Translations under genes and position numbers: made by a program
Part shown: positions 1 through 64,000 of the stretch, one piece after another
Numbering within the stretch: position 1 is the stretch's first letter
Layout: each line of letters starts with the position of its first letter
Sequence record: OP168898.1
Source: Escherichia phage ZCEC14
Length of the DNA stretch: 64,000 bases
Direction: 5' to 3' (one strand)
The notes under the pieces: generated by a model
What the model saw: only the letters and a program-made list of their open reading frames with translations
Told to the model about the DNA's origin: nothing
Databases searched by the model: none

Positions 1-57
1 ACGTGCGGTTCTTCGAGATGATGCTTCTCGTTTTGGTAAGCAGAAAGCATAAGTTGA

Positions 58-84
58 GGACTCCTTCGGGAGTCCTTTTTTATT
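58..84 (+). terminator. GC hairpin with UUCG loop followed by T-run (ggactcc-ttcg-ggagtcc-tttttt)
   Basis: Inverted repeat and T-tract read directly from sequence. Confidence 0.6.
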
Positions 85-105
85 TTCCAAAGACTGCACA
101 AAGTT

Positions 106-140
106 GTTTACAGTACGGTTCCTTTGTGATAGTATTATCT
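106..140 (+). promoter_or_regulatory. Early-type promoter cassette: GTTTAC -35-like box, then inverted repeat tttgtg/cacaaa spanning a gatagtatt -10-like element
   Basis: Motif shared with cassettes at 498, 57249, 57629, 57913 and 61276, each followed by ggagaataaaATG. Confidence 0.5.
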
Positions 141-162
141 TACACAAACAAAGGAGAATAAA

Positions 163-495
163 ATGAAAACTATTAATCTGAACGCTACAGTTAAAACTAA
201 ATGCTTCAATGGTAAATATAATGAAACTATGTGGTTCTTAATGGCAGTTGAAGGTGATATTATTGAAGTAGAAACAACAGAAGGTATGGGAACAGATTTC
301 ACCTTTACAATTCAAGTTCATAATTTCTTTACTGGTTGGATTTATGAATTGAATACAGTAATCGTTGGAAAAATTGAACAAAATGAATTAGGCGAATGGC
401 ATTATGTTACAGCTCGCCAACGTGCAGAACGTTTAATTGAGAAGATGAAAAAAGTTGGTAAACTTGACATGCAGCACTGGAAAGTAGTAAAATAA
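163..495 (+). CDS. Hypothetical small early protein (110 aa)
   Basis: ORF with RBS aaggagaataaaATG just downstream of promoter cassette. Confidence 0.6.
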   Translation: MKTINLNATVKTKCFNGKYNETMWFLMAVEGDIIEVETTEGMGTDFTFTIQVHNFFTGWIYELNTVIVGKIEQNELGEWHYVTARQRAERLIEKMKKVGKLDMQHWKVVK

Positions 496-497
496 TT

Positions 498-530
498 GTT
501 TACTTTGGTACAGGATATGATATTATATAC
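498..530 (+). promoter_or_regulatory. Early-type promoter cassette (GTTTAC then stem ggtacag/ctgtacc around gatattatat)
   Basis: Same architecture as cassette at 106. Confidence 0.45.
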
Positions 531-563
531 CTGTACCGCAATTAAACATCTCGGAGAATAAAA

Positions 564-929
564 ATGAACTACATCAACTTTGAACGTAAATATGTTTCTA
601 ATGGTATTGCAGGTTCTATTGATACCATCTGCCTTTGGAAACATCAAAATGGATCAGTATGCGAAATTGAACAGTATATGACTCCTAACTACGTTTATAT
701 GCGATTTGAAAATGGCATCACGGTTTCAATCACGAAAGAAGGTTCTTCCTTTAAAATCGCATTAGATGATGATTTCCGTCAACGTGATTTAGGTACTCAT
801 CCTTGTTGGAATGGCGTTAATCGCAAGCTTCTGGTTAAAACTTGGATTCGTCATATTCTGAGTAACAGAGCTAAACCTGAGCATCTTGAAGCAATCTTTG
901 ATGTAGTTCTTAACGAATTTGATATTTAA
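564..929 (+). CDS. Hypothetical protein (121 aa)
   Basis: ORF with RBS ggagaataaaaATG. Confidence 0.6.
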   Translation: MNYINFERKYVSNGIAGSIDTICLWKHQNGSVCEIEQYMTPNYVYMRFENGITVSITKEGSSFKIALDDDFRQRDLGTHPCWNGVNRKLLVKTWIRHILSNRAKPEHLEAIFDVVLNEFDI

Positions 930-940
930 AAAATAAATGA

Positions 941-954
941 GGGGCTTCGGCCCC
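941..954 (+). terminator. ggggc-ttcg-gcccc tetraloop hairpin (terminator or RNA-stability element; weak T-run)
   Basis: Inverted repeat in sequence after stop of 564..929. Confidence 0.4.
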
Positions 955-971
955 TTACTGAGGAAAATACT

Positions 972-1259
972 ATGTTTATGACTACTTATTTTGATACCCG
1001 TAAAAATTTCTGTGAAGTGGTTTTCTCAAAGGCGCCTAAAGGCCTTCCTGCTCATTTGCAACCTACCAGTGAATCGATTAAAAACTACGTTAATGTAGTA
1101 TGTCCTTTAGAGTTCCGTACTGTAAATGGACGTGATACTCTAGCAATCATTAAACTCAATCGTGAAATTGACATTGACCCTTCAATTGCGCGTGAAATTA
1201 ATATTTCTGACATTGGTGGTGGTAATGTTAAATCGCACGGATTTCAGATGAGGTTCTAA
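972..1259 (+). CDS. Hypothetical protein (95 aa)
   Basis: ORF, co-directional packing. Confidence 0.55.
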   Translation: MFMTTYFDTRKNFCEVVFSKAPKGLPAHLQPTSESIKNYVNVVCPLEFRTVNGRDTLAIIKLNREIDIDPSIAREINISDIGGGNVKSHGFQMRF

Positions 1260-1456
1260 TGAAATTCTTTTTGGGTCAAACTGTTGAATTAAAGGGAGTT
1301 GGTATACCTGGATTAATTTCTAAGGTTCTACCTCCATTTAAATGGAGTGGTATTCAAATAAAAGAGGCTTATATTGTTTCCTGGGTAGATGGAAATGAAG
1401 ACCTTCGTATGGGTGATGAATTATCTCCTATTTACGGATTAAAGGAATTAGTATGA
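1259..1456 (+). CDS. Hypothetical protein (65 aa)
   Basis: ORF with ATGA start/stop overlap with upstream gene. Confidence 0.5.
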   Translation: MKFFLGQTVELKGVGIPGLISKVLPPFKWSGIQIKEAYIVSWVDGNEDLRMGDELSPIYGLKELV

Positions 1457-1659
1457 ATATAATTAATAAGATTTTTGGAATTCAGTACATTAAGGTCACA
1501 TATAAAGTAACAGATAAAAATCCATATACTGATGAACACGAAGAACCACAAGTTGAATCTATTATATTAGAAAAGGACCCTAACTGGCCAGTTGAATTTC
1601 GTCTTCCTTGCTATGGTCATTGGGCTGATGTTGAAATTATAAGCATTGAAAATGTCTGA
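1453..1659 (+). CDS. Hypothetical protein (68 aa)
   Basis: ORF with ATGA overlap. Confidence 0.5.
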   Translation: MNIINKIFGIQYIKVTYKVTDKNPYTDEHEEPQVESIILEKDPNWPVEFRLPCYGHWADVEIISIENV

Positions 1660-2110
1660 GTTAGAGATTAGAAGTAATTTTAGATGGCCATCATGTGCAT
1701 TAAGTAATTTTGCCCAATGGCCTTTCGTTATGGATGGTATTCAATTTGGAGGTCTTGAAGGATTCCTCCAAGGGTGCAAGGTGAAAAATGTTGAACAACA
1801 ACGTCGTATATTTGGGTTATCCGGGCTTGCCGCCCAACAAGCTGGAAGGTCTTATGCTAGAGCTCAGGACCGTGGGACCCTCTTTTGGCTTGGAGTTCCG
1901 TTTTCAAGATACTCCCCGGCGTGGAAAGAATTATACACAAATGCATATTTTGAAGCAGCGATCCAAAACAAGGGCTTTCGTGATGCATTACAAGCCTCGA
2001 AAGGAAAAGTTTTGAAGCACAGCATGGCTAGTGGTCTAACAAAAGATGATACAATACTAACCGAAGCTGAATTTATTGATGTGTTAAACCTATTAAGAGA
2101 CTCTCTATGA
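1652..2110 (+). CDS. NADAR (DUF1768/YbiA-like) domain protein; ATG at 1652 preferred over the TTG at 1646 used by the ORF track
   Basis: Translation contains SNFAQWPFVMDGIQFGGLEGFLQGCK, resembling the NADAR core motif; locally GC-rich segment by eye. Confidence 0.55.
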   Translation: MSELEIRSNFRWPSCALSNFAQWPFVMDGIQFGGLEGFLQGCKVKNVEQQRRIFGLSGLAAQQAGRSYARAQDRGTLFWLGVPFSRYSPAWKELYTNAYFEAAIQNKGFRDALQASKGKVLKHSMASGLTKDDTILTEAEFIDVLNLLRDSL

Positions 2111-2952
2111 AGCCTACTATTTTAACTGATATTGATGGAGTATGTTTAAGCTGGCAATCAGGCCTTCCTTATTTTGCTCAGAAATATAATCTTCCGTTGG
2201 AACATATTTTAAAAATGATCCAGGATGAGAAATTTATTTCTCCAGGTAAACTCTTTAATTGTGATGAAGAACTTGGCGTCAAGTTAATTGAAAAATACAA
2301 TCGTTCAGATTTTATTCGTTACTTGTCTCCGTATAAAGATGCCCTGTGTGCAATTAACAAATTAAAAGAAGATTATAATTTTGTAGCTGTTACAGCATTG
2401 GGTGATTATATTGACGCTCTGTTGAATCGTCAATTTAATTTGAATGCTCTTTTTCCTGGTGCCTTCTCAGAAGTAATGATGTGTGGTCATGATTCTTCAA
2501 AAGAAGAGTTATTCAAAAAGGCAAAAGAGAAATATAACGTAATTTGTTATATTGACGATCTCGCTCATCACTGCGATCACGCGAGTGAAATATTAAATGT
2601 TCCTGTTTATTGGATGGCTCGAGGAGAGCGTGGCAATATTCCAAAAACTGCCCAGCGAGTTTATACATGGAATGATGTAGAAAATAAGCTTTTTTCGCCG
2701 AAGGAAAATAAAGAAAGTTTTGATAATGAAAAAGCTATAAAAGATGTAATTGAGAAGATGGTTAAAAACGATTCTTTTCCTTGGAACACTACCTGGAGAA
2801 CGCCTGGATTTAATCCTTATAATCCATATTATCTATATCATCCATATCAGACACATCCGTTTCAGACATGGAACTATATTAAACCTGGCGGCATAGAGTA
2901 TTTGTATAATAGACCTACTTGTGGTGATAATATTTTCCAAGGAGCATTCTAA
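2107..2952 (+). CDS. HAD-superfamily-like hydrolase (281 aa) with Pro/Tyr-rich C-terminal tail
   Basis: N-terminal DIDGV (DxDG motif I of HAD phosphatases); ATGA overlap with upstream gene. Confidence 0.5.
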   Translation: MKPTILTDIDGVCLSWQSGLPYFAQKYNLPLEHILKMIQDEKFISPGKLFNCDEELGVKLIEKYNRSDFIRYLSPYKDALCAINKLKEDYNFVAVTALGDYIDALLNRQFNLNALFPGAFSEVMMCGHDSSKEELFKKAKEKYNVICYIDDLAHHCDHASEILNVPVYWMARGERGNIPKTAQRVYTWNDVENKLFSPKENKESFDNEKAIKDVIEKMVKNDSFPWNTTWRTPGFNPYNPYYLYHPYQTHPFQTWNYIKPGGIEYLYNRPTCGDNIFQGAF

Positions 2953-3221
2953 TGTTTGTTGTTCACACTATTTATGAAAATGAAGGTAATACTACACGTG
3001 ATTACGGTCACGTAAATCAATTTTTTAGATGCAATCCAGAATTCCGAGCTCAAAAAGACGAACGAATTTTTAAAAAATGTGTGGAGCAAGGTTTCATTTA
3101 CGTCAAGCATTGGATGCAAGGAAATAAAGTTAGAACTACATATCATAGGTCTTTGACTGAGCTTAATGATGAATTGATTTATAATAGAGCTGTAAACCAA
3201 ACTCTAAAGGATGAACAATGA
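2952..3221 (+). CDS. Hypothetical protein (89 aa)
   Basis: ORF, translationally coupled to neighbours. Confidence 0.5.
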   Translation: MFVVHTIYENEGNTTRDYGHVNQFFRCNPEFRAQKDERIFKKCVEQGFIYVKHWMQGNKVRTTYHRSLTELNDELIYNRAVNQTLKDEQ

Positions 3222-4678
3222 TTCTTAAAATTCTGAACGAAATAGCATCTATTGGTTCAACTAAGCAGAAGCAAGCAATTCTTGAAAAGAATAAAGATAA
3301 TGAATTGCTTAAACGAGTATATCGTCTGACTTATTCTCGTGGGTTGCAATATTATATCAAGAAATGGCCTAAACCTGGTATTGCTACCCAGAGTTTTGGA
3401 ATGTTGACTCTTACCGATATGCTTGACTTCATTGAATTCACGTTAGCTACTCGGAAATTGACCGGAAATGCGGCAATTGAGGAATTAACTGGATATATCA
3501 CCGATGGTAAAAAGGATGATGTTGAAGTTTTGCGTCGAGTTATGATGCGAGACCTTGAATGTGGTGCTTCAGTATCTATTGCAAACAAAGTTTGGCCAGG
3601 TTTAATTCCTGAACAACCTCAAATGCTGGCAAGTTCTTATGATGAAAAAGGCATTAGTAAGAATATCAAATTTCCAGCCTTTGCACAGTTAAAAGCAGAT
3701 GGAGCTCGGTGTTTTGCTGAAGTTAGAGGTGATGAATTAGATGATGTTCGTCTTTTATCACGAGCTGGTAATGAATATCTAGGATTAGATCTTCTTAAGG
3801 AAGAGTTAATCAAAATGACTGCTGAAGCCCGCCAGATTCATCCAGAAGGTGTGTTAATCGATGGTGAATTGGTATACCATGAGCAAGTTGAAAAGGAGCC
3901 AGAAGGCCTAGATTTTCTTTTTGGCACTCCTGAAATTAGTAAAGCTAAAGAATTCGCCGAAGTAGCTGAATCTCGTACTGCTTCTAATGGAATCGCCAAT
4001 AAATCTTTAAAGGGAACTATTTCAGAAAAAGAAGCACAATGTATGAAGTTTCAGGTCTGGGATTATGTTCCGTTAGTAGAAATATACGGTCTTCCGACGT
4101 TTCGTTTAAAATATGATGTACGTTTTTCTAAACTAGAACAAATGACATCAGGATATGATAAAGTAATTTTAATTGAAAACCAGCTAGTAAATAACCTAGA
4201 TGAAGCTAAGGTAATTTATAAAAAGTATATTGACCAGGGTCTTGAAGGTATTATTCTCAAAAATACCGATGGATTGTGGGAAAATGCTCGTTCAAAAAAT
4301 CTCTATAAATTTAAAGAAGTAATTGATGTTGATTTAAAAATTGTAGGAATTTATCCTCACCGTAAAGACCCTACTAAAGCGGGTGGATTTATTCTTGAAT
4401 CAGAGTGTGGAAAAATTAAAGTCAATGCTGGCTCAGGTTTAAAAGATAAAGCTGGTGTAAAATCGCATGAACTTGACCGTACTCGTATTATGGAAAACCA
4501 AAATTATTATATTGGAAAAATTCTAGAGTGCGAATGCAACGGTTGGTTAAAATCTGACGGCCGCACTGATTACGTTAAATTATTTCTTCCGATTGCGATT
4601 CGTTTACGTGAAGATAAAACTAAAGCTAATACATTCGAAGATGTATTTGGTGATTTTCATGAGGTAACTGGTCTATGA
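3218..4678 (+). CDS. 30: ATP-dependent DNA ligase (T4 gp30-like, 486 aa)
   Basis: Length and N-terminus match T4 DNA ligase as recalled; adenylation motif KADGAR present. Confidence 0.9.
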   Translation: MILKILNEIASIGSTKQKQAILEKNKDNELLKRVYRLTYSRGLQYYIKKWPKPGIATQSFGMLTLTDMLDFIEFTLATRKLTGNAAIEELTGYITDGKKDDVEVLRRVMMRDLECGASVSIANKVWPGLIPEQPQMLASSYDEKGISKNIKFPAFAQLKADGARCFAEVRGDELDDVRLLSRAGNEYLGLDLLKEELIKMTAEARQIHPEGVLIDGELVYHEQVEKEPEGLDFLFGTPEISKAKEFAEVAESRTASNGIANKSLKGTISEKEAQCMKFQVWDYVPLVEIYGLPTFRLKYDVRFSKLEQMTSGYDKVILIENQLVNNLDEAKVIYKKYIDQGLEGIILKNTDGLWENARSKNLYKFKEVIDVDLKIVGIYPHRKDPTKAGGFILESECGKIKVNAGSGLKDKAGVKSHELDRTRIMENQNYYIGKILECECNGWLKSDGRTDYVKLFLPIAIRLREDKTKANTFEDVFGDFHEVTGL

Positions 4679-4863
4679 AAGCTTACTTAGAAACAATTGT
4701 TATAGCTCAAAAAGAAGGTGGAGATGTTTCTACTTCTGTATCACAAGTCATTCTCGAATTTGTAGATGCGTATGCTTATAATAAATTTACAGAAACATTT
4801 GATGCCTACGAAAAAGGTCCAAAGTTTGAAATATATCGTACTCTCTTACCATTAGATTATTAA
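4675..4863 (+). CDS. Hypothetical protein (62 aa)
   Basis: ORF overlapping ligase stop (ATGA). Confidence 0.45.
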   Translation: MKAYLETIVIAQKEGGDVSTSVSQVILEFVDAYAYNKFTETFDAYEKGPKFEIYRTLLPLDY

Positions 4864-4885
4864 AGGCCTTCGGGCCTTTAATTTT
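4862..4885 (+). terminator. aaaggcc-ttcg-ggccttt hairpin plus T-run
   Basis: Inverted repeat in sequence. Confidence 0.55.
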
Positions 4886-4892
4886 ATAAATA
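4885..4892 (+). promoter_or_regulatory. T4 late promoter core TATAAATA upstream of alt
   Basis: Exact TATAAATA about 24 nt upstream of ATG 4916. Confidence 0.5.
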
Positions 4893-4915
4893 GAATAAAC
4901 ACTAGAGAGGATATG

Positions 4916-7009
4916 ATGGAACTTATTACAGAATTATTTGACGAAGATACTACTCTTCCGATTACAAACTTAAATCCAAAGAAGAAAATACCGCAAATTT
5001 TTTCAGTTCATGTTGATGATGCAATTGAACAACCAGGCTTTCGTTTATGTACCTATACATCTGGAGGTGATACTAACCGTGATTTAAAGATGGGCGATAA
5101 AATGATGCACATTGTTCCTTTTACACTAACTGCTAAAGGTTCAATTGCTAAATTAAAAGGTCTCGGTCCAAGCCCAATTAATTACATCAATTCAGTTTTT
5201 ACTGTTGCAATGCAAACAATGCGTCAGTATAAAATTGATGCCTGTATGCTTCGTATTCTTAAGTCTAAAACTGCTGGTCAAGCTCGACAAATTCAAGTTA
5301 TTGCTGATAGACTTATCCGTAGTCGTTCAGGTGGCAGATACGTCCTTCTTAAGGAACTCTGGGACTATGATAAAAAGTATGCATATATTCTTATACATCG
5401 CAAAAATGTATCACTAGAAGACATTCCAGGAGTTCCGGAAATTAGTACCGAGCTCTTTACTAAAGTTGAATCGAAGGTCGGCGATGTTTATATCAATAAA
5501 GATACCGGAGCTCAAGTAACTAAAAATGAGGCAATTGCAGCATCTATTGCACAAGAAAATGATAAACGTTCTGACCAAGCTGTTATTGTTAAAGTTAAAA
5601 TTTCCCGTAGAGCAATTGCGCAAAGTCAATCATTAGAATCTTCTAGATTTGAAAGTGAATTATTCCAGAAGTATGAATCTACCGCAGCTAATTTTAATAA
5701 ACCTGCTACCGCTCCTTTAATTCCCGAAGCAGAAGAAATGAAGCTTGGAATTAATTCATTAGCTTCTAAAACTAAGGCAGCAAAAATTATTGCTGAAGGA
5801 ACTGCAAATGAACTTCACTATGACTATAAATTCTTTTCAAAAAGTGAGGTTGATGAAGTTTCTGAAAAAATTAAAGATGTAATTCTTAATGCGATTAAAA
5901 ATGAACCAACTACTTCAATAAAATGTTTAGAGAAATACGCAGCAGCTGTTAATAAATTCTTTGAAGAATATAAAGATAATTGGCTTGATAAACATAATAA
6001 AACCCGTAAAGGACAGCCAGATGAAGTCTGGGAAGAAATAACTAAAAATTCCTGGAACGCAGCAAAAACTAAATTCCTCAAACGAATGATTTATAGTTTT
6101 TCTGGAATTGGTGCAGGTCCAATGATTGATATTACTATTGCCCGTGATGGTTCTAAATATACTCCATCACAAAAGCGCGGCATTAGAGAATATTGTGGAT
6201 CAGGATATACTGACATCAATAATCTTCTTTTAGGCCGCTACAATCCAGAACGATATGATGTAATGAGTGAAAAAGAAATTGAATCTGCGATAAATAATTT
6301 AGATTCAGCTTTTGAAAATGGTGATCGTATACCAGAAGGCATTACAGTTTATCGTGCTCAAAGCATGACTGCTCCTATATACGAAGCACTAGTTAAAAAT
6401 AAAGTGTTCTATTTCAGAAATTTTGTATCTACTTCTTTAACTCCTATCATTTTTGGACGTTTTGGAATTACACATGCTGGTATCGGTCTTTTAGAACCAG
6501 AAGCTCGCAATGAATTAACAGTTGATAAAAATGAAGAAGGAATAACTATTAATCCAAACGAAATAAGAGCGTATAAAGAAAATCCTGAATACGTTAAAGT
6601 TCAAATAGGATGGGCAATTGATGGAGCTCATAAAGTTAATGTTGTATATCCAGGAAGTCTCGGAATAGCAACAGAAGCTGAAGTTATTCTACCGCGCGGA
6701 TTGATGGTCAAAGTTAATAAAATAACTGATGCTTCTAATAATGACGGAACAACATCTAATAATACAAAACTCATTCAAGCTGAAGTTATGACTACGGAAG
6801 AACTCACCGAATCAGTAATTTATGACGGTGACCGTCTAATGGAAACTGGCGAAGTAGTTGCAATGACAGGTGATATTGAAATAGAAGACAGAGTTGACTT
6901 TGCATCATTTGTTTCATCAAATGTTAAACAGAAAGTAGAATCATCTCTTGGAATTATTGCGTCTTGCATAGATATTACAAACATGCCTTACAAGTTCGTT
7001 CAAGGATAA
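4916..7009 (+). CDS. alt: Alt-like ADP-ribosyltransferase, copy 1 (697 aa from ATG 4916)
   Basis: N-terminus MELITELFDE (capsid-targeting/gp21-cleavage-like); C-terminal R...STS...EAE (VYRAQ, FVSTSL, EAEVILPRG) ART signature. Confidence 0.85.
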   Translation: MELITELFDEDTTLPITNLNPKKKIPQIFSVHVDDAIEQPGFRLCTYTSGGDTNRDLKMGDKMMHIVPFTLTAKGSIAKLKGLGPSPINYINSVFTVAMQTMRQYKIDACMLRILKSKTAGQARQIQVIADRLIRSRSGGRYVLLKELWDYDKKYAYILIHRKNVSLEDIPGVPEISTELFTKVESKVGDVYINKDTGAQVTKNEAIAASIAQENDKRSDQAVIVKVKISRRAIAQSQSLESSRFESELFQKYESTAANFNKPATAPLIPEAEEMKLGINSLASKTKAAKIIAEGTANELHYDYKFFSKSEVDEVSEKIKDVILNAIKNEPTTSIKCLEKYAAAVNKFFEEYKDNWLDKHNKTRKGQPDEVWEEITKNSWNAAKTKFLKRMIYSFSGIGAGPMIDITIARDGSKYTPSQKRGIREYCGSGYTDINNLLLGRYNPERYDVMSEKEIESAINNLDSAFENGDRIPEGITVYRAQSMTAPIYEALVKNKVFYFRNFVSTSLTPIIFGRFGITHAGIGLLEPEARNELTVDKNEEGITINPNEIRAYKENPEYVKVQIGWAIDGAHKVNVVYPGSLGIATEAEVILPRGLMVKVNKITDASNNDGTTSNNTKLIQAEVMTTEELTESVIYDGDRLMETGEVVAMTGDIEIEDRVDFASFVSSNVKQKVESSLGIIASCIDITNMPYKFVQG

Positions 7010-7012
7010 ATC

Positions 7013-9070
7013 ATGGAACTTATTACAGAATTATTTGACGGCGCTTCGGCGCCGGTTGTTAACTTAAATCCTAAGCATAAAATACCTCAAATTTTTGCTA
7101 TTCAAGCCGGCGAAGAAAGCGTGCTTCCTGGATTTAGATTTTGTACATACACCTCTGGTGGTGATACAAATAAAAACGTTAAGCCAGGTGATAAAATGAT
7201 GCATATCGTAATGATAGGTGTCAATGAGAAACTATCATTAGTTAAACTTAAAAACTTGGGTGGAAATCCAATTGGTGTCATTAATGCTGTTTTTGATACT
7301 GCTCTTCAAACAATGAAACAATATAAAATCGACGCATGCCTATTCCGCGTACTAAAAAGTAAAACAAATGGCGCAGCTCGTCAAATGCAAGTTATTGCTG
7401 ACCGTTTAGTACGTACTAAAGGAGCAGGTCGTTATGTTCTTTTAAAGGAAATCTGGGACTATGATAAAAAGTATGCATATATTATGGTTTACCGTAAAAA
7501 TGCCAATTTAGAAGACATTCCAGGTGTACCTCCTATTTCAACTGAGTTATTCACAAAAGTTGAATCGAAGGTCGGTGATGTTTATGTAGACGTTAAAACA
7601 GGTAATGCTGTTCCTAAAGCTGTCGCTGTTGCTGCTTCTATTGCTTTAGAAAATGATAAACGTACTGACCAAGCGGTTATTCAGAAAACTAAAATTAGTC
7701 GTCGATTAGCAGCGCAAGCTCAATATTCTACTGTCGATGCTTCACTTCAGGGTGATAGCTTCGCTGCCAAGAAATATCAAGAGTTTGAATCTAAAGTTCC
7801 GGTATATAAAGCAGAAGGACCAATGAACTCTGGCGTTATTCAGATTGGTTCAAACTTCAGCAAAGGAGCTATCGGTGGTATGAGGAGTGCTTCTCGTTTT
7901 AAATCTAACGATTATGAACTAGAAAACTTCCGAAATCATATTGCATTAGCCCATGCGCGTTTACGTGATCCATCTATCAAGTTGCAGAGCGATATAACAT
8001 ATCAAGGTTCTCAAGAATATTTAAAGAATAAAGAATTCTTTGATTATAAAACTGATAAAATTTTAAGCGATCTTGCTGATATTAATATTTCTAATAGCTT
8101 TGATGTTATTAAGAAAATTATCAATGATTTGGTTAAAGGTTCTAAAGCTACGCCAGATGAAAAGACAGCTATTATTCAATTTGTAATGAATGGCATTTAT
8201 AAATTGATTAATGAATCTGCTGCTCAGGCGTATGAATATGCAAGTACTGAAGTAACTCCAAAAGGATTAACTCAGGCTGAATCTGACGTAATTGAAGATT
8301 ATTGTGCTGATTCATATGTTGAAATGAACTCGTTCCTTTTGGGTAAACCAGATTCTACCCGTGAAGAATATATGGAACGAGCTATTAAACACATCGAGAC
8401 GTTGGATTCTGCCTTTGCCAAAGGATCAGTTCTTCCTCCAGGAACTACGCTTTATCGCGGACAAGAAGTTACATTTAAAACTTTGCGTCATAACATTGAA
8501 AATAAAATGTTCTATTTCAAGAACTTCGTATCCACATCGCTTAAACCAAATATCTTCGGTGAGCATGGTAAAAACTATATGGCTCTAGATGATTCCGGCG
8601 CAGTATTTTCTGGTGAAGGAGAAGGTTCCGTTGATGCAGAAGATTTGATGCATATGGGTAGTCATTCTACATATGCTAATGAAGATGCTGAAACTAGCGT
8701 GGGTATGGTAATTAAAGGAGCTGAACGAATCAAAGTTATCGTTCCAGGTCATTTATCAGGATTTCCATCAGAAGCTGAAGTTATTCTACCACGTGGAATT
8801 TTACTGAAGATTAATAAAGTAAGTACGTACTTTATGAAAGAAACTGCTTATAACAAGTATCTAATCGAAGGTACAATCGTTCCTCCTTCCGAACAATTAG
8901 AAGAATCGGTATATGATGGTGACCATCTGATGGAAACTGGTGAAGTTCGTCCAATGACTGGATTTAACCAATTCCTTGTAGAAGAATCAAAAGAAGAGGA
9001 AAACGAAGTTTCTCAAATCTTGGCTTCTTTGGTTAACATCAACGGAATGTCTAAAAAGTTCAAGATGTAG
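7013..9070 (+). CDS. Alt-like ADP-ribosyltransferase, copy 2 (685 aa), diverged paralog
   Basis: Same N-terminus MELITELFDG and same R/STS/EAEVILPRG motifs; middle region diverged from copy 1. Confidence 0.8.
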   Translation: MELITELFDGASAPVVNLNPKHKIPQIFAIQAGEESVLPGFRFCTYTSGGDTNKNVKPGDKMMHIVMIGVNEKLSLVKLKNLGGNPIGVINAVFDTALQTMKQYKIDACLFRVLKSKTNGAARQMQVIADRLVRTKGAGRYVLLKEIWDYDKKYAYIMVYRKNANLEDIPGVPPISTELFTKVESKVGDVYVDVKTGNAVPKAVAVAASIALENDKRTDQAVIQKTKISRRLAAQAQYSTVDASLQGDSFAAKKYQEFESKVPVYKAEGPMNSGVIQIGSNFSKGAIGGMRSASRFKSNDYELENFRNHIALAHARLRDPSIKLQSDITYQGSQEYLKNKEFFDYKTDKILSDLADINISNSFDVIKKIINDLVKGSKATPDEKTAIIQFVMNGIYKLINESAAQAYEYASTEVTPKGLTQAESDVIEDYCADSYVEMNSFLLGKPDSTREEYMERAIKHIETLDSAFAKGSVLPPGTTLYRGQEVTFKTLRHNIENKMFYFKNFVSTSLKPNIFGEHGKNYMALDDSGAVFSGEGEGSVDAEDLMHMGSHSTYANEDAETSVGMVIKGAERIKVIVPGHLSGFPSEAEVILPRGILLKINKVSTYFMKETAYNKYLIEGTIVPPSEQLEESVYDGDHLMETGEVRPMTGFNQFLVEESKEEENEVSQILASLVNINGMSKKFKM

Positions 9071-9101
9071 TTTACAAGTCACTCGTGTTGTGTTATAGTA
9101 G
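9070..9101 (+). promoter_or_regulatory. Early-type promoter candidate (GTTTAC then gttatagtag)
   Basis: Motif similarity to other cassettes; upstream of ORF 9131. Confidence 0.35.
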
Positions 9102-9130
9102 TCTTACTGACATAACATGAGGAACACAAA

Positions 9131-9421
9131 ATGAAATCTTCTTTGCGCTTTTTAGGTCAAGAACTTGTAGTTGAAGGCGTTATTCCTGCTGATAACGCTT
9201 TTAATGAAGCGGTTTACGACGAATTTATCAAAATTTTTGGAACAGATAAAAAGTTTGGAATTTTTCCTTCTGAAAATTTTTCAAAGCCAGAACAGACTGA
9301 AAACATTTTCCAAGGTGTAGTAACAGGTAAATTTGAGTCAGAAGCTCCGGTAAAAATTGAAGTTTATATTGAAGACAGTTTAGTTGCTTCAGTTGCTGCT
9401 TTTATTTCATTCCGTAAATAA
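9131..9421 (+). CDS. Hypothetical protein (96 aa)
   Basis: ORF with RBS gaggaacacaaaATG. Confidence 0.55.
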   Translation: MKSSLRFLGQELVVEGVIPADNAFNEAVYDEFIKIFGTDKKFGIFPSENFSKPEQTENIFQGVVTGKFESEAPVKIEVYIEDSLVASVAAFISFRK

Positions 9422-9425
9422 AAAC

Positions 9426-9447
9426 ATGGGGACCGAAAGGTCCCCAT
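9426..9447. terminator. Bidirectional hairpin ggggacc-gaaa-ggtcccc between convergent genes
   Basis: Perfect inverted repeat between + ORF end (9421) and gp54 end (9450). Confidence 0.6.
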
Positions 9448-9449
9448 TA

Positions 9450-10415
9450 TTATATTGCTCCTAATATTTTACTTTGCGAATTGACAATTCCCGTCATAGT
9501 ATTAATGTTTGAAATGCTTCCTGCAGTTCCTCCTAATCTACTAAGTCGTGAAAGCGAATTAGATAGTCCAGTAACACCTCCACTATTTCCGAGAACGCTT
9601 TGAATACCATTTATAGCAGCAGATTCAAGCCATTCAAGCGCAGCTTGCCTATCAACTGCTCCAGCCTGCATCACTCTATACGCAAAAGTAACATCAAATG
9701 TAGTTATTTGGTTATCTCCGTCATATGATAACTCAGGAGCGCTCACTGATATTGGAATGCATCCGGTGAACATCACCGCAGTATGAGGCAATCCATTACG
9801 AGAATGAAGATTAACCTGAATATCTGCCTCGACATCTTGTGGCAAAGCACGCAGTCCAGTTACTGGGTCTTGAACAGAGTTAACCCAGTCTTGCATTGCA
9901 CGATAGTTACAAGCTTCTGAATCCATTCTAAATGAAATAACCAAAGGGTCTAATTCTCTCCCAGTTATACGAATATTAGGAGAATTATAGTTCCAGTCAG
10001 TTTCATAGGATAATCTATTCTCTGGCATTTTTACAGAATATATCATCAATCCAGATGAGTTATATGCCATGTTAAAGAAGTCAATTAAATATGTACCAAC
10101 TGTAAATGAGCCTAATAAACTTTGAACTGTACGTTGACTCATGGCACCAATAAGATATTTACTAACCCCTGATTTTCTTATCAGTTTTTGTGTGCCAGCT
10201 GTAATTAGCGTGGTAATTCCCTGATTAATATCACCTTGAGTTAATCCTAACCAATCTGAATTTAGGCCCAAGTTATTATAAGAAAAGTTGCTAATTGAAC
10301 TTATCAACGAAGAGCTTTTAGTTGATGGAGTTGTTGCAAAAACGCAGCTAAACATATTATTACGTTGGAAATCTGCATTTATTGCTTGATTATTAAATTC
10401 CTCTAAAGAATACAT
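9450..10415 (-). CDS. 54: Baseplate tail-tube initiator gp54-like (321 aa)
   Basis: Position/length in conserved 54-48-29-28-27-51 block. Confidence 0.85.
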   Translation of the reverse strand: MYSLEEFNNQAINADFQRNNMFSCVFATTPSTKSSSLISSISNFSYNNLGLNSDWLGLTQGDINQGITTLITAGTQKLIRKSGVSKYLIGAMSQRTVQSLLGSFTVGTYLIDFFNMAYNSSGLMIYSVKMPENRLSYETDWNYNSPNIRITGRELDPLVISFRMDSEACNYRAMQDWVNSVQDPVTGLRALPQDVEADIQVNLHSRNGLPHTAVMFTGCIPISVSAPELSYDGDNQITTFDVTFAYRVMQAGAVDRQAALEWLESAAINGIQSVLGNSGGVTGLSNSLSRLSRLGGTAGSISNINTMTGIVNSQSKILGAI

Positions 10416-11509
10416 TAAAAAGTCCCCGCATATAAAGAAGCACGGTTTAACGTGATAATTTCTCTCATAGTAATCTCGAGAGTAAATGTACTAGGGAGGT
10501 TTGGAGCAATAGCTAATCCGTTAAAGTTACCATTAGGTGTTTTGTCAAATCTGATGCTCTGTATTTGGCATGGACCAAATATTTCCGTTTTTCCATCAAA
10601 CTTAGATGTTGCACCAAAGTTTTTAACCATCCAAACTGTCGGGTTTGAAACTACTAGAACGTTAGTTAAACTCGATGTCATTTTCTCAAATAGTGTTTTA
10701 TTTTTAGCTGCGTCTTCCGGAGATAAAGGTTCAATTAACGTAGAACGATACCAATCATCTAAATACCCCTTTATTTCAGCAGCATATTGAGATTTACCCG
10801 TTTCACCATAAGAAAAATAGTTAAAATATTGATAGATATTAATAATAGCCATTAAATCTTCTGTTGAACGAGGAGTCAAATCCCATGTAAACACTTTAGT
10901 TCTATTTTCAGCACCACCATACATACTTCTGGCTGTCGTATAAATCTGTTCATTATTATCAGCCATTATACCTTGTGTTATACTTTCCAACGCCCCAAAT
11001 ACTGCGGTTGAAGCAATATTACTTAGCACTCCAGTAGCAGTACCTCCGCCTCTGCTGATAAGACTTTCTTGAACATCATTAAATCTATGTGATGATGTAT
11101 CAACATCAGATTTAGATCTCGGTAAAAGAATATTTGCGATAGGAGCTTTACTTATTGTTCCTGAATTATTATTTGATATTAATCCATTTGATAGTTTTGA
11201 TACTGTATTACTGATAGTGTTTCTGGCTGTACGTAAAATACTCGAAGATGAAGAAGAGTAGTTAGATCTCATCGATCTAAGACTTCCAGAATCCCTAGAT
11301 GACATATTGTATGCAGTAAATAATAATCCATTCTTATATAGATCTGTTACCTGGAAGTCCCCTGTAGTGTCATTACCACTAGCACGCCCAGTTGGAAACT
11401 GGGCAGTGTATGTTTTAGTTGTTACTTCTGATTTAGTACTCTGTCCGGCTGAAATTTTCTCACCGGACTTTTTAATTAAATCAGCAGTTATTTCTTTAAC
11501 AATTGCCAT
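10415..11509 (-). CDS. 48: Baseplate tail-tube junction protein gp48-like (364 aa)
   Basis: Synteny and length equal to T4 gp48. Confidence 0.85.
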   Translation of the reverse strand: MAIVKEITADLIKKSGEKISAGQSTKSEVTTKTYTAQFPTGRASGNDTTGDFQVTDLYKNGLLFTAYNMSSRDSGSLRSMRSNYSSSSSSILRTARNTISNTVSKLSNGLISNNNSGTISKAPIANILLPRSKSDVDTSSHRFNDVQESLISRGGGTATGVLSNIASTAVFGALESITQGIMADNNEQIYTTARSMYGGAENRTKVFTWDLTPRSTEDLMAIINIYQYFNYFSYGETGKSQYAAEIKGYLDDWYRSTLIEPLSPEDAAKNKTLFEKMTSSLTNVLVVSNPTVWMVKNFGATSKFDGKTEIFGPCQIQSIRFDKTPNGNFNGLAIAPNLPSTFTLEITMREIITLNRASLYAGTF

Positions 11510-11517
11510 ATTATTCC

Positions 11518-13290
11518 TTAATTAACTCCAGTCGCATCAAATACACCAGGAGCAGTTGTGCTCGTGACAGGTGTCATATTATGAACGACAGTATTTTTCT
11601 TAATAACATTATTAGTATTATTGATTGAAGGAGATGCTTGTTGAACAGGAGCTTGTTGTGCTTTGTTCTTTTCAATAACCTGGACTTGTTTTGCTTCTGG
11701 CGATTTAGCAGAAGTTTCAGGCTTGGCGTTAGGCTGATTTTTCTTGAGCTCTTGATAAGTAGCATCAATTTTAGAAAATCTAGCAGCAAGTTCTTTTTTA
11801 ACTGCTGGTGAATTATTTAAATCCGGGTCATCCATCCGTTTTTTAAGGTCTTCATAGGCAGCTTCAACTGATTTAACCGTTGAGTCTTTACTCATATCAG
11901 CTGAATCAGCATATTTTTCAAAGCGAATCATCGCGGCACGAGCTTCATTAGCCTTCATTAAAGCATTTTTTCTTTCTTCCGGCGAAAGTTGCTTTAATTT
12001 TTCTTCTTCCGCTGCACGTTCTTCGTCAGTTGTTAATGCTTCTTTATTATCAACACCACGAATCCAGTTAGATGCGCGAGTTTTCCAGTTCGCAATTTTA
12101 TCTAGTCCTTCTGCTATTGGACCGAGGTCTCCATTCATTCGTTTATCTTGATAATTTGCTACTTTTTCTTGGTCTTCTTTATTAAGAGATGCTCCAGTAG
12201 AATTTTGGAAATTTTCCAGTGCTCTTCCTTCTACTTCATCAGCAGTATCCTTCATGCCAGGAATGACTCGAAGAATTGCAGCAGATAATTTAGCCATACC
12301 TAATTGGATAAGTTCACCTAAATTATAAAGAACCTTTCCAAGTCCTTCTACAATAGCTACCGTCAAACCGCCCCAATCTCCCGCTTCCCAGAATTTTTTA
12401 ATTTCATCAATAGAACTAAAGATGCTTTGTAATAAAGGACCCCATGTTCCGGTTTCGCTAGAGAATTTAGTAAAGTCTGTACTAAACAAATCCCAAGCCT
12501 GCGAAAATTTATCTGACCAATATTTAAAATGAACCATCAACAGGTCTATTCCAACAACAACAGCCAATATCATTGCAGTCATTTTAGCAGCTTCAATAGC
12601 AGCGCTGACGGTATACTTAAATAACATGCTTGATATTTTATCAGTAATTGAAATGGATTTCTTAAATCCAAAATCAACAGTCTTTGTTAATTTATCTAAA
12701 GATTGAGATAATTTTAAGTTAAATGCGTCTTTTTTCTGTTTTTCTTCTGGCGATTCTTGTTTGGGCTCAACTGGTTGAGGAGTAGGGAAAAAATCAGCAT
12801 CAGGATCATTATTAACTGCTTCAGGAGCCGGTAATAAAGGACCCACAGATTCAGCTGTATCATCCTCAACGACTTTAACAGGAATAGCGCTTTCAACAGT
12901 GGCTAAACTGGTTCCTGTTTGTTGAATTCCAGCTGTCTGAATTTTTTGCTCTAATAAACTCGTTAATTTATCTAATTTACTCCCGAGCGATTCACCGATT
13001 TCTTTATTAATATTGTTGCCAATTTCGACAGTTTCAGCAATTAACTCAGAACCAGCAGTAGTATCACTCACTGCGTTTTCTACGTTGTCAATTGCTCCAA
13101 TTATTTCATTCGATTTTTCTTCGACAGTTTGAGCAATTAATTCAGAAGCAGCTTGAGCATCATCCAATTTCGTAGATATATCGTTAAGTCCAGATAAAGT
13201 GTTAGAAGCGGATTTAGCCGCTTCCTGTGTTGGTTTATTATCTGAAATAACTTTTCTACGCATCGTTTGCATTTCTTGTGGCTTTTTCAT
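11518..13290 (-). CDS. 29: Tail tape-measure protein gp29-like (590 aa)
   Basis: Synteny, length, coiled-coil-rich composition. Confidence 0.85.
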   Translation of the reverse strand: MKKPQEMQTMRRKVISDNKPTQEAAKSASNTLSGLNDISTKLDDAQAASELIAQTVEEKSNEIIGAIDNVENAVSDTTAGSELIAETVEIGNNINKEIGESLGSKLDKLTSLLEQKIQTAGIQQTGTSLATVESAIPVKVVEDDTAESVGPLLPAPEAVNNDPDADFFPTPQPVEPKQESPEEKQKKDAFNLKLSQSLDKLTKTVDFGFKKSISITDKISSMLFKYTVSAAIEAAKMTAMILAVVVGIDLLMVHFKYWSDKFSQAWDLFSTDFTKFSSETGTWGPLLQSIFSSIDEIKKFWEAGDWGGLTVAIVEGLGKVLYNLGELIQLGMAKLSAAILRVIPGMKDTADEVEGRALENFQNSTGASLNKEDQEKVANYQDKRMNGDLGPIAEGLDKIANWKTRASNWIRGVDNKEALTTDEERAAEEEKLKQLSPEERKNALMKANEARAAMIRFEKYADSADMSKDSTVKSVEAAYEDLKKRMDDPDLNNSPAVKKELAARFSKIDATYQELKKNQPNAKPETSAKSPEAKQVQVIEKNKAQQAPVQQASPSINNTNNVIKKNTVVHNMTPVTSTTAPGVFDATGVN

Positions 13291-13820
13291 TCAAATAATC
13301 CAATAATATTGCCAATTCCGGTTATTGGACCATTAGGGCCAGGAATTGCTAAAGTTGTAAAAATATCATTTGCCCATTTTAAAACGAATGCTGGCATCTC
13401 AAGAAAATTAATTTCTTTAACTTCATCATTGACCTTAAGCAAGCATTTGGATAACATATCGCTCACAGTTAAAAATTGTTCAAATTTTCCAGGAGGTCTA
13501 AAATAAAATGTATTTCCTTGGTATTGAAATTCTAATCTTTGGCACACATAAACATCATTAATGTCATAAGTATAACCATCTATTTCTTTACGAGATTTAA
13601 TCTTTCCATTAAATTCCAATAAATGAATGGAAACGAAATCAACTTCTGCTGGTGATAAATTCGGACAAATAGAATCAATAAGAAGTTTTAAATTTTCATC
13701 AGGTCCTTTAACATCTTTTAAAATGTTATAATGTTTAAGACCCATTTTAGGAATAGAAACTTCTTTATTGCTTATTGGAAGAACTACTTTCTTCAGTGGT
13801 AGTATCAGATTTAAATTCAT
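13287..13820 (-). CDS. 28: Baseplate distal hub gp28-like (177 aa)
   Basis: Synteny and length. Confidence 0.8.
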
Positions 13821-14940
13821 TTTTAACCTTAACTGGGTCTATTGTTTCCAGTTTCGTTGCATTAGTGAACATATAAAGATGAGTTACTGAATTATTATTG
13901 GATAATTCATGGATAACTTCATCAACGTAAAATTCTGTTTTAAATTGGTTTTTACTATCATTAAAAATAATTTTAACGCCAGGAGTCAAGTTAAAATTAC
14001 CGACAGTAGAACATTTAGCATAGCCGTCATATTGTGCCATAGTTTGAAGACGAATAGCTTCTTCATATCCATTCCTATAAGTCATTTCAGAATAAGCACC
14101 TGACCTTGACACTACAATAGAGTTTTCACCCTTTCCTGTAGTAATCATTGGTATTGAAGAATCTAAAAATGAATGCGCATAGATAGTAGCATTTTTCATT
14201 GGGTCACGTTTGTGAGGATTCGATTTAGTCAACCAAACGAAATCATATGCTAATGGATATTTTAATTCTTGGACAAATTGACCTATTAAAGATGGCTCAC
14301 CGACAATCATTGGATATGGTTCTTGATTTATCATCATATCATAGTCCATCATGTTAACTCCCATGATGTCTTGCCACACAAATACAAATTTGTCACTTCC
14401 TACAGCTAGAGCAACTTCTCTTACATATGACAAATAGTTTTCAAATGTGCTAGTCCATGGAATATCAGGAACATAAGCATTTATAGCATTTATTGCTGGA
14501 GTTAATAATGTGCGATCCTGATAAATGACACCAAGCATTTCTTTTATAGATTCACCTGCATCAGGGAAAAATGGTCTACCAAATTTAAGATTTTCTATAG
14601 AATGAATAGTTCCCAATTCAATAGCAATGATGTTATCACCTTTTGAATCTACTGACACGGAAAAATGCTTACATCCATAAATTCGTGTTTTAACATTATT
14701 AATATCATTTGCATTAGCTACAGAAATCTGAATTATTTCATTTCCATCCATTTTTGTATGGATGTTTTTAGAATCATAAAACTGCAACATTCCTTCATTT
14801 CGGCCATAAAGAGAATCCCGCATAGTTAATGTGGTAATAGTAGCAGCTAATTCAACAAATCTATTATTACTCCAAGCGTCGTAGCTATCAAATAATTTAA
14901 CGCTGAGATTTGGATATCCGGGGCGTTGCAACATACTCAT
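13765..14940 (-). CDS. 27: Baseplate hub gp27-like (391 aa)
   Basis: Synteny and length. Confidence 0.85.
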
Positions 14941-15689
14941 TATTGTTTATCCTTCTCAATCAGTTTTAATACGAATCCGCGCTCAGCAGGAATCATTTTC
15001 ATTATTGAATTTAAGCTATAATTACTTTTTACGAGTGTGTGATTAATTTGATAAAAAGTAAATATCTCATCTGGGTTAACTAATAGCTTAAACACGTCTA
15101 CTATATCAGTGTATTTTTTAACGTACTTATTACAGCATGACATATGTAGAGTTAAATTAATAGGATTCATTGCATCGAGAATTTTTTCTAATGTTTCTAT
15201 CTCGATGGCGTCAACTAGTTCTATTTGACTGGACTCGCTAATTTCCTTCCAATCATACCATATTTCATCTACTTGAACAGAATGAATATTTTCAGTAATC
15301 ATCTTTGCTTTATTTTCATAAAACTCAGAAGGAAACTTTAATTTAATTTTAACATTAGCTACATCAAAAACAGGTTCCTTTAATTCTTTTTGATATATTT
15401 CAAATGGAACTGTCTTTTCTTTTTTACATTTTGGACATACAAATGTGACCGGTACTTTAGTTTTACCTATTGACCCTACAAATACCTGCAAAAATATAAA
15501 TGGTTGCCAAGTCTTCGGATAGTCTCCAAAATAATCATCAATTAAATCAGTAATTATTTCTTTTTGTTCTTGTGGTGACCGATGTTCTATATCGTTTCGA
15601 ACTAACAAAAAATCTCGATAATCTTCTACCGTAAATGGTTTAAAACGATGAACACCATCTGGTAATTTACAACGAATAATGTTTGCCAT
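14940..15689 (-). CDS. 51: Baseplate hub assembly protein gp51-like (249 aa)
   Basis: Synteny and length. Confidence 0.8.
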
Positions 15690-15706
15690 AGATGCTCCTT
15701 TTATTC

Positions 15707-15714
15707 TATTTATA
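15707..15714 (-). promoter_or_regulatory. Late promoter TATAAATA (minus strand) upstream of gene 51
   Basis: tatttata on + strand = TATAAATA on -. Confidence 0.45.
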
Positions 15715-15718
15715 AATA
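15711..15718 (+). promoter_or_regulatory. Late promoter TATAAATA upstream of gene 26
   Basis: Exact TATAAATA 23 nt upstream of ATG 15741. Confidence 0.5.
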
Positions 15719-15740
15719 TGATAAATAAAGGAGCTAAAAT

Positions 15741-16367
15741 ATGTATGAATACAAATTTGATGTGAGAGTTGGTTCTAAAATAATCAATTGTCGCGCATTC
15801 ACGCTTAAAGAATATCTAGAACTTATTACTGCCAAAAATAATGGTTCCGTAGAAGTAGTTGTTAAAAAGCTAATCAAAGACTGCACAAATGCAAAAGATT
15901 TAAACCGCCAAGAATCAGAACTATTGTTGATTCATTTATGGGCACATTCTCTCGGTGAAGTTAATCACGAAAACTCCTGGAAGTGCACCTGTGGAACTGA
16001 AATACCAACCCATATAAATCTATTACATACACAAATAGATGCACCAGAAGACCTCTGGTATACACTGGGTGACATTAAAATTAAATTCCGATACCCTAAA
16101 ATTTTTGATGATAAAAATATAGCCCACATGATAGTATCATGCATAGAAACGATTCATGCTAACGGGGAAAGCATTCCAGTTGAAGACTTAAATGAAAAAG
16201 AACTGGAAGATTTATACTCTATCATCACAGAGTCAGATATTGTAGCTATAAAAGATATGCTTTTAAAGCCTACTGTTTATTTGGCTGTTCCAATTAAGTG
16301 TCCAGAGTGTGGAAAAACCCATGCTCACGTAATAAGAGGCCTCAAAGAGTTCTTTGAGTTACTATAA
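15741..16367 (+). CDS. 26: Baseplate hub gp26-like (208 aa)
   Basis: Synteny and length. Confidence 0.8.
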
Positions 16368-16765
16368 TGGCAAATATTAATAAGCTTTATTCTGACATTG
16401 ACCCGGAAATGAAAATGGATTGGAACAAAGACGTTTCCAGATCGCTTGGATTAAGGTCAATTAAAAACAGTCTTTTAGGAATTATTACAACAAGAAAAGG
16501 TTCAAGACCGTTTGACCCTGAATTTGGATGTGATTTATCAGATCAGCTTTTTGAAAATATGACTCCTCTTACTGCTGACACAGTTGAGCGCAATATCGAA
16601 AGCGCAGTAAGAAACTATGAGCCGCGTATTGATAAATTATCAGTTAATGTGATACCCGTTTATGACGATTATACTCTGATAGTAGAAATACGCTTTTCGG
16701 TCATCGATAACCCCGATGATATTGAGCAGATAAAACTGCAACTGGCTTCCAGTAATAGAGTATAA
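16367..16765 (+). CDS. 25: Baseplate wedge gp25-like (132 aa)
   Basis: Synteny and length. Confidence 0.85.
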   Translation: MANINKLYSDIDPEMKMDWNKDVSRSLGLRSIKNSLLGIITTRKGSRPFDPEFGCDLSDQLFENMTPLTADTVERNIESAVRNYEPRIDKLSVNVIPVYDDYTLIVEIRFSVIDNPDDIEQIKLQLASSNRV

Positions 16766-16791
16766 TGCTTCACGTATAAACGTGGTATAAT
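16764..16791 (+). promoter_or_regulatory. T4 middle-type promoter: MotA-box-like aatgcttca plus tggTATAAT
   Basis: MotA box consensus (a/t)(a/t)TGCTT(t/c)A about 13 nt upstream of TATAAT; upstream of uvsY. Confidence 0.5.
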
Positions 16792-16831
16792 GAATCTAAG
16801 TCCATCCAATAACAATTGAATAGAGAACAAT

Positions 16832-17245
16832 ATGAGATTAGAAGATCTTCAAGAAGAATTGAAGAAAGATGTGTTTATAGATTCGACTAAATTACAGTAT
16901 GAAGCAGCTAATAATGTGATGTTATATAGTAAATGGCTTAATAAGCATTCAAGTATTAAAAAGGAAATGCTTAGAATTGAAGCACAGAAAAAAGTTGCTC
17001 TTAAAGCTAAATTAGACTACTACTCGGGACGAGGAGATGGTGATGAATTTAGTATGGATCGTTACGAGAAATCAGAAATGAAGACAGTTCTATCAGCTGA
17101 TAAGGATGTTTTAAAGGTTGATACCTCGTTACAGTATTGGGGGATTTTATTAGATTTCTGTAGCGGAGCTCTTGATGCTATTAAATCACGTGGATTTGCT
17201 ATTAAGCATATTCAAGACATGCGGGCATTTGAGGCTGGAAAATAA
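16832..17245 (+). CDS. uvsY: Recombination mediator UvsY-like (137 aa)
   Basis: Length and position as in T4. Confidence 0.85.
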   Translation: MRLEDLQEELKKDVFIDSTKLQYEAANNVMLYSKWLNKHSSIKKEMLRIEAQKKVALKAKLDYYSGRGDGDEFSMDRYEKSEMKTVLSADKDVLKVDTSLQYWGILLDFCSGALDAIKSRGFAIKHIQDMRAFEAGK

Positions 17246-17469
17246 TGAAATACAGCATTGATGATGCTTTTAATTATGAAGAAGAATTTGAAACGGAAAT
17301 TCAATTCTTAATGAAAAAGTATAATCTCAAGCGTCAGGATATTCGTGTCCTGTCCGATCACCCGTGTGGTGAAGATGTCCTTTATATTAAAGGAAAATTT
17401 GCCGGATATCTTGATGAATATTTTTATTCTAAAGATATGGGCATTGATATGCATATGAGAGTTGTATAA
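17245..17469 (+). CDS. Hypothetical protein (74 aa, uvsY.-1 position)
   Basis: ORF with ATGA overlap to uvsY. Confidence 0.6.
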   Translation: MKYSIDDAFNYEEEFETEIQFLMKKYNLKRQDIRVLSDHPCGEDVLYIKGKFAGYLDEYFYSKDMGIDMHMRVV

Positions 17470-17472
17470 ATA
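17465..17472 (+). promoter_or_regulatory. Late promoter TATAAATA
   Basis: Exact motif upstream of small ORF 17498. Confidence 0.45.
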
Positions 17473-17497
17473 GATATATAATTCAGAGGAGACAATC

Positions 17498-17665
17498 ATG
17501 TCAGATAAGATTTGTGTTGTCTGTAAAACTCCAATCGATTCTGCATTGGTTGTTGAAACAGACAAAGGTCCTGTACATCCTGGGCCTTGCTATAATTACA
17601 TTAAAGAACTACCAGTTTCAGAAAGTTCGGAAGAACAATTAAATGAAACACAACTTTTGCTATAG
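17498..17665 (+). CDS. Small Cys-rich protein (55 aa; CxxC...H...C), absent from ORF track because <60 aa
   Basis: ATG with RBS gaggagacaatcATG; translation MSDKICVVCKTPIDSALVVETDKGPVHPGPCYNY... Confidence 0.5.
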   Translation: MSDKICVVCKTPIDSALVVETDKGPVHPGPCYNYIKELPVSESSEEQLNETQLLL

Positions 17666-17685
17666 TGTGACCTTTAGTCTATAGT

Positions 17686-17716
17686 TTTGGCCCTTCCTTT
17701 TTGGTTGGGCCTTTTT
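17686..17716. terminator. Hairpin ggccc...gggcc with flanking T-runs between convergent genes
   Basis: Inverted repeat and T-tracts in sequence. Confidence 0.4.
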
Positions 17717-17720
17717 TAAT

Positions 17721-17963
17721 TTAAAAGCTTTCTTCTACTTCATCGTCTGAATCTTCTAATTCAGCTCTTTTTCCTGCCAAAGCATCTCTGACTGAGATGT
17801 CATCAGTATCTTTTAATTCAGTTTCTTTAACTCTTTTCTTATAATAAGCTTCAAGTTCTTCTAAACCTTCTAATGTTTGACAAGAGGCAATTTTACCCAT
17901 AAATTCATCAATAGAAGCTTCATAAAGAAATTGTTTAAATTCTAGTAACATCTTTTTCTCCAA
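17721..17963 (-). CDS. Hypothetical acidic protein (80 aa, uvsW.1 position)
   Basis: ORF immediately downstream of uvsW on - strand. Confidence 0.6.
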   Translation of the reverse strand: MEKKMLLEFKQFLYEASIDEFMGKIASCQTLEGLEELEAYYKKRVKETELKDTDDISVRDALAGKRAELEDSDDEVEESF

Positions 17964-17976
17964 AGGGCCGAAGCCC

Positions 17977-19488
17977 TTATAAATTAACTGTTTTCATTAC
18001 GTAATTAAATTTTTCATCTGCGTAGCGCTGAATACGATCAATGCCGTGTTTTAAAAGATAGTTCAAATGAACATATTTCTTTTTAGTATTAGCAGATTTT
18101 GGCTTAACACCACAATCATCTATGAGGTCCCAGACTGTTGCTATTGTCTTAGAACCATGCTTACGTAATACACGACCGATTGTTTGTAATACAATGATTT
18201 TTGATTTAACACCGTGCGCTAAAACAACGTGATGCAGATTTTTAACTGAAATACCAGTAGAAAATACACCATAACTAGCTACTATAATTATTCCTTTACC
18301 ATTTTCAGCTAAGGTTTTCATTATATTGCGGGTTTCGGTATCAACTTCCCCTGATACGTAATAAACTTTATCGTATTCATTTTTAATTAAATCGAAAATA
18401 GCTTTACCGTGCGATACATGTTTAAACATGACAAAAGCGTTTTCATCTTTTTGCGCAAGCTTAATAGCTAATTTCGCGATCCATTTATTTCTTTTACTAA
18501 GCCCAGTAATAATTTTTATTTCTTCTTGATAAGTTTTTCCCTTTAATTTAGTAGTGAACTCATCAGGATAGCGAAGAAAAATACTATTAATTTTTAACTC
18601 AGTTACTTGTCCATCTTCCATTAATTTAGAAGTCGTTACTGGTTTAAATATTTCACCAAACATTCCAACGTACTGCATGATATTGGCTTTGCCATCACGT
18701 AATGAACCTGATAGACCAAATTTAAACATACAGTTATTTAAACCTGATATGATAGATGAAATACTTTTTCCTGTAGCAAGATGACATTCATCATTCATCA
18801 TCATTCCAAACTGTGAGAACCATTCTTTTGGTTGTTTAACTACAGTTTGCCATGTACCAACAACGACTGGTGCATCATTTTTATATTTATCATCTTTTGA
18901 TGCTCCTCCACCGATTTTCTTTATCATTGCATGACTGAATAAACGATAGTCAACGAAGTCATCAGCCATCTGAGTTGTCAGAGCGGTTGTTGGAACAATG
19001 ATAAGAATTTTACCTTCATAATTTTCCAAATAATACCGAGCAAGCAAAGCTTGAATTAAAGATTTACCTGCGGATGTTGGAAGATTAAGAATTCTACGAC
19101 GATTAACTAATCCTTCGAACACTGCATCTTTTTGATACCAGTGTGGTTCAATTCTTTTATTTCCTGAATAGATTTCTAATTTAGAAAGCCATTCATCAAA
19201 ATCTTTTCTTGATAATTCTTCTTTTTCGTTAATCTGTGGGTCAATCCAGGCTTTATAGCCAAAGTTATCACAGAACTTTTTAATTTGCCCGACTAAGCCG
19301 AATGGAAGAAGGCGATTATAATCTAAAAGACGGATTCGTCCATCCCAGTGGCCATATTTGTATTTCGGATTAAAACGATACCCATCAGCTTCAAAGCTAA
19401 AGAAATCACGGAGTTCATGAAATGTACTTTCTTCACAATCAATTCTCACGTGACTAAAATCATAAAAATGTACTTTAATGTCAGTCAT
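17977..19488 (-). CDS. uvsW: UvsW-like SF2 DNA/RNA helicase (503 aa)
   Basis: Walker A PTSAGKS and DECH box (MNDECH) in translation; length as T4 UvsW. Confidence 0.85.
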   Translation of the reverse strand: MTDIKVHFYDFSHVRIDCEESTFHELRDFFSFEADGYRFNPKYKYGHWDGRIRLLDYNRLLPFGLVGQIKKFCDNFGYKAWIDPQINEKEELSRKDFDEWLSKLEIYSGNKRIEPHWYQKDAVFEGLVNRRRILNLPTSAGKSLIQALLARYYLENYEGKILIIVPTTALTTQMADDFVDYRLFSHAMIKKIGGGASKDDKYKNDAPVVVGTWQTVVKQPKEWFSQFGMMMNDECHLATGKSISSIISGLNNCMFKFGLSGSLRDGKANIMQYVGMFGEIFKPVTTSKLMEDGQVTELKINSIFLRYPDEFTTKLKGKTYQEEIKIITGLSKRNKWIAKLAIKLAQKDENAFVMFKHVSHGKAIFDLIKNEYDKVYYVSGEVDTETRNIMKTLAENGKGIIIVASYGVFSTGISVKNLHHVVLAHGVKSKIIVLQTIGRVLRKHGSKTIATVWDLIDDCGVKPKSANTKKKYVHLNYLLKHGIDRIQRYADEKFNYVMKTVNL

Positions 19489-19517
19489 GTCTAAATACCA
19501 TGTAATAAATATATCTA

Positions 19518-19525
19518 TATTTATA
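19518..19525 (-). promoter_or_regulatory. Late promoter TATAAATA (minus) upstream of uvsW
   Basis: tatttata on + strand about 30 nt upstream of uvsW start. Confidence 0.4.
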
Positions 19526-19538
19526 CTGAGGAAATATT

Positions 19539-20219
19539 ATGATAGATAAAGATTATATTGCAGAGCTGAAGGCTCTTGATGATAATAAAGAAGCTAAAGC
19601 TAAATTAGCTGAATACGCTGAACAGTTTGGTATAAAGGTCAAAAAGAATAAATCTTTTGATAATATCGTTGTTGATATTGAAGAAGCCCTCCAGAAGCTC
19701 GCTAGTGAACCTATGCCGGAGACTGATGGGTTATCTATTAAAGACTTAATTGATGCTGCTGATGCTGCAGAGGGATTAAAATATGACGATGAAGAAGTCA
19801 ATCCAGAAGCAGCACTTCTGATTGATTCTCCGGTTAAATCTGACATTAAAATTGAAGTAGTAGAAACGGATAAAATTCCTGAAAATACTGATATTTTGAT
19901 TGAAGATACTCCCTTTGTTGAAGAAAAATTTGAACAGGCTGTATCTGAGATTATTGAATCTGAAAAGCCGTCTGTATTTACTCTTCCGGAAAACTTTAGT
20001 CCGAATCTTCAGCTGATTGGAAAAAATCCAGGATTCTGCACTGTTCCTTGGTGGATTTATCAATGGATCGCTGAAACTCCGGATTGGAAATCTCACCCAA
20101 CTAGTTTTGAACATGCGTCAGCACACCAAACTTTATTTAGCTTAATTTATTACATTAACCGTGACGGATCAGTTTTAATTCGTGAAACACGCAACTCTTC
20201 TTTCGTAACATTAAAATAA
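19539..20219 (+). CDS. inh: Inh-like inhibitor of prohead protease (226 aa)
   Basis: Length and position as in T4. Confidence 0.75.
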   Translation: MIDKDYIAELKALDDNKEAKAKLAEYAEQFGIKVKKNKSFDNIVVDIEEALQKLASEPMPETDGLSIKDLIDAADAAEGLKYDDEEVNPEAALLIDSPVKSDIKIEVVETDKIPENTDILIEDTPFVEEKFEQAVSEIIESEKPSVFTLPENFSPNLQLIGKNPGFCTVPWWIYQWIAETPDWKSHPTSFEHASAHQTLFSLIYYINRDGSVLIRETRNSSFVTLK

Positions 20220-20228
20220 GGATAACTT

Positions 20229-21646
20229 ATGGCTTTTACAGTTGATATAACTCCTAAAACACCTACTGGAGTTATAGATCAGACTCAGCAGTTTACTGCT
20301 ACACCCAGTGGTGAAACTGGAGGCGGAACTATTACCTATGCTTGGAGCGTAGATAATGCTCCCCAAGAAGGATCAGCAGCAACTTTTGATTATGTATTAA
20401 AAGGACCTGCTGGTCAAAAAACTATTAAGGTAGTTGCAACAAATACTATTCCTGATTCTGAAGCTGAAACAGCTGAAATTAGTACAACTATCACAGTTCA
20501 AAATAAGACACAAACGACTACCTTAGCCGTAACTCCTAATAGTCCTCCGGAAGGAGTAATCGGAACAGCTATTGAATTTACTGCCGCTTTAGCTTCGCAG
20601 CCACCAGGTGCATCTGCTACGTATCAATGGTACGTTGACGGTTCTCCTGTGGGCGAAGCAACTTCTGCTACATTCAATTACACTCCTGCCGAAAGCGGGG
20701 TAAAAAGAATTAAGTGTGTGGCTCAAGTAACCGCAACAGATTATGATGCAAAAGAAGTTACTTCTAATGAAGTGTCACTGACTGTTAATAAAAAGACACA
20801 GACAACTACTTTGGCAGTAACTCCTGATAGTCCTTCAGCTGGAGTAATTGGAACCCAGTTCAATTTACTGCTGCCTTAGCTTCTCAACCAGTTGGAGCGT
20901 CTGCTACGTATCAGTGGTATGTAGATGATTCACAAGTTGGTGGAGAAACTAACTCTACATTTAACTATACTCCAACTACAAGTGGAGTAAAAAGAATTAA
21001 ATGCGTAGCCCAAGTAACTGCTGAAAATTACAATGAAAAGGAAGTTACTTCGAATGAAGTATCATTAACGGTTAATAAGAAGTCAATGAATCCACAGGTT
21101 ACATTGACTCCTCCTTCTATTAACGTGCAGCAAGATGCTTCGGCTACATTTACAGCTAATGTTACTGGTGCACCAGAAGAAGCACAAATTACTTATTCAT
21201 GGAAGAAAGATTCTTCTCCTGTAGAAGGGTCAACTAACGTATATACTGTTGATACCTCATCTATTGGAAGTCAAACTATTGAAGTTACTGCAACTGTTAC
21301 TGCGGCTGATTATGATAGCAAAACTATTATAGCAGAAGGTCAAGTTCAGGTAACTGATAAAGTTGCTCCGGAACCAGAAGGTGAATTACCTTATGTTCAT
21401 CCTCTTCCACACCGTAGCTCAGCTTACATCTGGTGTGGTTGGTGGGTTATGGATGAAATCCAAAAAATGACTGAAGAAGGTAAAGATTGGAAAACTGAAG
21501 ATCCAGATAGTAAATACTACCTGCATCGTTACACTCTTCAGAAGATGATGCAAGATTATCCAGAAGTTGATGTTCAAGAATCACGTAATGGATACATCAT
21601 TCATAAAACTGCTTTAGAAACTGGTATCATCTATACCTATCCATAA
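20229..21646 (+). CDS. hoc: Hoc-like outer capsid decoration protein with an extra Ig-like repeat; reading frame interrupted at a C-run (20854-20856), giving track ORFs 20229..20879 and 21086..21646
   Basis: N-terminus close to T4 Hoc as recalled; 3 Ig-like repeats plus C-terminal capsid-binding domain; +1 frame continues the repeat across the break. Confidence 0.75.
20503..21083 (+). repeat. Tandem direct repeat of about 290 bp (two diverged copies), each encoding one Ig-like domain of Hoc
   Basis: Copies begin aataagacacaaacgactacc / aaaaagacacagacaactact and end gttaataaaaag / gttaataagaag. Confidence 0.75.
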
Positions 21647-21650
21647 TCAT

Positions 21651-21678
21651 AAGGGGCTTCGGCCCCTTTCTTCATTTT
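21651..21678 (+). terminator. ggggc-ttcg-gcccc hairpin followed by T-rich tract
   Basis: Directly after hoc stop. Confidence 0.55.
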
Positions 21679-21735
21679 GAAAGCACGCAAAACACAATCA
21701 GAAAATGATGTATATAATGGCACCAACTCGATAAC

Positions 21736-21951
21736 ATGAGATTGATTATGAGAACTGAGGTTGTGGTGTTTACTCTTCATGAGTCTGGAAAGTCATTCAT
21801 TGAAATTGCTCGTGAATTAAATTTACAGGCGAAAGAAGTGGCTGTATTATGGGCTCGAGCTATGACTGCTAAGAATAAATTTGAGACTCGAGAAAAAATT
21901 GTCTATAGAAAAAGACATATTAATAAAAAGGTGAAAAATGGAACAGTATGA
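21736..21951 (+). CDS. Small putative HTH DNA-binding protein (71 aa)
   Basis: Segment SGKSFIEIARELNLQAKEVAVLW resembles a helix-turn-helix; basic C-terminus. Confidence 0.45.
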   Translation: MRLIMRTEVVVFTLHESGKSFIEIARELNLQAKEVAVLWARAMTAKNKFETREKIVYRKRHINKKVKNGTV

Positions 21952-22216
21952 TCTTTATGAAAACGAATCTTTTGCCAATCAATTACGCGAAAAAGCACTA
22001 AAAAGTAAACAGTTTAAACTAGAGTGTTTTATTAAAGATTTTTCAGAACTTGCTAATAAAGCAGCTGAACAAGGTAAAACATATTTTAGTTATTATTGTA
22101 CTGCTCGTGATAAATTGATTACTGAAGAAATTGGTGATTGGCTGAGAAAAGAAGGATTTAGCTTTAAAGTCAATAGTGACCAGCGTGATGGTGATTGGTT
22201 AGAAATTACATTTTGA
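21938..22216 (+). CDS. Hypothetical protein (92 aa)
   Basis: ORF overlapping upstream stop. Confidence 0.5.
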   Translation: MEQYDLYENESFANQLREKALKSKQFKLECFIKDFSELANKAAEQGKTYFSYYCTARDKLITEEIGDWLRKEGFSFKVNSDQRDGDWLEITF

Positions 22217-22225
22217 GGATTAATT

Positions 22226-23230
22226 ATGTTTAAAAAGTATAGCAGTCTTGAAAATCATTACAACTCTAAATTTATTGAAAAACTTTATAGCTTGGGATTG
22301 ACTGGTGGGGAGTGGGTAGCTCGTGAAAAGATTCACGGCACAAATTTCTCGTTGATTATTGAGCGTGATAAAGTGACTTGCGCTAAACGTACTGGACCGA
22401 TTCTTCCTGCTGAAGATTTCTTTGGGTATGAAATTATTCTAAAGAATTACGCTGATTCCATTAAAGCAGTACAAGATATTATGGAAACTTCAGCAGTTGT
22501 ATCTTATCAAGTCTTTGGTGAATTCGCCGGACCTGGCATTCAGAAGAATGTTGATTATGGCGATAAAGATTTTTATGTATTTGACATTATTGTTACTACA
22601 GAAAGTGGTGATGTGACTTATGTTGATGATTATATGATGGAATCATTCTGTAATACATTTAAATTTAAAATGGCTCCACTTTTAGGTCGCGGTAAATTTG
22701 AAGAGCTTATTAAATTGCCAAACGATTTAGATTCTGTCGTCCAGGATTATAATTTTACGGTAGACCATGCTGGATTAGTTGATGCAAATAAATGCGTTTG
22801 GAATGCTGAAGCAAAAGGCGAAGTATTTACCGCTGAAGGATATGTATTGAAACCTTGCTATCCTTCTTGGATGCCTAATGGCAATCGTGTAGCTATCAAA
22901 TGCAAGAACTCTAAATTTAGTGAAAAGAAAAAGTCTGATAAGCCTATTAAAGCTAAAGTTGAACTGTCAGAAGCTGATAACAAATTGGTGGGAATTTTAG
23001 CTTGTTACGTTACACTGAACCGAGTAAATAACGTTATTTCTAAAATTGGCGAAATTGGTCCAAAGGATTTTGGAAAGGTGATGGGACTAACTGTTCAAGA
23101 TATTTTAGAAGAAACTTCTCGTGAAGGTATTACTCTAACTCAAGCAGATAATCCTTCTTTGATTAAAAAGGAATTAGTTAAAATGGTGCAAGATGTACTT
23201 CGTCCAGCTTGGATTGAGTTGGTGAGCTAA
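22226..23230 (+). CDS. rnlB: RNA ligase 2 (Rnl2-like, 334 aa)
   Basis: Nucleotidyltransferase motif KIHGTN near N-terminus; length equals T4 Rnl2. Confidence 0.85.
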
Positions 23231-23235
23231 ATAAA

Positions 23236-23260
23236 AAGGGACCTTTCGGTCCCTTTGTTT
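23236..23260. terminator. Bidirectional hairpin gggacc-tttc-ggtccc with flanking T/A runs
   Basis: Between convergent rnlB and gene 24. Confidence 0.6.
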
Positions 23261-24543
23261 TATTCATCAATAATAATTTTTGGTAATTTAACACCTAATA
23301 AAACAGACAAATCTGAACGACCCGCCATTTTATCCATGTCTCCACCATCAATTATTCTTGCTTCTTTTTCATCTTTTGCTACGGTATAAGGATTTGCTGA
23401 TAAAGCATATCTAACTAATAAACCGATAGATGGTTGTAAGCTTTCTGGATCAACTACAACTTTAAATGCACCTACATGTTCAGGGTCATCTAAGTCAAGA
23501 CCTTCTGTATACGGAGCATAGAAAATTGATCCAACAATTTCTTTTTCGCCAATATTTTCTACCACACCAACGATTACATAATCTAATGGGCTGTTAGTAT
23601 CGCAATAAAGCGGTAAACCATTAGCTAAGAACCCATAGGCATTTTGTGAAAGATATTTATCATCTTCTGGTTTATGTTTTAACCAACCTGATGCAGCAAG
23701 AATCGCGGCGGCACGAGCTGAAGCAACACAGAACGTTGCTGTATAAGTTGATTCTTTTTGGATATGCGAAACCATTTCACACACCATTCGATATAATGAA
23801 CGACCAGCTTCAGGGGCAGATGCATAACTCAAATCAATGAATCCAGTATCAGTAATTCCTGTAACTTTATAGCGTTTTGACACTGTAATCAAAGACTGCA
23901 GAATATCTTTATTGATTTCATCTGCCATTTCAGTTGCAAGCAAATCTTCCAAGAAATTAGGAGCATCGAATCCATTTGCTTCTAAATCTTGTGCTAATTC
24001 GACTGTGATGCCAGTTTTAAGTTTACGAGATTTAACTGCGGTTTGCCATTTATTAATCTGGAATCTAGCATCCGCAATTTCACTATCAGAGCTTTCAAAT
24101 TTGCTTGTTACTGCAGCATCAGAAAATAGACGAACTTTTAAAAGAACAATTGCAATCTGAAGAGCTAATTCTAAATCGCTTTCTTCAATATCAGCAAATG
24201 GTGTATCTTCTAATACTTTATAAACGATATTATTATATTTGAATAAATCGCCTTTATTGAGAGTTAATTTAGACTCTTCTGTTAATTCTGTGATTTGTTC
24301 TCGGTCTACATATCCAGCTTCGCCAGCATAAGTAGCACCAGTTTTAAATGTAAATTCGTTGTCTGGGTTAAGGTATTTGATACCATAAAAAGCAGCAACA
24401 GGTTGATTAGTTCTTTGCGTTGCTACAATGTCAGAATATATTAATTTAGTGGTAGCGCGAGTCAAAGCAACGAGATTTGGGCGACCGATTGAGTTGCTAT
24501 TCGTTGTGGTTGATTCGCGCAGAAGTTCGTTGATTTTAGCCAT
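23260..24543 (-). CDS. 24: Capsid vertex protein gp24-like (427 aa)
   Basis: Length and synteny next to gene 23. Confidence 0.9.
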   Translation of the reverse strand: MAKINELLRESTTTNSNSIGRPNLVALTRATTKLIYSDIVATQRTNQPVAAFYGIKYLNPDNEFTFKTGATYAGEAGYVDREQITELTEESKLTLNKGDLFKYNNIVYKVLEDTPFADIEESDLELALQIAIVLLKVRLFSDAAVTSKFESSDSEIADARFQINKWQTAVKSRKLKTGITVELAQDLEANGFDAPNFLEDLLATEMADEINKDILQSLITVSKRYKVTGITDTGFIDLSYASAPEAGRSLYRMVCEMVSHIQKESTYTATFCVASARAAAILAASGWLKHKPEDDKYLSQNAYGFLANGLPLYCDTNSPLDYVIVGVVENIGEKEIVGSIFYAPYTEGLDLDDPEHVGAFKVVVDPESLQPSIGLLVRYALSANPYTVAKDEKEARIIDGGDMDKMAGRSDLSVLLGVKLPKIIIDE

Positions 24544-24570
24544 TGCGCTTTCCTTTTGGTTTATATGATT

Positions 24571-24578
24571 TATTTATA
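24571..24578 (-). promoter_or_regulatory. Late promoter TATAAATA (minus) upstream of gene 24
   Basis: tatttata on + strand 28 nt upstream of start. Confidence 0.5.
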
Positions 24579-24593
24579 CCATAAAAACAACTA

Positions 24594-24613
24594 AAGGGAC
24601 CCGAAGGTCCCTT
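24594..24613 (-). terminator. Hairpin gggacc-cgaa-ggtccc downstream of gene 23
   Basis: Perfect inverted repeat after gene 23 stop. Confidence 0.55.
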
Positions 24614-24626
24614 AAATCGTCAAAGA

Positions 24627-26192
24627 TTAGATACCTTTAACATATACACGGCGGAAGTAAGCGTTTTTACCAAGGCTATTCAGAATAGAAGGCATACCGC
24701 TCTGGATGCGAGAAGCCGGAGCCTGAGCAGCGGATTCTGCAAATGGGTTGATACCGATACCGTAACGAGTTTTGAATCCCATTACCGGTTGGAAGTTCTT
24801 CGGATCGGAACCACGCAGCGGAGTCAGAGCTACATATGGAGCATAGTAAATACCAGCATCCATTTCATTCGGACCTTTATAACCTACAGTGAAATAATCC
24901 TGTTTAGCATACTGGTCGATATATACACGGTATTTACCACCCAGAACACCAGCAAATACTGACTTGGTAGTATCAGTGTTAAAGCCAGTAGCCAGACCCT
25001 GTGCAGCATAAGAAATGCCAGTATCAACTGAAGCCAGAACGTTAACTACGTTACGGGAAGCGATAATGAAGTTACCTTCGCCACGACCGGTCTGACGAGC
25101 AATTTCAACTGCTTCTTTGTCAATCTGGAACAACAGAGCTTTAAAGGATTCACCTGCCCAGCGAGCACCACGAATATCGATTGGGTCCTGGAAGTCAAAT
25201 ACACCAGCTTTAGAACCCGGAGTCAGGGTCATACCAGATTTACCAACCTGAGCTGAGTAGTTAATCCAATCAACAACTTCACGGTTGATTTCCAGCATAA
25301 TTTCTGTAGCCAGAATACCAGACAGTTCAGCATCAGCATCCATACCGTGAACAGCGCGGAGGTCTTGTGCTAATTCGATAGAGTAAGCAGCTTTCAGCTG
25401 GCGAGATTTAGCTTCGATAACTTGTTTATCGATACGGAAGCCCATTTCATTCCATGGGTTATCGGTAGAACCATTGAAACCTTCCTGGAGTTCAGCGATA
25501 GAAGTAGCCATACCTTCAGCGATTTCTACTAGTGCACCAGCTTCCATTTGTTTCTTAACTTCGGCATCTAATTTAGCAGCATCAGTCGCGCTAGAACCAA
25601 GTGTTACGACAGCAGAAGCTTGCAGATATACGGTACCAGTTTCCTGGAAGAAGTGAGAATAAATGTCACCTACTACTGTAGTGGTATTAGCAGCCAGAGC
25701 TGGGAATTTCTTAGCAGCACCCTGACCAGAGAACATTGCATCTGGACCATACATTGGGTGGAATGCTTCTTTAGCACCGGCAGCCACCGGATCTTTACCA
25801 TATACTGCACGCAGTGCGAATACCTGGCCAGTCGGGCTGTTCATCGGCTGAACACCGCAAATATCGAAAGCAATCAGGTTAGGAATAGCACGACGTACCA
25901 TACCCATAACAGCTGGGCCAATCTGAGTTACTGCGCCAGAAGTCTGACCTGCAGCGATGTTGGTAGCATTGTAACCGTGGTCACCGCCGATTTCAGCTTC
26001 TGTTAAGAAAGAACCGAATGCCTGAGCAATTTTTTCGTCTTTATATTCCGGAGCTGTCTGGAAATCTTTTTCCTGGTTTTCAAAGATTTTAGCGATAATC
26101 GCTTGTTTGCTATTAGCAATTTCCGGTAAACCTTCACCTTCCAGTAATGGCTTCCATTTGTTCAAAAGTTCAGCTTTAGTTTTGATAGTCAT
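24627..26192 (-). CDS. 23: Major capsid protein gp23 (521 aa)
   Basis: N-terminus MTIKTKAELLNKWKPLLEGEG... matches T4 gp23 as recalled. Confidence 0.95.
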   Translation of the reverse strand: MTIKTKAELLNKWKPLLEGEGLPEIANSKQAIIAKIFENQEKDFQTAPEYKDEKIAQAFGSFLTEAEIGGDHGYNATNIAAGQTSGAVTQIGPAVMGMVRRAIPNLIAFDICGVQPMNSPTGQVFALRAVYGKDPVAAGAKEAFHPMYGPDAMFSGQGAAKKFPALAANTTTVVGDIYSHFFQETGTVYLQASAVVTLGSSATDAAKLDAEVKKQMEAGALVEIAEGMATSIAELQEGFNGSTDNPWNEMGFRIDKQVIEAKSRQLKAAYSIELAQDLRAVHGMDADAELSGILATEIMLEINREVVDWINYSAQVGKSGMTLTPGSKAGVFDFQDPIDIRGARWAGESFKALLFQIDKEAVEIARQTGRGEGNFIIASRNVVNVLASVDTGISYAAQGLATGFNTDTTKSVFAGVLGGKYRVYIDQYAKQDYFTVGYKGPNEMDAGIYYAPYVALTPLRGSDPKNFQPVMGFKTRYGIGINPFAESAAQAPASRIQSGMPSILNSLGKNAYFRRVYVKGI

Positions 26193-26210
26193 TTGTGTTA
26201 ACCTTTAAAA

Positions 26211-27020
26211 TTAGAAACGAGATGCGACTTTCGCATATACACTTACAATATCTTCTGCACCCTGTGCAGCTTTATCTTCTACAGCTTCAGTGACGAAATT
26301 CAGTCCGGCTGCTTCAGTATCAGGAGTATTTATACCCTCAGTAATAGTGCTTTCATCTTTATTAGACTTCTTCACCATTTCTACGATGGCACTCAATTTA
26401 CTTGAGAATTCATCTGAATAATCCATACCTTCGACCAGAGCAGAGACTTTTTCTTTTTGAGACTCAGTCAGATCTTTAGTACTTTCGCTCAATGCCACTT
26501 CACGCTGCACATAATTGATATATGCGTCGCGCATATTGAGTTCTTCGAACAGACGAGCTGATTCTTCTTTATGTTCTTGCAGCTCTTCTTCCATTTCAGC
26601 TACAACATCAACTGATTCTTCTGGAACAACAACGTTGTGTTCAACAAAGAGCTCTTTTAATCCACCAAGCATGGATTCAAACAGTTCGGCTTTGATACCT
26701 TTATCAACTGCTAATTTATTTTCAGCTAGCCATTCTTTCGCAAGATGGTCAATGAATTTAGAAGCTTGCTCAGCGATTTTCTTCTCAGCTTTTTCTTCGG
26801 CTTCTTCTTTATTTTTTTCTACTTCTTCTTCTGCTTTTTCAGCAATTTTAGCGATATGAGATTCAGCTAATTTAACGGCGTGCTGCTTGACGGTAGCTTC
26901 GAATACAGTGCCGAAAGTTTCTTTTGCTTCCGGAGAAATATTAACTGATTCGAAAATACTATCAAGAGCAACGGAAGCATCAATTTTCTGCGCTTCGGCA
27001 ATCAGTTGTTCTTTAAGCAT
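26211..27020 (-). CDS. 22: Prohead core scaffold protein gp22-like (269 aa)
   Basis: Acidic coiled-coil protein, synteny and length. Confidence 0.9.
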   Translation of the reverse strand: MLKEQLIAEAQKIDASVALDSIFESVNISPEAKETFGTVFEATVKQHAVKLAESHIAKIAEKAEEEVEKNKEEAEEKAEKKIAEQASKFIDHLAKEWLAENKLAVDKGIKAELFESMLGGLKELFVEHNVVVPEESVDVVAEMEEELQEHKEESARLFEELNMRDAYINYVQREVALSESTKDLTESQKEKVSALVEGMDYSDEFSSKLSAIVEMVKKSNKDESTITEGINTPDTEAAGLNFVTEAVEDKAAQGAEDIVSVYAKVASRF

Positions 27021-27047
27021 TTTGTAGTCCTGTTGTTTAGATAATAA

Positions 27048-27055
27048 TATTTATA
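27048..27055 (-). promoter_or_regulatory. Late promoter TATAAATA (minus) upstream of gene 22
   Basis: tatttata on + strand. Confidence 0.45.
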
Positions 27056-27689
27056 ACGCTTTTTTCATGGCCTCTGCGAGAGCCATATAGGCGTCATCGG
27101 CACTTGTATCGGCTTCCGCCGTCTGTGATTCGGTAATTTCCTTAGGAGTTACCCATGCATCTGGAGCACTTGGACCCCATACTGCATCAACACCTACAGT
27201 TAATTTGAATCCTTCGTTTACGATACGATAACCTTTATTTGTGTCAGTCAATGAACCTAATCCACGAGAAGAAACTCCTGGAATCCATCCGGCACGAATA
27301 TTAGCTGCTAATTTATCTCCAGGACCATGGTCACCTTCAATAACACGAGCTCGTCCGTATACGTCATTTCCTTTCCACCACATATCTTCTATAATGATAG
27401 CGGCTTGCATTGGGTCAACATTAGCGCGTGGAGGATGATTTAATTCTCCGAGAGCTTGTTTAGTTAAAACTTGCTCATTAATATAGTCTTTTACCGCTTT
27501 TTCTAATATACGTTTTGGATAAAGACGTTTATTTCTATTGACGACTTCCGCTTGCATGAATATTCCTTCGATGTATAAACCCGGTTTTAAACCTAAGTCT
27601 TTTCCATCATGGGATTCAAGCATTGGCACGCCATCAATAATTTCGCCAGGTTGACCCCAAGTTTCAATTAGTAATTGGGGTTCATTCAT
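27051..27689 (-). CDS. 21: Prohead protease gp21-like (212 aa)
   Basis: Synteny and length. Confidence 0.9.
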   Translation of the reverse strand: MNEPQLLIETWGQPGEIIDGVPMLESHDGKDLGLKPGLYIEGIFMQAEVVNRNKRLYPKRILEKAVKDYINEQVLTKQALGELNHPPRANVDPMQAAIIIEDMWWKGNDVYGRARVIEGDHGPGDKLAANIRAGWIPGVSSRGLGSLTDTNKGYRIVNEGFKLTVGVDAVWGPSAPDAWVTPKEITESQTAEADTSADDAYMALAEAMKKAL

Positions 27690-28114
27690 TAGCTTAATCC
27701 TAATGCTTTACGGCGTTTAAGAGCTTTTTTACGCTTACGCTGAGCACGAGATTGACCTGCTGGATTGGCAATCTTCGTTTTGGTAGCTTTACGAGCAATT
27801 TGTCTACGTTTTGCTTTAGAAAGCCCAGTGGTTTGAAATGCATTACGTTCACGCGTTTTGCGGTCTTTAGTACGAGTAATTTCACCACGGGCGGAAACAT
27901 GTTTAACGATGAATTCATTTAACGGCATATTTTCATTAATAGAAGCTAATGCAACCGCTAAATCAGTTTCATTATCAAGCATATTCTCGACAATTGTATT
28001 TATATCGTCTTTATTTAAAGCAGAAGACAATTCGTCAAAGCGACCCTGTGCTTCAGGAATAAGTGCTTCGACATTCTCGAGAACTAATTCATGAGTTTCA
28101 GGGATCAGAAGCAT
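27689..28114 (-). CDS. 68: Prohead core protein gp68-like (141 aa)
   Basis: Synteny and length. Confidence 0.8.
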
Positions 28115-28361
28115 TATTCATCATCCTCGTCTTCGTCATCTTCATCAGAGTCTTTGTCTTTTTTGTCGTCTTTATCATCACTATCTTCGTCTTCGTCATC
28201 ATCCTCGTCTTCAGGTTCTTCACCTTCGATTAAGAAATTACGAGCGATAGCGATTTTTTCTTCTTTAATTAAATCAATCGTTCTTGCAGCCATGGCTTCA
28301 GCAAATAATTTACGAGCGGCTACGAGGTCGTTTGATTTAATAGCTTCAATTAAACCTTCCA

Positions 28362-28362
<1 letters not shown>
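28114..28362 (-). CDS. 67: Prohead core protein gp67-like (82 aa) with poly-acidic C-terminus
   Basis: Synteny; Asp/Glu tract. Confidence 0.8.
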
Positions 28363-29987
<1,625 letters not shown>

Positions 29988-30019
29988 TTAAGCAGGATGG
30001 GGATTTCTCCCCATTCATT

Positions 30020-30511
30020 TTATTCCCAATAATCGAGAGCAAGAGTTACTTCAAAGGTTTGGATTTCATTGTTTGAATCCCAATCTAATTGAAGTTCACC
30101 CACGTTAGTAGGCCACAGACCTTTAATTTCAATTTCTTTTGTTACTGTTTTAGCGTCACGAGCATATTGACGAACGATAGCGCTCTTTTTATACTCTGCA
30201 GGTTTTCCACCAGTAATTTCGTTTCCTTGCCCCGCAGCAATGCTTTGCCAATCAACAAACTTCTGGCGAGCATCATGTGCCTCATCGTTCATTACTGTAA
30301 CAGTCCAGTCATCGAATGTACGATCGCCTGCTACGTTAATTTTACGATTCATAAATCCGACTGGAATTTTTTCTACAATACCAGCTGGTAGAGCAGTAGC
30401 TTTACATTGGAATGTAAAATTTTGTCCAAGATAAGAAATTTCTACTTGGAATAAGTTAGGTCGAGCAAAATCACCAGATTCAAACGCTCGTGTTACATCA
30501 TCTACAAACAT
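30020..30511 (-). CDS. 19: Tail tube protein gp19-like (163 aa)
   Basis: Length and synteny. Confidence 0.9.
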   Translation of the reverse strand: MFVDDVTRAFESGDFARPNLFQVEISYLGQNFTFQCKATALPAGIVEKIPVGFMNRKINVAGDRTFDDWTVTVMNDEAHDARQKFVDWQSIAAGQGNEITGGKPAEYKKSAIVRQYARDAKTVTKEIEIKGLWPTNVGELQLDWDSNNEIQTFEVTLALDYWE

Positions 30512-30525
30512 ATTAGCCTCTGTAG

Positions 30526-30533
30526 TATTTATA
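30526..30533 (-). promoter_or_regulatory. Late promoter TATAAATA (minus) upstream of gene 19
   Basis: tatttata on + strand 15 nt upstream of start. Confidence 0.5.
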
Positions 30534-30584
30534 TCCCTATGTTTAACCTAGGGCATATAGAATTAAAGAATTAAGGATATAGTG

Positions 30585-30592
30585 TATTTATA
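30585..30592 (-). promoter_or_regulatory. Second TATAAATA (minus) about 60 nt upstream of the first
   Basis: gtgtatttatatgg vs agtatttatatccc. Confidence 0.4.
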
Positions 30593-30593
30593 T

Positions 30594-30611
30594 GGCCTGC
30601 CGAAACAGGCC
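30594..30611 (-). terminator. Hairpin ggcctg-ccgaaa-caggcc downstream of HNH ORF
   Basis: Inverted repeat in sequence. Confidence 0.45.
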
Positions 30612-30618
30612 TTTAGAA

Positions 30619-31275
30619 TCATTCTAGTAAATCCCAAAGATCTACACTATTTCTTTTTGATTTTTCTCGGTTAGATTCCCAAGTGATTATTTCTAAATTA
30701 TTAATACCGCCAATTATTTCAGCAGGAATTAAATTATCAAAACCGTATTTGATAGATACCTTATGATCAAGTTGGTAAGCACCTTTTGTACCGCACACTC
30801 CTATTTTATCAGCATTTGGCCATTTTGACCAAATTTTCTTATGCTTACGAGTTTCTTTATATACCAATGAAATATATTCACGCATTTCAGATTTATTTGG
30901 GTTCCATCTTGGATGATTTACGCCATGCATACATTCTACTGTTTTTCCTTTATTCGCGGAACCATATGAATTATTGCGCATTTTATCTTTATGACGGCAA
31001 TCACGACAAATATCAGTGTTTCTTCCAATGCGTTGGTTATATTCAATTCCACATTTATCGCAACGGCATTTTACATACGCGGTACTACCTTTAATGTCTT
31101 CAACTTTAACATCAATTTCATAATACCTAAATCCATGTTTAACCGCTCCAAGAGGTGTTAATTTATAACCCTTTGATTGATAATGTTTAAAATTTGATGG
31201 TACAATTTTCACTTTAACAAACTTAGAAATAATCACTTGTTTCCTCGAGAATAGGGGCCGAAGCCCCATAATCAA
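30619..31275 (-). mobile_element. Free-standing HNH-family homing-endonuclease-like gene (218 aa) inserted between genes 18 and 19
   Basis: Cys cluster CRCDKCG...CRDCRH, HGVNHPRWNPN and LDHKVSIKYG...NLEIITWESNREK (HNH-like His/Asn); no gene at this position in T4 as I recall. Confidence 0.65.
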
Positions 31276-33255
31276 TTAACCTGCAAGACCAGTTAACTCA
31301 TCGAAGTCTGCACCAGTAGCAGTTGCGACGAAATTCAAAGTAATATAATTTATACTGCGCGCCGGTTGGATGTAGAATGTTGCAACAAACTCATTTCTAT
31401 CAATTACTGACGGAGTGTTATTTGTTGTATCGCAAACTACACGATATTCATAAATTCCACCGAGAGCTTTAATTCCCTGTAAGTACTGGGCAGTTTCTGT
31501 GCGGAATGATGAACGAGTAAACGCGTTGTTTAATTCGAACAAACGATATTTTGAACTACGTCCGATATTTGTTTTCAACATATTAAACAGACGACGAACG
31601 TTAATACGATCAAACGGAGAAGGAACAGAAGTAGCTGTTTTATCACCATACAATACGTAACCATCGCCACCTGTACCAGTTACCGGGTTGATAGCTTCTT
31701 GGTATAAACGGTCGCGCTGAGCCTGGCGAGTTTCAATAGCAAGTTTAATAACGTTAAGAATCTGGCCACGATTATAACCAGCTGGAGACATCCAAGTCTG
31801 AGATACGTTATCAGTTCTTGCGCATAAACCAGCAATATCAGCTGCTAATGGAACCCAACGATTCACATCATTATATTTGTCATACTGATACTTGTAGTTA
31901 CCATCAATTGCTGCGTAGGTTGAACTGATATTAAAGTTATTATCAGTGTATGAACCTGCAGCAGTTCTCCAATTGACTAAGTTATCAACAGCACGAGTTA
32001 CAGGAATTCCAACCACAGTTTCACGCGGAGGAGAGCACAATACTAAGCAATCTTGACGAGCATCTCCGATTGAAACGACGTGTTTTTGGACAGTAGATGC
32101 TGTTTCTAAAGATTCACCGGCACAAGAACCCGCAATAAACAACTGAACATCAACAGATTCGCGGTCAGCAAAGAAGTCCCAAGCTTCCATCAAATCTCCT
32201 GCTGTTACTTCAGCATTTGATGATAATCCACCAGACAGAGTTAAAATTCCAGAGAAGCCTTCTGGCCAGTTTTGTGCAGTTGCAAAAATATATTCTGAAC
32301 CACCTTTTGCGAAAAAGTCATCGATATAGATGTTACTATCGTAAATATCTTTTTCACCACGCTTAGTTGAAAGAACAACGCTTTGAACAATAGCATCATT
32401 ACGACGAACTATAATAGCGTACTGTGAATCAGTTTGCGGTCCATATCCAAACACTGCTTTGGCAGTAGATGCACGAGTACCACCACCTGGATAAATTGGG
32501 AGTAATGCAGAAGCTCCTTTTGCATAGTCAGCTTTAGATACGATTTCAATTTCAATTTTATCGCCTAATTCGCCTGGATAAAGAGCTACTACTCCTGGAA
32601 TTCCGTATTTTTCGAGATTTGCTTGAAAGTCAACCGCTGTCATAGCAGCTTCAGCATTTTCAATTTCAGCTAATAAAATACCAGAATCAGTAATAATTTT
32701 TCCAAGAGTTATTACTGCAGCTAAACCAGAGGAAGACGAAGAAATTTCCGCAGTCCAGTTAGAACCTAATTCCGGATATTCACCGACTTCTTTAGCTTTA
32801 GCGATAATTTTTGCAGTAGGAATATTAATTTTCTTAATTTTTCCATCTGCGTCTACTTCAGTAATTTTACCTTCAGTTTCAATATCATCTGAAACATATT
32901 TGACCGTGATTTTATCTCCAACCTCGTAGTTACTACCTGGGGTAGAAATTGTGTATTCAATATTACCAGCGATTGGTGATGAGTTTTTAGCGGTATCTCT
33001 ATCAACAGCACGAACTACTCGTAAGTCATTTCCGTACTGCAAGAAATTCATCGCAGACATAAAATAGTCAGCAGTTTCAGCGGTTGGTTGACCAAAAGTA
33101 TTAACTAAATCTACTTCATTTGTAACCTGTTTAATCTGAAAAGCAGGACCCCACTGGAATTTACCGGCCAAAGCTGCTGTACCAGTAGAGTTATTAACCA
33201 CGGTGCTTTGAACCGTAGTTTCTTTGAGCTCAATGCCCGGAGATAATAAAGTCAT
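31276..33255 (-). CDS. 18: Tail sheath protein gp18-like (659 aa)
   Basis: Length and synteny. Confidence 0.9.
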   Translation of the reverse strand: MTLLSPGIELKETTVQSTVVNNSTGTAALAGKFQWGPAFQIKQVTNEVDLVNTFGQPTAETADYFMSAMNFLQYGNDLRVVRAVDRDTAKNSSPIAGNIEYTISTPGSNYEVGDKITVKYVSDDIETEGKITEVDADGKIKKINIPTAKIIAKAKEVGEYPELGSNWTAEISSSSSGLAAVITLGKIITDSGILLAEIENAEAAMTAVDFQANLEKYGIPGVVALYPGELGDKIEIEIVSKADYAKGASALLPIYPGGGTRASTAKAVFGYGPQTDSQYAIIVRRNDAIVQSVVLSTKRGEKDIYDSNIYIDDFFAKGGSEYIFATAQNWPEGFSGILTLSGGLSSNAEVTAGDLMEAWDFFADRESVDVQLFIAGSCAGESLETASTVQKHVVSIGDARQDCLVLCSPPRETVVGIPVTRAVDNLVNWRTAAGSYTDNNFNISSTYAAIDGNYKYQYDKYNDVNRWVPLAADIAGLCARTDNVSQTWMSPAGYNRGQILNVIKLAIETRQAQRDRLYQEAINPVTGTGGDGYVLYGDKTATSVPSPFDRINVRRLFNMLKTNIGRSSKYRLFELNNAFTRSSFRTETAQYLQGIKALGGIYEYRVVCDTTNNTPSVIDRNEFVATFYIQPARSINYITLNFVATATGADFDELTGLAG

Positions 33256-33283
33256 TTTTAATCCTCTTTAATATGCTTTAATA

Positions 33284-36424
<3,141 letters not shown>

Positions 36425-36465
36425 GATTTCTCCTAATCTGGGCTTTAATTAGTTTATAATATTTA

Positions 36466-38167
<1,702 letters not shown>

Positions 38168-38179
38168 TTAAAATCCTTT

Positions 38180-38195
38180 GGGGCCTTGCGGCCCC
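38180..38195 (-). terminator. Hairpin ggggcc-ttgc-ggcccc between wac and gene 13
   Basis: Perfect inverted repeat. Confidence 0.4.
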
Positions 38196-38198
38196 ATG

Positions 38199-39656
38199 TT
38201 ATGCTGGTGATAAAAAGGTAGAAAGTAGTACCCATTCGCCGTCTTTACGAACGTAAGCTTGACCATCCTTTGGAGCTTCAGGAATATAACCTGCTTCTTG
38301 TAGAGCTTGAACGCTGCTCTGTAAAGAGGATATATTGTCTTTAGCTGTATTTACTTCATGTGTGACTGCCGCAATGTTAGTTTCATTCGTTTTTACAGAA
38401 TTAGTTAATCCTCGTTCTTCAACAGTTGATCCGTCAGGATTATTTCCATTTATAAGTGAAGTAAGTTCAATAACTTGACCTTTAATTCCTGTTCTATTAT
38501 TTCCTATTTCAACTTGTATATTTTGAACATTATTGTTTAAAACTGAAACTTCTCCTTCAAGCACTGAAACTTTATTTAATAGAGATCCAGAAGGAGACGG
38601 TTGTCCTCCGCTGGAGTCAGTTCCAACAATTTGATTTAACCACGAAACATTCGCTCTTAAACCAGACGAAGTGTTTTCACCAACAATTCCGTTTAAAGAC
38701 TCGATAGAAGTTGTGTGATTTTTAATTTTTCCTTTAATACTAGAAGGAATATCATCTGAACCTATAGAAGTTTCAATAGACGTTAAGCGCTGTTTAACAC
38801 CTTCACTCTGATTTAATTCATTATTAATAGCTTCAATGCTACTTTTGTTATTATTAATTTCTGTTATTATAGAAACATTTTCTGGGTATCCAATAGAAGA
38901 TTTAATTTCTGCTATATCAGAATTTATTAAAGTTTGTTTATCATCTATAGTGTTTAATCTATTATAAATATTTGGTCCAAAATCTACCGGTTTATTACCA
39001 AGTTCATCACGTAATTTACCAACTTCAACAGTCAATGATCCTACGTCAGATTCAGTAAATTTAGTTTCTAATTCGCTTAAACGAATGCCTTGTGAAGATA
39101 ATAACGTACTATTTGTTATTATTCTGTGTTTCATTCCTGTGCTAGCATTACCAACAACAGGAAGACCGTTAATGTCTTGACCAGAATATTGTCCTAATTC
39201 CTGTTTAATCCACAATAAATCATTTCTAATTGTTCTATAAACAGAGTTTTCTTCATCATTAAATGGACCTATATCAGCAATAATTTTGTCAACTGTATTA
39301 TTAGTTCCAGTTAATATATCAGTGTGTTCACTAGTAAGTGTCTTTAAATTTGATATGTCATTTTTATTAACACTGATCTGCGATAGCGCTTCTATATCTC
39401 CTGATACGTCTAAAACTCCTTGAATTGTTTTAATATCTTTCTGTGATGTTTCAATGGCAGTTTTAAGAATTCCCACATTTTCATCAAGAACTTCGACGTT
39501 TTTAAACACGGAAACAATTGGTCTATTCATTGATCCATCATTTCCATACTTAGTACTAGCTCCTAATATTTCTTCACCATTTTTAATCCATGAAATACGT
39601 TCCTGACCTTCGTCAGGAATGCTATCAACAAAAGGTAACTCTTTTAATTCAATCAT
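38199..39656 (-). CDS. wac: Fibritin (whisker) wac-like (485 aa)
   Basis: Coiled-coil-like repetitive composition; synteny. Confidence 0.85.
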
Positions 39657-39665
39657 TTGTAATCC

Positions 39666-41216
39666 TTAGTAATGAACTTTAATAATATAGTTTAATGATA
39701 TATTCCATGGTCTAGTTTCATAACCAATTAATCCTTCACGATTAAGTGTACCATGAGCATCTCTCGGTCCACCTAATTCAAATCCATCATTAGTGAAGTA
39801 TGAAGCATTATCCCAGTCGGAATATTTTCTAGTTCCAAGATATCCTTGATAAACTGACGCGCCAAATGGGCCTTCACTTCTGTTATATTCTCCCCAACCA
39901 CCGGCGTGTTTATGGTATGACATTTGTTGTGCCTGGACACCACCAACATGCATTCCGTCACATCCTACGCCAAGTCTATCCTTTCCATAACCATCTTGTC
40001 CTCGTTGATTTAAAATATGACCGCCTGTGCCGGCTCCTCTGACGAAAAGACCTCGCATATCAGGAATACCAGGATTATTCCAATCACCACCAAATCTTGT
40101 TCCAACTACGTTTCTATAATCAGGAAATTGGTCACCTGACACGGTTCCACCGTGACACATAGACCAACCTGGAGGTGCTGAATCACCTGCAAACATCATA
40201 ATAGTCCCAACTGGAATTCTTTCGGACGCATATCTTTCAGTGGCAACAGGTTGATCGCCATTTTTCCACATTCCGCCGCGCGACCAAATTCCATTTGCTG
40301 TGAGATGATCTAAATTTAAAGAACCATTAATAGTTTGTCCACCACGAGTATTAATTACATCTGCGTTCCAGGCTAATGCTCCAGAGCTATCACCTTCAGG
40401 AGCAATACCGGCCTGCGTCGTTAATTTTACTACCCCACGCATAGAACCGGTAGCTCCTCGACCATTTAGTGTTTCACCTGTTACTGCAACATCCCCCAAA
40501 TTATTATTAATTTCTGCTTGTGTTCCTAGACGTATAATACCCTTATATTCTTGTGTTGCAACAGAATTCATAAAGGTATACGGGGAAATTGCATATCCTT
40601 CGCGGAGAGTTCCTTGACGAGTTTGTGCAACAGTAGATAATTGAACTACTCCTCTCACCGATTCTGTTGCAGTGTCTTCTGAAGGAGCTATTTGTGAAAT
40701 TAATTTTATTGCAAGTTTTTGGGTTTTCAACGGAGTCATCGCCGTAGTATCATCGACACCAGCCAAAGCTGCAGGCGTAGATGATATTTTAATAACCCCG
40801 TTTGATGACTCAGATGAATATCTATTTCGGAACACATCATCAGTATGGTATTTCAGTTTTTGCGGCGTTATTGATGAATTATTATCTGAGCCTTCTAATG
40901 TTTCTTCATTTGTTGAATAGCGCGTTAAACCGTATTTAGTTTCAGTAGCATTTGGATACAATAATCTTGTTGCTAATGTAGCTGGTGTAACGATTTTAGA
41001 ATTATTTGTTCCATCTAAAACCTCTTGCTCTGATGCAATCATTGCTATTCCTTTAACTTCCATAGTTGCATCAGGAATACCATTTACGCCGATATTACTT
41101 ATTCTTGATAATGCAGACTGCACTGTCGTAACAGTGTCAGGAAAATTCGATCCAGTAGGATCGAATTTAACATATTTTGATTCATTTGATACGTGCTGAT
41201 ATGTATTGTTACTCAT
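39666..41216 (-). CDS. 12: Short tail fibre gp12-like (516 aa)
   Basis: Synteny and length. Confidence 0.85.
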
Positions 41217-41872
41217 GCTATTCTCTCAAAATAATAAAATACTGTAGGTTGTGTGTGACTATCTAGCGTAACAGTTTGCGCACCTAATAATTGCCAAGTT
41301 CCGTACCCAGGTTTAGAAGGAGAAATTATTTCCTGTTTGAAAGTAATTCCTTTATCAGAGTATTGTTCTAAGATATGTTCTTGGTTATCTAAATACTTAA
41401 CTTGTATTTTATTTCCTATGGTAGGATGGTCTTCAAATGAATCAATTGCAATAAATTTTACAACCATTTCCTGTAGAGCTATTCTAACGGCACTAGTGAA
41501 TTCGATTGAAGTCATTCCATTAGTAGCTTTAACTGGAATACCAAACATGTTAACAATAACTGGATCACCTGGTTTGGCTGAAGTATCAGTAACGGTTCCT
41601 TCAAATGACCAATAGTCTGTTTGTTGCACGCCAGTAGGAGATACACCGCTTATATTAACTAATACAGCTCCAACCGGTTGCTCTGCCATATTTCTAACGT
41701 CATTGATAGCAGATTCTACATTTGAATCATAAAAACCTTTTGCTATTTGTGAAATTGTTACAGCGCCTACCGGCTGATTATTCATAACCGAAATATCATT
41801 TTTCTTAGTTCTAAAACCAAGAAAATCTGCTAAGCGGGAAATAACTCCCGCTTTATTATTAAGTAAACTCAT
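41213..41872 (-). CDS. 11: Baseplate wedge gp11-like (219 aa from MSLLNNKAG; track ORF starts 6 codons upstream)
   Basis: N-terminus [20 protein letters not shown] matches T4 gp11 as recalled. Confidence 0.85.
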
Positions 41873-43677
41873 TATGCAATCCTTATCCAACGGTATACAG
41901 TAATAGACGGTTGAATATTACTAATATTAGTAGGAGGAGTATGTGAAGAGTTTGTTGTTGCGTAGTCTTCACGATATTTTGTATATATAGGACCAGTTTC
42001 GTCTGGGTCATATTGGCAACCTCCAATAATAACTGATCCATTTTCGTCTTCAATTAAAACTCTTTCATCGGTTTTAGTCGCAGGAAGATTTGCGTTTTCA
42101 AGCGTTACTGTTGTTGTACCAACTGTTCCACCGGCGGTATGTGAAGGATTTCCGCTAGAATCTAAATCATTATTGTTTAATGCAAAGTTTGGATCTGTAA
42201 CATCATCATTCCATCCTACTAAAACCTGCCCTTTACCAAATAATTTCCATGAACCAAATCCCATATAAGTCACCGGATTATTTGGGTTTATAGCATTTTC
42301 ATAAATTGAACCAACAGGATAAATGCTGTCGAAAATAGATGATATTGAATTATACGTTCTAGTATAAGAATCAACTTTTTCAACATTTGGCCAACCGATT
42401 TTATCAAAATCTGTTAAGGCTACATCACCAGTAACTTCAGTAGATGTTCCTTTACTAACATAACGGTCATCGGTTAATTCAATAATGTCATCTTTTTCTA
42501 AAAGAGTTCCTAAATCATTATTGAACCATGTTATAACGATTATATCTCCTGATTCAAATTTTCTATCAAATAAAAGACTGACAGGTTTTCCATCTTCATA
42601 TTCTATAGAATAATCTGTGTTTGATTCTTTCCATTCGCCACCAAGAGATATACATCCTGCTTGCGTATCTGAATTAGCGCCTTCACACAAAAACAGAGGA
42701 TATCCGGCTGTTCCAGCTTGTTGTTGTAAAATTCCATTAAAACGAACTTCAAGAGAATTAGGATTAATAGGTTCTCCGGGAATTAATCCAAATGCAGAGA
42801 ATGGAATTGATTTCATTGTTGATAAATCAGTAACGTAAATACTTCCTTCTAAAGAAGTTTTTGACGTTAATTTTGAATCTAATACTTTTATTTGGCGTCT
42901 TGTATATGAACTTCTCCATTGTGATATACCATCCATAAATGTTTCAATTTGAACAGTGTCACCAATATTACAAGGCTGTCTTAACCTAATATTAAATCCA
43001 TCAAGAGGAATCAATTCTCCTTCATTTTCCCCAGGAGAGCCAAAGTCACTGTTTTCACTAAATACATCGCCGTAATATAATTCATTACCACGGTGTTTTA
43101 CTCGGATGTTATTAACATTATAGCTAGTTCCACGGAAAACATCTAAAAAGTCTGTTTGTCCTTGAACTTCGACTAAAAATTCTTTACGTGCTACATTACT
43201 AATATCTGAACTAATAATTTTGTCAATTTGCTTGTTTTTGACATATTCCCAACGTCCTGGAGCACAATAAACGAGCTCTAAATCACTAAATTGAATATTA
43301 ATTTCAACTGACGATGACGACCCTTTAATTGTATCCCCAGAAGCAGCTACTAAAGTAACTGGATTAATGTTCCATGTTGCAAATACATCCCTAGCTCTAA
43401 TTACTTTATTATAATCATTAACAGTTCCTTTAGGAAGTTGTAAAGTTACTCTTCCAGAAGAGGTATTAATAGCGTATGATTTTCCCCACTTAGCTTTTAA
43501 TGTTTGACCGGATGAAGCATTATAAGTTTTCCAGGCACCGGCTGAATATGGAACATCTCCATCGCCAAGTTCATAATAAAGTTCATCAAAGTTTTCATTT
43601 ATTTTTATACCACCTTTACGCAGGTAGTCACCGGTACCATCATCAACAACATTACCGATATTAATATTTTGTTTCAT
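41872..43677 (-). CDS. 10: Baseplate wedge gp10-like (601 aa)
   Basis: Synteny and length. Confidence 0.85.
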
Positions 43678-44543
43678 TATTGAGCCACCCCGATTTTCTG
43701 CGTAGCGATAACTTTAACTGCTGCTCTCATACCGACAGTTGAAGAACTTATAGTCGCCGTTACATAATTTTCTTTAATACTAAATGCAATATTAGCGATT
43801 TCGTCTTCTTCGGTTTCATTCCCAACTCGCATGACAGCATATTCAGAAGAAATGACCTCTGAATTAACAATATCCACAAGAATATTTATTTCTGCTGTTT
43901 TAATTTTTCTTCCATCTACCGATTGGCACGTAACTAACAATTTAGCCATATTGTATTCAGTGCGATGAAATAGTGGAATGTCAACTGATCCAGATGTAGA
44001 AATATTCCATGTGCCTTCAGCTGGTGATTCCCTTTGACCAAACATGCTTTCAATAGAATAATTCCAAACCGACGTAGAATTATCAGATGAAATACAGCGT
44101 AAAGTAACTTTACTATATGGAGTAGTTACTACCAAATTACCTGAAACACCTTTAATTGAATCAATAGCCTGAATCGTTAAAGGATTAGTAACTGATATTG
44201 ATCCATTAGAGTTAATGAATTCAACACAATCGCCAAGTTCTCCTCTTTCAATGATAACTTTAACACCTACAGTAGAGGTATCAATATCATGTCTAGTGCC
44301 AACTTTTACTGGAGTTGCATACTCAGCAATAGAGTGTTTTTGATAATATCCAGTAGCATGGATAATTTGACCATCTGCTCCGGTGCCATTTGCTACTGCC
44401 ATTTTACGTTGATCGCCAAACGCATTATAAATTGCGTTAAAATCACTATTAATTTTATTACCACCGTCGAATAAGATATCACCAGTAGAAGCGTTACCAA
44501 TTTCGCCGGTATCAATCAATTTCTTTGGTTCTTGAATGAACAT
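43677..44543 (-). CDS. 9: Baseplate wedge / long-fibre socket gp9-like (288 aa)
   Basis: Synteny and length. Confidence 0.85.
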   Translation of the reverse strand: MFIQEPKKLIDTGEIGNASTGDILFDGGNKINSDFNAIYNAFGDQRKMAVANGTGADGQIIHATGYYQKHSIAEYATPVKVGTRHDIDTSTVGVKVIIERGELGDCVEFINSNGSISVTNPLTIQAIDSIKGVSGNLVVTTPYSKVTLRCISSDNSTSVWNYSIESMFGQRESPAEGTWNISTSGSVDIPLFHRTEYNMAKLLVTCQSVDGRKIKTAEINILVDIVNSEVISSEYAVMRVGNETEEDEIANIAFSIKENYVTATISSSTVGMRAAVKVIATQKIGVAQ

Positions 44544-44567
44544 AGCGGTTTCCTTATGAGTTTATAG

Positions 44568-44575
44568 TATTTATA
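44568..44575 (-). promoter_or_regulatory. Late promoter TATAAATA (minus) upstream of gene 9
   Basis: tatttata on + strand. Confidence 0.5.
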
Positions 44576-44585
44576 AAGAAAAAAA

Positions 44586-44603
44586 GGGAGCCCATGGGCT
44601 CCC
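44586..44603 (-). terminator. Palindrome gggagcccatgggctccc flanked by A/T runs
   Basis: Perfect 18-nt palindrome between genes 8 and 9. Confidence 0.5.
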
Positions 44604-44608
44604 TTAAT

Positions 44609-45613
44609 TTAAAATGTAAACAGAATATTGATTTCTTCTGTTTGATCCATTGCCATGATAATAGGTGGCCTATTTTCCATATAAATCATTTCGCCCGAAT
44701 GCCTCATTAAATCTTCTGGATCATAATAATCCTTTTCAGCTTTAACGTTTGGGTCATTTGGATGAGCTTTAGCTTCAAGAGGATTCGTGATTATTGATAT
44801 TTGTCTAAATCCTTTATTTCCTGGCAATGCAGCATCAGGAAAATAAACTGAATCTAAATATGCTTTAAAACGGATAGTATTTGCCTTAACCCGGTAAATT
44901 AATCCAAAATCATCTTGTTGCCAAGTGAGATTATCTTCATACCCCCATCTAGTCGGGTCTTCTTTTAATTCCTCAGGCCAAGGAACTACGATATATTCAT
45001 TCGTACATCTATTTATAGATACATCGGGTGGAATCTCAAATAGATATTCCCATACATACCCGTCCCCAGGTTCAATTGTTCCTTCAGCATCTCCTCGACC
45101 TTCAGGAGGAGTCATTGACCTAACAGAAGGTGTCCATTTTCCGCCTAATTTAAGGCATTCATCCTTATCAGTTAAAGATGAGATTGAACACATTCCGGTA
45201 TCAGGAACATCTAAACAACGATATACTAACCAGCCTGCACCTGATTCAGTAGCGTTGTAAGGAGCTGAGTTACACACTACAATATCGTTAATTCTAAATG
45301 TATACGGATCCGGATATCTAGTATCTCCCCAATCTCGACGAGGAATAACTGCATCAAGCATTGATGGAAGAACCTTTACGGTTCCCATCATATGCGTCCA
45401 CATGTCAGTTACGCCTAATACAGAATCGGTTGGATAAGGTGGGGCAAAGCCCACCTCATTTTCATTTGATGACCACGGTTCTGATCTTCCAAATGTGATA
45501 AAGATAGTGTTTTTATCCGGACCACTTCCAATTGAATTATAAAAATTCAACATTTTTTCTGTTCTAAATTTTGAAGTAACTATCGCACGATAGATAACAC
45601 TTGAATCATTCAT
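44609..45613 (-). CDS. 8: Baseplate wedge gp8-like (334 aa)
   Basis: Synteny and length. Confidence 0.85.
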   Translation of the reverse strand: MNDSSVIYRAIVTSKFRTEKMLNFYNSIGSGPDKNTIFITFGRSEPWSSNENEVGFAPPYPTDSVLGVTDMWTHMMGTVKVLPSMLDAVIPRRDWGDTRYPDPYTFRINDIVVCNSAPYNATESGAGWLVYRCLDVPDTGMCSISSLTDKDECLKLGGKWTPSVRSMTPPEGRGDAEGTIEPGDGYVWEYLFEIPPDVSINRCTNEYIVVPWPEELKEDPTRWGYEDNLTWQQDDFGLIYRVKANTIRFKAYLDSVYFPDAALPGNKGFRQISIITNPLEAKAHPNDPNVKAEKDYYDPEDLMRHSGEMIYMENRPPIIMAMDQTEEINILFTF

Positions 45614-48600
45614 CTATTTTAACCTGTGTTGGATTTTCAGGGTCTCTTGGATTTCCTATATTATCTTTTAGACGTTTATTAACTAAATCCCTAAATTGCG
45701 CAAATGTTGTTCCAGATGCATCAAATAGGGGACTCATTAATTTACGTCGTTCAGACGGCAATTGACCTTGAAATATTGAATTATTATTTTCAGCATTATA
45801 GTCATCAGGAAGAGGATATTCTACACCAGCCATTGGGCCAGGCTCATAAATTGCTTCGCCTGTTACTGAATCATACTCAATTTCACCAGTTGGAGTTAAT
45901 TTAGCTACTCTATCAGCATATTCAGTAGGTAATCCAGAATCCCATTTATAGTTTTTGTATTTATTAATTATAGTCTCTGTATGTTTAAGAGTTAAACCAA
46001 CATTAATAAACATTGTTAAAAGAGTAATTGCTATAAATCCAAATCCTACTGGATGAACAAAACGAATAACGTCAGATTTCCAGCGGGAAGAAGGTAAATT
46101 GGATTTAATTTTCATTACATAGTATGATCTACTTCTATTAATATAGTCTATATTGTTTTGAAGCAAATCCTTTCCTTTAACTCCACGAATAATTTCGCCT
46201 TCAAAACTAGGGAGTCTTTCTGCTTTAACTTCTTGACCAGCAATCAATCTTCCCAAAAGATTATGAATAGTTACGGTCCATTGCAATTTACCATTAGAAT
46301 AGCTTCTTTCTATATAAGTAACATTACATCTTCCTGTTGCCGTATAAATCGTTTGTCCTACTAAATCTTCAGTCAAAGAATCAGATTGAACGATTATATC
46401 ATATTCAGTACCAGCTCCAGATTCAATTTCAATTTCAACTTCTTCATTATAAAGAACTTTAAAAAGAAATTTGTATGATGCTTCAATTCCTTTAGTAGAA
46501 TAAAAATCATAACTACGTGATTCAAAAAATCTTGCTACAGCATCACGTTTATCAGCATTTAAATAAATGTTTCTTTTATATATCTCTGACCACAAATATT
46601 CCCATGCATGCTCTTCTCGTGGATACTGATTACGAATTAAATTTCGTAAATTATTATACTGAGTTCCATATCCGTCAGAAAGATACTGAATATATGCTTC
46701 GCAAAATGCCTCAAAATTAGAATCCTGTAACAAATAAGAATCAGGCATCATTGTGCCAATTAATGGTCTTAAATCAGGGTCAGCTAATCCATGCTCTTCT
46801 TCTGGTGACCAAGGAGTCTCATGCTCTTGGTTTTGTAAAAATGCTTTTAAAAATACTCCAGTCGGCTTCCAAATAATTTCTACTGTATCTCTCACACGAT
46901 AGTTAAAATCATAGTAAGAAATTATTTCACCGGAGGCTTTATAGAAAAGCATTCCTGATGCGTATTTTTTAAATCCAGTGAATTTAACATTTGGCATTAC
47001 TATAGTGCAATCACCATCATCCCAGTATTCATGAACTAATCTATCTGGCGATGTTTCTGGAAAATTTTCAATAACTTTAGTATATTTTAAATCTGCATAA
47101 ACTACTACAGCTCTATTAGAGTTGTTTATCCAACAGCGTGTGTTAGATTTTTTAGACCAGTTAAAGAACGGTTCTGCGTAGTATTTCATTGGTTGAGGAG
47201 TAAAAGTCTCCCAATCAGATTTTTCATCCGCTATAAATGCCATCATATGATAATGCTTATCAGCTAACCATTCACGAGGAAATTCATATTTAACAGCACC
47301 GATTAACTGATATTTTGCTGCAGTTTCAGGGTCATTAACAACATTATCACTTAAAAATTTAAAATTACTCGAAGACAGAGAAACTAATTTACCGTCAGTT
47401 GACATGTTTGCGTATCCAGGTTGAATACGTCTTCTTTCTTCTTCTGTATTACCGAAAACTCTTTTCCATGTTTTTTCGTCATGATTTAAAACATATATTC
47501 CTTTATCAGTAGAATCAATTATTTTTGACGTTCTAGGATTAGCATTTAATGTTTCAACTTCACCGATAATAAGAGCAAAAACTTTATCACCAATAGAATC
47601 CATTTTATAGCATACTGCTTTAGGATTTCCAGTTATAGTCATTGTATCAGGTTCAAATAGCCTTTCCGAATATGTTGGAGATAATGGATCAGAATCTATA
47701 GGTGCATTACTCGTTTTTATGTATCTAACTTTGTCTCTGGCGACAACGTAAATGTAATCATCGGTGCAAGTAATAGCTTCAGCTATACGATACACGTTTG
47801 CAGGTAATGTAGCATAAGTACCAAAGATTTCAACATCAAATCCCAAATGAAGTTGATCACCAAGTTTAGCGAATGTTATGTCCTGCGAACTAAATCTGAC
47901 ATCATCAGCTGACCATCTAACATCAGTAGATTTGCGGCCATAGAAAATCTTGTCGTATCCTAGAACATATGTTGTGCTCGCAGATTGATAATATACAGTC
48001 TTAGATAAAGGATATCCTACACGGTCATTGAAGAGCTTTACAGCTTTCCAGGTTTGACCTTTATCATTGGATACTTTAACTACAGGTTGATAACGCTCAA
48101 AAAGATATAGAATCCCTTCTGATTCCATCAAATAAACTCGATTAATATCCTTACATACTTGCTGAATAGAACCTTGTATTTCATGATACTCATTTTCACC
48201 AATAATAAAATTACTTATTGATGAAACATCAGCATACGATGGGCTGAATTGGAATGATTCATTCATCAATGCAGCCATTATAGTGTCATTATTAAAATTG
48301 ACATAATTAGAATTGTTAAGAGTAAATTTTTCCTGAATGAATTTATTGGCTAATTGCATTTCAATCATGTTTTGAAATGTGTAAGCATTCGTAGCAAAAG
48401 TTTCAAACTCTTCTGTATAAACCCAATCAGACTGCTCAAAATCTTGCGCCGCCGTAGCTACTCTAATGATGTATGATGTTAGTGGATCAGCATCATCAAA
48501 AAAGAAACTATTATTTGCTGTATATCCTAAATTAATCCAACGATATTGATCGCTCGGGAGATTTTCCCCCGAGTCTGTTTTTGTCTCAGCGATTTCTACA

Positions 48601-48704
48601 AAATAGTAGAAATTAGCACCAACGTCATCCCAGCGTACTTGCACCTGATTTGCGGATAACTTGGAAATTCTGAGACTAGTGACTGAAGGTGCTTTTACTG
48701 TCAT
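45606..48704 (-). CDS. 7: Baseplate wedge gp7-like (1032 aa)
   Basis: Synteny and length. Confidence 0.85.
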   Translation of the reverse strand: MTVKAPSVTSLRISKLSANQVQVRWDDVGANFYYFVEIAETKTDSGENLPSDQYRWINLGYTANNSFFFDDADPLTSYIIRVATAAQDFEQSDWVYTEEFETFATNAYTFQNMIEMQLANKFIQEKFTLNNSNYVNFNNDTIMAALMNESFQFSPSYADVSSISNFIIGENEYHEIQGSIQQVCKDINRVYLMESEGILYLFERYQPVVKVSNDKGQTWKAVKLFNDRVGYPLSKTVYYQSASTTYVLGYDKIFYGRKSTDVRWSADDVRFSSQDITFAKLGDQLHLGFDVEIFGTYATLPANVYRIAEAITCTDDYIYVVARDKVRYIKTSNAPIDSDPLSPTYSERLFEPDTMTITGNPKAVCYKMDSIGDKVFALIIGEVETLNANPRTSKIIDSTDKGIYVLNHDEKTWKRVFGNTEEERRRIQPGYANMSTDGKLVSLSSSNFKFLSDNVVNDPETAAKYQLIGAVKYEFPREWLADKHYHMMAFIADEKSDWETFTPQPMKYYAEPFFNWSKKSNTRCWINNSNRAVVVYADLKYTKVIENFPETSPDRLVHEYWDDGDCTIVMPNVKFTGFKKYASGMLFYKASGEIISYYDFNYRVRDTVEIIWKPTGVFLKAFLQNQEHETPWSPEEEHGLADPDLRPLIGTMMPDSYLLQDSNFEAFCEAYIQYLSDGYGTQYNNLRNLIRNQYPREEHAWEYLWSEIYKRNIYLNADKRDAVARFFESRSYDFYSTKGIEASYKFLFKVLYNEEVEIEIESGAGTEYDIIVQSDSLTEDLVGQTIYTATGRCNVTYIERSYSNGKLQWTVTIHNLLGRLIAGQEVKAERLPSFEGEIIRGVKGKDLLQNNIDYINRSRSYYVMKIKSNLPSSRWKSDVIRFVHPVGFGFIAITLLTMFINVGLTLKHTETIINKYKNYKWDSGLPTEYADRVAKLTPTGEIEYDSVTGEAIYEPGPMAGVEYPLPDDYNAENNNSIFQGQLPSERRKLMSPLFDASGTTFAQFRDLVNKRLKDNIGNPRDPENPTQVKIDE

Positions 48705-50683
48705 TGTGATATAGGCTCCAAATCGATAGTTAAGTATTGCGGACGTAAATCATTTTCAAATACAATCAGTGAACCATCACGGGTAAAGATAACATCATCG
48801 GTTGGATCAGAATATAATTCAATAGTCTGAACCTCAAATTTTTCAGATGTTAAATTAATTTTAGCGATATTCCAATAAATCATGTCAGCCGGATAATTTA
48901 TTTCACCGATAACATAGTATTTGTCGCGTCCATCAGAATTTGCTAATTTATTAAAATCATTGCCTGTATATGGCTGAATGTTTTCATTTTCTGTAACATC
49001 GCCAGAAGCAAATGGACCAATAATAACTTTACCAATTCCTTTAGAATCTCGGTCTGTTGATACTATACGAACGTCATATAATACATCTTCTTCTAAACCA
49101 GTATCAGGATTTACAACCTTTCGTCCAGAATTAAATGAAAACGTATTAGATTCCATAGAACGATCTTTTATTTGATTATTGTATTTAATACCTGCTTCAG
49201 GTGTTTTATAGAAGTTTTGTACTTCACGAACCATTTGAATAGTCGCTGATGAACCAATGACAGAATGATCTGCATCATCTACATAAGTTAACATCTTAGA
49301 TTTAGCGAAAGACGAGTTAAAAATTTCTACATCTTCGGTATAATAGCGATCAATTTTATCAATTATTTGACCTTCAAGCCACTGCTCGGATTCTTGCAGT
49401 TTATTTAAAGCATATGTGACTTTTAAATTAGTCTTAATAAAAAGATAATTAGGAGAAATAATTGATGGTGTAATAGGAGCCAAATTATAATCTTTGAGAT
49501 AATTTTTAATATCTTCACGCTGTACGGTAGTTAAATACAGACCTGATTTAGGTTTAGCAGCAATAAATGCATACCCAGGTTTAGTAGAATCAGTGAAAGT
49601 CTGAACTGCCTGAATAATAGAACCGAATCTCTCTGAAACGAATGTATCATAGTCAGTCGCAGTTACGCATCGTTGCTGGGTTTCGCGTTTAATAGTACCC
49701 AATTCGCGAATACGCTCAATATCTTCTGGATCACCGCCTCCATCTGCCCCAACAAAATCTGGGTCACCGTTTGGATTTTCATTAATATTGATGACAGTTA
49801 TATTTGTTAATGTATCTGCGTATGAAAATCCGACTGCTCCGTTCGCGTCAGCACCATTAGTACTAATGTACTCAATAACAATCGTAGAGTTCTGAGTAGG
49901 TTTAAGACCTCCAATATAATTAGCAGTCAAAGCTCCTTCAGAAGCATTAACAGAAATTTCACCTTCGCCAAAATAGAATTCAGTGTTTCCATCAATAGTT
50001 TCACGCATATAATAAATTGTTGATGTAGAACCAGCATGAACCATTGACTTTCTCGTCCAGTTAATCCATTCCGCTCCATCAACATATAATTTAACCTGGT
50101 TTCTATCAATATTTTTATCATAAATGATAATAGGCGTTAATTTATCATAAATGATTTCAGTTCTTACTATACGTCCCTGGGCCAATTTTAAACGCGGAAA
50201 ATATTGGTTATTTTTATCACGAATAGCAATAACGTCTTCAGTAGAAACGAAGTTATATGGATTAACAGAAGTATCTTTTGCATATGCTAAAAAGCGAGTT
50301 CCGCGAGGAATTGTAATGTAATTTCTATTCAATGCGTCTGTACAAGTTAGCATAATTTCAGTTTGAGCAGCTGATTTTGAAGTAGGTAAATATCCGTTAT
50401 CTTGTGCAGCTTGAACAACTGAACTTCGTAAGTTAGCAGTACGCATAAAGCTTTCATATACAGCAGCATTACCAAACTGCTGAATGTACAGCGTATTATA
50501 AGCCAAAAGGTCACACAGAACGTTTAATCTTGAGCCTTCAAAATCATAATCCAAAAATTCATTTTGGCCATTAAGCCATTCAATGAGGTTTTGTTTTATT
50601 TCAGCAAACGTACCCCCGACGAATATCTCGGGAATAGCATTTGCTGTTCTTGTTAATTGATAATTTACAGGGGTATTTGCCAT
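48701..50683 (-). CDS. 6: Baseplate wedge gp6-like (660 aa)
   Basis: Synteny and length. Confidence 0.85.
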   Translation of the reverse strand: MANTPVNYQLTRTANAIPEIFVGGTFAEIKQNLIEWLNGQNEFLDYDFEGSRLNVLCDLLAYNTLYIQQFGNAAVYESFMRTANLRSSVVQAAQDNGYLPTSKSAAQTEIMLTCTDALNRNYITIPRGTRFLAYAKDTSVNPYNFVSTEDVIAIRDKNNQYFPRLKLAQGRIVRTEIIYDKLTPIIIYDKNIDRNQVKLYVDGAEWINWTRKSMVHAGSTSTIYYMRETIDGNTEFYFGEGEISVNASEGALTANYIGGLKPTQNSTIVIEYISTNGADANGAVGFSYADTLTNITVININENPNGDPDFVGADGGGDPEDIERIRELGTIKRETQQRCVTATDYDTFVSERFGSIIQAVQTFTDSTKPGYAFIAAKPKSGLYLTTVQREDIKNYLKDYNLAPITPSIISPNYLFIKTNLKVTYALNKLQESEQWLEGQIIDKIDRYYTEDVEIFNSSFAKSKMLTYVDDADHSVIGSSATIQMVREVQNFYKTPEAGIKYNNQIKDRSMESNTFSFNSGRKVVNPDTGLEEDVLYDVRIVSTDRDSKGIGKVIIGPFASGDVTENENIQPYTGNDFNKLANSDGRDKYYVIGEINYPADMIYWNIAKINLTSEKFEVQTIELYSDPTDDVIFTRDGSLIVFENDLRPQYLTIDLEPISQ

Positions 50684-50691
50684 TTTAAATC

Positions 50692-50985
50692 CTATTTAAT
50701 GAATACTTTAGATGATGCCTGAGCCACAGTATCACCACATGATATTGGATCAGCCATTTGAACAGCTTTCTTTCCAGTGACATATACCTTAGAAGTTCTG
50801 GGTTGTGTCACTCCGCCATGTGTTTCATATGGCTTTTTAATTTCTGTATGTTCTGTAATTGGATCGCCTGCTACTAGAACAGCAATTCCTCCAGTGAATA
50901 CTTTACTTTGCGTAGCATTCACAACTGTTGGAGGCCATGCTTCATGGCCAGCAGTAACACACTTATCATAGCTTAATCCTGACAT
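50692..50985 (-). CDS. 5.4: gp5.4-like PAAR-type spike tip protein (97 aa)
   Basis: Length, Gly/Thr/Val-rich, position next to gene 5. Confidence 0.75.
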
Positions 50986-51543
50986 TTATTGCCTCTCATA
51001 TACGTAGCTTCTCAATTTATTAGCCCAACGGCTCCAATTTCCAACTATAGTTTTTGTGTAATTTTTAACGAGAGTTTTTCTTATTGGAGCAGGAGGATCC
51101 GTTGGTTCAGTAGTATCAGAAGATGACCTAGAATTACTGCCAGAACCTCCAGATTCACTTTGTTCTTGGTAGTCATATATTAATGTTACTTCATAAGTGA
51201 ATGTCTTCTGGAGGTTTTGAGGAGCTTTCCATAGATATAACTGAGTATTAGAATCAGTTGGAAGGTCTTCCCATGAAGCAGCAGTTTTAAATTCATTATC
51301 TAAACGATATTTCAATGCGTCATTTCCAAATCCAAATACAGATTCATATGTTCCATATAAGCGATTTTCTTCTACTAAAACCCCAGGAGTTTCTTCGTAA
51401 CTAGTTATATTTATAGATACTAACGTTTCACCTGTTTCTAATTGAGCGGTAAAGGTGACGTCGATAGAAGAACCTTCCATGGATTCTCCTAAATCAGCGC
51501 TCATTGGAAGTATATTAGCCAATGTCAATCCTCGATCCATCAA
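50986..51543 (-). CDS. 5.1: gp5.1-like protein (185 aa)
   Basis: Synteny and length. Confidence 0.7.
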
Positions 51544-53242
51544 TTGTGTATTGACCAGATGAAATAGAACTCATAGATGCCATTTTTTCTGTCCAATCAC
51601 CACCAACGTCCCAATCAACTGTTCCAGCAACTTTCCAAGAAAGATTTCCATTTACTGTATTAGTCTGATTTCCTTCAACTAAAGTGGTAGCATCTCCTTT
51701 AACTGTAATGTCAGCATTACCTTCAACTACAATAGTAACATTACCTTTAACTAGGATAGTTCCATTACCTTCAACCGTCTTAGTTTCATCGCCACGTACA
51801 AATATTGTATTGCTTCCATCTATTTGGTGAAGACGATTATCCATGTTGTAATAAATTTCTGATCCACCGACGTTAGTCTTTTTATCACCGGCTACCAAAA
51901 AATTACCATCAGCGTTGGTTATATCATACAAATTATCAACAGTTTTTCTTGTTCTTCTTCCTGACGGTGATACTTCTTCATAAGTTCCAGTTGGATGAAC
52001 TAATCTATATCGTTCTTGCCCAGGGGTATCATCAAATTCTTGGATATGTCCGCTTTCAGTTTCCATTGTATGCACATAAGGATATTCACCCTTATATGAA
52101 GAAACTGGCTCTTTAAATAAAATTCTCGAGTCATTTGGAATAGGAGGGTCAGCAGGGTCAGAAGATTTAGCTACAGTAGCAGCCATTGCTGATAAAGACC
52201 TAGCTGGGGTTTTCACTTCAACACCATATGATTCCAAATTTCCCGTAAGAATAATCATGGTAACACGGGATGCACGGCCTTTTGTTTGTTGATACCACAA
52301 TGAATCACGACCAGCTTTATATGCTTTTTCCCAATCTCCTGTTAACATAGCAGTTAACATTGTGTTAAATTTAGCTACACCACCAACACCCATCTGAAAT
52401 GCCATATTTTCTAATGCCATTTGACGAGAACGGTTGACAGCTTGCCAGACTGGTCCTACTTTAGAATGTGATTTAATGTCACGTTGCATATCAGCCAAAT
52501 CACGCTCAAATAAAGTCGTCGCCTCTTCCATTGTAATAGAACCTGGATTTCCTGTAATTTCACGACCAACTTGTTTTGATAAAACTTTATTAATTTGAGC
52601 CATATCACGAACTGGCTGCTTCATAATAAGATGACCAATACCAATTGTCGGATATCCTTCTGTATCCCAATAAACTTTTAGTCTTAATCCTTCATCACGG
52701 CGAAGCATTTCAGCCATTGACATATTTGGATTATCATCAGTTGGAATTTCTGATAGTGGTCTATCATCTGGATTTATTGCAGTGTCTAGATTGCTATCTT
52801 GGATAATGTTAGAAGACGAATCATATCCTACTTCTCCGCCTTGGTTTAATACGTTAGTATCATTTCCTAGACGTCTAGGATACTGTCCAGTTGGGTCAGA
52901 AAATCCTTCAAGTCTATTAGGTTTTTCGCGAACTATCCCGCCATACGTGCCAAGGACAATTCCGTTAGTTTTCCATTTGTCTAAAAAATGACCATAAACT
53001 CTAGTTCCTTCTACCGGACCAGTAACGGAGCCTCCAATTCCAGACATTGCTGCAGAAGTTATAGGTTGAATAACTGACATCCATGGTAATTTATCAGTTG
53101 GAATACCCATTACATCACCTTGTGCTCTTTGAGGCGGATGCAGACCAACCACACGAACACGAACACGACCTAATTTTAATGGGTCCATTCTATCTTCAAC
53201 AACACCAACAAACCAATTGAGGTTATTACTTATCATTTCCAT
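51515..53242 (-). CDS. 5: Baseplate hub + tail lysozyme gp5-like (575 aa)
   Basis: Internal lysozyme-like segment EMLRRDEGLRLKVYWDTEGYPTIGIGH; C-terminal VxGxxxxx beta-helix repeats. Confidence 0.9.
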   Translation of the reverse strand: MEMISNNLNWFVGVVEDRMDPLKLGRVRVRVVGLHPPQRAQGDVMGIPTDKLPWMSVIQPITSAAMSGIGGSVTGPVEGTRVYGHFLDKWKTNGIVLGTYGGIVREKPNRLEGFSDPTGQYPRRLGNDTNVLNQGGEVGYDSSSNIIQDSNLDTAINPDDRPLSEIPTDDNPNMSMAEMLRRDEGLRLKVYWDTEGYPTIGIGHLIMKQPVRDMAQINKVLSKQVGREITGNPGSITMEEATTLFERDLADMQRDIKSHSKVGPVWQAVNRSRQMALENMAFQMGVGGVAKFNTMLTAMLTGDWEKAYKAGRDSLWYQQTKGRASRVTMIILTGNLESYGVEVKTPARSLSAMAATVAKSSDPADPPIPNDSRILFKEPVSSYKGEYPYVHTMETESGHIQEFDDTPGQERYRLVHPTGTYEEVSPSGRRTRKTVDNLYDITNADGNFLVAGDKKTNVGGSEIYYNMDNRLHQIDGSNTIFVRGDETKTVEGNGTILVKGNVTIVVEGNADITVKGDATTLVEGNQTNTVNGNLSWKVAGTVDWDVGGDWTEKMASMSSISSGQYTIDGSRIDIG

Positions 53243-53816
53243 AAGATTTCTCCATTATACGTATAAGGTCGTTCATAAATGAATTGATGTCTGATTTTGC
53301 TATTATTTTTATTTGACGAAGTTTTTCATTTTCAAGAACAGCCGCTTCATACGTATCGACCGCAGCAAGTGCTCCTTCATATTGAGGATATTTTCTAGCT
53401 TTATCGCCTTTGTCATACCAAACATGTGGATTATCATCGTATGATACTAAATTATAAAATTTTTCACCATTCTCATTCACGTGATATACTATTTGGTCTC
53501 CACCTACATTTTTGTATTTTTGTATAGATGCTTGATAAGCTGCTTCTTGTGAAGTAATCCATCCATAATATGGATCATAATTATCATTACACATCAATAA
53601 AACCCAATACAACTGCGGATTTCCATATATAGCATTTGCTAATTCTTCCGGGCGTGGTGAACCTTTGATATAATAAGTACGTAAGCGGTATCCCGCAAGA
53701 GCACGTTTAAAATAGTCTTTATAGTTTCTAAAAATATCTGTCATAGGAATAGTCGGCGCGTTTTTATTCACCGTTTTGGCCGCATATTCAATCGGATCAA
53801 AAAATGTAAAGAGCAT
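53226..53816 (-). CDS. 53: Baseplate wedge gp53-like (196 aa)
   Basis: Synteny and length. Confidence 0.85.
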   Translation of the reverse strand: MLFTFFDPIEYAAKTVNKNAPTIPMTDIFRNYKDYFKRALAGYRLRTYYIKGSPRPEELANAIYGNPQLYWVLLMCNDNYDPYYGWITSQEAAYQASIQKYKNVGGDQIVYHVNENGEKFYNLVSYDDNPHVWYDKGDKARKYPQYEGALAAVDTYEAAVLENEKLRQIKIIAKSDINSFMNDLIRIMEKSYGNDK

Positions 53817-53829
53817 GGGCCCTCCTGTT

Positions 53830-53837
53830 TATAAATA
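53830..53837 (+). promoter_or_regulatory. Late promoter TATAAATA upstream of gene 4
   Basis: Exact motif 27 nt upstream of ATG 53864. Confidence 0.5.
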
Positions 53838-53844
53838 TATTATC

Positions 53845-53852
53845 TATTTATA
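53845..53852 (-). promoter_or_regulatory. Late promoter TATAAATA (minus) upstream of gene 53
   Basis: tatttata on + strand; divergent from the + promoter. Confidence 0.45.
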
Positions 53853-53863
53853 AGGAGAATCCA

Positions 53864-54316
53864 ATGGCATATTCTGGAAAATGGGTTCCTAAAAATATAT
53901 CAAAATATAGAGGTGACCCTAAAAAAATTACGTATAGATCAAATTGGGAAAAATTCTTTTTTGAATGGTTAGATAAAAATCCAGAAATTATTGCATGGGG
54001 TAGTGAAACAGCAGTAATTCCTTATTTTTGTAATGCAGAAGGGAAAAAACGTAGATACTTCATGGATATTTGGATGAAAGATTCTTCTGGACAAGAATTT
54101 TTTATTGAAATAAAACCTAAAAAAGAAACACAACCACCAGTTAAACCGGCACATCTAACAACTGCAGCGAAGAAAAGATTTATGAATGAAATTTATACAT
54201 ATTCTGTTAATACTGACAAATGGAAAGCAGCACAATCTTTAGCTGAAAAGCGTGGAATAAAATTTAGAATTCTAACAGAAGATGGATTACGAGCTCTTGG
54301 CTTTAAGGGGGCATAA
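53864..54316 (+). CDS. 4: Head completion protein gp4-like (150 aa)
   Basis: Synteny and length. Confidence 0.85.
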
Positions 54317-55140
54317 TGGCTATTTTTCAAATAATTAATGAAAGCACTCCCCAAGTTCCAAAGGTTAAGCAATCATTAAACGAGAAGAAATGGATTCAGA
54401 TAGGTCTTGAATATAAAAAGGCCAAAGCAAAAGGAATGACAGGAAAGCAATTTGCTGAAGAAAGAGGAATCAAATACTCTACGTTTACTTCAGCAATGTC
54501 AAAATATGCTTCAGGAATTAAAACGGCTGAAAAGATTCAAAAGCTTGAATCAAAACCAATGAATAAACTCAATAAGCAAGAAAGACAACTGCTTATGATA
54601 AATTCATTCAGACAAACATTGCGTGATAAAATTCGTAATGAAGGTGCAGCAATTAATAATAAAACCAGAAAGTGGTTTGCTGAAACTATTAAGCAAGTAA
54701 AAGGACATAAAGTTGTTCGCCCGCAGCCGGGACGAATATATGCTTTTGCTTATGATGCTAAACACAAGGAAACTCTTCCTTACTGGGATAAATTTCCTTT
54801 GATAATTTACCTTGGTTTAGGTAAGCATAATTTAATGTACGGATTAAACTTGCACTATATTCCACCTAAAGCTCGTCAGCAATTCCTAGAAGAGCTTTTA
54901 AAGCAATATGCAAATACACCTACTATTACTAATAAAACGAAATTAAAAATTGATTGGAGTCAAGTGAAAGGATTTAGGGGTGCAGACCAAATGATTAAGG
55001 CATATATACCTGGTAATATTATGGGTAGCCTTGTTGAAATCGCCCCGAAAGACTGGGCGAACGTTGTGTTGATGCCACTTCAGCAGTTCGTTTCAAAAGG
55101 AAAACGTTTCTCTGCAAACAAAGTCTGGTCAAATATCTAA
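54316..55140 (+). CDS. 2: DNA end protector gp2-like (274 aa)
   Basis: Synteny and length. Confidence 0.85.
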
Positions 55141-55246
55141 TTCTATTATCTTCCATTCTTTTCTGTTGTTTGTTCTAAATGAAATTGAATGGAAGGGACT
55201 TAGACCCATTATACCACCAACAGTTATAAAGCATTATGAGGAATAT

Positions 55247-55777
55247 ATGTCGCAAGCTCTGCAACAAATTTTTAACCAAGCAAATACAACTAACTTTGTA
55301 GTATCAATACCACATAGTAATACTACATCTGCTTTTACTTTAAATGCTCAGTCAGTTCCTATTCCAGGAATTAGAATACCTGTTACTGATACCGTGACTG
55401 GGCCGTTTGGACTGGGCCGAGCACAACGTCCAGGTGTTACATTCGAGTATGATCCACTCATTGTGAGATTTATAGTTGATGAAGAACTTAAGTCGTGGAT
55501 AGGAATGTATGAATGGATGCTAGGAACTAGCAACTATCTTACAGGTGAAAATACTGCTCAAAAAACAGGTCCTGAATACATTACGCTTTACATCTTAGAT
55601 AATAGCAAAACTGAAATCGTGATGTCAATAAATTTTTATAAGCCTTGGGTTTCTGACCTGTCTGAAGTAGAATTTAGCTACACAGAAGATTCAGACCCGG
55701 CTTTAGTATGTACAGCAACGATTCCTTATACGTATTTTCAAGTAGAAAAAGATGGCAAAATTATAGCAGAAGTTTAA
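55247..55777 (+). CDS. 3: Tail completion / sheath stabiliser gp3-like (176 aa from MSQALQQ; track ORF extends 27 codons upstream)
   Basis: Length matches T4 gp3 when started at the internal ATG. Confidence 0.75.
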   Translation: MSQALQQIFNQANTTNFVVSIPHSNTTSAFTLNAQSVPIPGIRIPVTDTVTGPFGLGRAQRPGVTFEYDPLIVRFIVDEELKSWIGMYEWMLGTSNYLTGENTAQKTGPEYITLYILDNSKTEIVMSINFYKPWVSDLSEVEFSYTEDSDPALVCTATIPYTYFQVEKDGKIIAEV

Positions 55778-55801
55778 TGCTTCAGTTTCATGTGTTATAA
55801 T
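55776..55801 (+). promoter_or_regulatory. Middle-type promoter: MotA-box-like aatgcttca plus tgtgtTATAAT
   Basis: Motifs about 11 nt apart, upstream of gene 1. Confidence 0.5.
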
Positions 55802-55826
55802 CTTAACTAAATTTGAGGAGAAACAT

Positions 55827-56551
55827 ATGAAACTAATCTTTTTAAGTGGTGTAAAGCGTAGTGGAAAAGATACTACTGCAGATTTTATCATGAATAATTA
55901 TTCTGCAGCTAAATATCAACTTGCTGGTCCTATTAAAGATGCATTGGCTTATGCATGGGGCGTGTTTGCTGCAAACACTGACTATCCTTGCTTAACTCGT
56001 AAAGAGTTTGAAGGAATTGACTATGATCGTGAGACTAATTTAAATCTGACTAAATTAGAAGTAATCACGATTATGGAACAAGCATTTTGCTATCTTAATG
56101 GTAAAAGCCCAATTAAGGGTGTGTTTGTTTTTGATGACGAAGGACAAGAATCAGTTAATTCCGTAGCATTTAACAAGATTATTGACGTTATAAATAATAT
56201 TGAAGATCAATGGTCAGTCCGTCGTCTGATGCAAGCCCTAGGTACGGATTTGATTGTTAATAACTTCGACCGCATGTATTGGGTAAAATTATTTGCTTTA
56301 GATTATCTTGATAAATTTAACTCAGGTTATGATTATTATATCGTTCCTGATACCCGTCAAGATCATGAAATGGATGCGGCTAGGGCGATGGGTGCTACAG
56401 TAATTCATGTAGTTCGTCCTGGTCAAAAATCCAATGATACACATATTACAGAAGCTGGATTGCCAATTCGTGATGGCGATTTAGTAATTACAAACGATGG
56501 TTCTCTTGAAGAACTTTTTTCTAAAATTAAAAATACACTAAAGGTACTATA

Positions 56552-56552
<1 letters not shown>
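55827..56552 (+). CDS. 1: Deoxynucleoside monophosphate kinase gp1-like (241 aa)
   Basis: P-loop-like SGVKRSGKDT at N-terminus; length equals T4 gp1. Confidence 0.85.
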
Positions 56553-57237
<685 letters not shown>

Positions 57238-57248
57238 TTTCACAAAGT

Positions 57249-57282
57249 TGTTTACATACTGATGAGGTAGTGATACTATTAT
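57249..57282 (+). promoter_or_regulatory. Early promoter cassette (GTTTAC; stem gatgag/ctcatc around gtgatactatta)
   Basis: Shared motif family, upstream of 57310. Confidence 0.55.
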
Positions 57283-57309
57283 CTCATCAAAATTAATTAG
57301 GAAAATAAA

Positions 57310-57618
57310 ATGAAAACATTTAAAGAATTTATCAATGAAGCGGCTGCGCCAAAGACATTCGTTATTAATACTCAGACGAGTCTTGACGATGAGTATGCAG
57401 AGGCAATTCTGAAGTCACTTGCTAAGAACGGCGTTGAAGTAATCGCTTCGGACTTTAAGAAAGGGGCTTCCGAGATGTTTATTTCTATAACTAAAGGATC
57501 TAAAGCTAAGATCAAATCATCATTCGGAGTTGCTCGTACCGATCAAATCGACAATCATGACTTTAAACAAACTGGCGTTAAACGGCAGAACACAATTGCA
57601 TCACGCGGAATAAAATAG
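57310..57618 (+). CDS. Internal-protein-like small basic protein (102 aa) with capsid-targeting-like N-terminus MKTFKEFINEA
   Basis: N-terminus resembles T4 IP capsid-targeting sequence (MKTYQEFIAEA as recalled) with an I-x-E gp21-cleavage-like site. Confidence 0.65.
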   Translation: MKTFKEFINEAAAPKTFVINTQTSLDDEYAEAILKSLAKNGVEVIASDFKKGASEMFISITKGSKAKIKSSFGVARTDQIDNHDFKQTGVKRQNTIASRGIK

Positions 57619-57628
57619 TTTATAAACC

Positions 57629-57660
57629 GTTTACTTTTAGATGGGGTAGTGATACTATTA
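57629..57660 (+). promoter_or_regulatory. Early promoter cassette (GTTTAC; stem gggta/taccc around gtgatactat)
   Basis: Downstream 45 nt nearly identical to cassette at 57913. Confidence 0.55.
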
Positions 57661-57686
57661 CCCTATCAACTACTGAGGAGAATAAA

Positions 57687-57909
57687 ATGAAAACATCTAA
57701 AGAATTTATTGTAGAAGCTAAAAGACGCGAAGACGAACTGCCTTTTGTTTCAAAAACCTTTGATGGAACATTGTCTGATTTTAAAAAATTCCTAATGATA
57801 AACTTGCTAAATTGGTTGGTTCTATCAGTGAAAAAGGTGGCAAGGTCACATTTTCTGCTCAAGGTGTTGCCAATCTTAAAAAACTTTTGAAAGCCGCTGG
57901 TGTTGAATA
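57687..57909 (+). CDS. Internal-protein-like ORF (MKTSKEFIVEA...) interrupted by a frameshift at an A6 run (57783-57788); continues in another frame to TAA 57907-57909
   Basis: With A7 instead of A6 the frame reads ...DFKKIPNDKLAKLVGSISEKGGKVTFSAQGVANLKKLLKAAGVE; the track ORF tail LMINLLNWLVLSV looks out-of-frame. Confidence 0.5.
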
Positions 57910-57912
57910 AAT

Positions 57913-57944
57913 CGTTTACATAGGGTTTTAGTTGTGATACTATT
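57913..57944 (+). promoter_or_regulatory. Early promoter cassette (GTTTAC; gtgatactattaccc)
   Basis: Near-identical to cassette at 57629. Confidence 0.55.
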
Positions 57945-57971
57945 ACCCTATCAACTACTGAGGAGAATAAA

Positions 57972-58157
57972 ATGAAACGTTGTGAATTAATTCGAAATGT
58001 TGCTATTGCAATTTCTGCTTCCGCTTTTAGTTTTTCAATGTTTGTTGGATTTATATGTGGATTATTAACTACAGCAGAAAATGTGTTTTCACTTGTAGTA
58101 GCATTTTTAATTGGTTTAATTGCTATCGTTATGGATAAAATTTCTAAAGGTGAATAG
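57972..58157 (+). CDS. Small membrane protein (61 aa, two predicted TM helices)
   Basis: Hydrophobic segments AIAISASAFSFSMFVGFICGLL and FSLVVAFLIGLIAIVM. Confidence 0.55.
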   Translation: MKRCELIRNVAIAISASAFSFSMFVGFICGLLTTAENVFSLVVAFLIGLIAIVMDKISKGE

Positions 58158-58158
58158 A

Positions 58159-58539
58159 ATGTATAAAGTGTACGCGGATTATCAGGCTAATCCATCTGAA
58201 AAGCCAGGTTGTCAAATTGGATGGGCTCATGATACTTTACTTGAAGCAGTAGATGCTGCTCAAAAATTGGGATATAAATATGTAGAGATTGTTCAACCGT
58301 CAGGAAAAGTTATTACTCTTGAAGAGTTCAATAACATTAAACCGAACTTTTTACTTTTTGCAGGTGATAATTATTATCCTCGTGGTGGATATGCTGATTT
58401 AATCGCGAAAGCCGCCACTGAAGATGAACTCCGTGACATTATCAAAGAAAATGAAAACAAACCAGATTATGGTTCCAATCGCTTTGATTGGTGGCAAATT
58501 GTAAATGCCAATACGCATACTATTGTTGATGAAGGTTGA
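58159..58539 (+). CDS. Hypothetical protein (126 aa from ATG 58159)
   Basis: ORF with RBS aaaggtgaatagaATG; track start 58120 is less likely. Confidence 0.55.
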   Translation: MYKVYADYQANPSEKPGCQIGWAHDTLLEAVDAAQKLGYKYVEIVQPSGKVITLEEFNNIKPNFLLFAGDNYYPRGGYADLIAKAATEDELRDIIKENENKPDYGSNRFDWWQIVNANTHTIVDEG

Positions 58540-58829
58540 TAATGATTCTTTATGCTAAAGTATCGTCTATTGAAAATGGATATAAATATGATCAAGACGC
58601 GGCTAAAGCCTTGATTGATGATTATGGCATTTTAACATGTTTTGAAGTTGAAAAAGTTTATATTGACCGTTCATCTTCTCAAGTTAAATTAGTGAAAGAA
58701 GACCGTAAATTTAACACAGTTAACTTTGATTTCTTTATTGAAACGGAAAAAGGTCCTCTTGAATATGATATTTTCAAGAATCCTTTGGGTCTTGAATGTA
58801 TCGTAAATACGTATCATCATAAATGGTAA
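58536..58829 (+). CDS. Hypothetical protein (97 aa)
   Basis: ORF with ATGA overlap. Confidence 0.5.
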   Translation: MIMILYAKVSSIENGYKYDQDAAKALIDDYGILTCFEVEKVYIDRSSSQVKLVKEDRKFNTVNFDFFIETEKGPLEYDIFKNPLGLECIVNTYHHKW

Positions 58830-58926
58830 ATATGCTTTAAGAATTATTTGTTATTATTAACTCATACCGCACTGATTAATACCCTCTATCATCAAGGGTT
58901 CTTGTTTGAGAGCCTTTGTTAATAAT

Positions 58927-58999
58927 TGGGAATTAGCCAAGTTGGTAAGGCACTGGATTTTGATTCCAGGATGCAAAGGTTCGAGTCCTTTATTCCCAG
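58927..58999 (+). tRNA. tRNA-Gln (anticodon UUG)
   Basis: Cloverleaf: acceptor tgggaat/attccca, anticodon loop ttttgat, T-arm ggttcgagtcc. Confidence 0.85.
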
Positions 59000-59000
59000 C

Positions 59001-59087
59001 GCGAGAATGGTCAAATTGGTAAAGGCACAGCACTTAAAATGCTGCGGAATGATTTCCTTGTGGGTTCGAGTCCCACTTCTCGCACCA
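59001..59087 (+). tRNA. tRNA-Leu (anticodon UAA), class II long variable arm, CCA encoded
   Basis: Acceptor gcgagaa/ttctcgc, anticodon stem cagca/tgctg with loop cttaaaa. Confidence 0.85.
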
Positions 59088-59092
59088 AATTT

Positions 59093-59166
<74 letters not shown>

Positions 59167-59176
59167 ATTTAATTTA

Positions 59177-59250
59177 CTCCGTGTAGCTCAGTTTGGTAGA
59201 GCGCCTGATTTGGGATCAGGAGGTCCAAGGTTCAAATCCTTGTATGGAGA
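59177..59250 (+). tRNA. tRNA-Pro (anticodon UGG)
   Basis: Anticodon stem cctga/tcagg, loop tttggga; T-arm ggttcaaatcc. Confidence 0.8.
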
Positions 59251-59252
59251 CT

Positions 59253-59342
59253 GGAGGCGTGGCAGAGTGGTTTAATGCACCGGTCTTGAAAACCGGCAGT
59301 CGCTCCGGCGACTCATAGGTTCAAATCCTATCGCCTCCGCCA
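59253..59342 (+). tRNA. tRNA-Ser (anticodon UGA), long variable arm
   Basis: Acceptor ggaggcg/cgcctcc, anticodon stem ccggt/accgg, loop cttgaaa. Confidence 0.85.
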
Positions 59343-59347
59343 GTTTT

Positions 59348-59423
59348 GCTGATTTAGCTCAGTAGGTAGAGCAACTCACTTGTAATGAGAAGGTCGGCGG
59401 TTCGATTCCGTCAATCAGCACCA
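59348..59423 (+). tRNA. tRNA-Thr (anticodon UGU)
   Basis: Acceptor gctgatt/aatcagc, anticodon loop cttgtaa. Confidence 0.85.
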
Positions 59424-59424
59424 A

Positions 59425-59499
59425 GGCCCTGTAGCTGGAAGGTTCAAGCAAGCGACTCATAATCGCCAGATGGTGGTTCAATTCCACCCAGGGCCACCA
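59425..59499 (+). tRNA. tRNA with CAU anticodon (Ile2-type if lysidine-modified, otherwise Met)
   Basis: Acceptor ggccctg/cagggcc, anticodon loop ctcataa. Confidence 0.75.
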
Positions 59500-59511
59500 A
59501 ATTATGAATTA

Positions 59512-59598
59512 GGGGAGTTATCCCGTAGAGGTAGCGGTGTGGACTGTAAATCCATTGTCATTGCGACTCGGGTGGTTCGACTCCATCACTCCCCACCA
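59512..59598 (+). tRNA. tRNA-Tyr (anticodon GUA), long variable arm
   Basis: Acceptor ggggagt/actcccc, anticodon stem tgga/tcca, loop ctgtaaa. Confidence 0.75.
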
Positions 59599-59602
59599 AT
59601 TT

Positions 59603-59677
59603 GGATGTGTAGCTCAATGGCAGAGCGATCGCCTGTTAAGCGATTGGTTATAGGTTCGAATCCTATCACGTCCGCCA
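59603..59677 (+). tRNA. tRNA-Asn (anticodon GUU)
   Basis: Acceptor ggatgtg/cacgtcc (G-U pair), anticodon loop ctgttaa, T-arm ggttcgaatcc. Confidence 0.75.
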
Positions 59678-59681
59678 AATC

Positions 59682-59757
59682 CGAGGCATAGCTCAGAAGG
59701 AAGAGCAAGGACCTTCTAAGTCCTGGGTCGTAGGTTCGATCCCTACTGCCTCGACCA
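59682..59757 (+). tRNA. tRNA-Arg (anticodon UCU)
   Basis: Acceptor cgaggca/tgcctcg, anticodon stem ggacc/gtcc, loop ttctaag. Confidence 0.8.
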
Positions 59758-59775
59758 ATTATAAGTGAGGAAAAT

Positions 59776-60126
59776 ATGAAAGGTAATGTTTATTTAGTAG
59801 TTCATGATTTAACATTCTATTTTAATCATAATGATACTGTTATTTCTGAACGTGTAATTAATTTACTTTATCAGCATGCAGATTATGTTTATGTTGAAAA
59901 CGAATTTGGACATTGGCAATTTATTAAAAATCGTTCATTTGGTTTAGATGGTTACGAATATTTTGAACGTAAAGACCTTTTAGATAAAATTCCGTTATCT
60001 ACACAATATCAAAATCATAAGTCTTTATATAAATGTCGGCTAATTCGAAATGCTGAATCTGCGTATGAAGCAATTGATTTATGGCGTAAACGCCGTGAAC
60101 AGATTGATGCTTTAAAAGAATATTAA
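59776..60126 (+). CDS. Hypothetical protein (116 aa)
   Basis: ORF with RBS gaggaaaatATG directly after tRNA cluster. Confidence 0.55.
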   Translation: MKGNVYLVVHDLTFYFNHNDTVISERVINLLYQHADYVYVENEFGHWQFIKNRSFGLDGYEYFERKDLLDKIPLSTQYQNHKSLYKCRLIRNAESAYEAIDLWRKRREQIDALKEY

Positions 60127-60465
60127 GAAACCGGGTCGCTACCGGTAAGTCGTCGGACTGATGTTCCCTGAGTAAGGACTAGCATTAACAAATCTTTGCG
60201 ATTGGTTAATGCCCCCTTACATCACAGCAGAAACGGCGCACCGAATTATCGATTCGAGGAAATATCTTTGCCGTAAGCCGAGTAGCGTTTTTGACGGAAC
60301 GTTCGGATATGGTCGAGATATGGCCTTTTAAAAATATTGAGTAGCGTCAACTGCTTAATAACCGGGTTCGAATCCCGGCGTTTCGTACAAACACTTGCCT
60401 TAGCAGGTGGAACCCCGACAAGGTTGCCGCAAGGCTTAGCCCCGACCGAAAGGTTGGGGCTTTTT
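60127..60465 (+). ncRNA. Structured non-coding region, candidate stable small RNA(s) analogous to T4 rnaC/rnaD, with tRNA-like T-arm and terminal hairpin+T-run
   Basis: GC-rich, stop-rich; accgggttcgaatcccggc T-arm-like element (60361-60380); terminator agccccgacc-gaaa-ggttggggc-ttttt at 60436-60465. Confidence 0.4.
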
Positions 60466-60555
60466 AGTTTGAATCATATAGAGAATGCTGTTACGGATAA
60501 TAACAAAGTAATAAATAATTAATAACCAACCGATAAATTATTTCAAGGATTTTAA

Positions 60556-61119
60556 ATGAAAACCTATGCCGAATTTTTAACCGAAGCAGCAAAATTACCA
60601 TCTGAAGCAGATCTTACTAAAGTATTCTTCCAATTGGACCCCAAAGACCGTGGTGATTTTCTTAAGTGGAAAGCTAAAGCTATTGAAATGTATAACATTG
60701 ATAATAGTTCTTTTACGATGAGTCAAGAAAATAAATTCAATAAAGCATTTTTCAAAATTTCTAAGAAATTGGCATCTGGCACTCAGGTTCCTAAATCTGC
60801 CTTAGCTACTCCTGAACGTGCACCTGTTAAAATTTCTAAGAATATGTTTGACACTAAAAAATATGTCAATGCTTTGAATAAAGCTCTTGATGCATTGGAT
60901 GATGCAAAGAAGGCAGCTCGTGATCTTCAAGACGTGTACACCGATTTTGATCGTAAAACTAAAGGTTCTATTTCAAATAGCGAACGCAATAGTGTAAGTG
61001 TTTATTCCGATAGCCTTGATGTTCTTGGCGATGCGTATACTGAAATTAAAAATCGTATTAACACTGCATCTAAGCTAAAAGCTGCTGCCGAAGCTATAAT
61101 AACTAAACTAGGTAAATAA
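60556..61119 (+). CDS. Internal-protein-like protein (187 aa) with capsid-targeting-like N-terminus MKTYAEFLTEA
   Basis: N-terminus close to T4 IP capsid-targeting sequence; size similar to IPIII (about 194 aa as recalled). Confidence 0.65.
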   Translation: MKTYAEFLTEAAKLPSEADLTKVFFQLDPKDRGDFLKWKAKAIEMYNIDNSSFTMSQENKFNKAFFKISKKLASGTQVPKSALATPERAPVKISKNMFDTKKYVNALNKALDALDDAKKAARDLQDVYTDFDRKTKGSISNSERNSVSVYSDSLDVLGDAYTEIKNRINTASKLKAAAEAIITKLGK

Positions 61120-61275
61120 TTTTAAATCCCTATCTAAATGATAGGGCTTTTTGGTATCTAGGCCTTTCTGGACCTCTCTAGGCATCATTTAGTTTCTACC
61201 CTTTATAATATATTATCCTATCTTTTAATTGCCCCTCCCTGCTCTAGAATTCCCTAAAATTTTTTTCACAAAACG

Positions 61276-61308
61276 GTTTACATCCCTGTTCTTCCATGGT
61301 ACTATACA
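61276..61308 (+). promoter_or_regulatory. Early promoter cassette (GTTTAC; ccatggtactatac)
   Basis: Shares leader caactatcaactactga and ggagaataaaATG with other cassettes. Confidence 0.5.
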
Positions 61309-61348
61309 ACTATCAACTACTGATACAGAAAACAACTTGGAGAATAAA

Positions 61349-61612
61349 ATGGATAATTACGGCGAACTGTTCAACTTCTTTATGAAATGCGTTTCAGAAG
61401 ATTTCGGTCGTACAGTGAATGATATTAAAGTTATCGGTCCTGACCATCCGATGTTTGAAACTTACGCAGTAATGGGTAATGAAGACGGTCAGTGGTATAC
61501 TGTAAAGGTTGTGATTAACATGTTCACTGCTGAAGGTTATGTTAAACTGTCTTCTAAAGTTTACCATGATAACGATGAAATCGCAGAAGAATATTTCAAT
61601 AATATGAAATAA
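61349..61612 (+). CDS. Hypothetical protein (87 aa from ATG 61349; track ORF start 61229 runs through the promoter)
   Basis: RBS ggagaataaaATG at 61349. Confidence 0.55.
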   Translation: MDNYGELFNFFMKCVSEDFGRTVNDIKVIGPDHPMFETYAVMGNEDGQWYTVKVVINMFTAEGYVKLSSKVYHDNDEIAEEYFNNMK

Positions 61613-61680
61613 TTGTGTACAAACACCAAGGATGGTGTTATTATAGACTTATCAAAACAAATACAGAAACGGAGAAATAA

Positions 61681-61857
61681 ATGACTACTTTAATTATTTG
61701 GTTTGACGAAAATGAAGAAACATACTGCGTGAACATTGGCGAAAGTCCAATGCCAGAATTTGAATCTTCAGATAAAAACTCGGTTGTATCTTGGGCTGAA
61801 GGTTATAAAGCAGCAAAAGGCGATGTTGAAATAGTTTACAAACTATCCGGAGTATAA
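61681..61857 (+). CDS. Hypothetical small protein (58 aa), not in ORF track
   Basis: ATG with RBS acggagaaataaATG; translation MTTLIIWFDENEETYCVNIGESPMPEFESSDKNSVVSWAEGYKAAKGDVEIVYKLSGV. Confidence 0.5.
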   Translation: MTTLIIWFDENEETYCVNIGESPMPEFESSDKNSVVSWAEGYKAAKGDVEIVYKLSGV

Positions 61858-61900
61858 TACTCTCATGGATTTTAAATTTTAATTAACCTAAGGAAATACT

Positions 61901-62494
61901 ATGAACACACTGAAGAAAATTGTTGAGTTTATTCGCACTAAACTTGGTTCTGCTATGGCTAAAAATCTGTCTGTTGAAGAACAGTATACTGCCGCAGCAG
62001 CAAAACTGCTTGATAAAATTAAAGACCTAAAAACTGCTTCTGTTAAATCTATTAATGAAGAAAAGCGTATTCGTGAACTTATCGTTGAAAAGAATAAGCA
62101 GGCCGAATCAAAAGAGCGTGAAATTCGCAAGCTTCTTTCCGAAGGTCAAGATGTAACAATGCATGCTAAACTCGGTTTGCTATATCGTCGAACAGCTGAA
62201 CAGTTGACTACTAAAGCTGATGGTTATGCTGAAATGCGAATTGAAATCGCCAAGAAAGTAGTTGAGTTAGATGATGCTCGTCAAGAACTTGCAGTTAAAT
62301 TGGAATATATCCGTGAAACTCGTGCAGCAAATGCCCTTGGAATTAGTACTGCCGATGATGTAGTTGAAATTGCAGCACTGACTAAGGTTGATATTGAAGA
62401 TACCCTTGCTCGAGTTGAAACCTTTAACGGTAATATTTCTGGGGTTGAAACTACCTCTGCCGATGTTCAGGAATACATTAATTCTCTGAAATAA
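61901..62494 (+). CDS. Hypothetical alpha-helical protein (197 aa); N-terminus [10 protein letters not shown] has an I-x-E site
   Basis: ORF with RBS ctaaggaaatactATG; helix-favouring composition. Confidence 0.6.
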
Positions 62495-62498
62495 TGAT

Positions 62499-62516
62499 AA
62501 GGGGCTTCGGCCCCTT
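62499..62516 (+). terminator. aaggggc-ttcg-gcccctt hairpin
   Basis: Inverted repeat after stop of 61901..62494. Confidence 0.5.
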
Positions 62517-62535
62517 ATACTTGGAGTAAATAGGA

Positions 62536-63150
62536 ATGAAAATGAAAATGCAAAGTGATTTCAATTCAATGTTTGAAGAATTCCAACGACAAGTTGATGT
62601 TCCAGACCAATTGCTAAATGCTCTTAAACGTATGGCAGAAGGGCGTAATTATTATTGGGGTTCTTCATATGAAACTGATGAAAGTCTTTCTGGAAGATTT
62701 TCCAGAGGTAAAAAGTCTTTAATACGTCCTGGAATACTTATTAACAGTATTGAATCAATTTATTCATTGACATGTGATTTTGATGTTGAATTTACTGATT
62801 TCATTTCTCCTGAATGGACAGTTTGTTATTTAAACGACGATTTTGATTATCTCGGTGTTTATAGTTTAAGTGACGCATGGTTTAAACGTAATTTACAAAA
62901 GTCAAATTTATTTTATATTGATACTACAGTAAAATTTCAGGGAAAGAAATATTTCTTTACTCTTATAGTTGATTCTGAAACGAAACATGAAAATAAACGT
63001 ATTCTTAGTAAAAGAAATATCTTGAATATTGTTGATGATCTTTTTGATAAATTAGTGGAAAATCCTAATTTTGAAAGTGATTTATTACTAGAAAAATTTG
63101 TTAAGGAATGTAGAGAATATGTCAAAACCATCACTATACCTTCCAAGTAA
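62536..63150 (+). CDS. Hypothetical protein (204 aa)
   Basis: ORF with RBS ggagtaaataggaATG. Confidence 0.55.
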   Translation: MKMKMQSDFNSMFEEFQRQVDVPDQLLNALKRMAEGRNYYWGSSYETDESLSGRFSRGKKSLIRPGILINSIESIYSLTCDFDVEFTDFISPEWTVCYLNDDFDYLGVYSLSDAWFKRNLQKSNLFYIDTTVKFQGKKYFFTLIVDSETKHENKRILSKRNILNIVDDLFDKLVENPNFESDLLLEKFVKECREYVKTITIPSK

Positions 63151-63511
63151 ACCTGTGAAGTATGAACCAAAGCGTCAGCTAATTCCTACTGATGTATTAA
63201 TAGGTCCTGTGGTAGCTGTATCATTTGTGATTCTGCTGATTGCTGGAATGGTTATAGACGTTATGACTGATATTGAATCTGGTGTAATATTTGGAGCAAC
63301 ACTAATTCTTCCATTAGTAGTTCCATTTTTATTGGTACCTGTAAATTGGGTAGGATATTGGTATCAAGGAAGGCATTATCGTAAACGTGTACGTGAATGG
63401 AAAGCTCAGTGTAAAAAGATTAAAAAGGAACACCAGCTTAAGCTAGATATGTATGAATTTGATGAAATTATGAAATTTGTTAAGGAATCACGATGCAAAA
63501 GCCAAAACTAA
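63119..63511 (+). CDS. Small membrane protein (130 aa from ATG 63119; two TM helices)
   Basis: Hydrophobic segments LIGPVVAVSFVILLIAGMVIDV and GVIFGATLILPLVVPFLLVPV. Confidence 0.5.
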   Translation: MSKPSLYLPSKPVKYEPKRQLIPTDVLIGPVVAVSFVILLIAGMVIDVMTDIESGVIFGATLILPLVVPFLLVPVNWVGYWYQGRHYRKRVREWKAQCKKIKKEHQLKLDMYEFDEIMKFVKESRCKSQN

Positions 63512-63855
63512 ATAAAGTCAAATATTCGTTTCCTGAGTCATTTTTAATTTTTGTTGTGGCGTTGACTGCAGCTCTTGCGGGTAGTCTTTTTGGATTGTTA
63601 ATTGACTGTATTATTTTAAACATCGATAGTTCAGCAATTATAACAGATGTTTGGAGTGAACTTCGTTTTACTATAGCGATTTCATTATTTTCATTCTTTG
63701 GTACCATACTATATTTTCATTATGATAATTTTAAAATAAATTGGCAAAGAAAAAAGGATTACAAAATACAATTAAAAGAATATAATAGCTACATGTCTTA
63801 TATTGAAAATGAATCAATGAAAGAGTTTGCGAGTGATTGCAGGAAATTAAAATGA
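63493..63855 (+). CDS. Small membrane protein (120 aa; two TM helices)
   Basis: Hydrophobic segments FLIFVVALTAALAGSLFGLLIDCIIL and TIAISLFSFFGTILYF. Confidence 0.5.
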   Translation: MQKPKLNKVKYSFPESFLIFVVALTAALAGSLFGLLIDCIILNIDSSAIITDVWSELRFTIAISLFSFFGTILYFHYDNFKINWQRKKDYKIQLKEYNSYMSYIENESMKEFASDCRKLK

Positions 63856-64000
63856 AAACACTATCAGCTGGTATTATCTTTATGACAGAAGATAAAGATT
63901 TATTTATGGGTCGGGTTACTGGTTCTCGTAAGCCTGGAATGATGGCACACCGCTGGGATATTCCAAAGGGCCGTGTAGAAAATTCTGATTTAAGCGCATT
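63852..64000 (+). CDS. Nudix-hydrolase-like protein, 5' part only (runs off window end)
   Basis: N-terminal SAGIIFMTEDKDLFMGRVTGSRKPGMMAHRWDIPKGRVE resembles the start of a Nudix fold (W-x-x-P-x-G-x-x-E). Confidence 0.4.
   Translation, partial: MKTLSAGIIFMTEDKDLFMGRVTGSRKPGMMAHRWDIPKGRVENSDLSA

Follow-up and report, generated by a model that had tools for sequence, protein, structure and literature searches.

Repeated early-promoter cassettes at accessory gene boundaries of a T4-like phage and their likely part in gene exchange

Cassettes ahead of small early genes

The analysed stretch, called the window here, comprises 64,000 nucleotides of Escherichia phage ZCEC14 (OP168898.1) and is a segment of a Tequatrovirus (T4-like) genome with about 96-97% identity to T4 and many relatives. 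A reading made from the sequence alone had proposed that a family of at least six early promoter/stem-loop repeats marks the boundaries of accessory genes in it. The six copies are indeed present, all on the + strand, with GTTTAC starting at 106, 498, 57250, 57629, 57914 and 61276, and every copy is preceded by a stop codon and followed by a small early gene. The cassettes, the divergent member and the elements next to them are the following (IP, internal protein):

56..85, + strand: intrinsic terminator closing gene 30.9, stem AGGACTCC/GGAGTCCT with a T-run, directly before cassette 1; identical in T4
86..165, + strand: cassette 1, before the gene 30.8 homologue; GTTTAC 106-111, TGa 127-129, TAGTAT 130-135; two positions differ from the T4 orthologue
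119-127 and 148-156, + strand: hairpin arms of cassette 1, the 3' arm overlapping GGAG
153-163, + strand: RegB/Shine-Dalgarno sequence GGAGAATAAAA of cassette 1; ATG 163-165
478..566, + strand: cassette 2, before the gene 30.7 homologue; GTTTAC 498-503, TGa 518-520, TATTAT 521-526; identical in T4
507-514 (GGTACAGG) and 530-537 (CCTGTACC), + strand: hairpin arms of cassette 2
553-563, + strand: leader GGAGAATAAAA of cassette 2; ATG 564-566
9050..9133, + strand: divergent member, before the alt.-3 homologue; GTTTAC 9070-9075, TGt, TATAGT 9094-9099
about 9082-9121, + strand: long hairpin of the divergent member, enclosing the -10
57230..57331, + strand: cassette 3, from 57B to the ip7-like internal protein gene; GTTTAC 57250-57255, TACTAT 57274-57279; the conserved block extends into the first ~20 nt of the ORF
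57260-57269 and 57280-57289, + strand: hairpin arms of cassette 3
57300-57310, + strand: leader GGAAAATAAAA of cassette 3; ATG 57310
57609..57708, + strand: cassette 4, from the ip7-like gene to a 67-aa IP-like ORF; GTTTAC 57629-57634, TACTAT 57653-57658
57640-57667, + strand: hairpin of cassette 4, followed by GGAGAATAAAA at 57677-57687; ATG 57687
57894..57977, + strand: cassette 5, before the trna.4 homologue; GTTTAC 57914-57919, TACTAT 57938-57943
57920-57926 and 57945-57951, + strand: hairpin arms of cassette 5
57962-57972, + strand: leader GGAGAATAAAA of cassette 5; ATG 57972
61256..61351, + strand: cassette 6, before the e.8 homologue; GTTTAC 61276-61281, TGg, TACTAT 61300-61305; -10 without hairpin, longer leader with acaactatcaactactgatacaga, GGAGAATAAAA 61339-61349, ATG 61349; a subtype with about seven repeats in T4
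61595..61683, + strand: weaker early-type promoter, before a 58-aa ORF; GTGTAC 61615-61620, TGt, TATTAT 61639-61644
61681, + strand: ATG of the 58-aa ORF, which sits at the position of T4 e.7

Cassettes 4 and 5 had been described as almost identical, and the segments 57649-57692 and 57934-57977 in fact agree over 44 nt with 100% identity. The divergent member at 9070, formerly listed as a possible copy, belongs to the family by its promoter and its hairpin (fold z-score -3.0) but not by its leader, since GAGGAACACAAA-ATG is not the RegB consensus. Cassettes occupy nearly all of the intergenic space.

Promoter architecture and the joint leader

The motif search that the sequence-only reading had called for singles out these sites: in the window the pattern GTTTAC-N14-16-TGnTAnnAT matches exactly the six copies against 0.13 expected, none of 100 shuffles reaches six, and the - strand of the window holds 0 matches. 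Across the whole T4 genome the same pattern matches 31 times on the early strand and never on the opposite one. Taken by itself, the loose motif GTTTAC-N10-20-TAnnAT is barely over chance (7 matches, 2.9 +/- 1.6 expected) and therefore unconvincing, so that the tighter architecture was needed, and a generic sigma-70 scan of the window (40 matches, 30 expected) is uninformative because its DNA is A/T-rich.

The T4 early-promoter class is defined by UP, -35, TGn and -10 elements (PMC2988021). All six copies carry the -35 GTTTAC (TTTACW), a spacer of 16-17 nt, TGn and a -10 of the form TAnnAT; all lie on the + strand before early genes, with the ATG 21-37 nt downstream. Hexamers, spacing, TGn and orientation are those of the T4 early promoters (Wilkens and Rueger; Hinton 2010, PMC2988021), and nothing material sets the window apart from T4, apart from being a different Tequatrovirus isolate whose IP locus holds the ip7-like gene and the 67-aa ORF where T4 has ipI. 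The copies are near-identical to T4 upstream of 30.8, 30.7, ipI, trna.4 and e.8. Two of these T4 sites, those of ipI and trna.4, were annotated in 1985 in record X03016 as PE2 and PE1, with -35, -10 and overlapping stem-loops; these early-promoter calls carry the label 'putative', and their counterparts in the window are the copies at 57250 (PE2) and 57914 (PE1). Predicted early promoters are annotated at the same sites in the record of phage fPS-2. The full T4 record AF158101 is without promoter features, and the text of the DksA RNA-seq and RegB papers, where mapped T4 early promoters were sought, does not mention these genes. Judged by their sequence, the repeats are standard T4-like early promoters, many with a hairpin, which end in a joint ribosome-binding/RegB site. 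The claim of an early promoter with a stem-loop is thereby supported, and the finding itself is one already known for T4-like phages. Each promoter module, with an A-rich region upstream of its -35, would be a strong sigma-70 promoter of the T4 type, at which host RNA polymerase would initiate immediately upon infection.

In T4 middle promoters a MotA box, (a/t)(a/t)(a/t)TGCTTtA, takes the place of the -35 and precedes the -10 by 12 +/- 1 bp. TGCTT at -30 occurs in none of the six copies. Such a box (taaTGCTTca) does lie at 55772, which is the gene 1 middle promoter, PM1 of X03016, and not a member of the family. Another look-alike, at 61834, was rejected as an intact member because only 13 nt separate its GTTTAC from TATAAT, which is the wrong spacing; it appears to be a rearranged T4 e.6 promoter. 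The site at 23572 (GATTAC) and other one-mismatch matches within late genes are attributed to chance.

The leader is likewise enriched. Within the window, GGAGAATAAAATG has six matches at no more than one mismatch against 0.25 expected, and GGAGRAYARAA has five against 0.28, all within cassettes. A common leader end had been claimed for the family, and it is found in five of the six copies: GGAGAATAAAA occurs exactly at 153, 553, 57677, 57962 and 61339, ends as GGAGAATAAAA-TG and doubles as the Shine-Dalgarno sequence, whereas the copy at 57250 has GGAAAATAAAA and not GGAG. The copy at 498 has a single additional A ahead of its ATG.

What the sequence-only reading had not noticed is that this leader is the target consensus of the RegB/S1 nuclease, the 11-nt cleavage consensus of T4 being GGAGAAUAAAA (Durand et al. 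2006, PMC1702504). In five cassettes exact GGAGAAUAAAA stands where the Shine-Dalgarno sequence of an early gene belongs, and in predicted folds the site is single-stranded on the promoter's own transcript. Two copies differ from RegB/S1 targets: the one at 57250 has GGAA, which RegB cuts poorly (PMC1702504), and in the one at 106 read-through RNA would pair the GGA within the hairpin's 3' arm. Reviews describe regB as widespread among T4-related phages; its locus falls outside the window. Thus GGAGAAUAAAA-UG would serve both as Shine-Dalgarno sequence and as an optimal target of the phage RegB/S1 endoribonuclease, which would shut the early messages off a few minutes into infection.

The hairpin around the -10

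An inverted repeat enclosing the -10 had been ascribed to the whole family. Fold z-scores against shuffles bear this out for five of the six copies (-1.9 at 106, -4.3 at 498, -3.2 at 57250, -2.5 at 57629 and -1.9 at 57914), while the copy at 61276 has no inverted repeat around its -10 (z -0.5). The full composite of promoter, stem-loop, Shine-Dalgarno sequence and start codon is accordingly found in five of six copies, and at 9070 as well. The hairpin, whose arms lie in the spacer (5') and just past the -10 (3'), is an optional part, which had also gone unnoticed: it is present in about one quarter to one third of T4-type early promoters and about two thirds of those in T4 do without it. Since it is missing at 61276 and from most T4 early promoters and is broken in natural hybrids, it cannot be essential.

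Where arms are present, they fit each other. In T4 a fold of -8 kcal/mol or below is attained by 19% of native left/right combinations and by 1.4% of chimeric combinations (p = 0.016), and in the window by 33% versus 1.4% (p = 0.046). The hairpin of cassette 2 is retained and extended in Dhakavirus and Mosigvirus relatives; compensatory changes were sought in the orthologous 30.7 hairpin of distant relatives and none was found, the arms being conserved and extended. The start site is predicted within the 3' arm or beyond it, so that only read-through RNA from upstream can form the hairpin. From this predicted +1 onwards the leaders have folding energies of 0 to -0.8 kcal/mol, and the promoter's own transcript would begin with an unstructured leader of 21-31 nt.

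The original role given to PeSL stem-loops is that of transcription terminators or attenuators which insulate a gene from upstream transcription, and the present inverted repeats may be of this kind. The PE1 stem-loop is entered in record X03016 as 'pot. IpI terminator', the stem-loop of one RB49/phi1 PeSL was assayed for termination in a lacZ reporter by Arbiol et al. (PMC2839356), who call PeSL stem-loops effective terminators, and the sense RNA is more stable than the antisense in all six hairpins, because of G-U pairs. However, none of the five -10-enclosing hairpins has a T-run and none of the five is called by a terminator scan; their stems are A/T-rich, at -12 to -20 kcal/mol; Arbiol et al. 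(PMC2839356) themselves note that stems of the T-even elements are weaker and A/T-rich; and a canonical terminator already stands ahead of cassette 1, this separate element at 56-85 being the only one with both a G+C-rich hairpin and a U-tract. Without a U-tract and uncalled by the scan, these hairpins make a PeSL-type terminator role doubtful for the present copies, and we regard it as less likely than not.

A further suggestion, that the palindromes act on the DNA as a cruciform or a protein operator and help to shut the early promoters off, draws on the fact that the repeats are centred on the -10 and that the shut-off mechanism is described as incompletely understood (PMC3014915, PMC2988021). 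Against it, the arm sequences are unrelated among copies, so there is no common operator, the G-U pairs make the structure strand-specific and point to RNA, and most early promoters are shut off too, though without a repeat. We hold an action on the DNA to be extremely improbable.

On the RNA, the most likely role of the hairpin would be to mark or shield the upstream message at its 3' end or to attenuate read-through weakly, and in the copy at 106 it would also mask the ribosome-binding site on read-through RNA. One may go further and take the inverted repeats as a device separating read-through from promoter-proximal transcripts: it would cap and stabilise the upstream message and hide the ribosome-binding/RegB site where it reaches GGAG, and the promoter's own transcript would remain open. 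Perhaps the melted or structure-prone -10 core could also be a preferred crossover point, with a preference exceeding the effect of short identity alone. We consider this extended account unlikely.

Exchange of genes at the cassettes

The explanation that we find highly probable is that each copy is a self-contained T4-like early-expression cassette of promoter, optional hairpin and leader, and that crossover between non-allelic copies turns over the genes between them. The same sequence of 12-110 nt is repeated at many gene boundaries, and the highly active homologous recombination of the phage would occasionally join non-allelic cassettes, so deleting, inserting or swapping the small accessory gene that lies between. 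The new neighbour would always retain a working promoter and ribosome-binding site.

Gene content around the cassettes was compared with related phages, and genes are lost or swapped there; gene loss, replacement and hybrid cassettes in the relatives place crossovers inside the cassettes, in line with the earlier proposal that the repeats are recombination substrates. In phage Manna gene 30.8 is missing and cassette 1 is fused to the 30.7 ORF, with alignments overlapping by the 15-nt common leader; the junction is unique among 529 matching records. These alignments support the view that Manna lost gene 30.8 through a crossover in the common leader. In phage PhiZZ23 an unrelated gene stands between cassettes 1 and 2. 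The IP locus, from 57B to trna.4, holds one to four genes in the eight phages compared, and in these eight every end of collinear homology lies at 57222-57331, 57692 or 57914-57931. Cassette 4 has 97% identity over 64 nt with the cassette before trna.4 in phages R5505 and JK08. The ip7 gene, together with its 3' half-cassette, follows a different 5' half in each of the window, T2 and VEc74, and the hairpin is broken in the two ip7 hybrid cassettes, which puts the crossover in the common -10 core GTGATACTATTA.

Could the similarity of the copies be purely functional, with selection holding promoter and ribosome-binding/RegB site near consensus and recombination incidental to gene turnover? Conservation among the copies is confined to known functional motifs (-35, TGn/-10 and RegB site), the spacers vary and the mean column identity is 59%. 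Any mechanism would be expected to leave breakpoints at gene boundaries, since recombinants survive only with intact genes; many of the breakpoint observations share ancestry and so represent few independent events; and other indels in the window use non-promoter repeats, namely the leader TGCAGGAAATTAAAATG and the terminator tails GGGCTTTTT, so that any short repeat may serve. Against convergence stand the 44-nt exact repeat, which covers leader bases without a known consensus role, hybrid cassettes with crossovers within the -10 core, a Manna deletion junction precisely within the common leader and long families of identical leaders throughout T4. We judge convergence alone to be quite improbable.

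A dedicated site- or structure-specific recombination system of the integron type, in place of general homologous recombination, would fit the clustering of crossovers in a 12-nt core inside the hairpin loop; the possibility has been raised for PeSLs, where recurrent GGGC/GCCC motifs were cited at T4 deletion end points (Arbiol et al., PMC2839356). But in the window the cassettes have no associated recombinase, the junctions vary within cassettes (-10 core, leader, ORF start), unrelated short repeats also hold junctions, and the arm sequences differ among copies. Such a system is very unlikely, and crossover between cassettes would proceed by plain homologous recombination.

Our cassettes resemble morons and integron gene cassettes in that small accessory genes move together with the signals for their expression. 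To our knowledge, morons are not thought to move via regulatory sequences, and integrons depend on attC sites and an integrase. In the present cassettes crossover takes place in the repeated regulatory sequence itself, and there is no evident recombinase.

The closest published parallel, which the sequence-only reading did not notice, is the PeSL and T-even IP locus phenomenon. PeSLs (Arbiol et al. 2010, PMC2839356; Comeau et al. 2014, PMC4122927) are likewise composites of promoter, stem-loop, Shine-Dalgarno sequence and ATG; like the present cassettes they are intergenic, lie in hyperplastic regions beside variable small ORFs, may have a stem that overlaps the -10, and contain indel and replacement junctions within the element. 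In the PeSL model, recombination between neighbouring elements also gives rise to excised mini-circles. The model was published for T4 and PST as well, whose consensus TTTACW-N17-TAYWAT (PMC2839356, PMC4122927) every copy here fits, although the PST figure places the stems just upstream of the promoter and here they enclose the -10. PeSLs of RB49/phi1 differ more, having near-perfect TTGACA/TATAAT boxes and G/C-rich GGGG...CCCC stems that were assayed as terminators, whereas the stems here are A/T-rich, without U-tracts and missing from some copies; Arbiol et al. (PMC2839356) term the T-even elements analogues and not homologues of PeSLs. In Repoila et al. 1994, as cited in PMC2839356 and PMC4122927, the same 57B-trna.4 locus is described with a variable set of IP genes and conserved promoter-containing intergenic blocks, and the ip7 hybrid cassettes may or may not have been reported before. 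Since the principle was already set out in the literature of 1994-2014, the window contributes no new concept but further natural examples, namely the ip7 hybrid cassettes and the deletion of 30.8 in Manna.

The cassettes would explain how T4-like phages combine a conserved core with rapid exchange of small early genes, such as those for internal proteins directed against host defences: with every gene exchanged would come a strong promoter, a ribosome-binding site and an off-switch of its own. In annotation, the cassettes provide reliable gene starts and an early-class assignment for many 'hypothetical' ORFs. At the promoter of the 58-aa ORF, T4 homology stops exactly at 61644, the end of its -10.

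Early promoters of the T4 type

The first 3 kb of the window and the stretch from 56.5 to 62.5 kb are ~95-97% identical to hundreds of Tequatrovirus (T4-like) genomes. Aligned against complete T4, the window is found to span gene 30.9, ligase, alt, the baseplate, head and tail genes, 1, 57A, 57B, the internal protein (IP) locus, the tRNA cluster and the e.x genes, and its early-transcribed strand is the + strand. The cassettes considered here consist of an early promoter, an optional hairpin round its -10 element and a leader, and are named by the start of their GTTTAC. A search of the window with the pattern GTTTAC-N14-16-TGnTAnnAT retrieved exactly the six copies of the sequence-only reading, all on the + strand and at the positions it gave (6 matches vs 0.13 expected; 0/100 shuffles attain six). 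The leader GGAGAATAAAATG has 6 matches with up to 1 mismatch (0.25 expected), and the enrichment of a loose motif in the window is marginal (7 matches vs 2.9 expected).

ORFs following the six cassettes (cassettes on the + strand)
163-495, 30.8 homologue, after copy 106
564-929, 30.7 homologue, after copy 498
57310-57618, ip7-like internal head protein, after copy 57250
57687-57890, 67-aa IP-like ORF, after copy 57629
57972-58157, trna.4 homologue, after copy 57914
61349-61612, e.8 homologue, after copy 61276

The near-identity of copies 57629 and 57914 amounts to 44 identical bases (57649-57692 = 57934-57977). The inverted repeat claimed to enclose the -10 element in every copy is present in five, with fold z-scores of -1.9, -4.3, -3.2, -2.5 and -1.9; the sixth, copy 61276, has none there (z -0.5). 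The possible copy at 9070 has a different leader, although its promoter elements (GTTTAC, TGt and TATAGT) are there and its hairpin is strong (z -3.0). A look-alike at 55772 has a MotA box (taaTGCTTca) correctly spaced from TATAAT and matches in position the middle promoter PM1 of T4 record X03016; we therefore class it as a middle promoter and exclude it from the family. The region upstream of gene 1 (55772-55826) combines this box with a near-early -35 GTTTAA and TGtTATAAT, and the X03016 record has two annotations at the site, PM1 and an "early promoter consensus sequence".

Comparison with T4 and its relatives supports the proposal that the cassettes are early promoters of the T4 type. With hexamers defined as in E. 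coli, they have TTTACW and TAYWAT, spaced by 16-17 nt, with TGn before the -10, which matches both the UP/-35/TGn/-10 class of T4 early promoters (PMC2988021) and the T4/PST consensus TTTACW-N17-TAYWAT (PMC4122927). The same pattern has 31 matches on the early strand of complete T4 and 0 on the other, and ahead of 30.8 and 30.7 the T4 sequences either match those of the window fully or differ at 2 positions. Copies 57250 and 57914 correspond to the T4 sites PE2 (before ipI) and PE1 (after ipI), both "putative" early promoters in X03016, where each is overlapped by a "pot. stem-loop structure", the one at PE1 being labelled "pot. IpI terminator". Predicted early promoters are also annotated at the equivalent sites in the fPS-2 record. 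The hairpin-less subtype of copy 61276 (…tggTACTATacaactatcaactactgataca…GGAGAATAAAATG) occurs about seven times round the T4 genome.

The common end of the leader, GGAGAAUAAAA-UG, comprises a Shine-Dalgarno sequence and the exact 11-nt consensus reported by Durand et al. for efficient cleavage in T4 by the phage endoribonuclease RegB with ribosomal protein S1, of general form GGAGRAYARAA (PMC1702504). This form has five matches in the window (0.28 expected), 5/5 inside cassettes. RegB acts on early messages during the first minutes of infection, cutting them within the ribosome-binding site (PMC3014915), and we infer from the consensus that it would cleave cassette leaders; the leader of copy 57250 has GGAA, which is reported to be cut poorly (PMC1702504).

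The hairpin over the -10 element

We folded the spacer of each promoter against the 20 nt downstream of its -10 and compared these native pairs with chimeric ones, in which the left arm came from one promoter and the right flank from another. Native pairs reached -8 kcal/mol or lower in 19% of cases in T4 (chimeric 1.4%; Mann-Whitney p = 0.016) and in 33% in the window (chimeric 1.4%; p = 0.046). Since native pairs outpair chimeric ones, the hairpin is a genuine feature of a subclass of early promoters, approximately a quarter to a third of them. The arms vary among copies (CCTTTGT, GGTACAGG, TGATGAGGTA, GATGGGGTA, ATAGGGT), and therefore a common protein operator is unlikely; copies 57629 and 57914 have a common 3' arm, TACCCTATC, which pairs with a different 5' arm in each.

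In 6/6 hairpin-bearing cassettes G-U pairs give the sense RNA greater stability than the antisense RNA, and this strand bias points to a role of the hairpin in RNA. The predicted start site lies ~7 nt past the -10, inside the 3' arm, and the hairpin is predicted to form only in read-through RNA from upstream; the transcript that starts at the promoter itself has a leader of 21-31 nt, which folding predicts to be without structure. No T-run follows the hairpins enclosing the -10, and an intrinsic terminator scan calls none of them. The absence of terminator-type U-tracts makes the "terminator" label doubtful for these copies. A canonical terminator lies at 56-85, just ahead of the first cassette. 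The hairpin probably caps or stabilises the upstream message or mildly attenuates read-through, and in some copies it may mask a ribosome-binding/RegB site on read-through RNA. In copy 106 the GGA of the ribosome-binding site is within the 3' arm. Several T4 (AF158101) early promoters, for example at 62797, 65413 and 8218 and by position upstream of regB, denV and dexA, have a GGAG ribosome-binding site in this arm, predicted to be hidden in read-through RNA and free in the promoter's own transcript.

Recombination within the cassettes

The sequence-only reading regarded the repeats as potential recombination substrates, and comparison of flanking genes among related phages reveals gene loss, gene replacement and hybrid cassettes with junctions inside cassettes. 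Both the 106 and the 498 cassette flank 30.8 in ~450 related genomes. Salmonella phage Manna is without 30.8, and its first cassette continues directly into the 30.7 coding sequence; its two alignments, to 1-167 and 553-1265 of the window, have in common the 15 nt GGAGAATAAAATGAA, which both leaders contain. As this junction is found in 1 record among 529 matches, it appears to have arisen recently, by deletion between the two cassettes. In Citrobacter phage PhiZZ23 an unrelated 122-aa gene replaces 30.8 (homology stops at 183 and restarts at 481), and in more distant genera homology starts precisely at the GTTTAC of the second cassette, position 498.

At the IP locus the number of genes between 57B and trna.4 is one in T4, fPS-2 and AugustSocin and two in T2, R5505, JK08 and the window, while VEc74 has four. 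In 7/7 relatives the homology that is collinear with the window stops at 57330/57331 and restarts at 57914 or 57931; T2 shares only 57222-57692, and VEc74 shares everything from 57266 on. The block ending at 57331 extends ~20 nt into the ORF, where IP genes have a common N-terminal sequence (MKTFKEF…). The most telling recombination evidence in the analysis is that ip7 with its 3' half-cassette (tatctcatcaaaattaattaggaaaataaaATG) is attached to three different 5' halves: a PE2-type arm in the window (hairpin intact, -10.9 kcal/mol), a PE1-type arm in T2 (broken, -1.6) and a 57629-type arm in VEc74 (broken, -0.5). The crossovers must therefore, on sequence, have been located in the common core GTGATACTATTA, which contains TGn and the -10. 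Together with the Manna deletion, these hybrids appear to bear out the substrate claim. The neighbouring 67-aa ORF (57687-57890) matches an internal-virion-protein family only in the N-terminal 41/92 positions; its VEc74 counterpart has 74 aa, the aligned lengths are 4 nt apart, and it may be a frameshifted internal-protein gene.

Gene-boundary breakpoints are expected in any surviving recombinant, the cassettes fill almost all intergenic space and many breakpoint observations are of common ancestry; the argument rests on the specific junctions (Manna, hybrid cassettes) and not on counts. Relative to T4, the window has an insertion at 60465-61150, right after the rnaC terminator: a module comprising a 187-aa ORF without assigned function (60556-61119) and a terminator of its own (61128-61146). 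Both of its junctions lie in terminator tails GGGCTTTTT, which recall GGGC motifs described for the end points of deletions in T4 (PMC2839356). T4 e.2 is missing (window 63834-63855), the end of e.3 being joined to the start of nudE within the leader TGCAGGAAATTAAAATG, of which T4 has copies before both e.2 and nudE. In both cases the junctions lie in repeats that are not promoters, which suggests that any short repeated regulatory sequence can act as a crossover site; this favours plain homology-driven recombination over a dedicated system. The e.2 loss adds a second example of a gene deleted between repeated translation-start leaders, this time with no promoter. At the position of T4 e.7 the window has a different gene, and there are two breaks in homology: one at 61644, where a -10 has its final base, and one at 61885, within the leader of the following gene.

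Published systems and other differences from T4

Promoter-early stem-loops (PeSLs), in which an early promoter, stem-loop, Shine-Dalgarno sequence and start codon act as a recombination linker at the borders of variable small ORFs, were described in RB49 and phi1 (Arbiol et al., 2010; PMC2839356) and extended to T4/PST and vibriophages (Comeau et al., 2014; PMC4122927). In the account of Arbiol et al., Repoila et al. (1994) saw "PeSL-like sequences" at the two T-even IP loci, built on T4 early promoters, their stem-loops being weaker and A/T-rich, and the window cassettes fit the description as given there exactly; Arbiol et al. consider the T-even elements analogues, not homologues, of the RB49 PeSLs (PMC2839356). 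Thus the phenomenon is already known, with the PE2/PE1 stem-loops in the 1985 T4 record and the RegB/S1 reading of the leader published (PMC1702504). The original observation of the repeats is confirmed, and sequence comparison supports its interpretation. What we add is modest, namely the clean natural deletion in Manna, the three-way hybrid cassettes that set a crossover in the -10 core, and a quantified -10 hairpin that is facultative, RNA-strand-biased and, lacking a U-tract, questions the "terminator" label.

The window also has tandem full-length alt-like ORFs (4913-7009, 698 aa; 7013-9070, 685 aa), the first only ~68-80% identical to the DNA of the T4 alt region; in T4 a single alt gene is accompanied by the short remnants alt.-1 and alt.-2, described in the T4 record as an old partial duplication. 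The tRNA cluster (58927-59757) has ten genes (Gln, Leu, Gly, Pro, Ser, Thr, Met, Tyr, Asn, Arg) vs eight in T4, and in place of the T4 homing-endonuclease gene segB, missing from this region, there is a 116-aa ORF without assigned function at 59776-60126.

Follow-up and report, generated by a model that had tools for sequence, protein, structure and literature searches.

Close to the start of the stretch of Escherichia phage ZCEC14 DNA analysed here (the window, 64,000 nt of record OP168898.1) lies a small open reading frame for which the original prediction proposed a NADAR-like product and two possible roles: a counter-defence against DarTG, or a regulator of the ADP-ribosylation driven by the phage itself. 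The locus thus raises the question of which substrate and which opponent the protein has, and of whether the unusual base composition of the gene and the genes next to it contribute to the answer.

The window belongs to a Tequatrovirus (T4-like) genome. Over its first 5 kb it aligns with hundreds of Tequatrovirus genomes, at up to 96.9% identity, and the gene order is that of the T4 minus strand (30.8, 30.7, 30.6, 30.5, 30.4, 30.3, 30.2, 30.1, 30, alt.1, alt). A scan of positions 1-5000 for promoters and terminators finds no more sites than in shuffled sequence. The features discussed here are the following, with the evidence in brackets.

1453-1659, + strand: gene 30.4, 68 aa, whose final 8 nt overlap the start of adfN (phrog_2042, T4 annotation)
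1652-2110, + strand: adfN (T4 gene 30.3), orphan NADAR-fold DNA ADP-ribosylglycohydrolase, 152 aa (T4 identity, Pfam PF08010, AlphaFold2 and Foldseek; function by T4 experiments)
1757-1780, + strand: catalytic Glu36 (GAA, 1757-1759) and Lys43 (AAG, 1778-1780) in the EGFLQGCK motif (sequence)
1772-1921, no strand: GC-rich patch inside adfN, GC 0.52 (top 0.35% of 150-nt sliding windows)
1788-2015, + strand: ORF 30.3' of 75 aa, read in the +1 frame of adfN (T4 annotation)
2018-2020, + strand: codon of His123 (CAC), in the last beta-strand (sequence; strand 120-123 of the model)
2063-2107, + strand: last 15 residues (138-152), C-terminal helix (helix 138-151 of the model)
2107-2952, + strand: gene 30.2, HAD-superfamily hydrolase, whose ATG overlaps the adfN stop codon (ATGA)
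2952-3221, + strand: gene 30.1, DUF3045 (Pfam PF11243, E 3e-64)
3218-4678, + strand: gene 30, ATP-dependent DNA ligase (Pfam PF01068, DNA_ligase_A_M; T4 synteny)
4913-7009 and 7013-9070, + strand: two tandem Alt-type ADP-ribosyltransferase genes (Pfam PF03496, ADPrib_exo_Tox, on both)

Identity of the ORF and its place among NADAR proteins

The ORF with an ATG start at 1652-2110 on the + strand codes for 152 residues, and the peptide on which the prediction of a NADAR-like protein was based, SNFAQWPFVMDGIQFGGLEGFLQGCK, is found in it as residues 18-43. A TTG at 1646, two codons 5' of the ATG, would extend the ORF to 154 aa; the T4 annotation of gene 30.3 starts at the ATG. The protein is identical to T4 gp30.3 at 151 of 152 residues, the sole difference being the conservative substitution I125M, and the two genes share 98.7% of their DNA sequence. 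It matches the Pfam family PF08010 (Phage_30_3) with 235 bits (E 2.2e-70; the cutoff of the family is 36 bits). It also shares with T4 AdfN (PMC11825919) its length, its place between 30.4 and 30.2, the residues of its active site, and a complete C-terminal helix. Judged from its sequence, the ORF is T4 gene 30.3 (adfN), an already characterised gene, which settles a point the original prediction had left open, namely, whether the ORF is one of the 30.x genes of T4.

The assignment of AdfN to the NADAR superfamily is most directly seen in its structure. The AlphaFold2 model, built like the conservation figures given below from an alignment of 72 AdfN homologues (alignment A1), has a pLDDT of 93 and a pTM of 0.88, and it displays the alpha+beta arrangement of NADAR proteins, with core helices flanked by small beta-hairpins. 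The three best matches of this model in a Foldseek search of the PDB are all NADARs: YbiA (2b3w), PnNADAR of Phytophthora (8bau), and GlNADAR of Geobacter (8bat), with probabilities of 1.00, 1.00, and 0.97; the next match has a probability of at most 0.07. Sequence profiles give a more indirect picture. AdfN itself has no match to the Pfam NADAR family (PF08719), even at E <= 10, because the phage clade has a Pfam family of its own, PF08010, and searches of NCBIfam (E <= 10) and of the PDB sequences with phmmer return chance matches only. At the level of the family the link is visible: 10 of the 72 members match the Pfam NADAR family (best E 1.5e-7), and the family profile finds YbiA as its best PDB sequence match (E 0.008), aligned over the core motif noticed in the original prediction, where EGFLQGCK is paired with SEHYFQAQKF of YbiA. 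Hence the Pfam check proposed in the original prediction fails for PF08719 itself at E <= 10, and the placement in the superfamily that it was meant to support nevertheless stands, on the fold, the family profile, and the members that bridge to PF08719; a PF08719 match is a means of detecting NADARs and does not define them. Together with the literature, the fold search and the family-level profile links put AdfN in the NADAR superfamily.

Two relatives are of particular interest for comparison. The E. coli protein YbiA, a member of PF08719 that has been linked to N-glycosidase activity on riboflavin intermediates, is both the best structural match of AdfN (TM 0.69) and the best profile match of its family, on the motif SNFA...E...Q..K. 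The two proteins are only about 16% identical, YbiA has a Glu in its last strand, and AdfN, unlike YbiA, falls below the PF08719 threshold. The other relative is DarG1, the antitoxin of DarTG1, which belongs to the BC4488 clade (for example, the Geobacter lovleyi NADAR 8bat). DarG1 has the same fold as AdfN and the same chemistry as T4 AdfN, the hydrolysis of ADP-ribose linked to guanine N2 on DNA. It differs from AdfN in its third active-site residue, an Asp in DarG1 and a His in AdfN, and in its genomic context: no DarT toxin gene adjoins adfN, whose flanks are 30.4 and 30.2. There is no DarT1 gene in an operon with adfN, and the nearby ADP-ribosyltransferases are all of the Alt type. AdfN is an orphan enzyme and not an antitoxin.

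Base composition and overlapping frame of adfN

The original prediction also described the middle of the ORF as visibly richer in GC than the surrounding DNA and took this as a hint of foreign origin. The local rise is confirmed by a sliding-window profile: GC reaches 0.52 in the patch against a background of 0.36 (mean 0.359, sd 0.050 in 150-nt windows). Between 1790 and 1930, GC is 0.62, 0.55, and 0.38 at the first, second, and third codon positions, respectively, so that the rise is mainly at positions 1 and 2. A set of 5,000 recodings of AdfN, based on the codon frequencies of neighbouring genes, gives the GC content expected in the patch from the protein and the local codon usage, 0.46 +/- 0.02, and the observed value is higher (P 0.005). 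The excess of 0.16 can accordingly be divided into a part of about 0.10 (about 60%) that follows from a protein rich in Gly, Ala, Arg, and Pro, and a part of about 0.06 that is unexplained by it.

One might see in this a recent horizontal acquisition of adfN, or of part of it, from a GC-richer source. Such a reading could draw on the value in excess of the recoding expectation and on the proposal of Johannesman et al. (PMC11825919) that the phage clade arose from DarG1-like bacterial NADARs. Against it, most of the excess lies at the first two codon positions, and the patch is present in every Tevenvirinae allele that was compared, as far as about 80% DNA identity, and is therefore old. Distant members of the family are not richer in GC than their own flanks (+0.012 +/- 0.026), and patches of equal GC content occur in the window in the major capsid gene and in the tRNA cluster. 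Because its GC content is mostly driven by amino acids and is no higher than that of the capsid-gene patches, the patch is weak evidence of foreign origin, and a recent acquisition is unlikely.

The same region contains the frame annotated in T4 as 30.3'. The ZCEC14 version is identical to T4 gp30.3' at 74 of 75 positions. An open +1 frame of this length arises in 25% of the synonymous recodings of adfN (P 0.25), the start codon is lost in one relative (ATG to ACG in locus L010) though AdfN is there 100% identical, and another relative (L020) has an in-frame stop. With a length that recodings match and a start or frame broken in two relatives, 30.3' lacks support in the sequences as a real overlapping gene.

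The active site and the activity against DarTG1

The residues expected of an active NADAR are present in AdfN. Glu36 and Lys43 have the seven-residue spacing of the catalytic Glu/Lys pair of NADARs, which corresponds to E88/K95 in the E. coli C7 NADAR. All 72 members of alignment A1 have E36 and H123, and at least 90% of them have K43. The residue in the last strand distinguishes the NADAR clades, being Glu in the YbiA type, Asp in the BC4488/DarG1 type, and His in phages (PMC11125620); the invariant H123, located in strand 120-123 of the model, places AdfN in the phage clade. In T4 AdfN, the substitutions E36A and K43A both weaken the protein (PMC11825919). The C-terminus is also informative. 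In the DarTG1-sensitive phage RB69, the allele is frameshifted and the last 15 residues are lost, and a T4 AdfN engineered to end at the same point is less active (PMC11825919). The ZCEC14 protein is full length (152 aa), its C-terminus is identical to that of T4, and the helix is intact in the model. Since it keeps the complete C-terminal helix, the ZCEC14 allele is likely to be active.

The function of the gene comes from work on T4 and its relatives. Schuller and colleagues had found that T4 gp30.3 hydrolyses guanine-linked ADP-ribose in vitro (PMC11125620). Johannesman et al. (Nat Commun 2025; PMC11825919) then identified gene 30.3, by mapping, as the determinant that makes T-even phages resistant to DarTG1 and renamed it adfN, for anti-DarT factor NADAR. 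In that study, adfN deletions of T4 and T2 form no plaques on DarTG1 hosts, adfN supplied in trans rescues RB69 on DarTG1, and the purified T4 protein strips ADP-ribose from DarT1-modified DNA; the thymine-modifying system DarTG2 is not countered by T4 AdfN, which has no activity on thymine-linked ADP-ribose. An independent transposon screen of T4 (HIDEN-SEQ, 2025; bioRxiv 10.1101/2025.11.20.689424) finds gene 30.3 dispensable on K-12 and lost on DarTG1 (log2FC -7.25, q 0). With 99% identity between the two proteins, the anti-DarTG role put forward for the ZCEC14 gene is thus backed by published plaque assays, deletions, complementation, de-ADP-ribosylation in vitro, and the transposon screen. 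This role is already known and not new. The ZCEC14 variant, which differs by I125M, would be expected from its sequence to behave as T4 AdfN.

These data suggest the following scheme. AdfN would be made as a stand-alone (orphan) NADAR from the block of 30.x genes that runs into the ligase gene. When the DarT1 toxin adds guanine-linked ADP-ribose to the phage DNA, AdfN would hydrolyse the N-glycosidic bond by means of Glu36, Lys43, and His123. The ADP-ribose would be freed and the guanine restored, and replication could continue.

Since YbiA is the best structural match of AdfN, one may ask whether the main substrates are instead, as for YbiA, reactive riboflavin intermediates, or else soluble ADP-ribose derivatives acting as immune signals, with the repair of DNA a secondary activity. 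This is very improbable. The T4 protein removes ADP-ribose from DNA in vitro, the loss of the gene gives a complete phenotype that is specific to DarTG1, and the third active-site residue of AdfN is His, against the Glu of the YbiA clade.

Some observations point to a further requirement. In uninfected E. coli, T4 AdfN gives no rescue from DarT1 and cannot replace DarG1 (PMC11825919, PMC11125620), T5 and Bas25 are barely rescued by it, and it is fully effective only in T-even infection (PMC11825919). The lack of rescue outside infection, and its near absence for T5 and Bas25, imply that the mechanism as outlined is incomplete and that some T-even-specific context is needed.

Gene 30.2, gene 30.4, and the Alt genes

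The gene that follows adfN is an obvious place to look for such a context. Its product, gp30.2 (2107-2952, 281 aa), begins with MKPTILTDIDGV, which is HAD motif I, and shares 96% of its residues with T4 gp30.2, from which it also differs by an insertion of three residues in the tail. The HAD motifs I (DxD), II (S/T), III (K), and IV (DD) are all present; across 84 sequences, D8, D10, and K132 are invariant, and T96, D150, and D151 are conserved in at least 90%. The model shows a Rossmannoid core and a helical cap domain, with a pLDDT above 90 for the core (aa 1 to about 200), followed by a disordered tail rich in aromatic residues, Pro, and Asn (aa about 222-281). No Pfam or NCBIfam model matches the protein, its sole PDB sequence match, to the cytosolic 5'(3')-deoxyribonucleotidase (cdN), falls short of significance (E 0.37 and 0.08), and a search of the literature on gp30.2 found nothing relevant. 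The four motifs and the combination of core and helical cap are those of HAD subfamily I (C1 cap), which includes the 5'(3')-deoxyribonucleotidases (cdN/mdN, 2jao), from which gp30.2 differs by its extra disordered tail of about 60-80 residues, rich in aromatic residues and Pro. The product is a HAD-type hydrolase, most likely a phosphatase, and the identification of a HAD protein from its DIDGV motif in the original prediction was correct, given the conserved motifs and the modelled fold.

The ATGA overlap between the stop codon of adfN and the start codon of 30.2, the conserved adjacency of the two genes in T-even-like phages, and the T-even-specific requirement reported for AdfN (PMC11825919) could all be accounted for if the genes formed a two-enzyme module in which gp30.2 is the additional factor that AdfN needs. 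The genetic data contradict this: in the T4 transposon screen on DarTG1, where 30.3 is lost, 30.2 is neutral (log2FC -0.12, p 0.61, 71 TA sites; bioRxiv 10.1101/2025.11.20.689424). The distribution of the genes points the same way. Of 79 full IMG/VR loci, only 20 have a 30.2 homologue no more than 3 kb from the 30.3-family gene, all of these in the T4-like gene order except one (L040), where the match is weak, which leaves about 59 loci with none at that distance, and 30.2 is absent from three more distant contexts of the family. As a partner of AdfN, gp30.2 is rejected, being neutral on DarTG1 and missing from most 30.3-family neighbourhoods, and a module of the two enzymes is extremely improbable.

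Gene 30.4 presents a different situation. On DarTG1, its insertions are mildly depleted in the T4 screen (log2FC -1.79, q 0.014), and besides 30.3 it is the only significantly depleted gene among the rows of the screen considered here; alt, modA, modB, nudE, and adfA/61.2 are, like 30.2, neutral (bioRxiv 10.1101/2025.11.20.689424). As gp30.4 is also confined to T-even-like phages and the stop codon of its gene overlaps the adfN start, one could regard it as a candidate T-even-specific helper of AdfN, an idea that has a slim chance of being right. The simpler reading is that the depletion results from polar insertions or from damage to the start region of adfN, which lies inside the 3' end of 30.4. 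In a jackhmmer search, homologues of 30.4 are found in the closest T-even loci only, and the co-conservation of gp30.4 with the 30.3 family is rejected on this ground.

Downstream, the ligase gene (3218-4678) and the two Alt-type genes are where the original prediction had placed them. The Alt-type paralogues are 41% identical to each other, and T4, which has a single one, has an Alt closer to the first (4913-7009; 71% identity) than to the second (43%). The position of adfN about 2.8 kb upstream of these genes might be explained if AdfN tuned the ADP-ribosylation performed by the phage and removed the marks left by Alt, ModA, or ModB. In line with this, Iyer et al. 2022 described the NADARs of T4-like phages as early genes, expressed together with the ADP-ribosyltransferases. 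Yet the NADARs tested, including the T4 protein, hydrolyse guanine-linked ADP-ribose on DNA and not the thymine-linked form (PMC11825919, PMC11125620), whereas Alt is annotated as an ADP-ribosyltransferase of a protein, RNA polymerase. The dispensability of gene 30.3 on plain K-12 and the lack of effect of disrupting alt, modA, or modB on DarTG1 hosts, both from the T4 screen, also speak against this explanation. Of 80 loci, only 13, all T-even-like, have an Alt gene at 3 kb or less from the 30.3-family member. The second role proposed at the outset, that of a regulator of phage-driven ADP-ribosylation, finds no support in a specificity for guanine rather than thymidine and an adjacency confined to T-even synteny, and there is next to no probability that it is the function of AdfN. 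As 30.2 (20/79) and Alt (13/80) lie near the family gene in few loci, the neighbourhood that they form is T-even synteny and not a family-wide module.

In conclusion, we hold with high confidence that the ORF at 1652-2110 is adfN, an orphan NADAR enzyme that removes ADP-ribose from guanine and acts against DarTG1, and that gene 30.2 is a HAD neighbour by synteny. For T4, the counter-defence role was established in 2024-2025, and ZCEC14 adds an allele that differs from the characterised one by a single substitution. AdfN is an example of how phages overcome a toxin-antitoxin defence by means of an orphan enzyme that is related to the antitoxin and repairs ADP-ribosylated guanines in their DNA.

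Hairpins, gene 30.4 and the frame inside adfN

The features at the start of the window and within adfN (T4 gene 30.3) are as follows.

56-77, + strand: strong terminator-like hairpin, GAGGACTCC TTCG GGAGTCCTT, then a T-run
940-955, minus strand: second hairpin, between genes 30.7 and 30.6
1453-1659, + strand: gene 30.4, 68 aa, with an 8-nt overlap with the start of adfN
1788-2015, + strand: ORF 30.3', 75 aa, which the T4 annotation lists as a product of the +1 frame within gene 30.3

The first hairpin sits upstream of gene 30.8. The count of terminator-like hairpins is not above that of shuffled sequence. Homologues of gene 30.4 are found in close T-even relatives only. Its depletion in the T4 Tn-seq experiment on the DarTG1 defence is mild but significant (log2FC -1.79, q 0.014; bioRxiv 10.1101/2025.11.20.689424), and could reflect polarity or a helper role.

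A quarter (25%) of synonymous recodings of adfN yield a +1 open frame as long as ORF 30.3'. Among IMG/VR loci carrying a 30.3-family gene, L010 has ORF 30.3' without its start codon and L020 has an in-frame stop within it. A Shine-Dalgarno-like AAGGTG lies close upstream of the ORF in the window.

The gp30.2 tail, Alt-type genes and GC peaks

Downstream of adfN, the following features are found.

2770-2949, + strand: disordered C-terminal tail of gp30.2 (residues ~222-281)
4913-7009 and 7013-9070, + strand: two tandem Alt-type ADP-ribosyltransferase genes

The tail of gp30.2, the HAD-superfamily hydrolase, is rich in Tyr, Pro, Asn, His, and Trp (NPYNPYYLYHPYQTHPFQTWNY...), and has 3 extra residues inserted relative to the T4 protein. 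Many gp30.2 homologues appear to lack this tail, because they are only ~200 aa long and align to only the first ~68% of gp30.2.

Whereas T4 has one alt, the window has two tandem Alt-type genes, with 41% mutual identity. Across the N-terminal 501 residues the first shares just 71% identity with T4 Alt, in contrast with ~97% identity to other Tequatroviruses for the flanking DNA. The major capsid protein gene and the tRNA gene cluster hold the strongest GC peaks elsewhere in the window (25661-26043 and 59146-59776, GC 0.54-0.55).

Distant contexts of the 30.3 family

Two metagenome contigs, L002 (308 kb) and L003 (30 kb), each carry a 30.3-family NADAR ~39% identical to the window AdfN. HAD, ligase, and Alt are all absent from these neighbourhoods. 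In both, a NUDIX gene lies 2.6 kb from the NADAR, followed in L002 by a Thg1-like gene. The context is likely that of a jumbo phage; viral contigs of 250-424 kb also carry members of the family.

Follow-up and report, generated by a model that had tools for sequence, protein, structure and literature searches.

The 64,000-nucleotide stretch of Escherichia phage ZCEC14 analyzed here (OP168898.1; the window) carries the standard alt-alt2 locus of the T-even phages, two adjacent genes, referred to as A (alt) and B (alt2), that appear to encode two head-packaged, injected arginine ADP-ribosyltransferases (ARTs) with different substrate sets. We give this reading a probability of roughly two in three. 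In each protein, an N-terminal domain specific to the phage lineage (~238 aa) would be followed by a helical middle and an arginine-type ART domain, with short propeptides at both ends. Like T4 Alt, both would be built into the prohead core, and trimmed by the gp21 protease after E6 and after an L-x-E near residue 631/632; they would remain in the mature head and enter the cell together with the DNA. With host NAD+ as substrate, the injected enzymes would then ADP-ribosylate proteins of the host from the outset of infection. The N-domain common to A and B may act as a packaging and delivery (or other shared) module, and the divergent middle plus ART modules would direct the two enzymes to different substrate sets. 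For Alt2, we infer the packaging, the enzymatic activity and the distinct target set; a literature search on this protein found no functional, enzymology, target or virion-proteomics study.

The locus (Table 1) has the conserved T-even arrangement, from gene 30/alt.1 to alt.-3/gene 54. The gene order is ligase (3218-4678), alt.1, A, B and alt.-3, followed by gp54, gp48 and gp29 on the opposite strand, and gene A takes the position of T4 alt, between alt.1 and the place of the T4 remnant. A second possible ATG for gene A lies at 4913 (698 aa), but the ATG at 4916 has better spacing from the Shine-Dalgarno sequence (GAGAGG, 4905-4910). Gene B begins 3 nt past the stop codon of A, with its own Shine-Dalgarno sequence, AAGGA, 7 nt upstream. 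In a motif scan of the window, which returned 22 late-promoter sites against 9.3 expected, TATAAATA is the sole plus-strand late promoter between 4885 and 15711, and none lies in front of gene B. Judged by this motif, A and B would be co-transcribed from one late promoter, and the late expression of the T-even Alt family is predicted for both. The early-type promoter for alt.-3 marks, by its sequence, the end of this late unit. At the other end, the hairpin behind alt.1 is probably where the upstream early transcript ends, although the consensus terminator scan did not list this hairpin.

Table 1. Features of the alt-alt2 locus in the window
Feature	Position	Strand	Remarks
GC-rich hairpin AAAGGCC-TTCG-GGCCTTT	4862..4879	+	Immediately 3' of alt.1 stop codon; sequence read
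T4-type late promoter TATAAATA	4885-4892	+	In front of gene A, 24 nt upstream
Gene A, alt ortholog	4916-7009	+	697 aa; A-type allele, 99.3% identical to Bas37_0033 'Alt'
A, N-terminal domain (aa 1-238)	4916..5629	+	100% identical to T4 Alt, 68% to B
A, variable helical middle (about aa 239-412)	5630..6151	+	13% identity to B, 32% to T4 Alt
A, ART catalytic domain	6152..6802	+	PF03496 129 bits; CdtA alignment
A, predicted C-terminal gp21 site LTE-632 (6803-6811), then 65-aa propeptide	6803..7006	+	Homologous to T4 LTE-619
Gene B, alt2	7013-9070	+	685 aa; 99.1% identical to Bas37_0032 'Alt2'
B, N-terminal domain (aa 1-238)	7013..7726	+	AF2 pLDDT 85.9, pTM 0.84, alpha/beta fold
9-bp direct repeat CTAAAAAGT, left copy	7352..7360	+	Left edge of T4 deletion
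B, all-helical middle (aa 239-415)	7727..8257	+	AF2 secondary structure
B, ART catalytic domain	8258..8896	+	ARTT loop F-P-S-E-A-E
B, predicted C-terminal gp21 site LEE-631 (8897-8905), then 54-aa low-confidence tail	8897..9067	+
9-bp direct repeat CTAAAAAGT, right copy	9051..9059	+	Right edge of T4 deletion
Early-type promoter for alt.-3	9071..9099	+	TTTACA, 17 nt, TATAGT, with TG

The sequence-only reading had implied that such a pair is unusual, and this is ruled out by megablast and tblastn censuses. A full second copy is found in about 400 phage records, with a B-type copy at no less than 95% identity likewise in about 400, and the T4-type remnant is found in 91. A further band of 101 records at '60-80%' identity seems to have arisen artificially, with fragments of the two genes merged into one match: the three listed matches in this band are two-piece and span both genes, and the PE37 B is 97-99% identical. 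The alt-alt2 pair is the majority state in Tequatrovirus and an already known, standard locus that carries annotation in hundreds of genomes; the labels used are 'Alt/Alt2' or 'Alt-like RNA polymerase ADP-ribosyltransferase (x2)', and GenBank names the two genes of BASEL phage Bas37 'Alt' and 'Alt2'. The Alt2 or alt.-2 genes of other T-even phages (Bas37, Bas39, RB32, T2, T6) share the position and the 3-nt spacing of B and show no substantive difference, and represent the same gene; the BASEL Alt2 proteins checked (Bas37_0032, Bas39_0033) are 99.1-99.9% identical to B, and for RB32 alt.-2 the identity rounds to 100%.

T4 is the exception among the T-even phages because most of Alt2 is deleted there. 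As the sequence-only reading had stated, T4 has one full-length alt followed by short ORFs, alt.-1 (61 aa) and alt.-2 (67 aa), which the T4 GenBank note already calls the remnant of an alt duplication. These ORFs correspond to about the first 117 codons of a B-type gene, and their phrog families match B (138 and 131 bits) better than A (78 and 70 bits). T4 has an internal stop and lacks, out of frame, the 1,699 bp between the CTAAAAAGT repeats, whereas gene B in the window is intact; a junction probe splits exactly at these repeats in about 400 records. On sequence comparison, alt.-1/alt.-2 are a B-type gene after a 1,699-bp deletion between 9-bp repeats.

A and B are clearly paralogs (BLASTP 41% identity over 719 columns, E 1e-158), an outcome of the pairwise alignment that the sequence-only reading had proposed. 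Its account of adjacent ORFs of about 690 aa with a shared MELITELFD(E/G) start and a conserved first 230 residues agrees with two plus-strand proteins of 697 and 685 aa that both begin in this way and are 68% identical across the ~238-aa N-domain. Identity then falls to 13% over aa 239-415 and is 37% in the ART domain and 43% at the C-terminus. The description of a conserved N-part and a diverged center is accurate because of these regional identities (68% vs 13%). The C-proximal part is also diverged, yet it is clearly alignable, and the difference that had been placed in the middle domains takes in the ART domain as well, covering the entire effector module. Across the family, conservation is lowest in the middle region, at 0.16-0.37.

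Both proteins match phrog_802 end to end (A, E 1e-272; B, E 7e-257), as expected of full-length members of the Alt family. The N-terminal domain family is Pfam PF26846, Tevenvirinae_ADPRT, assigned on homologs of A and B and precomputed on P0001, a protein 99% identical to B. A search of a Pfam copy without PF26846 gave no match to the shared N-domain even at E 10, and Foldseek gave weak GNAT matches alone (E 4e-3 or worse, TM 0.26-0.39); neither a GNAT nor a nucleic-acid-binding fold is claimed for it. NCBIfam has no model for A or B. In the AF2 model of B, pLDDT falls to 45-69 after residue 629.

With respect to T4 Alt (NP_049811), gene A has the same locus, late promoter context, ITE-6 and LTE sites, and R/STS/ExE residues; identity is 100% in the N-domain (aa 1-245) and >92% in the last 90 aa. 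What differs is the allele of the middle plus ART, at 32% and 66% identity (72% overall), and T4 gives no match at the nucleotide level from 5722 to 6152. B has the same architecture as T4 Alt, with an N-domain that is 67% identical, but its ART domain and middle are only 38% and 12% identical.

The ART domains of both proteins belong to Pfam PF03496, ADPrib_exo_Tox, scoring 129 bits for A and 71.9 bits for B against a cut-off of 23.4 bits. The R...STS...E-x-E signature is kept in both translations: R480 (6353-6355), S505-T506-S507 (6428-6436) and E587-A-E589 (6674-6682) in A, and R482 (8456-8458), S507-T508-S509 (8531-8539) and E587-A-E589 (8771-8779) in B. Both sets are complete on alignment, so that the loss of catalytic residues from one copy, named beforehand as counting against the claim, did not occur. 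Across an alignment of 57 family sequences, the R, the first S and both E never vary. A phmmer search of B against PDB sequences gave no match; in a phmmer alignment, the R and ExE fall on the VYR and GEYE positions of C. difficile CdtA, which we take to be its catalytic residues. In T4 Alt, replacement of the equivalent Glu (E577A) abolishes activity (PMC11404850). A and B thus have the appearance of catalytically competent R-S-E (ARTC) mono-ADP-ribosyltransferases of the arginine-type E-x-E class, and B shows the ART fold. The R-S-E ARTs of the C3-like and binary toxins (Vis, C3bot, Certhrax, Ia/CdtA/CPILE-a, VIP2, SpvB) are delivered by secretion or a pore-forming B component, in contrast to the phage head and DNA ejection of the Alt type, and their adaptor domains are unrelated to the N-terminal 415 aa of Alt/Alt2; sequence identity to these toxins is only 14-26%.

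Strong purifying selection acts on A and B alike, with dN/dS values among close orthologs of 0.023-0.035 (A) and 0.014-0.047 (B); the comparisons for B rest on 56-73 synonymous against 3-12 non-synonymous differences. It is therefore highly improbable that Alt2 is a decaying duplicate or pseudo-enzyme heading for the state of T4, although T4, with its internal stop and 1.7-kb deletion, provides such an end point and the more distant relatives P0257 and P0281 have degenerate ART motifs. The dN/dS values and the intact motifs rule out B as a degenerate copy: every catalytic residue is in place, and the AF2 model of B is confident as well as the B-type copy being widespread at high identity. The earlier interpretation of two intact, competent-looking R-S-E ARTs, neither of them decaying, thus stands, whereas its implied view of the arrangement as unusual does not.

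The gp21 sites are present as motifs at both ends of both proteins. I4-T5-E6 lies at 4925-4933 in A and at 7022-7030 in B, and an L-x-E occurs in both at the position of T4 LTE-619 (LTE-632 in A, LEE-631 in B); E6 and E631 are invariant across the 57 members of the family. The C-terminal site of T4 Alt was mapped by mass spectrometry (PMC5694885), and T4 Alt is found at about 40 copies in the mature head and is injected with the DNA (PMC9026906). Processed Alt2 is predicted to comprise residues 7-631, about 69 kDa, and the mass calculation applied to the A and B sites also returns the 68.2 kDa of mature T4 Alt. Because the single late promoter, ITE-6 and the L-x-E sites are kept, entry into the head is plausible for both A and B. 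Alternatively, Alt2 may be made late and not injected, acting late in the producing cell or serving mainly as a structural part of the prohead core with a secondary ART activity. Late-promoter expression by itself is no proof of packaging, and a structural role could account for the intermediate transposon phenotype given below for Bas37 Alt2. We find this improbable, as E6 and the C-terminal L-x-E, the prohead-protease sites in T4 Alt, are kept in B and invariant in the family; a purely structural Alt2 is disfavored because the catalytic residues are invariant too.

The divergence between A and B concentrates where R-S-E ARTs read their substrates, that is, in the ARTT loop, the post-STS insert and the helical middle. 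The ARTT turn-1 residue and its context read F-P-S-E-A-E in B, I-A-T-E-A-E in A and P-S-N-E-M-E in T4, and the post-STS inserts of both paralogs and T4 Alt (76, 78 and 67 aa) are unalignable. Further evidence comes from a preprint (10.1101/2025.11.20.689424) with transposon data on Bas37, whose Alt and Alt2 genes are 99% identical to A and B. There, Bas37 Alt is non-essential (164/179 TA sites hit, mean 203.6 reads), as is T4 Alt (174/179 TA sites), whereas Alt2 is classed 'Intermediate' (116/164 TA sites, mean 44.5 reads), and A-type Alt cannot stand in for T4 Alt against Mokosh type I. The 'Intermediate' class could come from harmful truncated products and not from loss of function. Alt2 is not among the conditionally essential genes vs Mokosh named in the supplementary discussion of the preprint and is unchanged in two of its clinical-isolate tables. 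Different targets for A and B are plausible and are favored because all three substrate-reading regions diverge, because T4-type and A-type Alt are non-interchangeable against Mokosh and because the fitness class of Alt2 differs from that of Alt, the last two points as reported in the preprint.

It is unlikely that Alt2 is instead a redundant back-up or dosage copy, packaged and active on essentially the set of host proteins that Alt modifies (RNA polymerase alpha and others). The two proteins are alike in architecture and E-x-E motif and share one operon and the same processing motifs; T4 and 90 other records have lost Alt2 at no obvious laboratory cost, and T4 Alt itself is non-essential by the TA-site counts of the preprint. 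Indeed, Alt2 is dispensable at least in some settings, since 91 of ~500 Tequatrovirus-like records, T4 included, lack it. Against redundancy, the ART domains are only 37% identical, with unalignable ARTT and post-STS regions, strong purifying selection conserves each type, and A-type and T4-type copies recur in different genera. In the preprint, Bas37 Alt and Alt2 fall in different fitness classes, and A-type Alt and T4-type Alt, although closer to each other (66% ART identity), fail to replace one another against Mokosh.

Two enzymes with different substrate sets would also fit a wider pattern. The 57 representatives divide into 11 N-domain lineages vs 22 ART types, and the A-type and T4-type ART are shared across genera. 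A Dhakavirus copy matches the A ART module at 94% identity, against 59-68% for its flanking genes. Family-wide, the N-domain thus tracks phage lineage, and the ART modules are reshuffled between genera. P0265, with no recognizable ART motifs after its N-domain, is the sole candidate exception, too thin a basis for a general claim of N-domains fused to other cargo, which was dropped; ART motifs are degenerate in P0252, P0257 and P0281. In pairing a lineage-tracking N-domain with exchanged ART modules, present in 1-3 tandem copies, the A/B family resembles polymorphic toxins and MuF-fused phage effectors, in which a conserved delivery part carries an exchangeable C-terminal effector. MuF-ART fusions have been described as packaged effectors by Iyer et al. 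(PMC9503650). The A/B family differs in having no MuF domain and, save for candidate P0265, in always carrying an ART, with no diverse toxin repertoire. A more tentative reading, given less than even confidence, would make the Tevenvirinae alt locus an array of polymorphic effectors, in which an N-domain adapted to the capsid or ejection machinery of its own phage carries helical-plus-ART warheads traded between genera, with tandem gain and collapse by recombination. Alt2 would then be a second injected warhead with a target other than that of Alt, possibly a defense system, as with T4 Alt and Mokosh type I.

Within the window, the pair is an ordinary, already annotated feature, and its value is as a pointer to alt2 as a gene to study. 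Nearly all knowledge of injected phage ADP-ribosyltransferases comes from T4, a deletion derivative with one of several Alt alleles, whereas most of its relatives, T2, T6 and the window phage among them, encode two distinct enzymes and may inject both. If the array reading is true, T4 hid half of the system through its Alt2 deletion. Should Alt2 prove to hit targets of its own, T-even phages would have a wider reach in early host takeover and anti-defense than the T4 model suggests, and variation in allele and copy number at the alt locus would help determine host range, which matters for phage therapy cocktails.

The window is part of a Tequatrovirus (T4-like) genome, and its gene order from the DNA ligase gp30 to gp29 matches that of T4. 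Two adjacent genes, A (the alt ortholog, 697 aa) and B (alt2, 685 aa), follow alt.1. The sequence-only reading described them as tandem paralogs sharing their first 230 or so residues but diverged in their central and C-proximal regions, and alignment bears this out: the proteins are 41% identical by BLASTP (E = 1e-158), with 68% identity over aa 1-238, 13% over aa 239-415, 37% in the ADP-ribosyltransferase (ART) domain and 43% in the C-terminal 60 aa. The comparison it proposed, of A with B and with T4 Alt, reveals both this paralogy and a mosaic relationship between A and T4. Both proteins match the Pfam family ADPrib_exo_Tox above the cut-off of 23.4 (A, 129 bits; B, 71.9 bits), and the Alt PHROG covers each end to end. 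Gene A opens with two adjacent ATG codons (window 4913-4918), of which that at 4916 is favoured by Shine-Dalgarno spacing. The annotated start varies among phages, giving 698 aa in the BASEL phages, relatives with genes annotated Alt and Alt2, and 682 aa (MELITE...) in T4; the residue number E577 in the literature on T4 Alt agrees with the longer form.

Features of the alt locus (window coordinates)
Feature	Position	Remark
DNA ligase gp30	3218-4678	
alt.1	4675-4863	Pfam Phage_blade
GC hairpin	4862-4879	directly after the alt.1 stop
T4 late promoter TATAAATA	4885-4892	after the hairpin, upstream of A
ORF A	4916-7009	
ORF B	7013-9070	
9-bp direct repeat CTAAAAAGT, left copy	7352-7360	exact end point of the T4 deletion
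9-bp direct repeat CTAAAAAGT, right copy	9051-9059	exact end point of the T4 deletion
Early-type promoter (TTTACA, 17 nt, TATAGT)	9071-9099	downstream of B; serves alt.-3
alt.-3	9131-9421	DUF5498
Bidirectional terminator	9426-9447	ends alt.-3; common to gp54
gp54, gp48, gp29	after alt.-3	opposite strand to A and B

The catalytic motifs had been read as intact in both copies, and a residue check upholds this, with neither copy lacking them. The R, S-T-S and E-x-E motifs are represented by R480, S505-T-S507 and E587-A-E589 in A, and by R482, S507-T-S509 and E587-A-E589 in B. In alignment the R and E-x-E of both proteins fall on the corresponding positions of CdtA, and the R, the first S and both E residues are invariant among 57 diverse relatives. 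The second glutamate of the E-x-E is the counterpart of T4 Alt E577, the mutation of which to alanine yields an inactive enzyme (PMC11404850). Among close orthologs (window, RB32 and PE37), dN/dS is 0.023-0.035 for A, with 44-66 synonymous versus 5-7 non-synonymous differences, and 0.014-0.047 for B, with 56-73 versus 3-12. A confident AlphaFold2 model of B (pLDDT 81.4, pTM 0.69; 57 input sequences) comprises an alpha/beta N-domain (aa 1 to ~215), an all-helical middle (aa 220-415), an ART domain (aa 420-625) and, after it, a low-confidence tail.

B starts 3 nt past the stop codon of A, with its own AAGGA, and on this strand no further late promoter is found between the one upstream of A and the next at 15711. 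The lone late promoter, the 3-nt gap and the early-type promoter after B together indicate that A and B are most likely expressed as a single late transcript, the pattern expected of genes for head proteins. Each T4 head contains about 40 copies of Alt (PMC9026906), which the prohead protease gp21 trims at ITE-6 and LTE-619 to a mature mass of 68.2 kDa (PMC5694885), a value that our calculation reproduces. The predicted gp21 sites are ITE-6 and LTE-632 in A (mature protein, 70.1 kDa) and ITE-6 and LEE-631 in B (69.2 kDa), and E6 and E631 are invariant family-wide. Conservation of these cleavage motifs supports the packaging and processing of B, without proving either, and both A and B are intact ARTs that are probably packaged in the head. 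Elsewhere in the locus, the HIDEN-SEQ supplement records the alt.-3 homolog bas37_0031 as depleted on one clinical E. coli isolate (log2FC -2.70, adjusted p 0.02).

A holds the position of alt in T4, and B that of alt.-1 and alt.-2, two short ORFs that, according to the T4 GenBank note, stem from an ancient duplication of the beginning of alt. The PHROG families of alt.-1 and alt.-2 score higher on B (138 and 131 bits) than on A (78 and 70 bits), which marks the T4 fragments as B-type. T4 lacks window 7361-9059, an out-of-frame deletion of 1,699 bp, and its end points indicate that alt.-1 and alt.-2 arose by deletion between the CTAAAAAGT repeats. Of 499 phage records hit by a 301-bp probe spanning the T4 junction, 91 match contiguously, as in the T4-type deletion; in the remaining records, as judged from sampled rows, the match breaks exactly at the 9-bp repeat. 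By tblastn, the B N-domain is found at an identity of at least 95% in 396 records and the B middle plus ART in 300; another 101 show a lower apparent identity to the latter, it appears only because the search joined pieces of both genes into one match. Both genes are present in T2, T6, RB32, RB27, RB33 and the BASEL phages, under annotations that include "Alt-like RNA polymerase ADP-ribosyltransferase (x2)", "alt.-2: similar to alt" and "ADP-ribosyltransferase Alt2", and duplications of alt were remarked on by Nolan et al. 2006 (PMC1524935). Given the T4 comparison, the record counts and these annotations, the tandem Alt/Alt2 pair is real, common and previously annotated rather than new, and T4 is the odd one out among its relatives.

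Copy number varies further afield. Escherichia phage AnYang, a Dhakavirus, has three tandem alt-like genes with 3 nt between each (L004 150-6410), the middle one bearing a third ART type, and in the Acinetobacter phage Ac42 the locus is inverted and holds two copies, under the annotation "alt gene duplication" (L007 4986-8961). One alt gene is found in the Klebsiella phage examined, and a single copy in each of the sampled Klebsiella and Mosigvirus matches. A metagenomic Logan contig, SRR24155011_2765, carries a single hybrid alt gene between alt.1 and alt.-3 (L012 4001-6055; protein P0005), which is A-type to nt ~540 and B-type from there, the crossover falling in a 20-nt stretch that the two genes share exactly (window 5462 in A, 7556 in B). 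This hybrid could be a recombinational collapse of the pair or an assembly chimera. Four distant relatives in our representative library keep the N-domain and have no normal ART: the C-terminal 370 aa of P0265 (541 aa) match nothing recognisable, P0252 (1142 aa) combines a degenerate ART with ~600 additional residues, and the R/STS/ExE motifs of P0257 and P0281 are degraded.

Alignment with T4 shows that the alt gene itself is mosaic (window 5650-6800, A aa ~245-630): identity between A and T4 Alt is 100% in aa 1-245 and above 92% in the last 90 aa, with only 14-67% between. The ART module of A is 94% identical (dS 0.48) to that of copy 1 in the Dhakaviruses AnYang and IME281, whereas their flanking genes are only 59-68% identical, with dS above 1.5 elsewhere; this disparity implies that the effector module has been exchanged recently across genera. 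The N-domains of AnYang and IME281 are 46% identical to that of A, and the T4-type module is found again, at 77-80%, on Dhakavirus N-domains. Clustering of 57 representatives at 60% identity separates 11 N-domain lineages but 22 ART types, with seven ART types in one lineage and four in that of Tequatrovirus, and by this census ART modules and N-domain lineages are decoupled. The pattern may be likened to that of polymorphic effectors, in which a conserved, lineage-bound N-terminal module is combined with exchangeable C-terminal warheads.

The E-x-E form of A and B presumably points to arginine acceptors, in line with the ARTT-loop literature. The loop at the E-x-E, the ARTT, reads F-P-S-E-A-E in B, I-A-T-E-A-E in A and P-S-N-E-M-E in T4; the inserts between the STS and this loop (76, 78 and 67 aa, respectively) cannot be aligned, and conservation across the family is lowest in the helical middle. 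The substrate-reading segments of R-S-E ARTs are strongly unlike between B, A and T4. Some experimental indications come from Bas37, whose Alt is 99.3% identical to A and whose Alt2 is 99.1% identical to B. According to a preprint, T4 needs its Alt to withstand the Mokosh type I defence system, and the A-type Bas37 Alt is no substitute for it; its supplementary transposon data class Bas37 Alt as non-essential (164/179 TA sites, mean 203.6 reads) and Alt2 as "Intermediate" (116/164 TA sites, mean 44.5 reads), and Alt2 is absent from the genes that its supplementary discussion names as conditionally essential against Mokosh (10.1101/2025.11.20.689424). On these results, Alt and Alt2 are not equivalent in the Bas37 system. 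The searched literature yielded no data on the target or activity of Alt2, and distinct targets for Alt and Alt2 are plausible. What remains of interest at the locus is what Alt2 does, and how ART modules are shuffled as units between genera at alt.

Follow-up and report, generated by a model that had tools for sequence, protein, structure and literature searches.

The stretch of DNA analysed here (hereafter, the window) comprises 64,000 nucleotides of the genome of Escherichia phage ZCEC14 (sequence record OP168898.1), a member of Tequatrovirus that is about 97% identical to phages Sf22 and RB3 over 25 kb. Positions 20229-21646 of the plus strand are occupied by hoc, the gene of the head outer capsid (decoration) protein, which is present in a four-Ig, 472-aa type and is interrupted. 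The gene had been recognized as hoc in an earlier note that was made from the letters of the sequence, and database comparison confirmed this assignment. When the interruption is repaired, the translation matches T4 Hoc (PDB 5vf3_Z) with E = 7e-216; residues 1-106 of the repaired product align with residues 1-106 of the T4 protein, and residues 189-472 align with T4 residues 93-376. The repaired protein is 96% identical to the intact Hoc of phage BF15. The location between inh and 24.3 is also the expected one, the gene order uvsW - inh - hoc - 24.3 - 24.2 - rnlB in the window being the same as in RB3. Since the ZCEC14 sequence is identical enough to the solved T4 Hoc, structure prediction was unnecessary. 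The features of the locus are collected in Table 1.

Table 1. Sequence features of the interrupted hoc gene of phage ZCEC14 (positions in the window)
Feature	Position	Strand	Remarks
SD-like AAGGA	20218..20222	+	6 nt 5′ of the hoc ATG; overlaps inh stop codon (20217-20219); read from the sequence
Upstream ORF, 216 aa (frame 0), UVD33389.1, 'hypothetical protein'	20229..20879	+	In ORF list; without capsid-binding domain
Ig-like domain 1 (aa 1-92)	20229..20504	+	Alignment to T4 Hoc residues 1-106
Repeat unit 1, extra Ig-like domain (aa 93-188)	20505..20792	+	Tandem Repeats Finder; Pfam BiPBP_C and Ig_2 stretches
Repeat unit 2 (aa 189-284, repaired)	20793..21079	+	Pfam PKD, residues 195-267; T4 residues 93-188
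CCC run, 1-nt deletion site	20854..20856	+	Codon 209 of the 472-aa form, codon 113 of T4 Hoc
Premature TAG, frame 0	20877..20879	+	ORF list and three-frame translation
Ig-like domain 4 (aa 285-376, repaired), equivalent to T4 domain 3	21080..21355	+	Pfam Ig_3/I-set, residues 289-373; T4 residues 189-280
Downstream ORF, 186 aa, UVD33390.1, mis-named 'deoxynucleoside kinase'	21086..21646	+	In ORF list; Ig4 and capsid-binding domain
C-terminal capsid-binding domain (aa 377-472, repaired)	21356..21643	+	Near-identical to 5vf3_Z residues 281-376
Intrinsic terminator, AAGGGGCTTCGGCCCCTT followed by a T-rich tail	21651..21678	+	Strong hairpin 21651-21668, 3′ of hoc

As can be seen from Table 1, the GenBank record divides the gene between two ORFs, neither of which is named hoc. 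The preceding gene, inh (window positions 19539-20219, UVD33388.1), is mis-named 'endolysin' in the same record, and the annotation of ZCEC14, including this naming of inh, has been criticised previously (PMC12031403). The annotation of the locus can now be corrected, the two mis-named ORFs being one broken hoc gene, a correction that is of little import alone. The hairpin that follows the gene is also known from phage UFV13, where it is given as the terminator of hoc (PMC5931544). Upstream of inh, the gap that separates it from uvsW (19489-19538) does not contain the segE homing-endonuclease gene that RB3 has there, and no match to ipI, Ip5 or e.2 of RB3 was found in the window. All four are of the sort that is usually mobile or variable among T-even phages.

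The repaired product consists of an N-terminal string of four Ig-like units of ca. 92-96 aa each, two of which form a tandem repeat, and of a C-terminal domain that is almost identical to its T4 counterpart. In Hoc, this domain (T4 residues 281-376) is responsible for capsid binding and attaches to the gp23 hexamer (PMC10385173). Pfam models PKD, Ig_3 and I-set matched the repaired product above the cut-offs; BiPBP_C also matches.

The tandem repeat was delimited by Tandem Repeats Finder to positions 20505-21082 (period 287, 2.0 copies, 76% matches, score 671). The earlier description of two diverged units of roughly 290 bp, each encoding one Ig-like domain, is accurate: the units are 288 nt long, unit 2 being 287 nt in ZCEC14 due to a 1-nt deletion, and they are identical at 218 of 288 nucleotides (76%) and at 77 of 96 amino acids (80%). 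Codon differences between the units are synonymous in 39 cases and non-synonymous in 19, which indicates that both units have been under purifying selection and that the duplication is old. Domain 2 of RB3 is matched by unit 2 at 95 of 96 residues and by unit 1 at 76 of 96. Given the former match and the alignment to T4 residues 93-376, unit 2 is orthologous to T4 domain 2; unit 1 is the extra, more diverged copy of that domain.

The size of the repaired ORF, 472 aa as compared to 376 aa for T4 Hoc, was likewise given correctly in the earlier note: the former figure is obtained upon insertion of one C, and the latter is the length of 5vf3_Z. The repaired protein does therefore have one more Ig domain than T4 Hoc, as had been proposed, but ZCEC14 is not peculiar in having it. 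Intact 1419-nt (472-aa) hoc genes are found in BF15 and G2540, and an intact 472-aa Hoc is also encoded by RB30, whose record (AY101183.1, from 2002) carries a repeat_region feature stating that an 'intragenic repeat led to appearance of additional immunoglobulin-like domain'. At least 148 phage records contain the junction of units 1 and 2 (80-nt probe, at least 80% coverage), the 1419-nt type makes up about 20 of the 49 full-length hoc matches in an evenly spaced sample of Tequatrovirus genomes, and Hoc proteins of 472 aa form many clusters in protein databases, some of them with dozens to more than 100 members. Among close relatives, Hoc makes up a copy-number series of 376, 472 and 568 aa (21 loci of relatives from IMG/VR were used for the range of Hoc lengths only). 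In phages UGKSEcP1 and UGKSEcP2, Hoc (568-570 aa) contains three tandem 96-aa domain-2 units. Both the extra Ig domain and the duplication were thus already known.

In length and architecture (Ig1, two domain-2 units, Ig4 and the C-terminal domain), the repaired ZCEC14 protein is the same as Hoc of the RB30 type (AY101183.1/AAM52483.1; BF15, QXN75880.1; G2540, QBO63417.1). The RB30-type genes are intact, whereas the ZCEC14 copy is split by the loss of one C at codon 209. T4 Hoc (PDB 5vf3, 8t1x) is an orthologue with the same gene position and very high identity in the aligned parts, but it has one domain-2 unit and three Ig domains, in contrast to the two units and four Ig domains of the ancestral form of the ZCEC14 gene.

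In the deposited sequence, no single open frame links the Ig domains with the capsid-binding domain. Three-frame translation shows that the Hoc frame resumes at position 20855 in the -1 frame and is open through the stop codon at 21644-21646; the hoc start codon is in a different frame from the capsid-binding domain. Alignment of the site reveals GGAA-CCCAGTT in ZCEC14 versus GGAACCCCAGTT or GGAACCCCGGTT in SHFML-11, BF15 and PST. The run consists of three Cs in ZCEC14, of four in 11 of the 12 relatives fetched and of five in one. At the corresponding site, T4 Hoc (5vf3_Z) has GTPVQF, just as stated in the earlier note, which placed the frame break at a shortened C run; both statements hold, as do the other coordinates and numbers of the note. 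The missing C is the sole coding-sequence indel relative to the intact hoc gene of BF15, and when one C is added back, the 472-aa Hoc is obtained with no other defect. A 31-mer carrying the CCC run had no exact match in IMG/VR. When a 151-base query (20780-20930) was compared with a phage collection from which the ZCEC14 record is absent, all of the 60 best matches listed spanned 152 or 153 bases. The deposited sequence truly contains the frame break, which is seen in that record only; as deposited, hoc is a pseudogene or a split gene. Hoc null alleles are a known type of event, and the ZCEC14 frameshift is an ordinary, though new and previously unremarked, instance of it.

The product of the upstream ORF has native Hoc sequence in residues 1-209 (Ig1, Ig2 and 21 residues of Ig3), which are followed by seven out-of-frame residues, QFNLLLP, and the TAG. 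The ATG of the downstream ORF is preceded solely by a weak, badly (closely) spaced SD-like sequence, TAAGAAG. No late promoter of the form TATAAATA was found on the plus strand inside hoc, and the 186-aa ORF, when looked up as an exact protein among assemblies, retrieved no match. At most, traces of a 186-aa, one-Ig mini-Hoc might be made from this weak internal ATG. An architecture of this kind (one Ig domain plus the capsid-binding domain) occurs naturally in other phages (PMC10385173).

In our opinion, hoc in the sequenced ZCEC14 stock is probably a genuine loss-of-function allele, which would result in capsids devoid of Hoc. We infer that the deletion took place in the phage rather than during assembly, that slippage was the mechanism and that the virions are without Hoc. 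Most simply, one C would have been dropped from CCCC at codon 209 through replication slippage, thereby shifting the frame, and translation from the hoc start would terminate seven codons after the shift. The 216-aa product would keep the N-terminal Ig domains and lose the C-terminal domain, which provides attachment at the centre of the gp23 hexamer, and so would not be displayed. Since the C-terminal domain is out of frame, the product should be unable to attach, and the ZCEC14 virion is expected to be Hoc-less. T4 hoc null mutants are fully viable (PMC3012670) and show normal laboratory growth, and for this reason a hoc-null allele should have been tolerated during isolation and propagation of the phage.

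One has to consider that the hoc gene of the phage itself may be intact, with CCCC and a 472-aa product, and that one C was missed in the deposited consensus. Homopolymers are the classic site of consensus and assembly errors, and the lesion is a single-base homopolymer difference that is private to OP168898. In addition, one base suffices to restore a protein as similar to BF15 Hoc as stated above, with nothing else defective, and the annotation of the record is poor (see also PMC12031403). Even so, we find such an error unlikely on several grounds, the first of which is technical. The chemistry of Illumina sequencing seldom miscounts runs of 4 nt. The ZCEC14 genome (165,622 bp, OP168898) was read as 150-nt paired ends on the Illumina MiSeq platform, and SPAdes gave a single contig (PMC10873995; the paper contains no mention of Hoc). 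With MiSeq reads and a SPAdes assembly, a homopolymer error is unlikely.

The second line of evidence comes from the rest of the window. Among the 75 RB3 proteins that match it, hoc is the sole broken gene. Each of the other 72 homologues contained entirely within the window (56.1 kb; two of the 75 matches are cut by the window ends and were left out of this count) gave one full-length, stop-free HSP, i.e., there is no second frameshift in the 56.1 kb of coding sequence tested. Homopolymer runs of at least 4 nt number 1,170 in the window and those of at least 6 nt number 61, and no tested gene containing them is frameshifted, even though the 61 longer runs would be far more error-prone than a C4. 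The probability that a single random error or indel falls in hoc is ca. 0.025. An error-prone platform and/or several frameshifts across genes irrespective of whether these are essential, which would be the signature of an artefact, were not found, while one isolated error is still compatible with these data. That the tandem repeat led to a misassembly was examined as a separate possibility and rejected: identity between the units is no more than 76%, and hoc genes of the three-Ig type, which are free of the duplication, are frameshifted likewise.

The third line of evidence is provided by other T-even phages. In the evenly spaced sample of Tequatrovirus genomes, hoc is frameshifted in 5 of the 49 full-length matches (BCPSen_003, PM105, NHEP10, FN and CE1). 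Control genes sampled in the same way were frameshifted in 0 of 48 (portal gene gp20), about 1 of 50 (alt) and 0 of 52 (uvsW) matches, together 1 of ca. 150; the excess in hoc (Fisher p = 0.016, hoc versus gp20 and alt pooled) comes from small samples, which is a caveat for the null-allele interpretation. Of the controls, gp20 is essential, alt is dispensable and uvsW is a neighbour of hoc. Within 50 kb (ca. 50 genes) of CE1, and likewise of BCPEco_001, no gene other than hoc is frameshifted. The frameshifts of other records are thus concentrated in hoc instead of being spread across control genes, which favours mutation, since errors that are blind to function would not cluster in one dispensable gene. 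It also has to be kept in mind, as a point against a genuine null allele, that the ZCEC14 lesion lies in a homopolymer and that the allele is present in one record only, whose careless annotation lowers trust in it.

The large terminase gene gp17 of CE1 (ON229909.1, 37487-40339) consists of two parts in the same frame separated by an insertion of ca. 1 kb with a 600-nt ORF; the cause of the split is presumably a mobile element, as opposed to a frameshift.

The hoc indels are mostly of one nucleotide, gained or lost, in short homopolymers; those of SHFML-11, PST, NHEP10, BCPEco_001, FN, CE1, PM105 and BCPSen_003 are all of this type. A G4 to G5 change at codons 13-14 is shared by PST, SHFML-11, BCPEco_001 and BCPSen_003. 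Another site is an A tract in the SGVK(K/R)IKC motif of the domain-2 unit, which reads GTT AAA AAA ATT (A7) in some alleles, A8 in NHEP10 and FN, and A6 in CE1, T2 and PM105; T6 has an extra base there, as does unit 1 of PM105. At this site, the ZCEC14 units have A5-G, from which it follows that this hotspot is not where the ZCEC14 gene is broken. At codon 209, the C run is shortened by one in ZCEC14 and lengthened by one in BCPEco_001, whose hoc gene contains two frameshifts, the C5 run being one of them; this combination looks like the decay of a dead gene. Among the records examined, BCPEco_001 is the only one besides ZCEC14 in which this run varies, and it does so in the opposite direction. 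ZCEC14 can be compared with T2, T6, CE1, FN, NHEP10, PM105, PST, SHFML-11 and BCPEco_001, as well as with T4 amber and deletion mutants, in that a dispensable decoration gene is inactivated and the genome is otherwise intact, but its C4 to C3 change lies at a site other than that of most hoc nulls (the A tract and the G run).

A split hoc gene is also seen in the RefSeq genomes of T2 (NC_054931.1, 105000-107400) and T6 (NC_054907.1, 106000-108700). The T6 gene has a +1 change at the A tract. In T2, the tract is A6 and the gene has two further deletions, of 11 and 2 nt, which give it the appearance of an old pseudogene. T2 capsids are not known to carry Hoc. A search of the literature yielded no usable statement on T2 or T6 lacking Hoc or on hoc being a pseudogene, and it is the split RefSeq genes that serve as evidence here.

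A further possibility, and in our estimation an improbable one, is that hoc of T-even phages is a mutational ON/OFF gene, in which short homopolymers in the Ig repeats yield Hoc-less subpopulations appreciably often. The switching tracts would be the A tract of domain 2, the G run at codons 13-14 and the C run. Their slippage would be reversible, Hoc-ON and Hoc-OFF phages would occur side by side in the population, and the consensus would have caught the OFF state. If that were true, the CCC of ZCEC14 would represent a captured OFF state of a bet-hedging display of a capsid adhesin and not a dead end. In line with this scenario, C3, C4 and C5 alleles exist at the C run across records (this being variation between phages), the other hoc frameshifts described above are in homopolymers too, and hypermutable homopolymers were reported for T2 and T4 in a preprint (bioRxiv 10.1101/2025.10.21.683753). 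However, candidate loci are defined in the methods of the preprint as runs of at least 6 nt, and neither the CCC of ZCEC14 nor the CCCC of its relatives reaches the tract length of a contingency locus. The domain-2 units of ZCEC14 have A5-G and not A7, the C5 allele resides in a gene already dead by an upstream frameshift and so resembles decay rather than switching, and the T2 gene, with its several further deletions, is irreversibly lost. For hoc of T2, T4 and T6, the supplementary tables of the preprint contain 6-nt runs only, with essentially no variation, and they leave aside the hoc indel sites found here (bioRxiv 10.1101/2025.10.21.683753). As in the phage contingency loci of Gomez, Barrick and Waters, a change in homopolymer length frameshifts a T-even gene in ZCEC14; unlike the 3-4-nt ZCEC14 run, which is seen in a consensus only, the contingency loci are at least 6 nt long and their reversible variation was measured in reads.

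It is most improbable that near-full-length Hoc is restored by -1 ribosomal frameshifting within the 46-nt overlap at 20831-20876, where a -1 shift at any point would give a full-length product and where one single-codon re-pairing site, T TTA (20864-20867), is followed 8 nt downstream by a hairpin (20876-20952, -30.2 kcal/mol, z = -2.3 versus shuffles), since the P-site codon AAU is unable to re-pair in the -1 frame and every relative encodes Hoc in a single frame. A search of the overlap for a canonical heptamer X XXY YYZ in the zero frame retrieved none, and programmed -1 frameshifting was rejected, as only T TTA and the hairpin are present in place of a slippery heptamer. The hairpin sequence is also found in intact alleles, with no sign of selection for the hairpin, which is therefore probably incidental.

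Of the three explanations between which the earlier note did not choose, a pseudogene is thus the best supported one; a sequencing error is disfavoured by the Illumina/SPAdes data, by the lack of a further frameshift in 57.5 kb of coding sequence and by the excess of frameshifts in hoc across records, and phase-variable display is weakly backed. A genuine hoc-null allele may matter for the use of the phage. Hoc mediates the adherence of T4-like phages to mucus and to the mucin MUC2 (PMC11853027). If the deletion is real, ZCEC14, a candidate therapeutic phage, would be Hoc-less and, because of this role of Hoc, may persist differently on mucosal surfaces. The presence of a frameshifted hoc gene in about one tenth of the sampled deposited Tequatrovirus genomes is an only mildly interesting by-product of the analysis that may merit a survey: either hoc is readily lost while phages are enriched and propagated on laboratory hosts, or phages without Hoc are common in nature.

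In the window as a whole, the T4 late-promoter motif TATAAATA was seen 22 times, as compared to 9.3 occurrences expected by chance. These motifs are mostly located 5′ of structural genes, on the minus strand.

What the first reader, a model, noticed from the sequence alone, without database searches (positions are those of the whole stretch)
57237..58160. Cluster of capsid-targeting-signal proteins behind repeated early promoter/stem-loop cassettes
Between gene 57B and the tRNA genes there are three small ORFs, each preceded by a near-identical cassette (GTTTAC, an inverted repeat enclosing a gtgatactatta -10-like element, leader ctatcaactactgagGAGAATAAAATG). The first two ORFs begin MKTFKEFINEA and MKTSKEFIVEA, closely resembling the T4 internal-protein capsid-targeting sequence (MKTYQEFIAEA as I recall), which gp21 cleaves after an (L/I)-x-E site. 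From established knowledge, T4 internal proteins are packaged and injected with the DNA, and IPI inhibits a host restriction system. These ORFs show no other similarity to IPI/II/III that I can see, so they may be injected effectors of unknown target. The cassettes resemble the mobile early-promoter stem-loop (PeSL) elements described in T4-type phages.
Basis: partly seen in the sequence, partly recalled or inferred. Interest (0 to 1): 0.7.

Follow-up and report, generated by a model that had tools for sequence, protein, structure and literature searches.

The report
Known T-even internal-protein genes ip7, ip8
This stretch is the well-described variable "internal protein" locus of a T4-like phage, carrying the already named genes ip7 and a frameshifted ip8 behind shuffled early-promoter/stem-loop cassettes. 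It is correctly read by the first stage but is not new.

Summary
Three small + strand ORFs lie between 57B and the tRNA cluster, and each follows a near-identical cassette: a T4 early promoter (TTTACW-N17-TACTAT with TG), a hairpin around the -10 element, a leader and an RBS.

ORF1 is Ip7. It is 102 aa, identical to UFV-AREG1 gp264 and 1 aa from RB15 Ip7. ORF2 is Ip8 with a private 1-nt deletion (A7 to A6, 57783-57788); phage VEc74 has the same allele intact. ORF3 is Trna.4, a small membrane protein without a capsid-targeting signal.

Ip7 and Ip8 carry the 10-residue capsid-targeting sequence and the I-x-E gp21 site. Beyond that they show no similarity to T4 IPI, IPII or IPIII.

The locus, the gene names and the cassette-mediated shuffling were described by Repoila et al. 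1994 and extended as PeSLs in 2010 and 2014. Four proteins of this class have known targets, all type IV restriction systems: Ip1-3 inhibit GmrSD variants and Bas37_0260 inhibits McrBC. Ip7 and Ip8 were screened against GmrSD panels in 2025 without a reproducible hit, so their targets remain unknown.

Structure models are generic and uninformative. Verdict: already known, low interest.

The parts
56779..57237 (+). Gene 57B, the left border of the variable locus. Pfam family Acb1 (anti-CBASS nuclease family).
   Evidence: ORF. Its orthologues carry PF23474:Acb1. It sits at the same position as T4 57B.
57251..57279 (+). Cassette 1 promoter: TTTACA-N17-TACTAT with TG before the -10. Apart from one C-to-T change in the 3' hairpin arm and one fewer A in the leader A-run, it matches the T4 ipI upstream region.
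57260..57289 (+). Cassette 1 hairpin: 13-bp stem including G-U pairs, with the -10 element in its loop and inner stem.
   Evidence: -14.8 kcal/mol, z = -4.07
57310..57618 (+). ip7: 102-aa precursor. CTS is residues 1-10 (MKTFKEFINE), with predicted gp21 cleavage after E10. Predicted mature protein is 92 aa, 9.9 kDa, pI 9.65.
   Evidence: Identical to UFV-AREG1 YP_010581644 and 1 aa from RB15 Ip7. phrog_2667, E = 5e-41. Physico-chemical values.
57630..57658 (+). Cassette 2 promoter: TTTACT-N17-TACTAT with the same GTGATACTAT core as cassettes 1 and 3.
57640..57667 (+). Cassette 2 hairpin, 12-bp stem around the -10.
   Evidence: -16.1 kcal/mol, z = -3.28
57687..57910 (+). ip8, frameshifted. It reads as 67 aa (57687-57890). 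The Ip8 C-terminal 32 residues are in another frame (57812-57910). The repaired 74-aa product is identical to VEc74 Ip8.
   Evidence: phrog_8765, E = 8e-23.
57783..57788 (+). A6 run, the site of the 1-nt deletion. Relatives have A7.
   Evidence: Alignments. The allele was not found in IMG/VR or as a called protein.
57915..57943 (+). Cassette 3 promoter: TTTACA-N17-TACTAT with TG. It matches the T4 trna.4 promoter region apart from one base (C to T) in the spacer.
57920..57951 (+). Cassette 3 hairpin: ATAGGGT/ACCCTAT arms around the -10.
   Evidence: -14.2 kcal/mol, z = -2.49
57972..58157 (+). trna.4: conserved 61-aa hydrophobic protein. It has no CTS and is not an internal protein. It is the right border of the variable locus.
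   Evidence: 100% identical to T4 Trna.4. phrog_1692. PF26870 Phage_T4_Y07D on orthologues.

Best explanation
This is the ipI-type hypervariable internal-protein locus of a Tequatrovirus, in the arrangement 57B - ip7 - ip8 (frameshifted) - trna.4.

**Shown here**
- ORF1 and ORF2 are orthologues of the named genes ip7 and ip8.
- Each gene is preceded by a T4 early-promoter cassette whose -10 element sits inside a hairpin.
- The cassettes share a conserved core (GTGATACTATTA, then leader and RBS) but have different arms.
- The homology breakpoint against a related phage falls inside that core.

**Inferred from established T4 biology**
- The genes are transcribed by host RNA polymerase immediately after infection.
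- The 10-residue N-terminal capsid-targeting sequence brings the precursors into the prohead scaffold core.
- The prohead protease gp21 cuts after Glu10 (INE|A and IVE|A).
- The small basic mature proteins stay in the head and are injected with the DNA.

**Inferred by analogy**
- Every T-even internal protein with a known target is an inhibitor of type IV restriction: Ip1, Ip2 and Ip3 each inhibit a different GmrSD, and Bas37_0260 inhibits McrBC.
- Ip7 most likely neutralises a specific modification-dependent nuclease or another immediate-early host defence. That target is still unidentified.
- The same would hold for Ip8 where the gene is intact. In this genome ip8 is inactivated, or mis-sequenced, by loss of one A.

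**Role of the cassettes**
- They provide autonomous expression.
- They provide about 40-70 bp of homology, extended by the CTS-coding 5' end, on which T4 recombination swaps, inserts or deletes ip modules.
For: **Identity**
- The PHROGs families are 'internal head protein' and 'internal virion protein'.
- Ip7 relatives occur in 283 phage records and Ip8 relatives in 107.

**CTS**
- Among 38 distinct MK[TS]xx[EKQD]F-initiated ORFs in the fetched loci, residue 4 is Y or F in 36.
- IxE is at residues 8-10 in both proteins.
- The literature states that the first 10 residues of IPIII suffice for packaging, that residues 4 and 7 govern targeting, and that residues 8 and 10 govern processing (PMC9026906).

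**Promoter and hairpin**
- Across 93 unique IMG/VR cassettes sharing GTTTAC-N14-GTGATACTAT, 34% have a perfect stem of 6 bp or more around the -10. The figure is 6.5% when left and right halves are mismatched. Many different arm sequences are used.

**Shuffling**
- The window's ip7 upstream region matches T4's ipI upstream region through codon 7, apart from one C-to-T change in the hairpin arm and one fewer A in the leader.
- Cassettes 2 and 3 have identical 3' halves and different 5' halves.
- Homology with VEc74 starts at GGTAGTGATACTAT, which leaves VEc74 with a chimeric, non-complementary hairpin.
- Alternative arrangements carrying exactly this Ip7 protein are listed.

**Function by analogy**
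- PMC12373910 and bioRxiv 10.1101/2025.11.20.689424.
- Bas37_0260 occupies the slot immediately upstream of trna.4, the slot that ip8 occupies in this window.
Against: - No direct evidence was found here that Ip7 or Ip8 are in virions. Full-text searches pairing Ip7 with 'internal head protein' or with GmrSD returned nothing.
- Ip7 and Ip8 were tested against GmrSD variants. The apparent hits (ip7 with CLS_011; ip8 with CLS_018/019) were not reproducible.
- T2 carries ip5 and ip7 and is still restricted by GmrSD-ECOR17 and GmrSD-ECOR21.
- The hairpins lack a U-tract and were not called as intrinsic terminators.
- This allele of Ip8 has Ser at CTS residue 4, a targeting-critical position.
Confidence: 0.85

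Rival explanations
1. Ip7 and Ip8 are generic basic internal head proteins. On this view they act as counter-ions for DNA or as aids to the scaffold core. They have no specific host target, and their diversity reflects relaxed constraint.
For: - The mature proteins are small and basic: pI 9.65 and 9.76.
- IPIII and triple-IP mutants show head-assembly aberrations (PMC9026906).
- GmrSD screens with ip7 and ip8 were negative.
- The folds are generic.
Against: - All four internal proteins with an assigned function are specific anti-restriction factors.
- Ip7 is strongly conserved. It is 100% identical across many independent phages, and its C-terminal tail is near-invariant. That argues for selection on a specific sequence rather than on bulk charge.
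- RB15 Ip9 is not basic, with pI 6.8.
Confidence: 0.2
2. The ip8 frameshift is a homopolymer sequencing or assembly error. On this view the real phage has an intact 74-aa Ip8.
For: - The lesion is a single base missing from an A7 run.
- The rest of the gene is 100% identical at the DNA level to the intact VEc74 allele.
- The frameshift allele is absent from IMG/VR and from the protein-position index.
Against: - Nothing in the sequence can distinguish an error from a recent real mutation.
- ip genes are dispensable and are gained and lost frequently. Many close relatives with the same Ip7 lack ip8 altogether.
Confidence: 0.4
3. Full-length Ip8 is still made at low level. The route would be -1 ribosomal slippage or transcriptional slippage on TTT-AAA-AAA-T, making the A-run a leaky or phase-variable switch.
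For: By direct reading of 57780-57795, a -1 shift on the second AAA codon restores ...DFKKIPNDKL... exactly.
Against: - There is no stimulatory structure downstream.
- A6 is short for efficient transcriptional slippage.
- No other genome shows length variation at this run.
Confidence: 0.05
4. The N-terminal resemblance to the capsid-targeting sequence is coincidental, and these are ordinary cytoplasmic early proteins.
For: None was found beyond the absence of direct virion proteomics for these two proteins.
Against: - The 10-residue motif, the IxE site, the position in the ipI slot and the shared upstream cassette all coincide.
- The CTS alone packages foreign proteins.
- The neighbouring ORF trna.4 sits behind the same cassette and lacks the motif. 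The motif is therefore not simply part of the cassette.
Confidence: 0.03

Closest known systems
[not shown]
   Same: - The genes are orthologous. Ip7 differs from RB15 Ip7 by 1 aa in 102.
- Repaired Ip8 is about 93% identical to RB15 Ip8 by the alignment.
- The locus is the same, between 57B and trna.4, and the upstream cassettes are the same.
   Different: - The arrangement here is 57B-ip7-ip8-trna.4, with no ip5, ip9 or ipI. That arrangement was not among the records I inspected.
- ip8 carries a private frameshift.
- Ip8 has the rare Ser4 CTS variant, shared only with VEc74 among the 38 distinct CTS-type ORFs compared.
T4 IPI / IPI* (PDB 2JUB), the injected inhibitor of GmrSD-CT596. Also T4 IPII and IPIII, which inhibit GmrSD-ECOR21 and GmrSD-ECOR17.
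   Same: - The CTS and gp21 site match.
- The proteins are small and basic.
- ip7 occupies the same genomic slot as ipI and has essentially the same promoter cassette.
   Different: - There is no sequence similarity in the mature regions.
- There is no fold match to 2jub.
- No reproducible inhibition of tested GmrSD variants has been reported.
Bas37_0260 (phage KarlGJung), a CTS-bearing McrBC inhibitor (bioRxiv 10.1101/2025.11.20.689424)
   Same: - It sits in the slot immediately upstream of trna.4.
- It has the same type of cassette and a CTS.
   Different: It is a different protein: 77 aa, with only the CTS shared with Ip7 and Ip8.
PeSL (promoter-early stem-loop) cassettes of T4-type phages (Arbiol 2010, PMC2839356; Comeau 2014, PMC4122927)
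   Same: - An early promoter is combined with a stem-loop overlapping the -10.
- The elements are intergenic, sit in a hyperplastic region and flank variable ORFs.
- Recombination breakpoints fall in the loop or core.
   Different: - The promoter is T4-type (TTTACW...TAYWAT), not the perfect sigma-70 consensus.
- The stems are AT-richer and lack polyG/polyC. Arbiol 2010 therefore calls the IP-locus elements analogues rather than homologues.

Membership tests
T-even internal proteins (CTS family) | N-terminal ~10-residue capsid-targeting sequence, consensus MKT(Y/F)(Q/K)EFIxE(A/S) | tested here: met
   - Ip7 begins MKTFKEFINEA and Ip8 begins MKTSKEFIVEA.
- Ip8 has Ser at residue 4, a targeting-critical position.
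- Trna.4 (MKRCELI) does not meet this feature.
T-even internal proteins (CTS family) | gp21 cleavage motif (L/I)-x-E at residues 8-10, followed by a small residue | tested here: met
   INE|A in Ip7 and IVE|A in Ip8
T-even internal proteins (CTS family) | Encoded in one of the two polymorphic IP loci (57B-trna.4, or e-denV) | tested here: met
   The genes lie between 57B and trna.4, the same position as T4 ipI.
T-even internal proteins (CTS family) | Orthology to a named ip gene | tested here: met
   [not shown]
T-even internal proteins (CTS family) | Physically packaged in the head, processed, and injected with the DNA | not testable with these tools
   This needs virion proteomics or N-terminal sequencing. 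No such data for Ip7 or Ip8 were found in the library.
PeSL (promoter-early stem-loop) cassettes | Early promoter -35 and -10 boxes with correct spacing, upstream of an RBS and start codon | tested here: met
   All three cassettes match TTTACW-N17-TACTAT. The window has 5 matches against 0.27 expected.
PeSL (promoter-early stem-loop) cassettes | Stable stem-loop within or overlapping the promoter | tested here: met
   - Fold energies are -14.2 to -16.1 kcal/mol, z = -2.5 to -4.1.
- Arm complementarity is enriched across 93 related cassettes: 34% against 6.5%.
PeSL (promoter-early stem-loop) cassettes | Association with insertion, deletion or replacement of flanking ORFs, with breakpoints in the cassette | tested here: met
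   - The homology breakpoint against VEc74 lies in the -10 core.
- ipI is replaced by ip7 behind an almost identical cassette.
- Several locus arrangements exist around the same Ip7.
PeSL (promoter-early stem-loop) cassettes | Demonstrated promoter and terminator or attenuator activity | not testable with these tools
   - This needs reporter assays.
- There is no U-tract and no terminator call.
- Activity has been shown only for RB49/phi1 PeSLs.
Injected type IV restriction inhibitors (IPI*-like function) | Sequence or structural similarity to a characterised inhibitor (IPI* 2JUB, IPII, IPIII, Bas37_0260) | tested here: not met
   [not shown]
Injected type IV restriction inhibitors (IPI*-like function) | Inhibition of a specific GmrSD, McrBC or other modification-dependent nuclease | not testable with these tools
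   A published screen of ip4-10 against GmrSD variants gave no reproducible interaction for ip7 or ip8.

The most novel reading that the evidence does not exclude
Ip7, and intact alleles of Ip8, are injected inhibitors of host defences outside the GmrSD variants screened so far. Candidates are another type IV or modification-dependent nuclease such as an McrBC-like system, or a non-restriction defence. The invariant, predicted-disordered basic C-terminal tail of Ip7 (FKQTGVKRQNTIASRGIK) would be the target-binding element. The broken ip8 here would record recent loss of a counter-defence that this phage's hosts no longer require.
Probability: 0.4. Interest if true: 0.4.

Novelty: already known. 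Interest (0 to 1): 0.18.

Why it matters
The IP loci are a natural catalogue of proteins that a phage delivers with its DNA before any gene is expressed. Each newly assigned target has revealed a host defence or its weak point. Ip7 occurs in 283 phage records and Ip8 in 107, and neither has an assigned target, so they remain reasonable candidates for defence-system screens. This window adds only a new combination of known modules and a probably inactive ip8.

Tried and rejected
**Family and homology searches**
- Pfam scans gave only sub-threshold noise for all three proteins.
- PDB profile searches gave nothing significant for Ip7 or Ip8.
- An HMM search of 1.84 billion representative proteins with the Ip7 profile found 4 hits. 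Three are Ip7 relatives or fragments. The fourth is an odd 664-aa protein matching seven times with only profile positions 44-71. No remote family emerged that would suggest a function.

**Structure**
- AlphaFold models are moderate: Ip7 pLDDT 68.8 and Ip8 pLDDT 77.5.

**Frameshift allele**
- The exact frameshifted Ip8 product and the A6 DNA allele were not found elsewhere.
- The A7 control pattern was found once.

**Link to a characterised inhibitor**
- I tested whether the newly characterised McrBC inhibitor Bas37_0260 is Ip7 or Ip8. It is a different IP.

**Late promoter**
- No TATAAATA lies within the locus. The nearest on the + strand are at 56189 and 58273.

**Literature**
- One search was wasted on 'IP7/IP8', which returned inositol pyrophosphate papers.
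- Repoila 1994 (PMC395341) is not held. Its content is cited only through the GenBank record and later papers.
Full report
**What is in the sequence**

The region 57237-58160 lies between gene 57B (56779-57237) and a block of trna.4, trna.3 and trna.2 followed by ten tRNA genes (58927-59757). It is part of a T4-like (Tequatrovirus) genome. That genome is not itself in the phage collection: the best 12-kb matches are about 96% identical.

Three + strand ORFs are present:
- 57310-57618, 102 aa.
- 57687-57890, 67 aa. A further 32 codons of the same gene continue in another frame to 57910.
- 57972-58157, 61 aa.

**The cassettes**

Each ORF is preceded by a repeated cassette. A 71-nt repeat is 86% identical between cassettes 2 and 3. 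Repeats of 46-51 nt are 67-82% identical among all three.

Each cassette matches TTTACW-N17-TAYWAT, the consensus published for PST/T4 PeSL promoters. The pattern occurs 5 times in the window against 0.27 expected by shuffling, and three of the five are here. The general sigma-70 scan listed cassettes 1 and 3 and flagged TG before the -10; cassette 2 carries the same GTGATACTAT core.

Each cassette folds into a hairpin whose loop and inner stem contain the -10 hexamer. Energies are -14.8, -16.1 and -14.2 kcal/mol, with z-scores of -4.1, -3.3 and -2.5. A transcript starting at the cassette's own promoter would begin inside the 3' arm. Only read-through RNA from upstream, or single-stranded DNA, can therefore form the hairpin. 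No hairpin is followed by a U-tract, and none was called as an intrinsic terminator.

**Identity of the genes**

- **ORF1 is Ip7.** It is identical to UFV-AREG1 YP_010581644 and one residue different from RB15 Ip7 and from T2 Ip7.
- **ORF2 is Ip8.** One A is missing from an A7 run, leaving A6 at 57783-57788.
- **ORF3 is Trna.4.** It is 100% identical to the T4 protein. It is a hydrophobic 61-residue protein with no capsid-targeting sequence.

PHROGs places ORF1 in 'internal head protein' (E = 5e-41) and repaired ORF2 in 'internal virion protein' (E = 8e-23). Ip7 relatives occur in 283 phage records, including RB69, CC31 and Klebsiella T4-like phages. Ip8 relatives occur in 107.

**The capsid-targeting signal**

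T4 IPII and IPIII begin MKTYQEFIAEA, and T4 IPI begins MKTFKEF. Ip7 begins MKTFKEFINE|A and Ip8 begins MKTSKEFIVE|A. Both have the I-x-E gp21 motif at residues 8-10.

The literature held here (PMC9026906) states that:
- the first ten residues of IPIII suffice for packaging, including of foreign proteins;
- residues 4 and 7 matter most for targeting;
- residues 8 and 10 matter most for processing.

Among 38 distinct CTS-type ORFs in all fetched loci, residue 4 is Tyr or Phe in 36. The two exceptions are this window's Ip8 and the VEc74 Ip8, both with Ser. The Ser4 allele is therefore real and occurs in an intact gene in VEc74. Whether it is packaged as efficiently is unknown.

Outside the CTS, the mature parts show no significant similarity to T4 IPI, IPII or IPIII, or to Ip5 or Ip9. 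Mature Ip7 is 92 aa with pI 9.65, and mature Ip8 is 64 aa with pI 9.76.

**The frameshift**

The window's ip8 is identical at the DNA level to the VEc74 allele except for the missing A. The frameshift allele was found neither in IMG/VR (the A7 control was found) nor as a called protein in the large assembly index. It is either a homopolymer sequencing error or a very recent private mutation, and the sequence alone cannot decide. A -1 slip on TTT-AAA-AAA-T would restore the Ip8 frame exactly. Nothing suggests this is programmed.

**Evidence for cassette-mediated shuffling**

1. The window's ip7 upstream region matches T4's ipI upstream region from the end of 57B through codon 7 of the ORF, apart from one C-to-T change in the 3' hairpin arm and one fewer A in the leader A-run. 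ip7 therefore sits exactly in the ipI slot.
2. Cassettes 2 and 3 have identical 3' halves (GTGATACTATTACCCTATCAACTACTGAGGAGAATAAAATGAAA) and different 5' halves.
3. Against VEc74, where ip9 precedes ip7, homology begins at GGTAGTGATACTAT. VEc74's hairpin upstream of ip7 is chimeric, with non-complementary arms.
4. The exact Ip7 protein is found in at least four other arrangements:
   - 57B-ip9-ip7-trna.4
   - 57B-ip7-trna.4
   - 57B-ip9-ip7-ip8-trna.4
   - 57B-ipI-ip9-ip7-ip8-trna.4

   T2 has 57B-ip5-ip7-trna.4, with an Ip7 that differs by one residue.
5. In 93 unique IMG/VR cassettes sharing GTTTAC-N14-GTGATACTAT, 34% have a perfect stem of 6 bp or more around the -10. The figure is 6.5% when left and right halves from different cassettes are paired. 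Arm sequences are diverse. Complementarity is maintained while the arm sequence changes.

**This is published knowledge**

- Arbiol et al. 2010 state that Repoila et al. [quoted passage not shown] They call them analogues of RB49/phi1 PeSLs and mention more than 30 IP variants.
- Comeau et al. 2014 extend PeSLs to the T4/PST pair.
- RB49/phi1 PeSLs were shown to have promoter and terminator activity and loop-located crossovers.

**Function**

- Ip1, Ip2 and Ip3 of T4 each inhibit a different GmrSD type IV restriction enzyme (PMC12373910).
- A different CTS protein, Bas37_0260, inhibits McrBC (bioRxiv 10.1101/2025.11.20.689424). I located it in phage KarlGJung (MZ501089), immediately upstream of trna.4 and behind the same type of cassette. 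It is neither Ip7 nor Ip8.
- Supplementary Figure 9 of PMC12373910 reports that ip4-10 were tested against GmrSD variants. [quoted passage not shown]
- T2 carries ip5 and ip7 and is restricted by GmrSD-ECOR17 and GmrSD-ECOR21.

The target of Ip7 and Ip8 is therefore still unknown. The most likely class is a modification-dependent nuclease or another immediate-early defence.

**Structure and remote homology**

- AlphaFold models:
  - Ip7 has a ferredoxin-like beta-alpha-beta-beta-alpha-beta core (residues about 11-83, pLDDT 72-85). Its C-terminal basic tail has low confidence but is almost invariant in sequence.
  - Ip8 has a small alpha/beta domain (residues 20-74, pLDDT about 85).
- Pfam, PDB profile searches and an exhaustive HMM search of 1.84 billion representatives found no informative relatives.

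**Verdict**

The feature is the classic IP locus with named genes and a described shuffling mechanism. What is specific to this window is minor: a module combination (57B-ip7-ip8-trna.4) not seen among the records I inspected, a rare Ser4 CTS allele shared with VEc74, and a private frameshift in ip8.

Noticed in passing
window 56779-57237: The left neighbour, 57B, belongs to Pfam PF23474 (Acb1, the anti-CBASS nuclease family). The variable ip modules therefore sit directly beside another counter-defence gene.
   Followed up: partly
window 57668-57686 and 57953-57971 versus 57291-57309: The ip8 and trna.4 leaders carry GAGGAG, which contains the GGAG motif cut by T4 RegB in early mRNAs. The ip7/ipI-type leader (TTAGGAAAATAAA) and the T4 ipII and ipIII leaders do not. 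ip8 may therefore be shut off earlier than other ip genes.
   Followed up: no
L004 (VEc74, MT932213) locus 2470-2545: The cassette upstream of ip7 in VEc74 is a chimera. Its 5' arm is AAATAGGGTA, of the trna.4/ip8 type, and its 3' arm is TATCTCATCA, of the ipI type. The hairpin is broken. This is a visible scar of a crossover in the -10 core. Similar chimeras appear among IMG/VR cassettes, for example upstream of ip9-like ORFs.
   Followed up: partly
window 58927-59757: Ten contiguous tRNA genes are present: Gln, Leu, Gly, Pro, Ser, Thr, Met, Tyr, Asn and Arg. T4 has eight. No homing endonuclease (segB) lies inside the cluster, unlike T4 and Bas37.
   Followed up: no
window 61277-61305 and 21822-21850: These are the two other exact matches to the T4-type early-promoter pattern TTTACW-N17-TAYWAT. 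The one at 61277 (TTTACATCCCTGTTCTTCCATGGTACTAT) lies in the variable region downstream of the tRNAs.
   Followed up: no
P0027: A 664-aa protein from the representative library matches Ip7 profile positions about 44-71 in seven separate stretches (E = 6e-7). It may be a repeat protein sharing a short motif with Ip7. Its origin and meaning are unknown.
   Followed up: no
Ip7 residues 84-102 (window 57559-57615): The C-terminal tail FKQTGVKRQNTIASRGIK is nearly invariant across Ip7 homologues down to 67% overall identity. It is nevertheless predicted to be disordered (pLDDT below 50). This pattern would fit a binding motif that folds on its target.
   Followed up: partly
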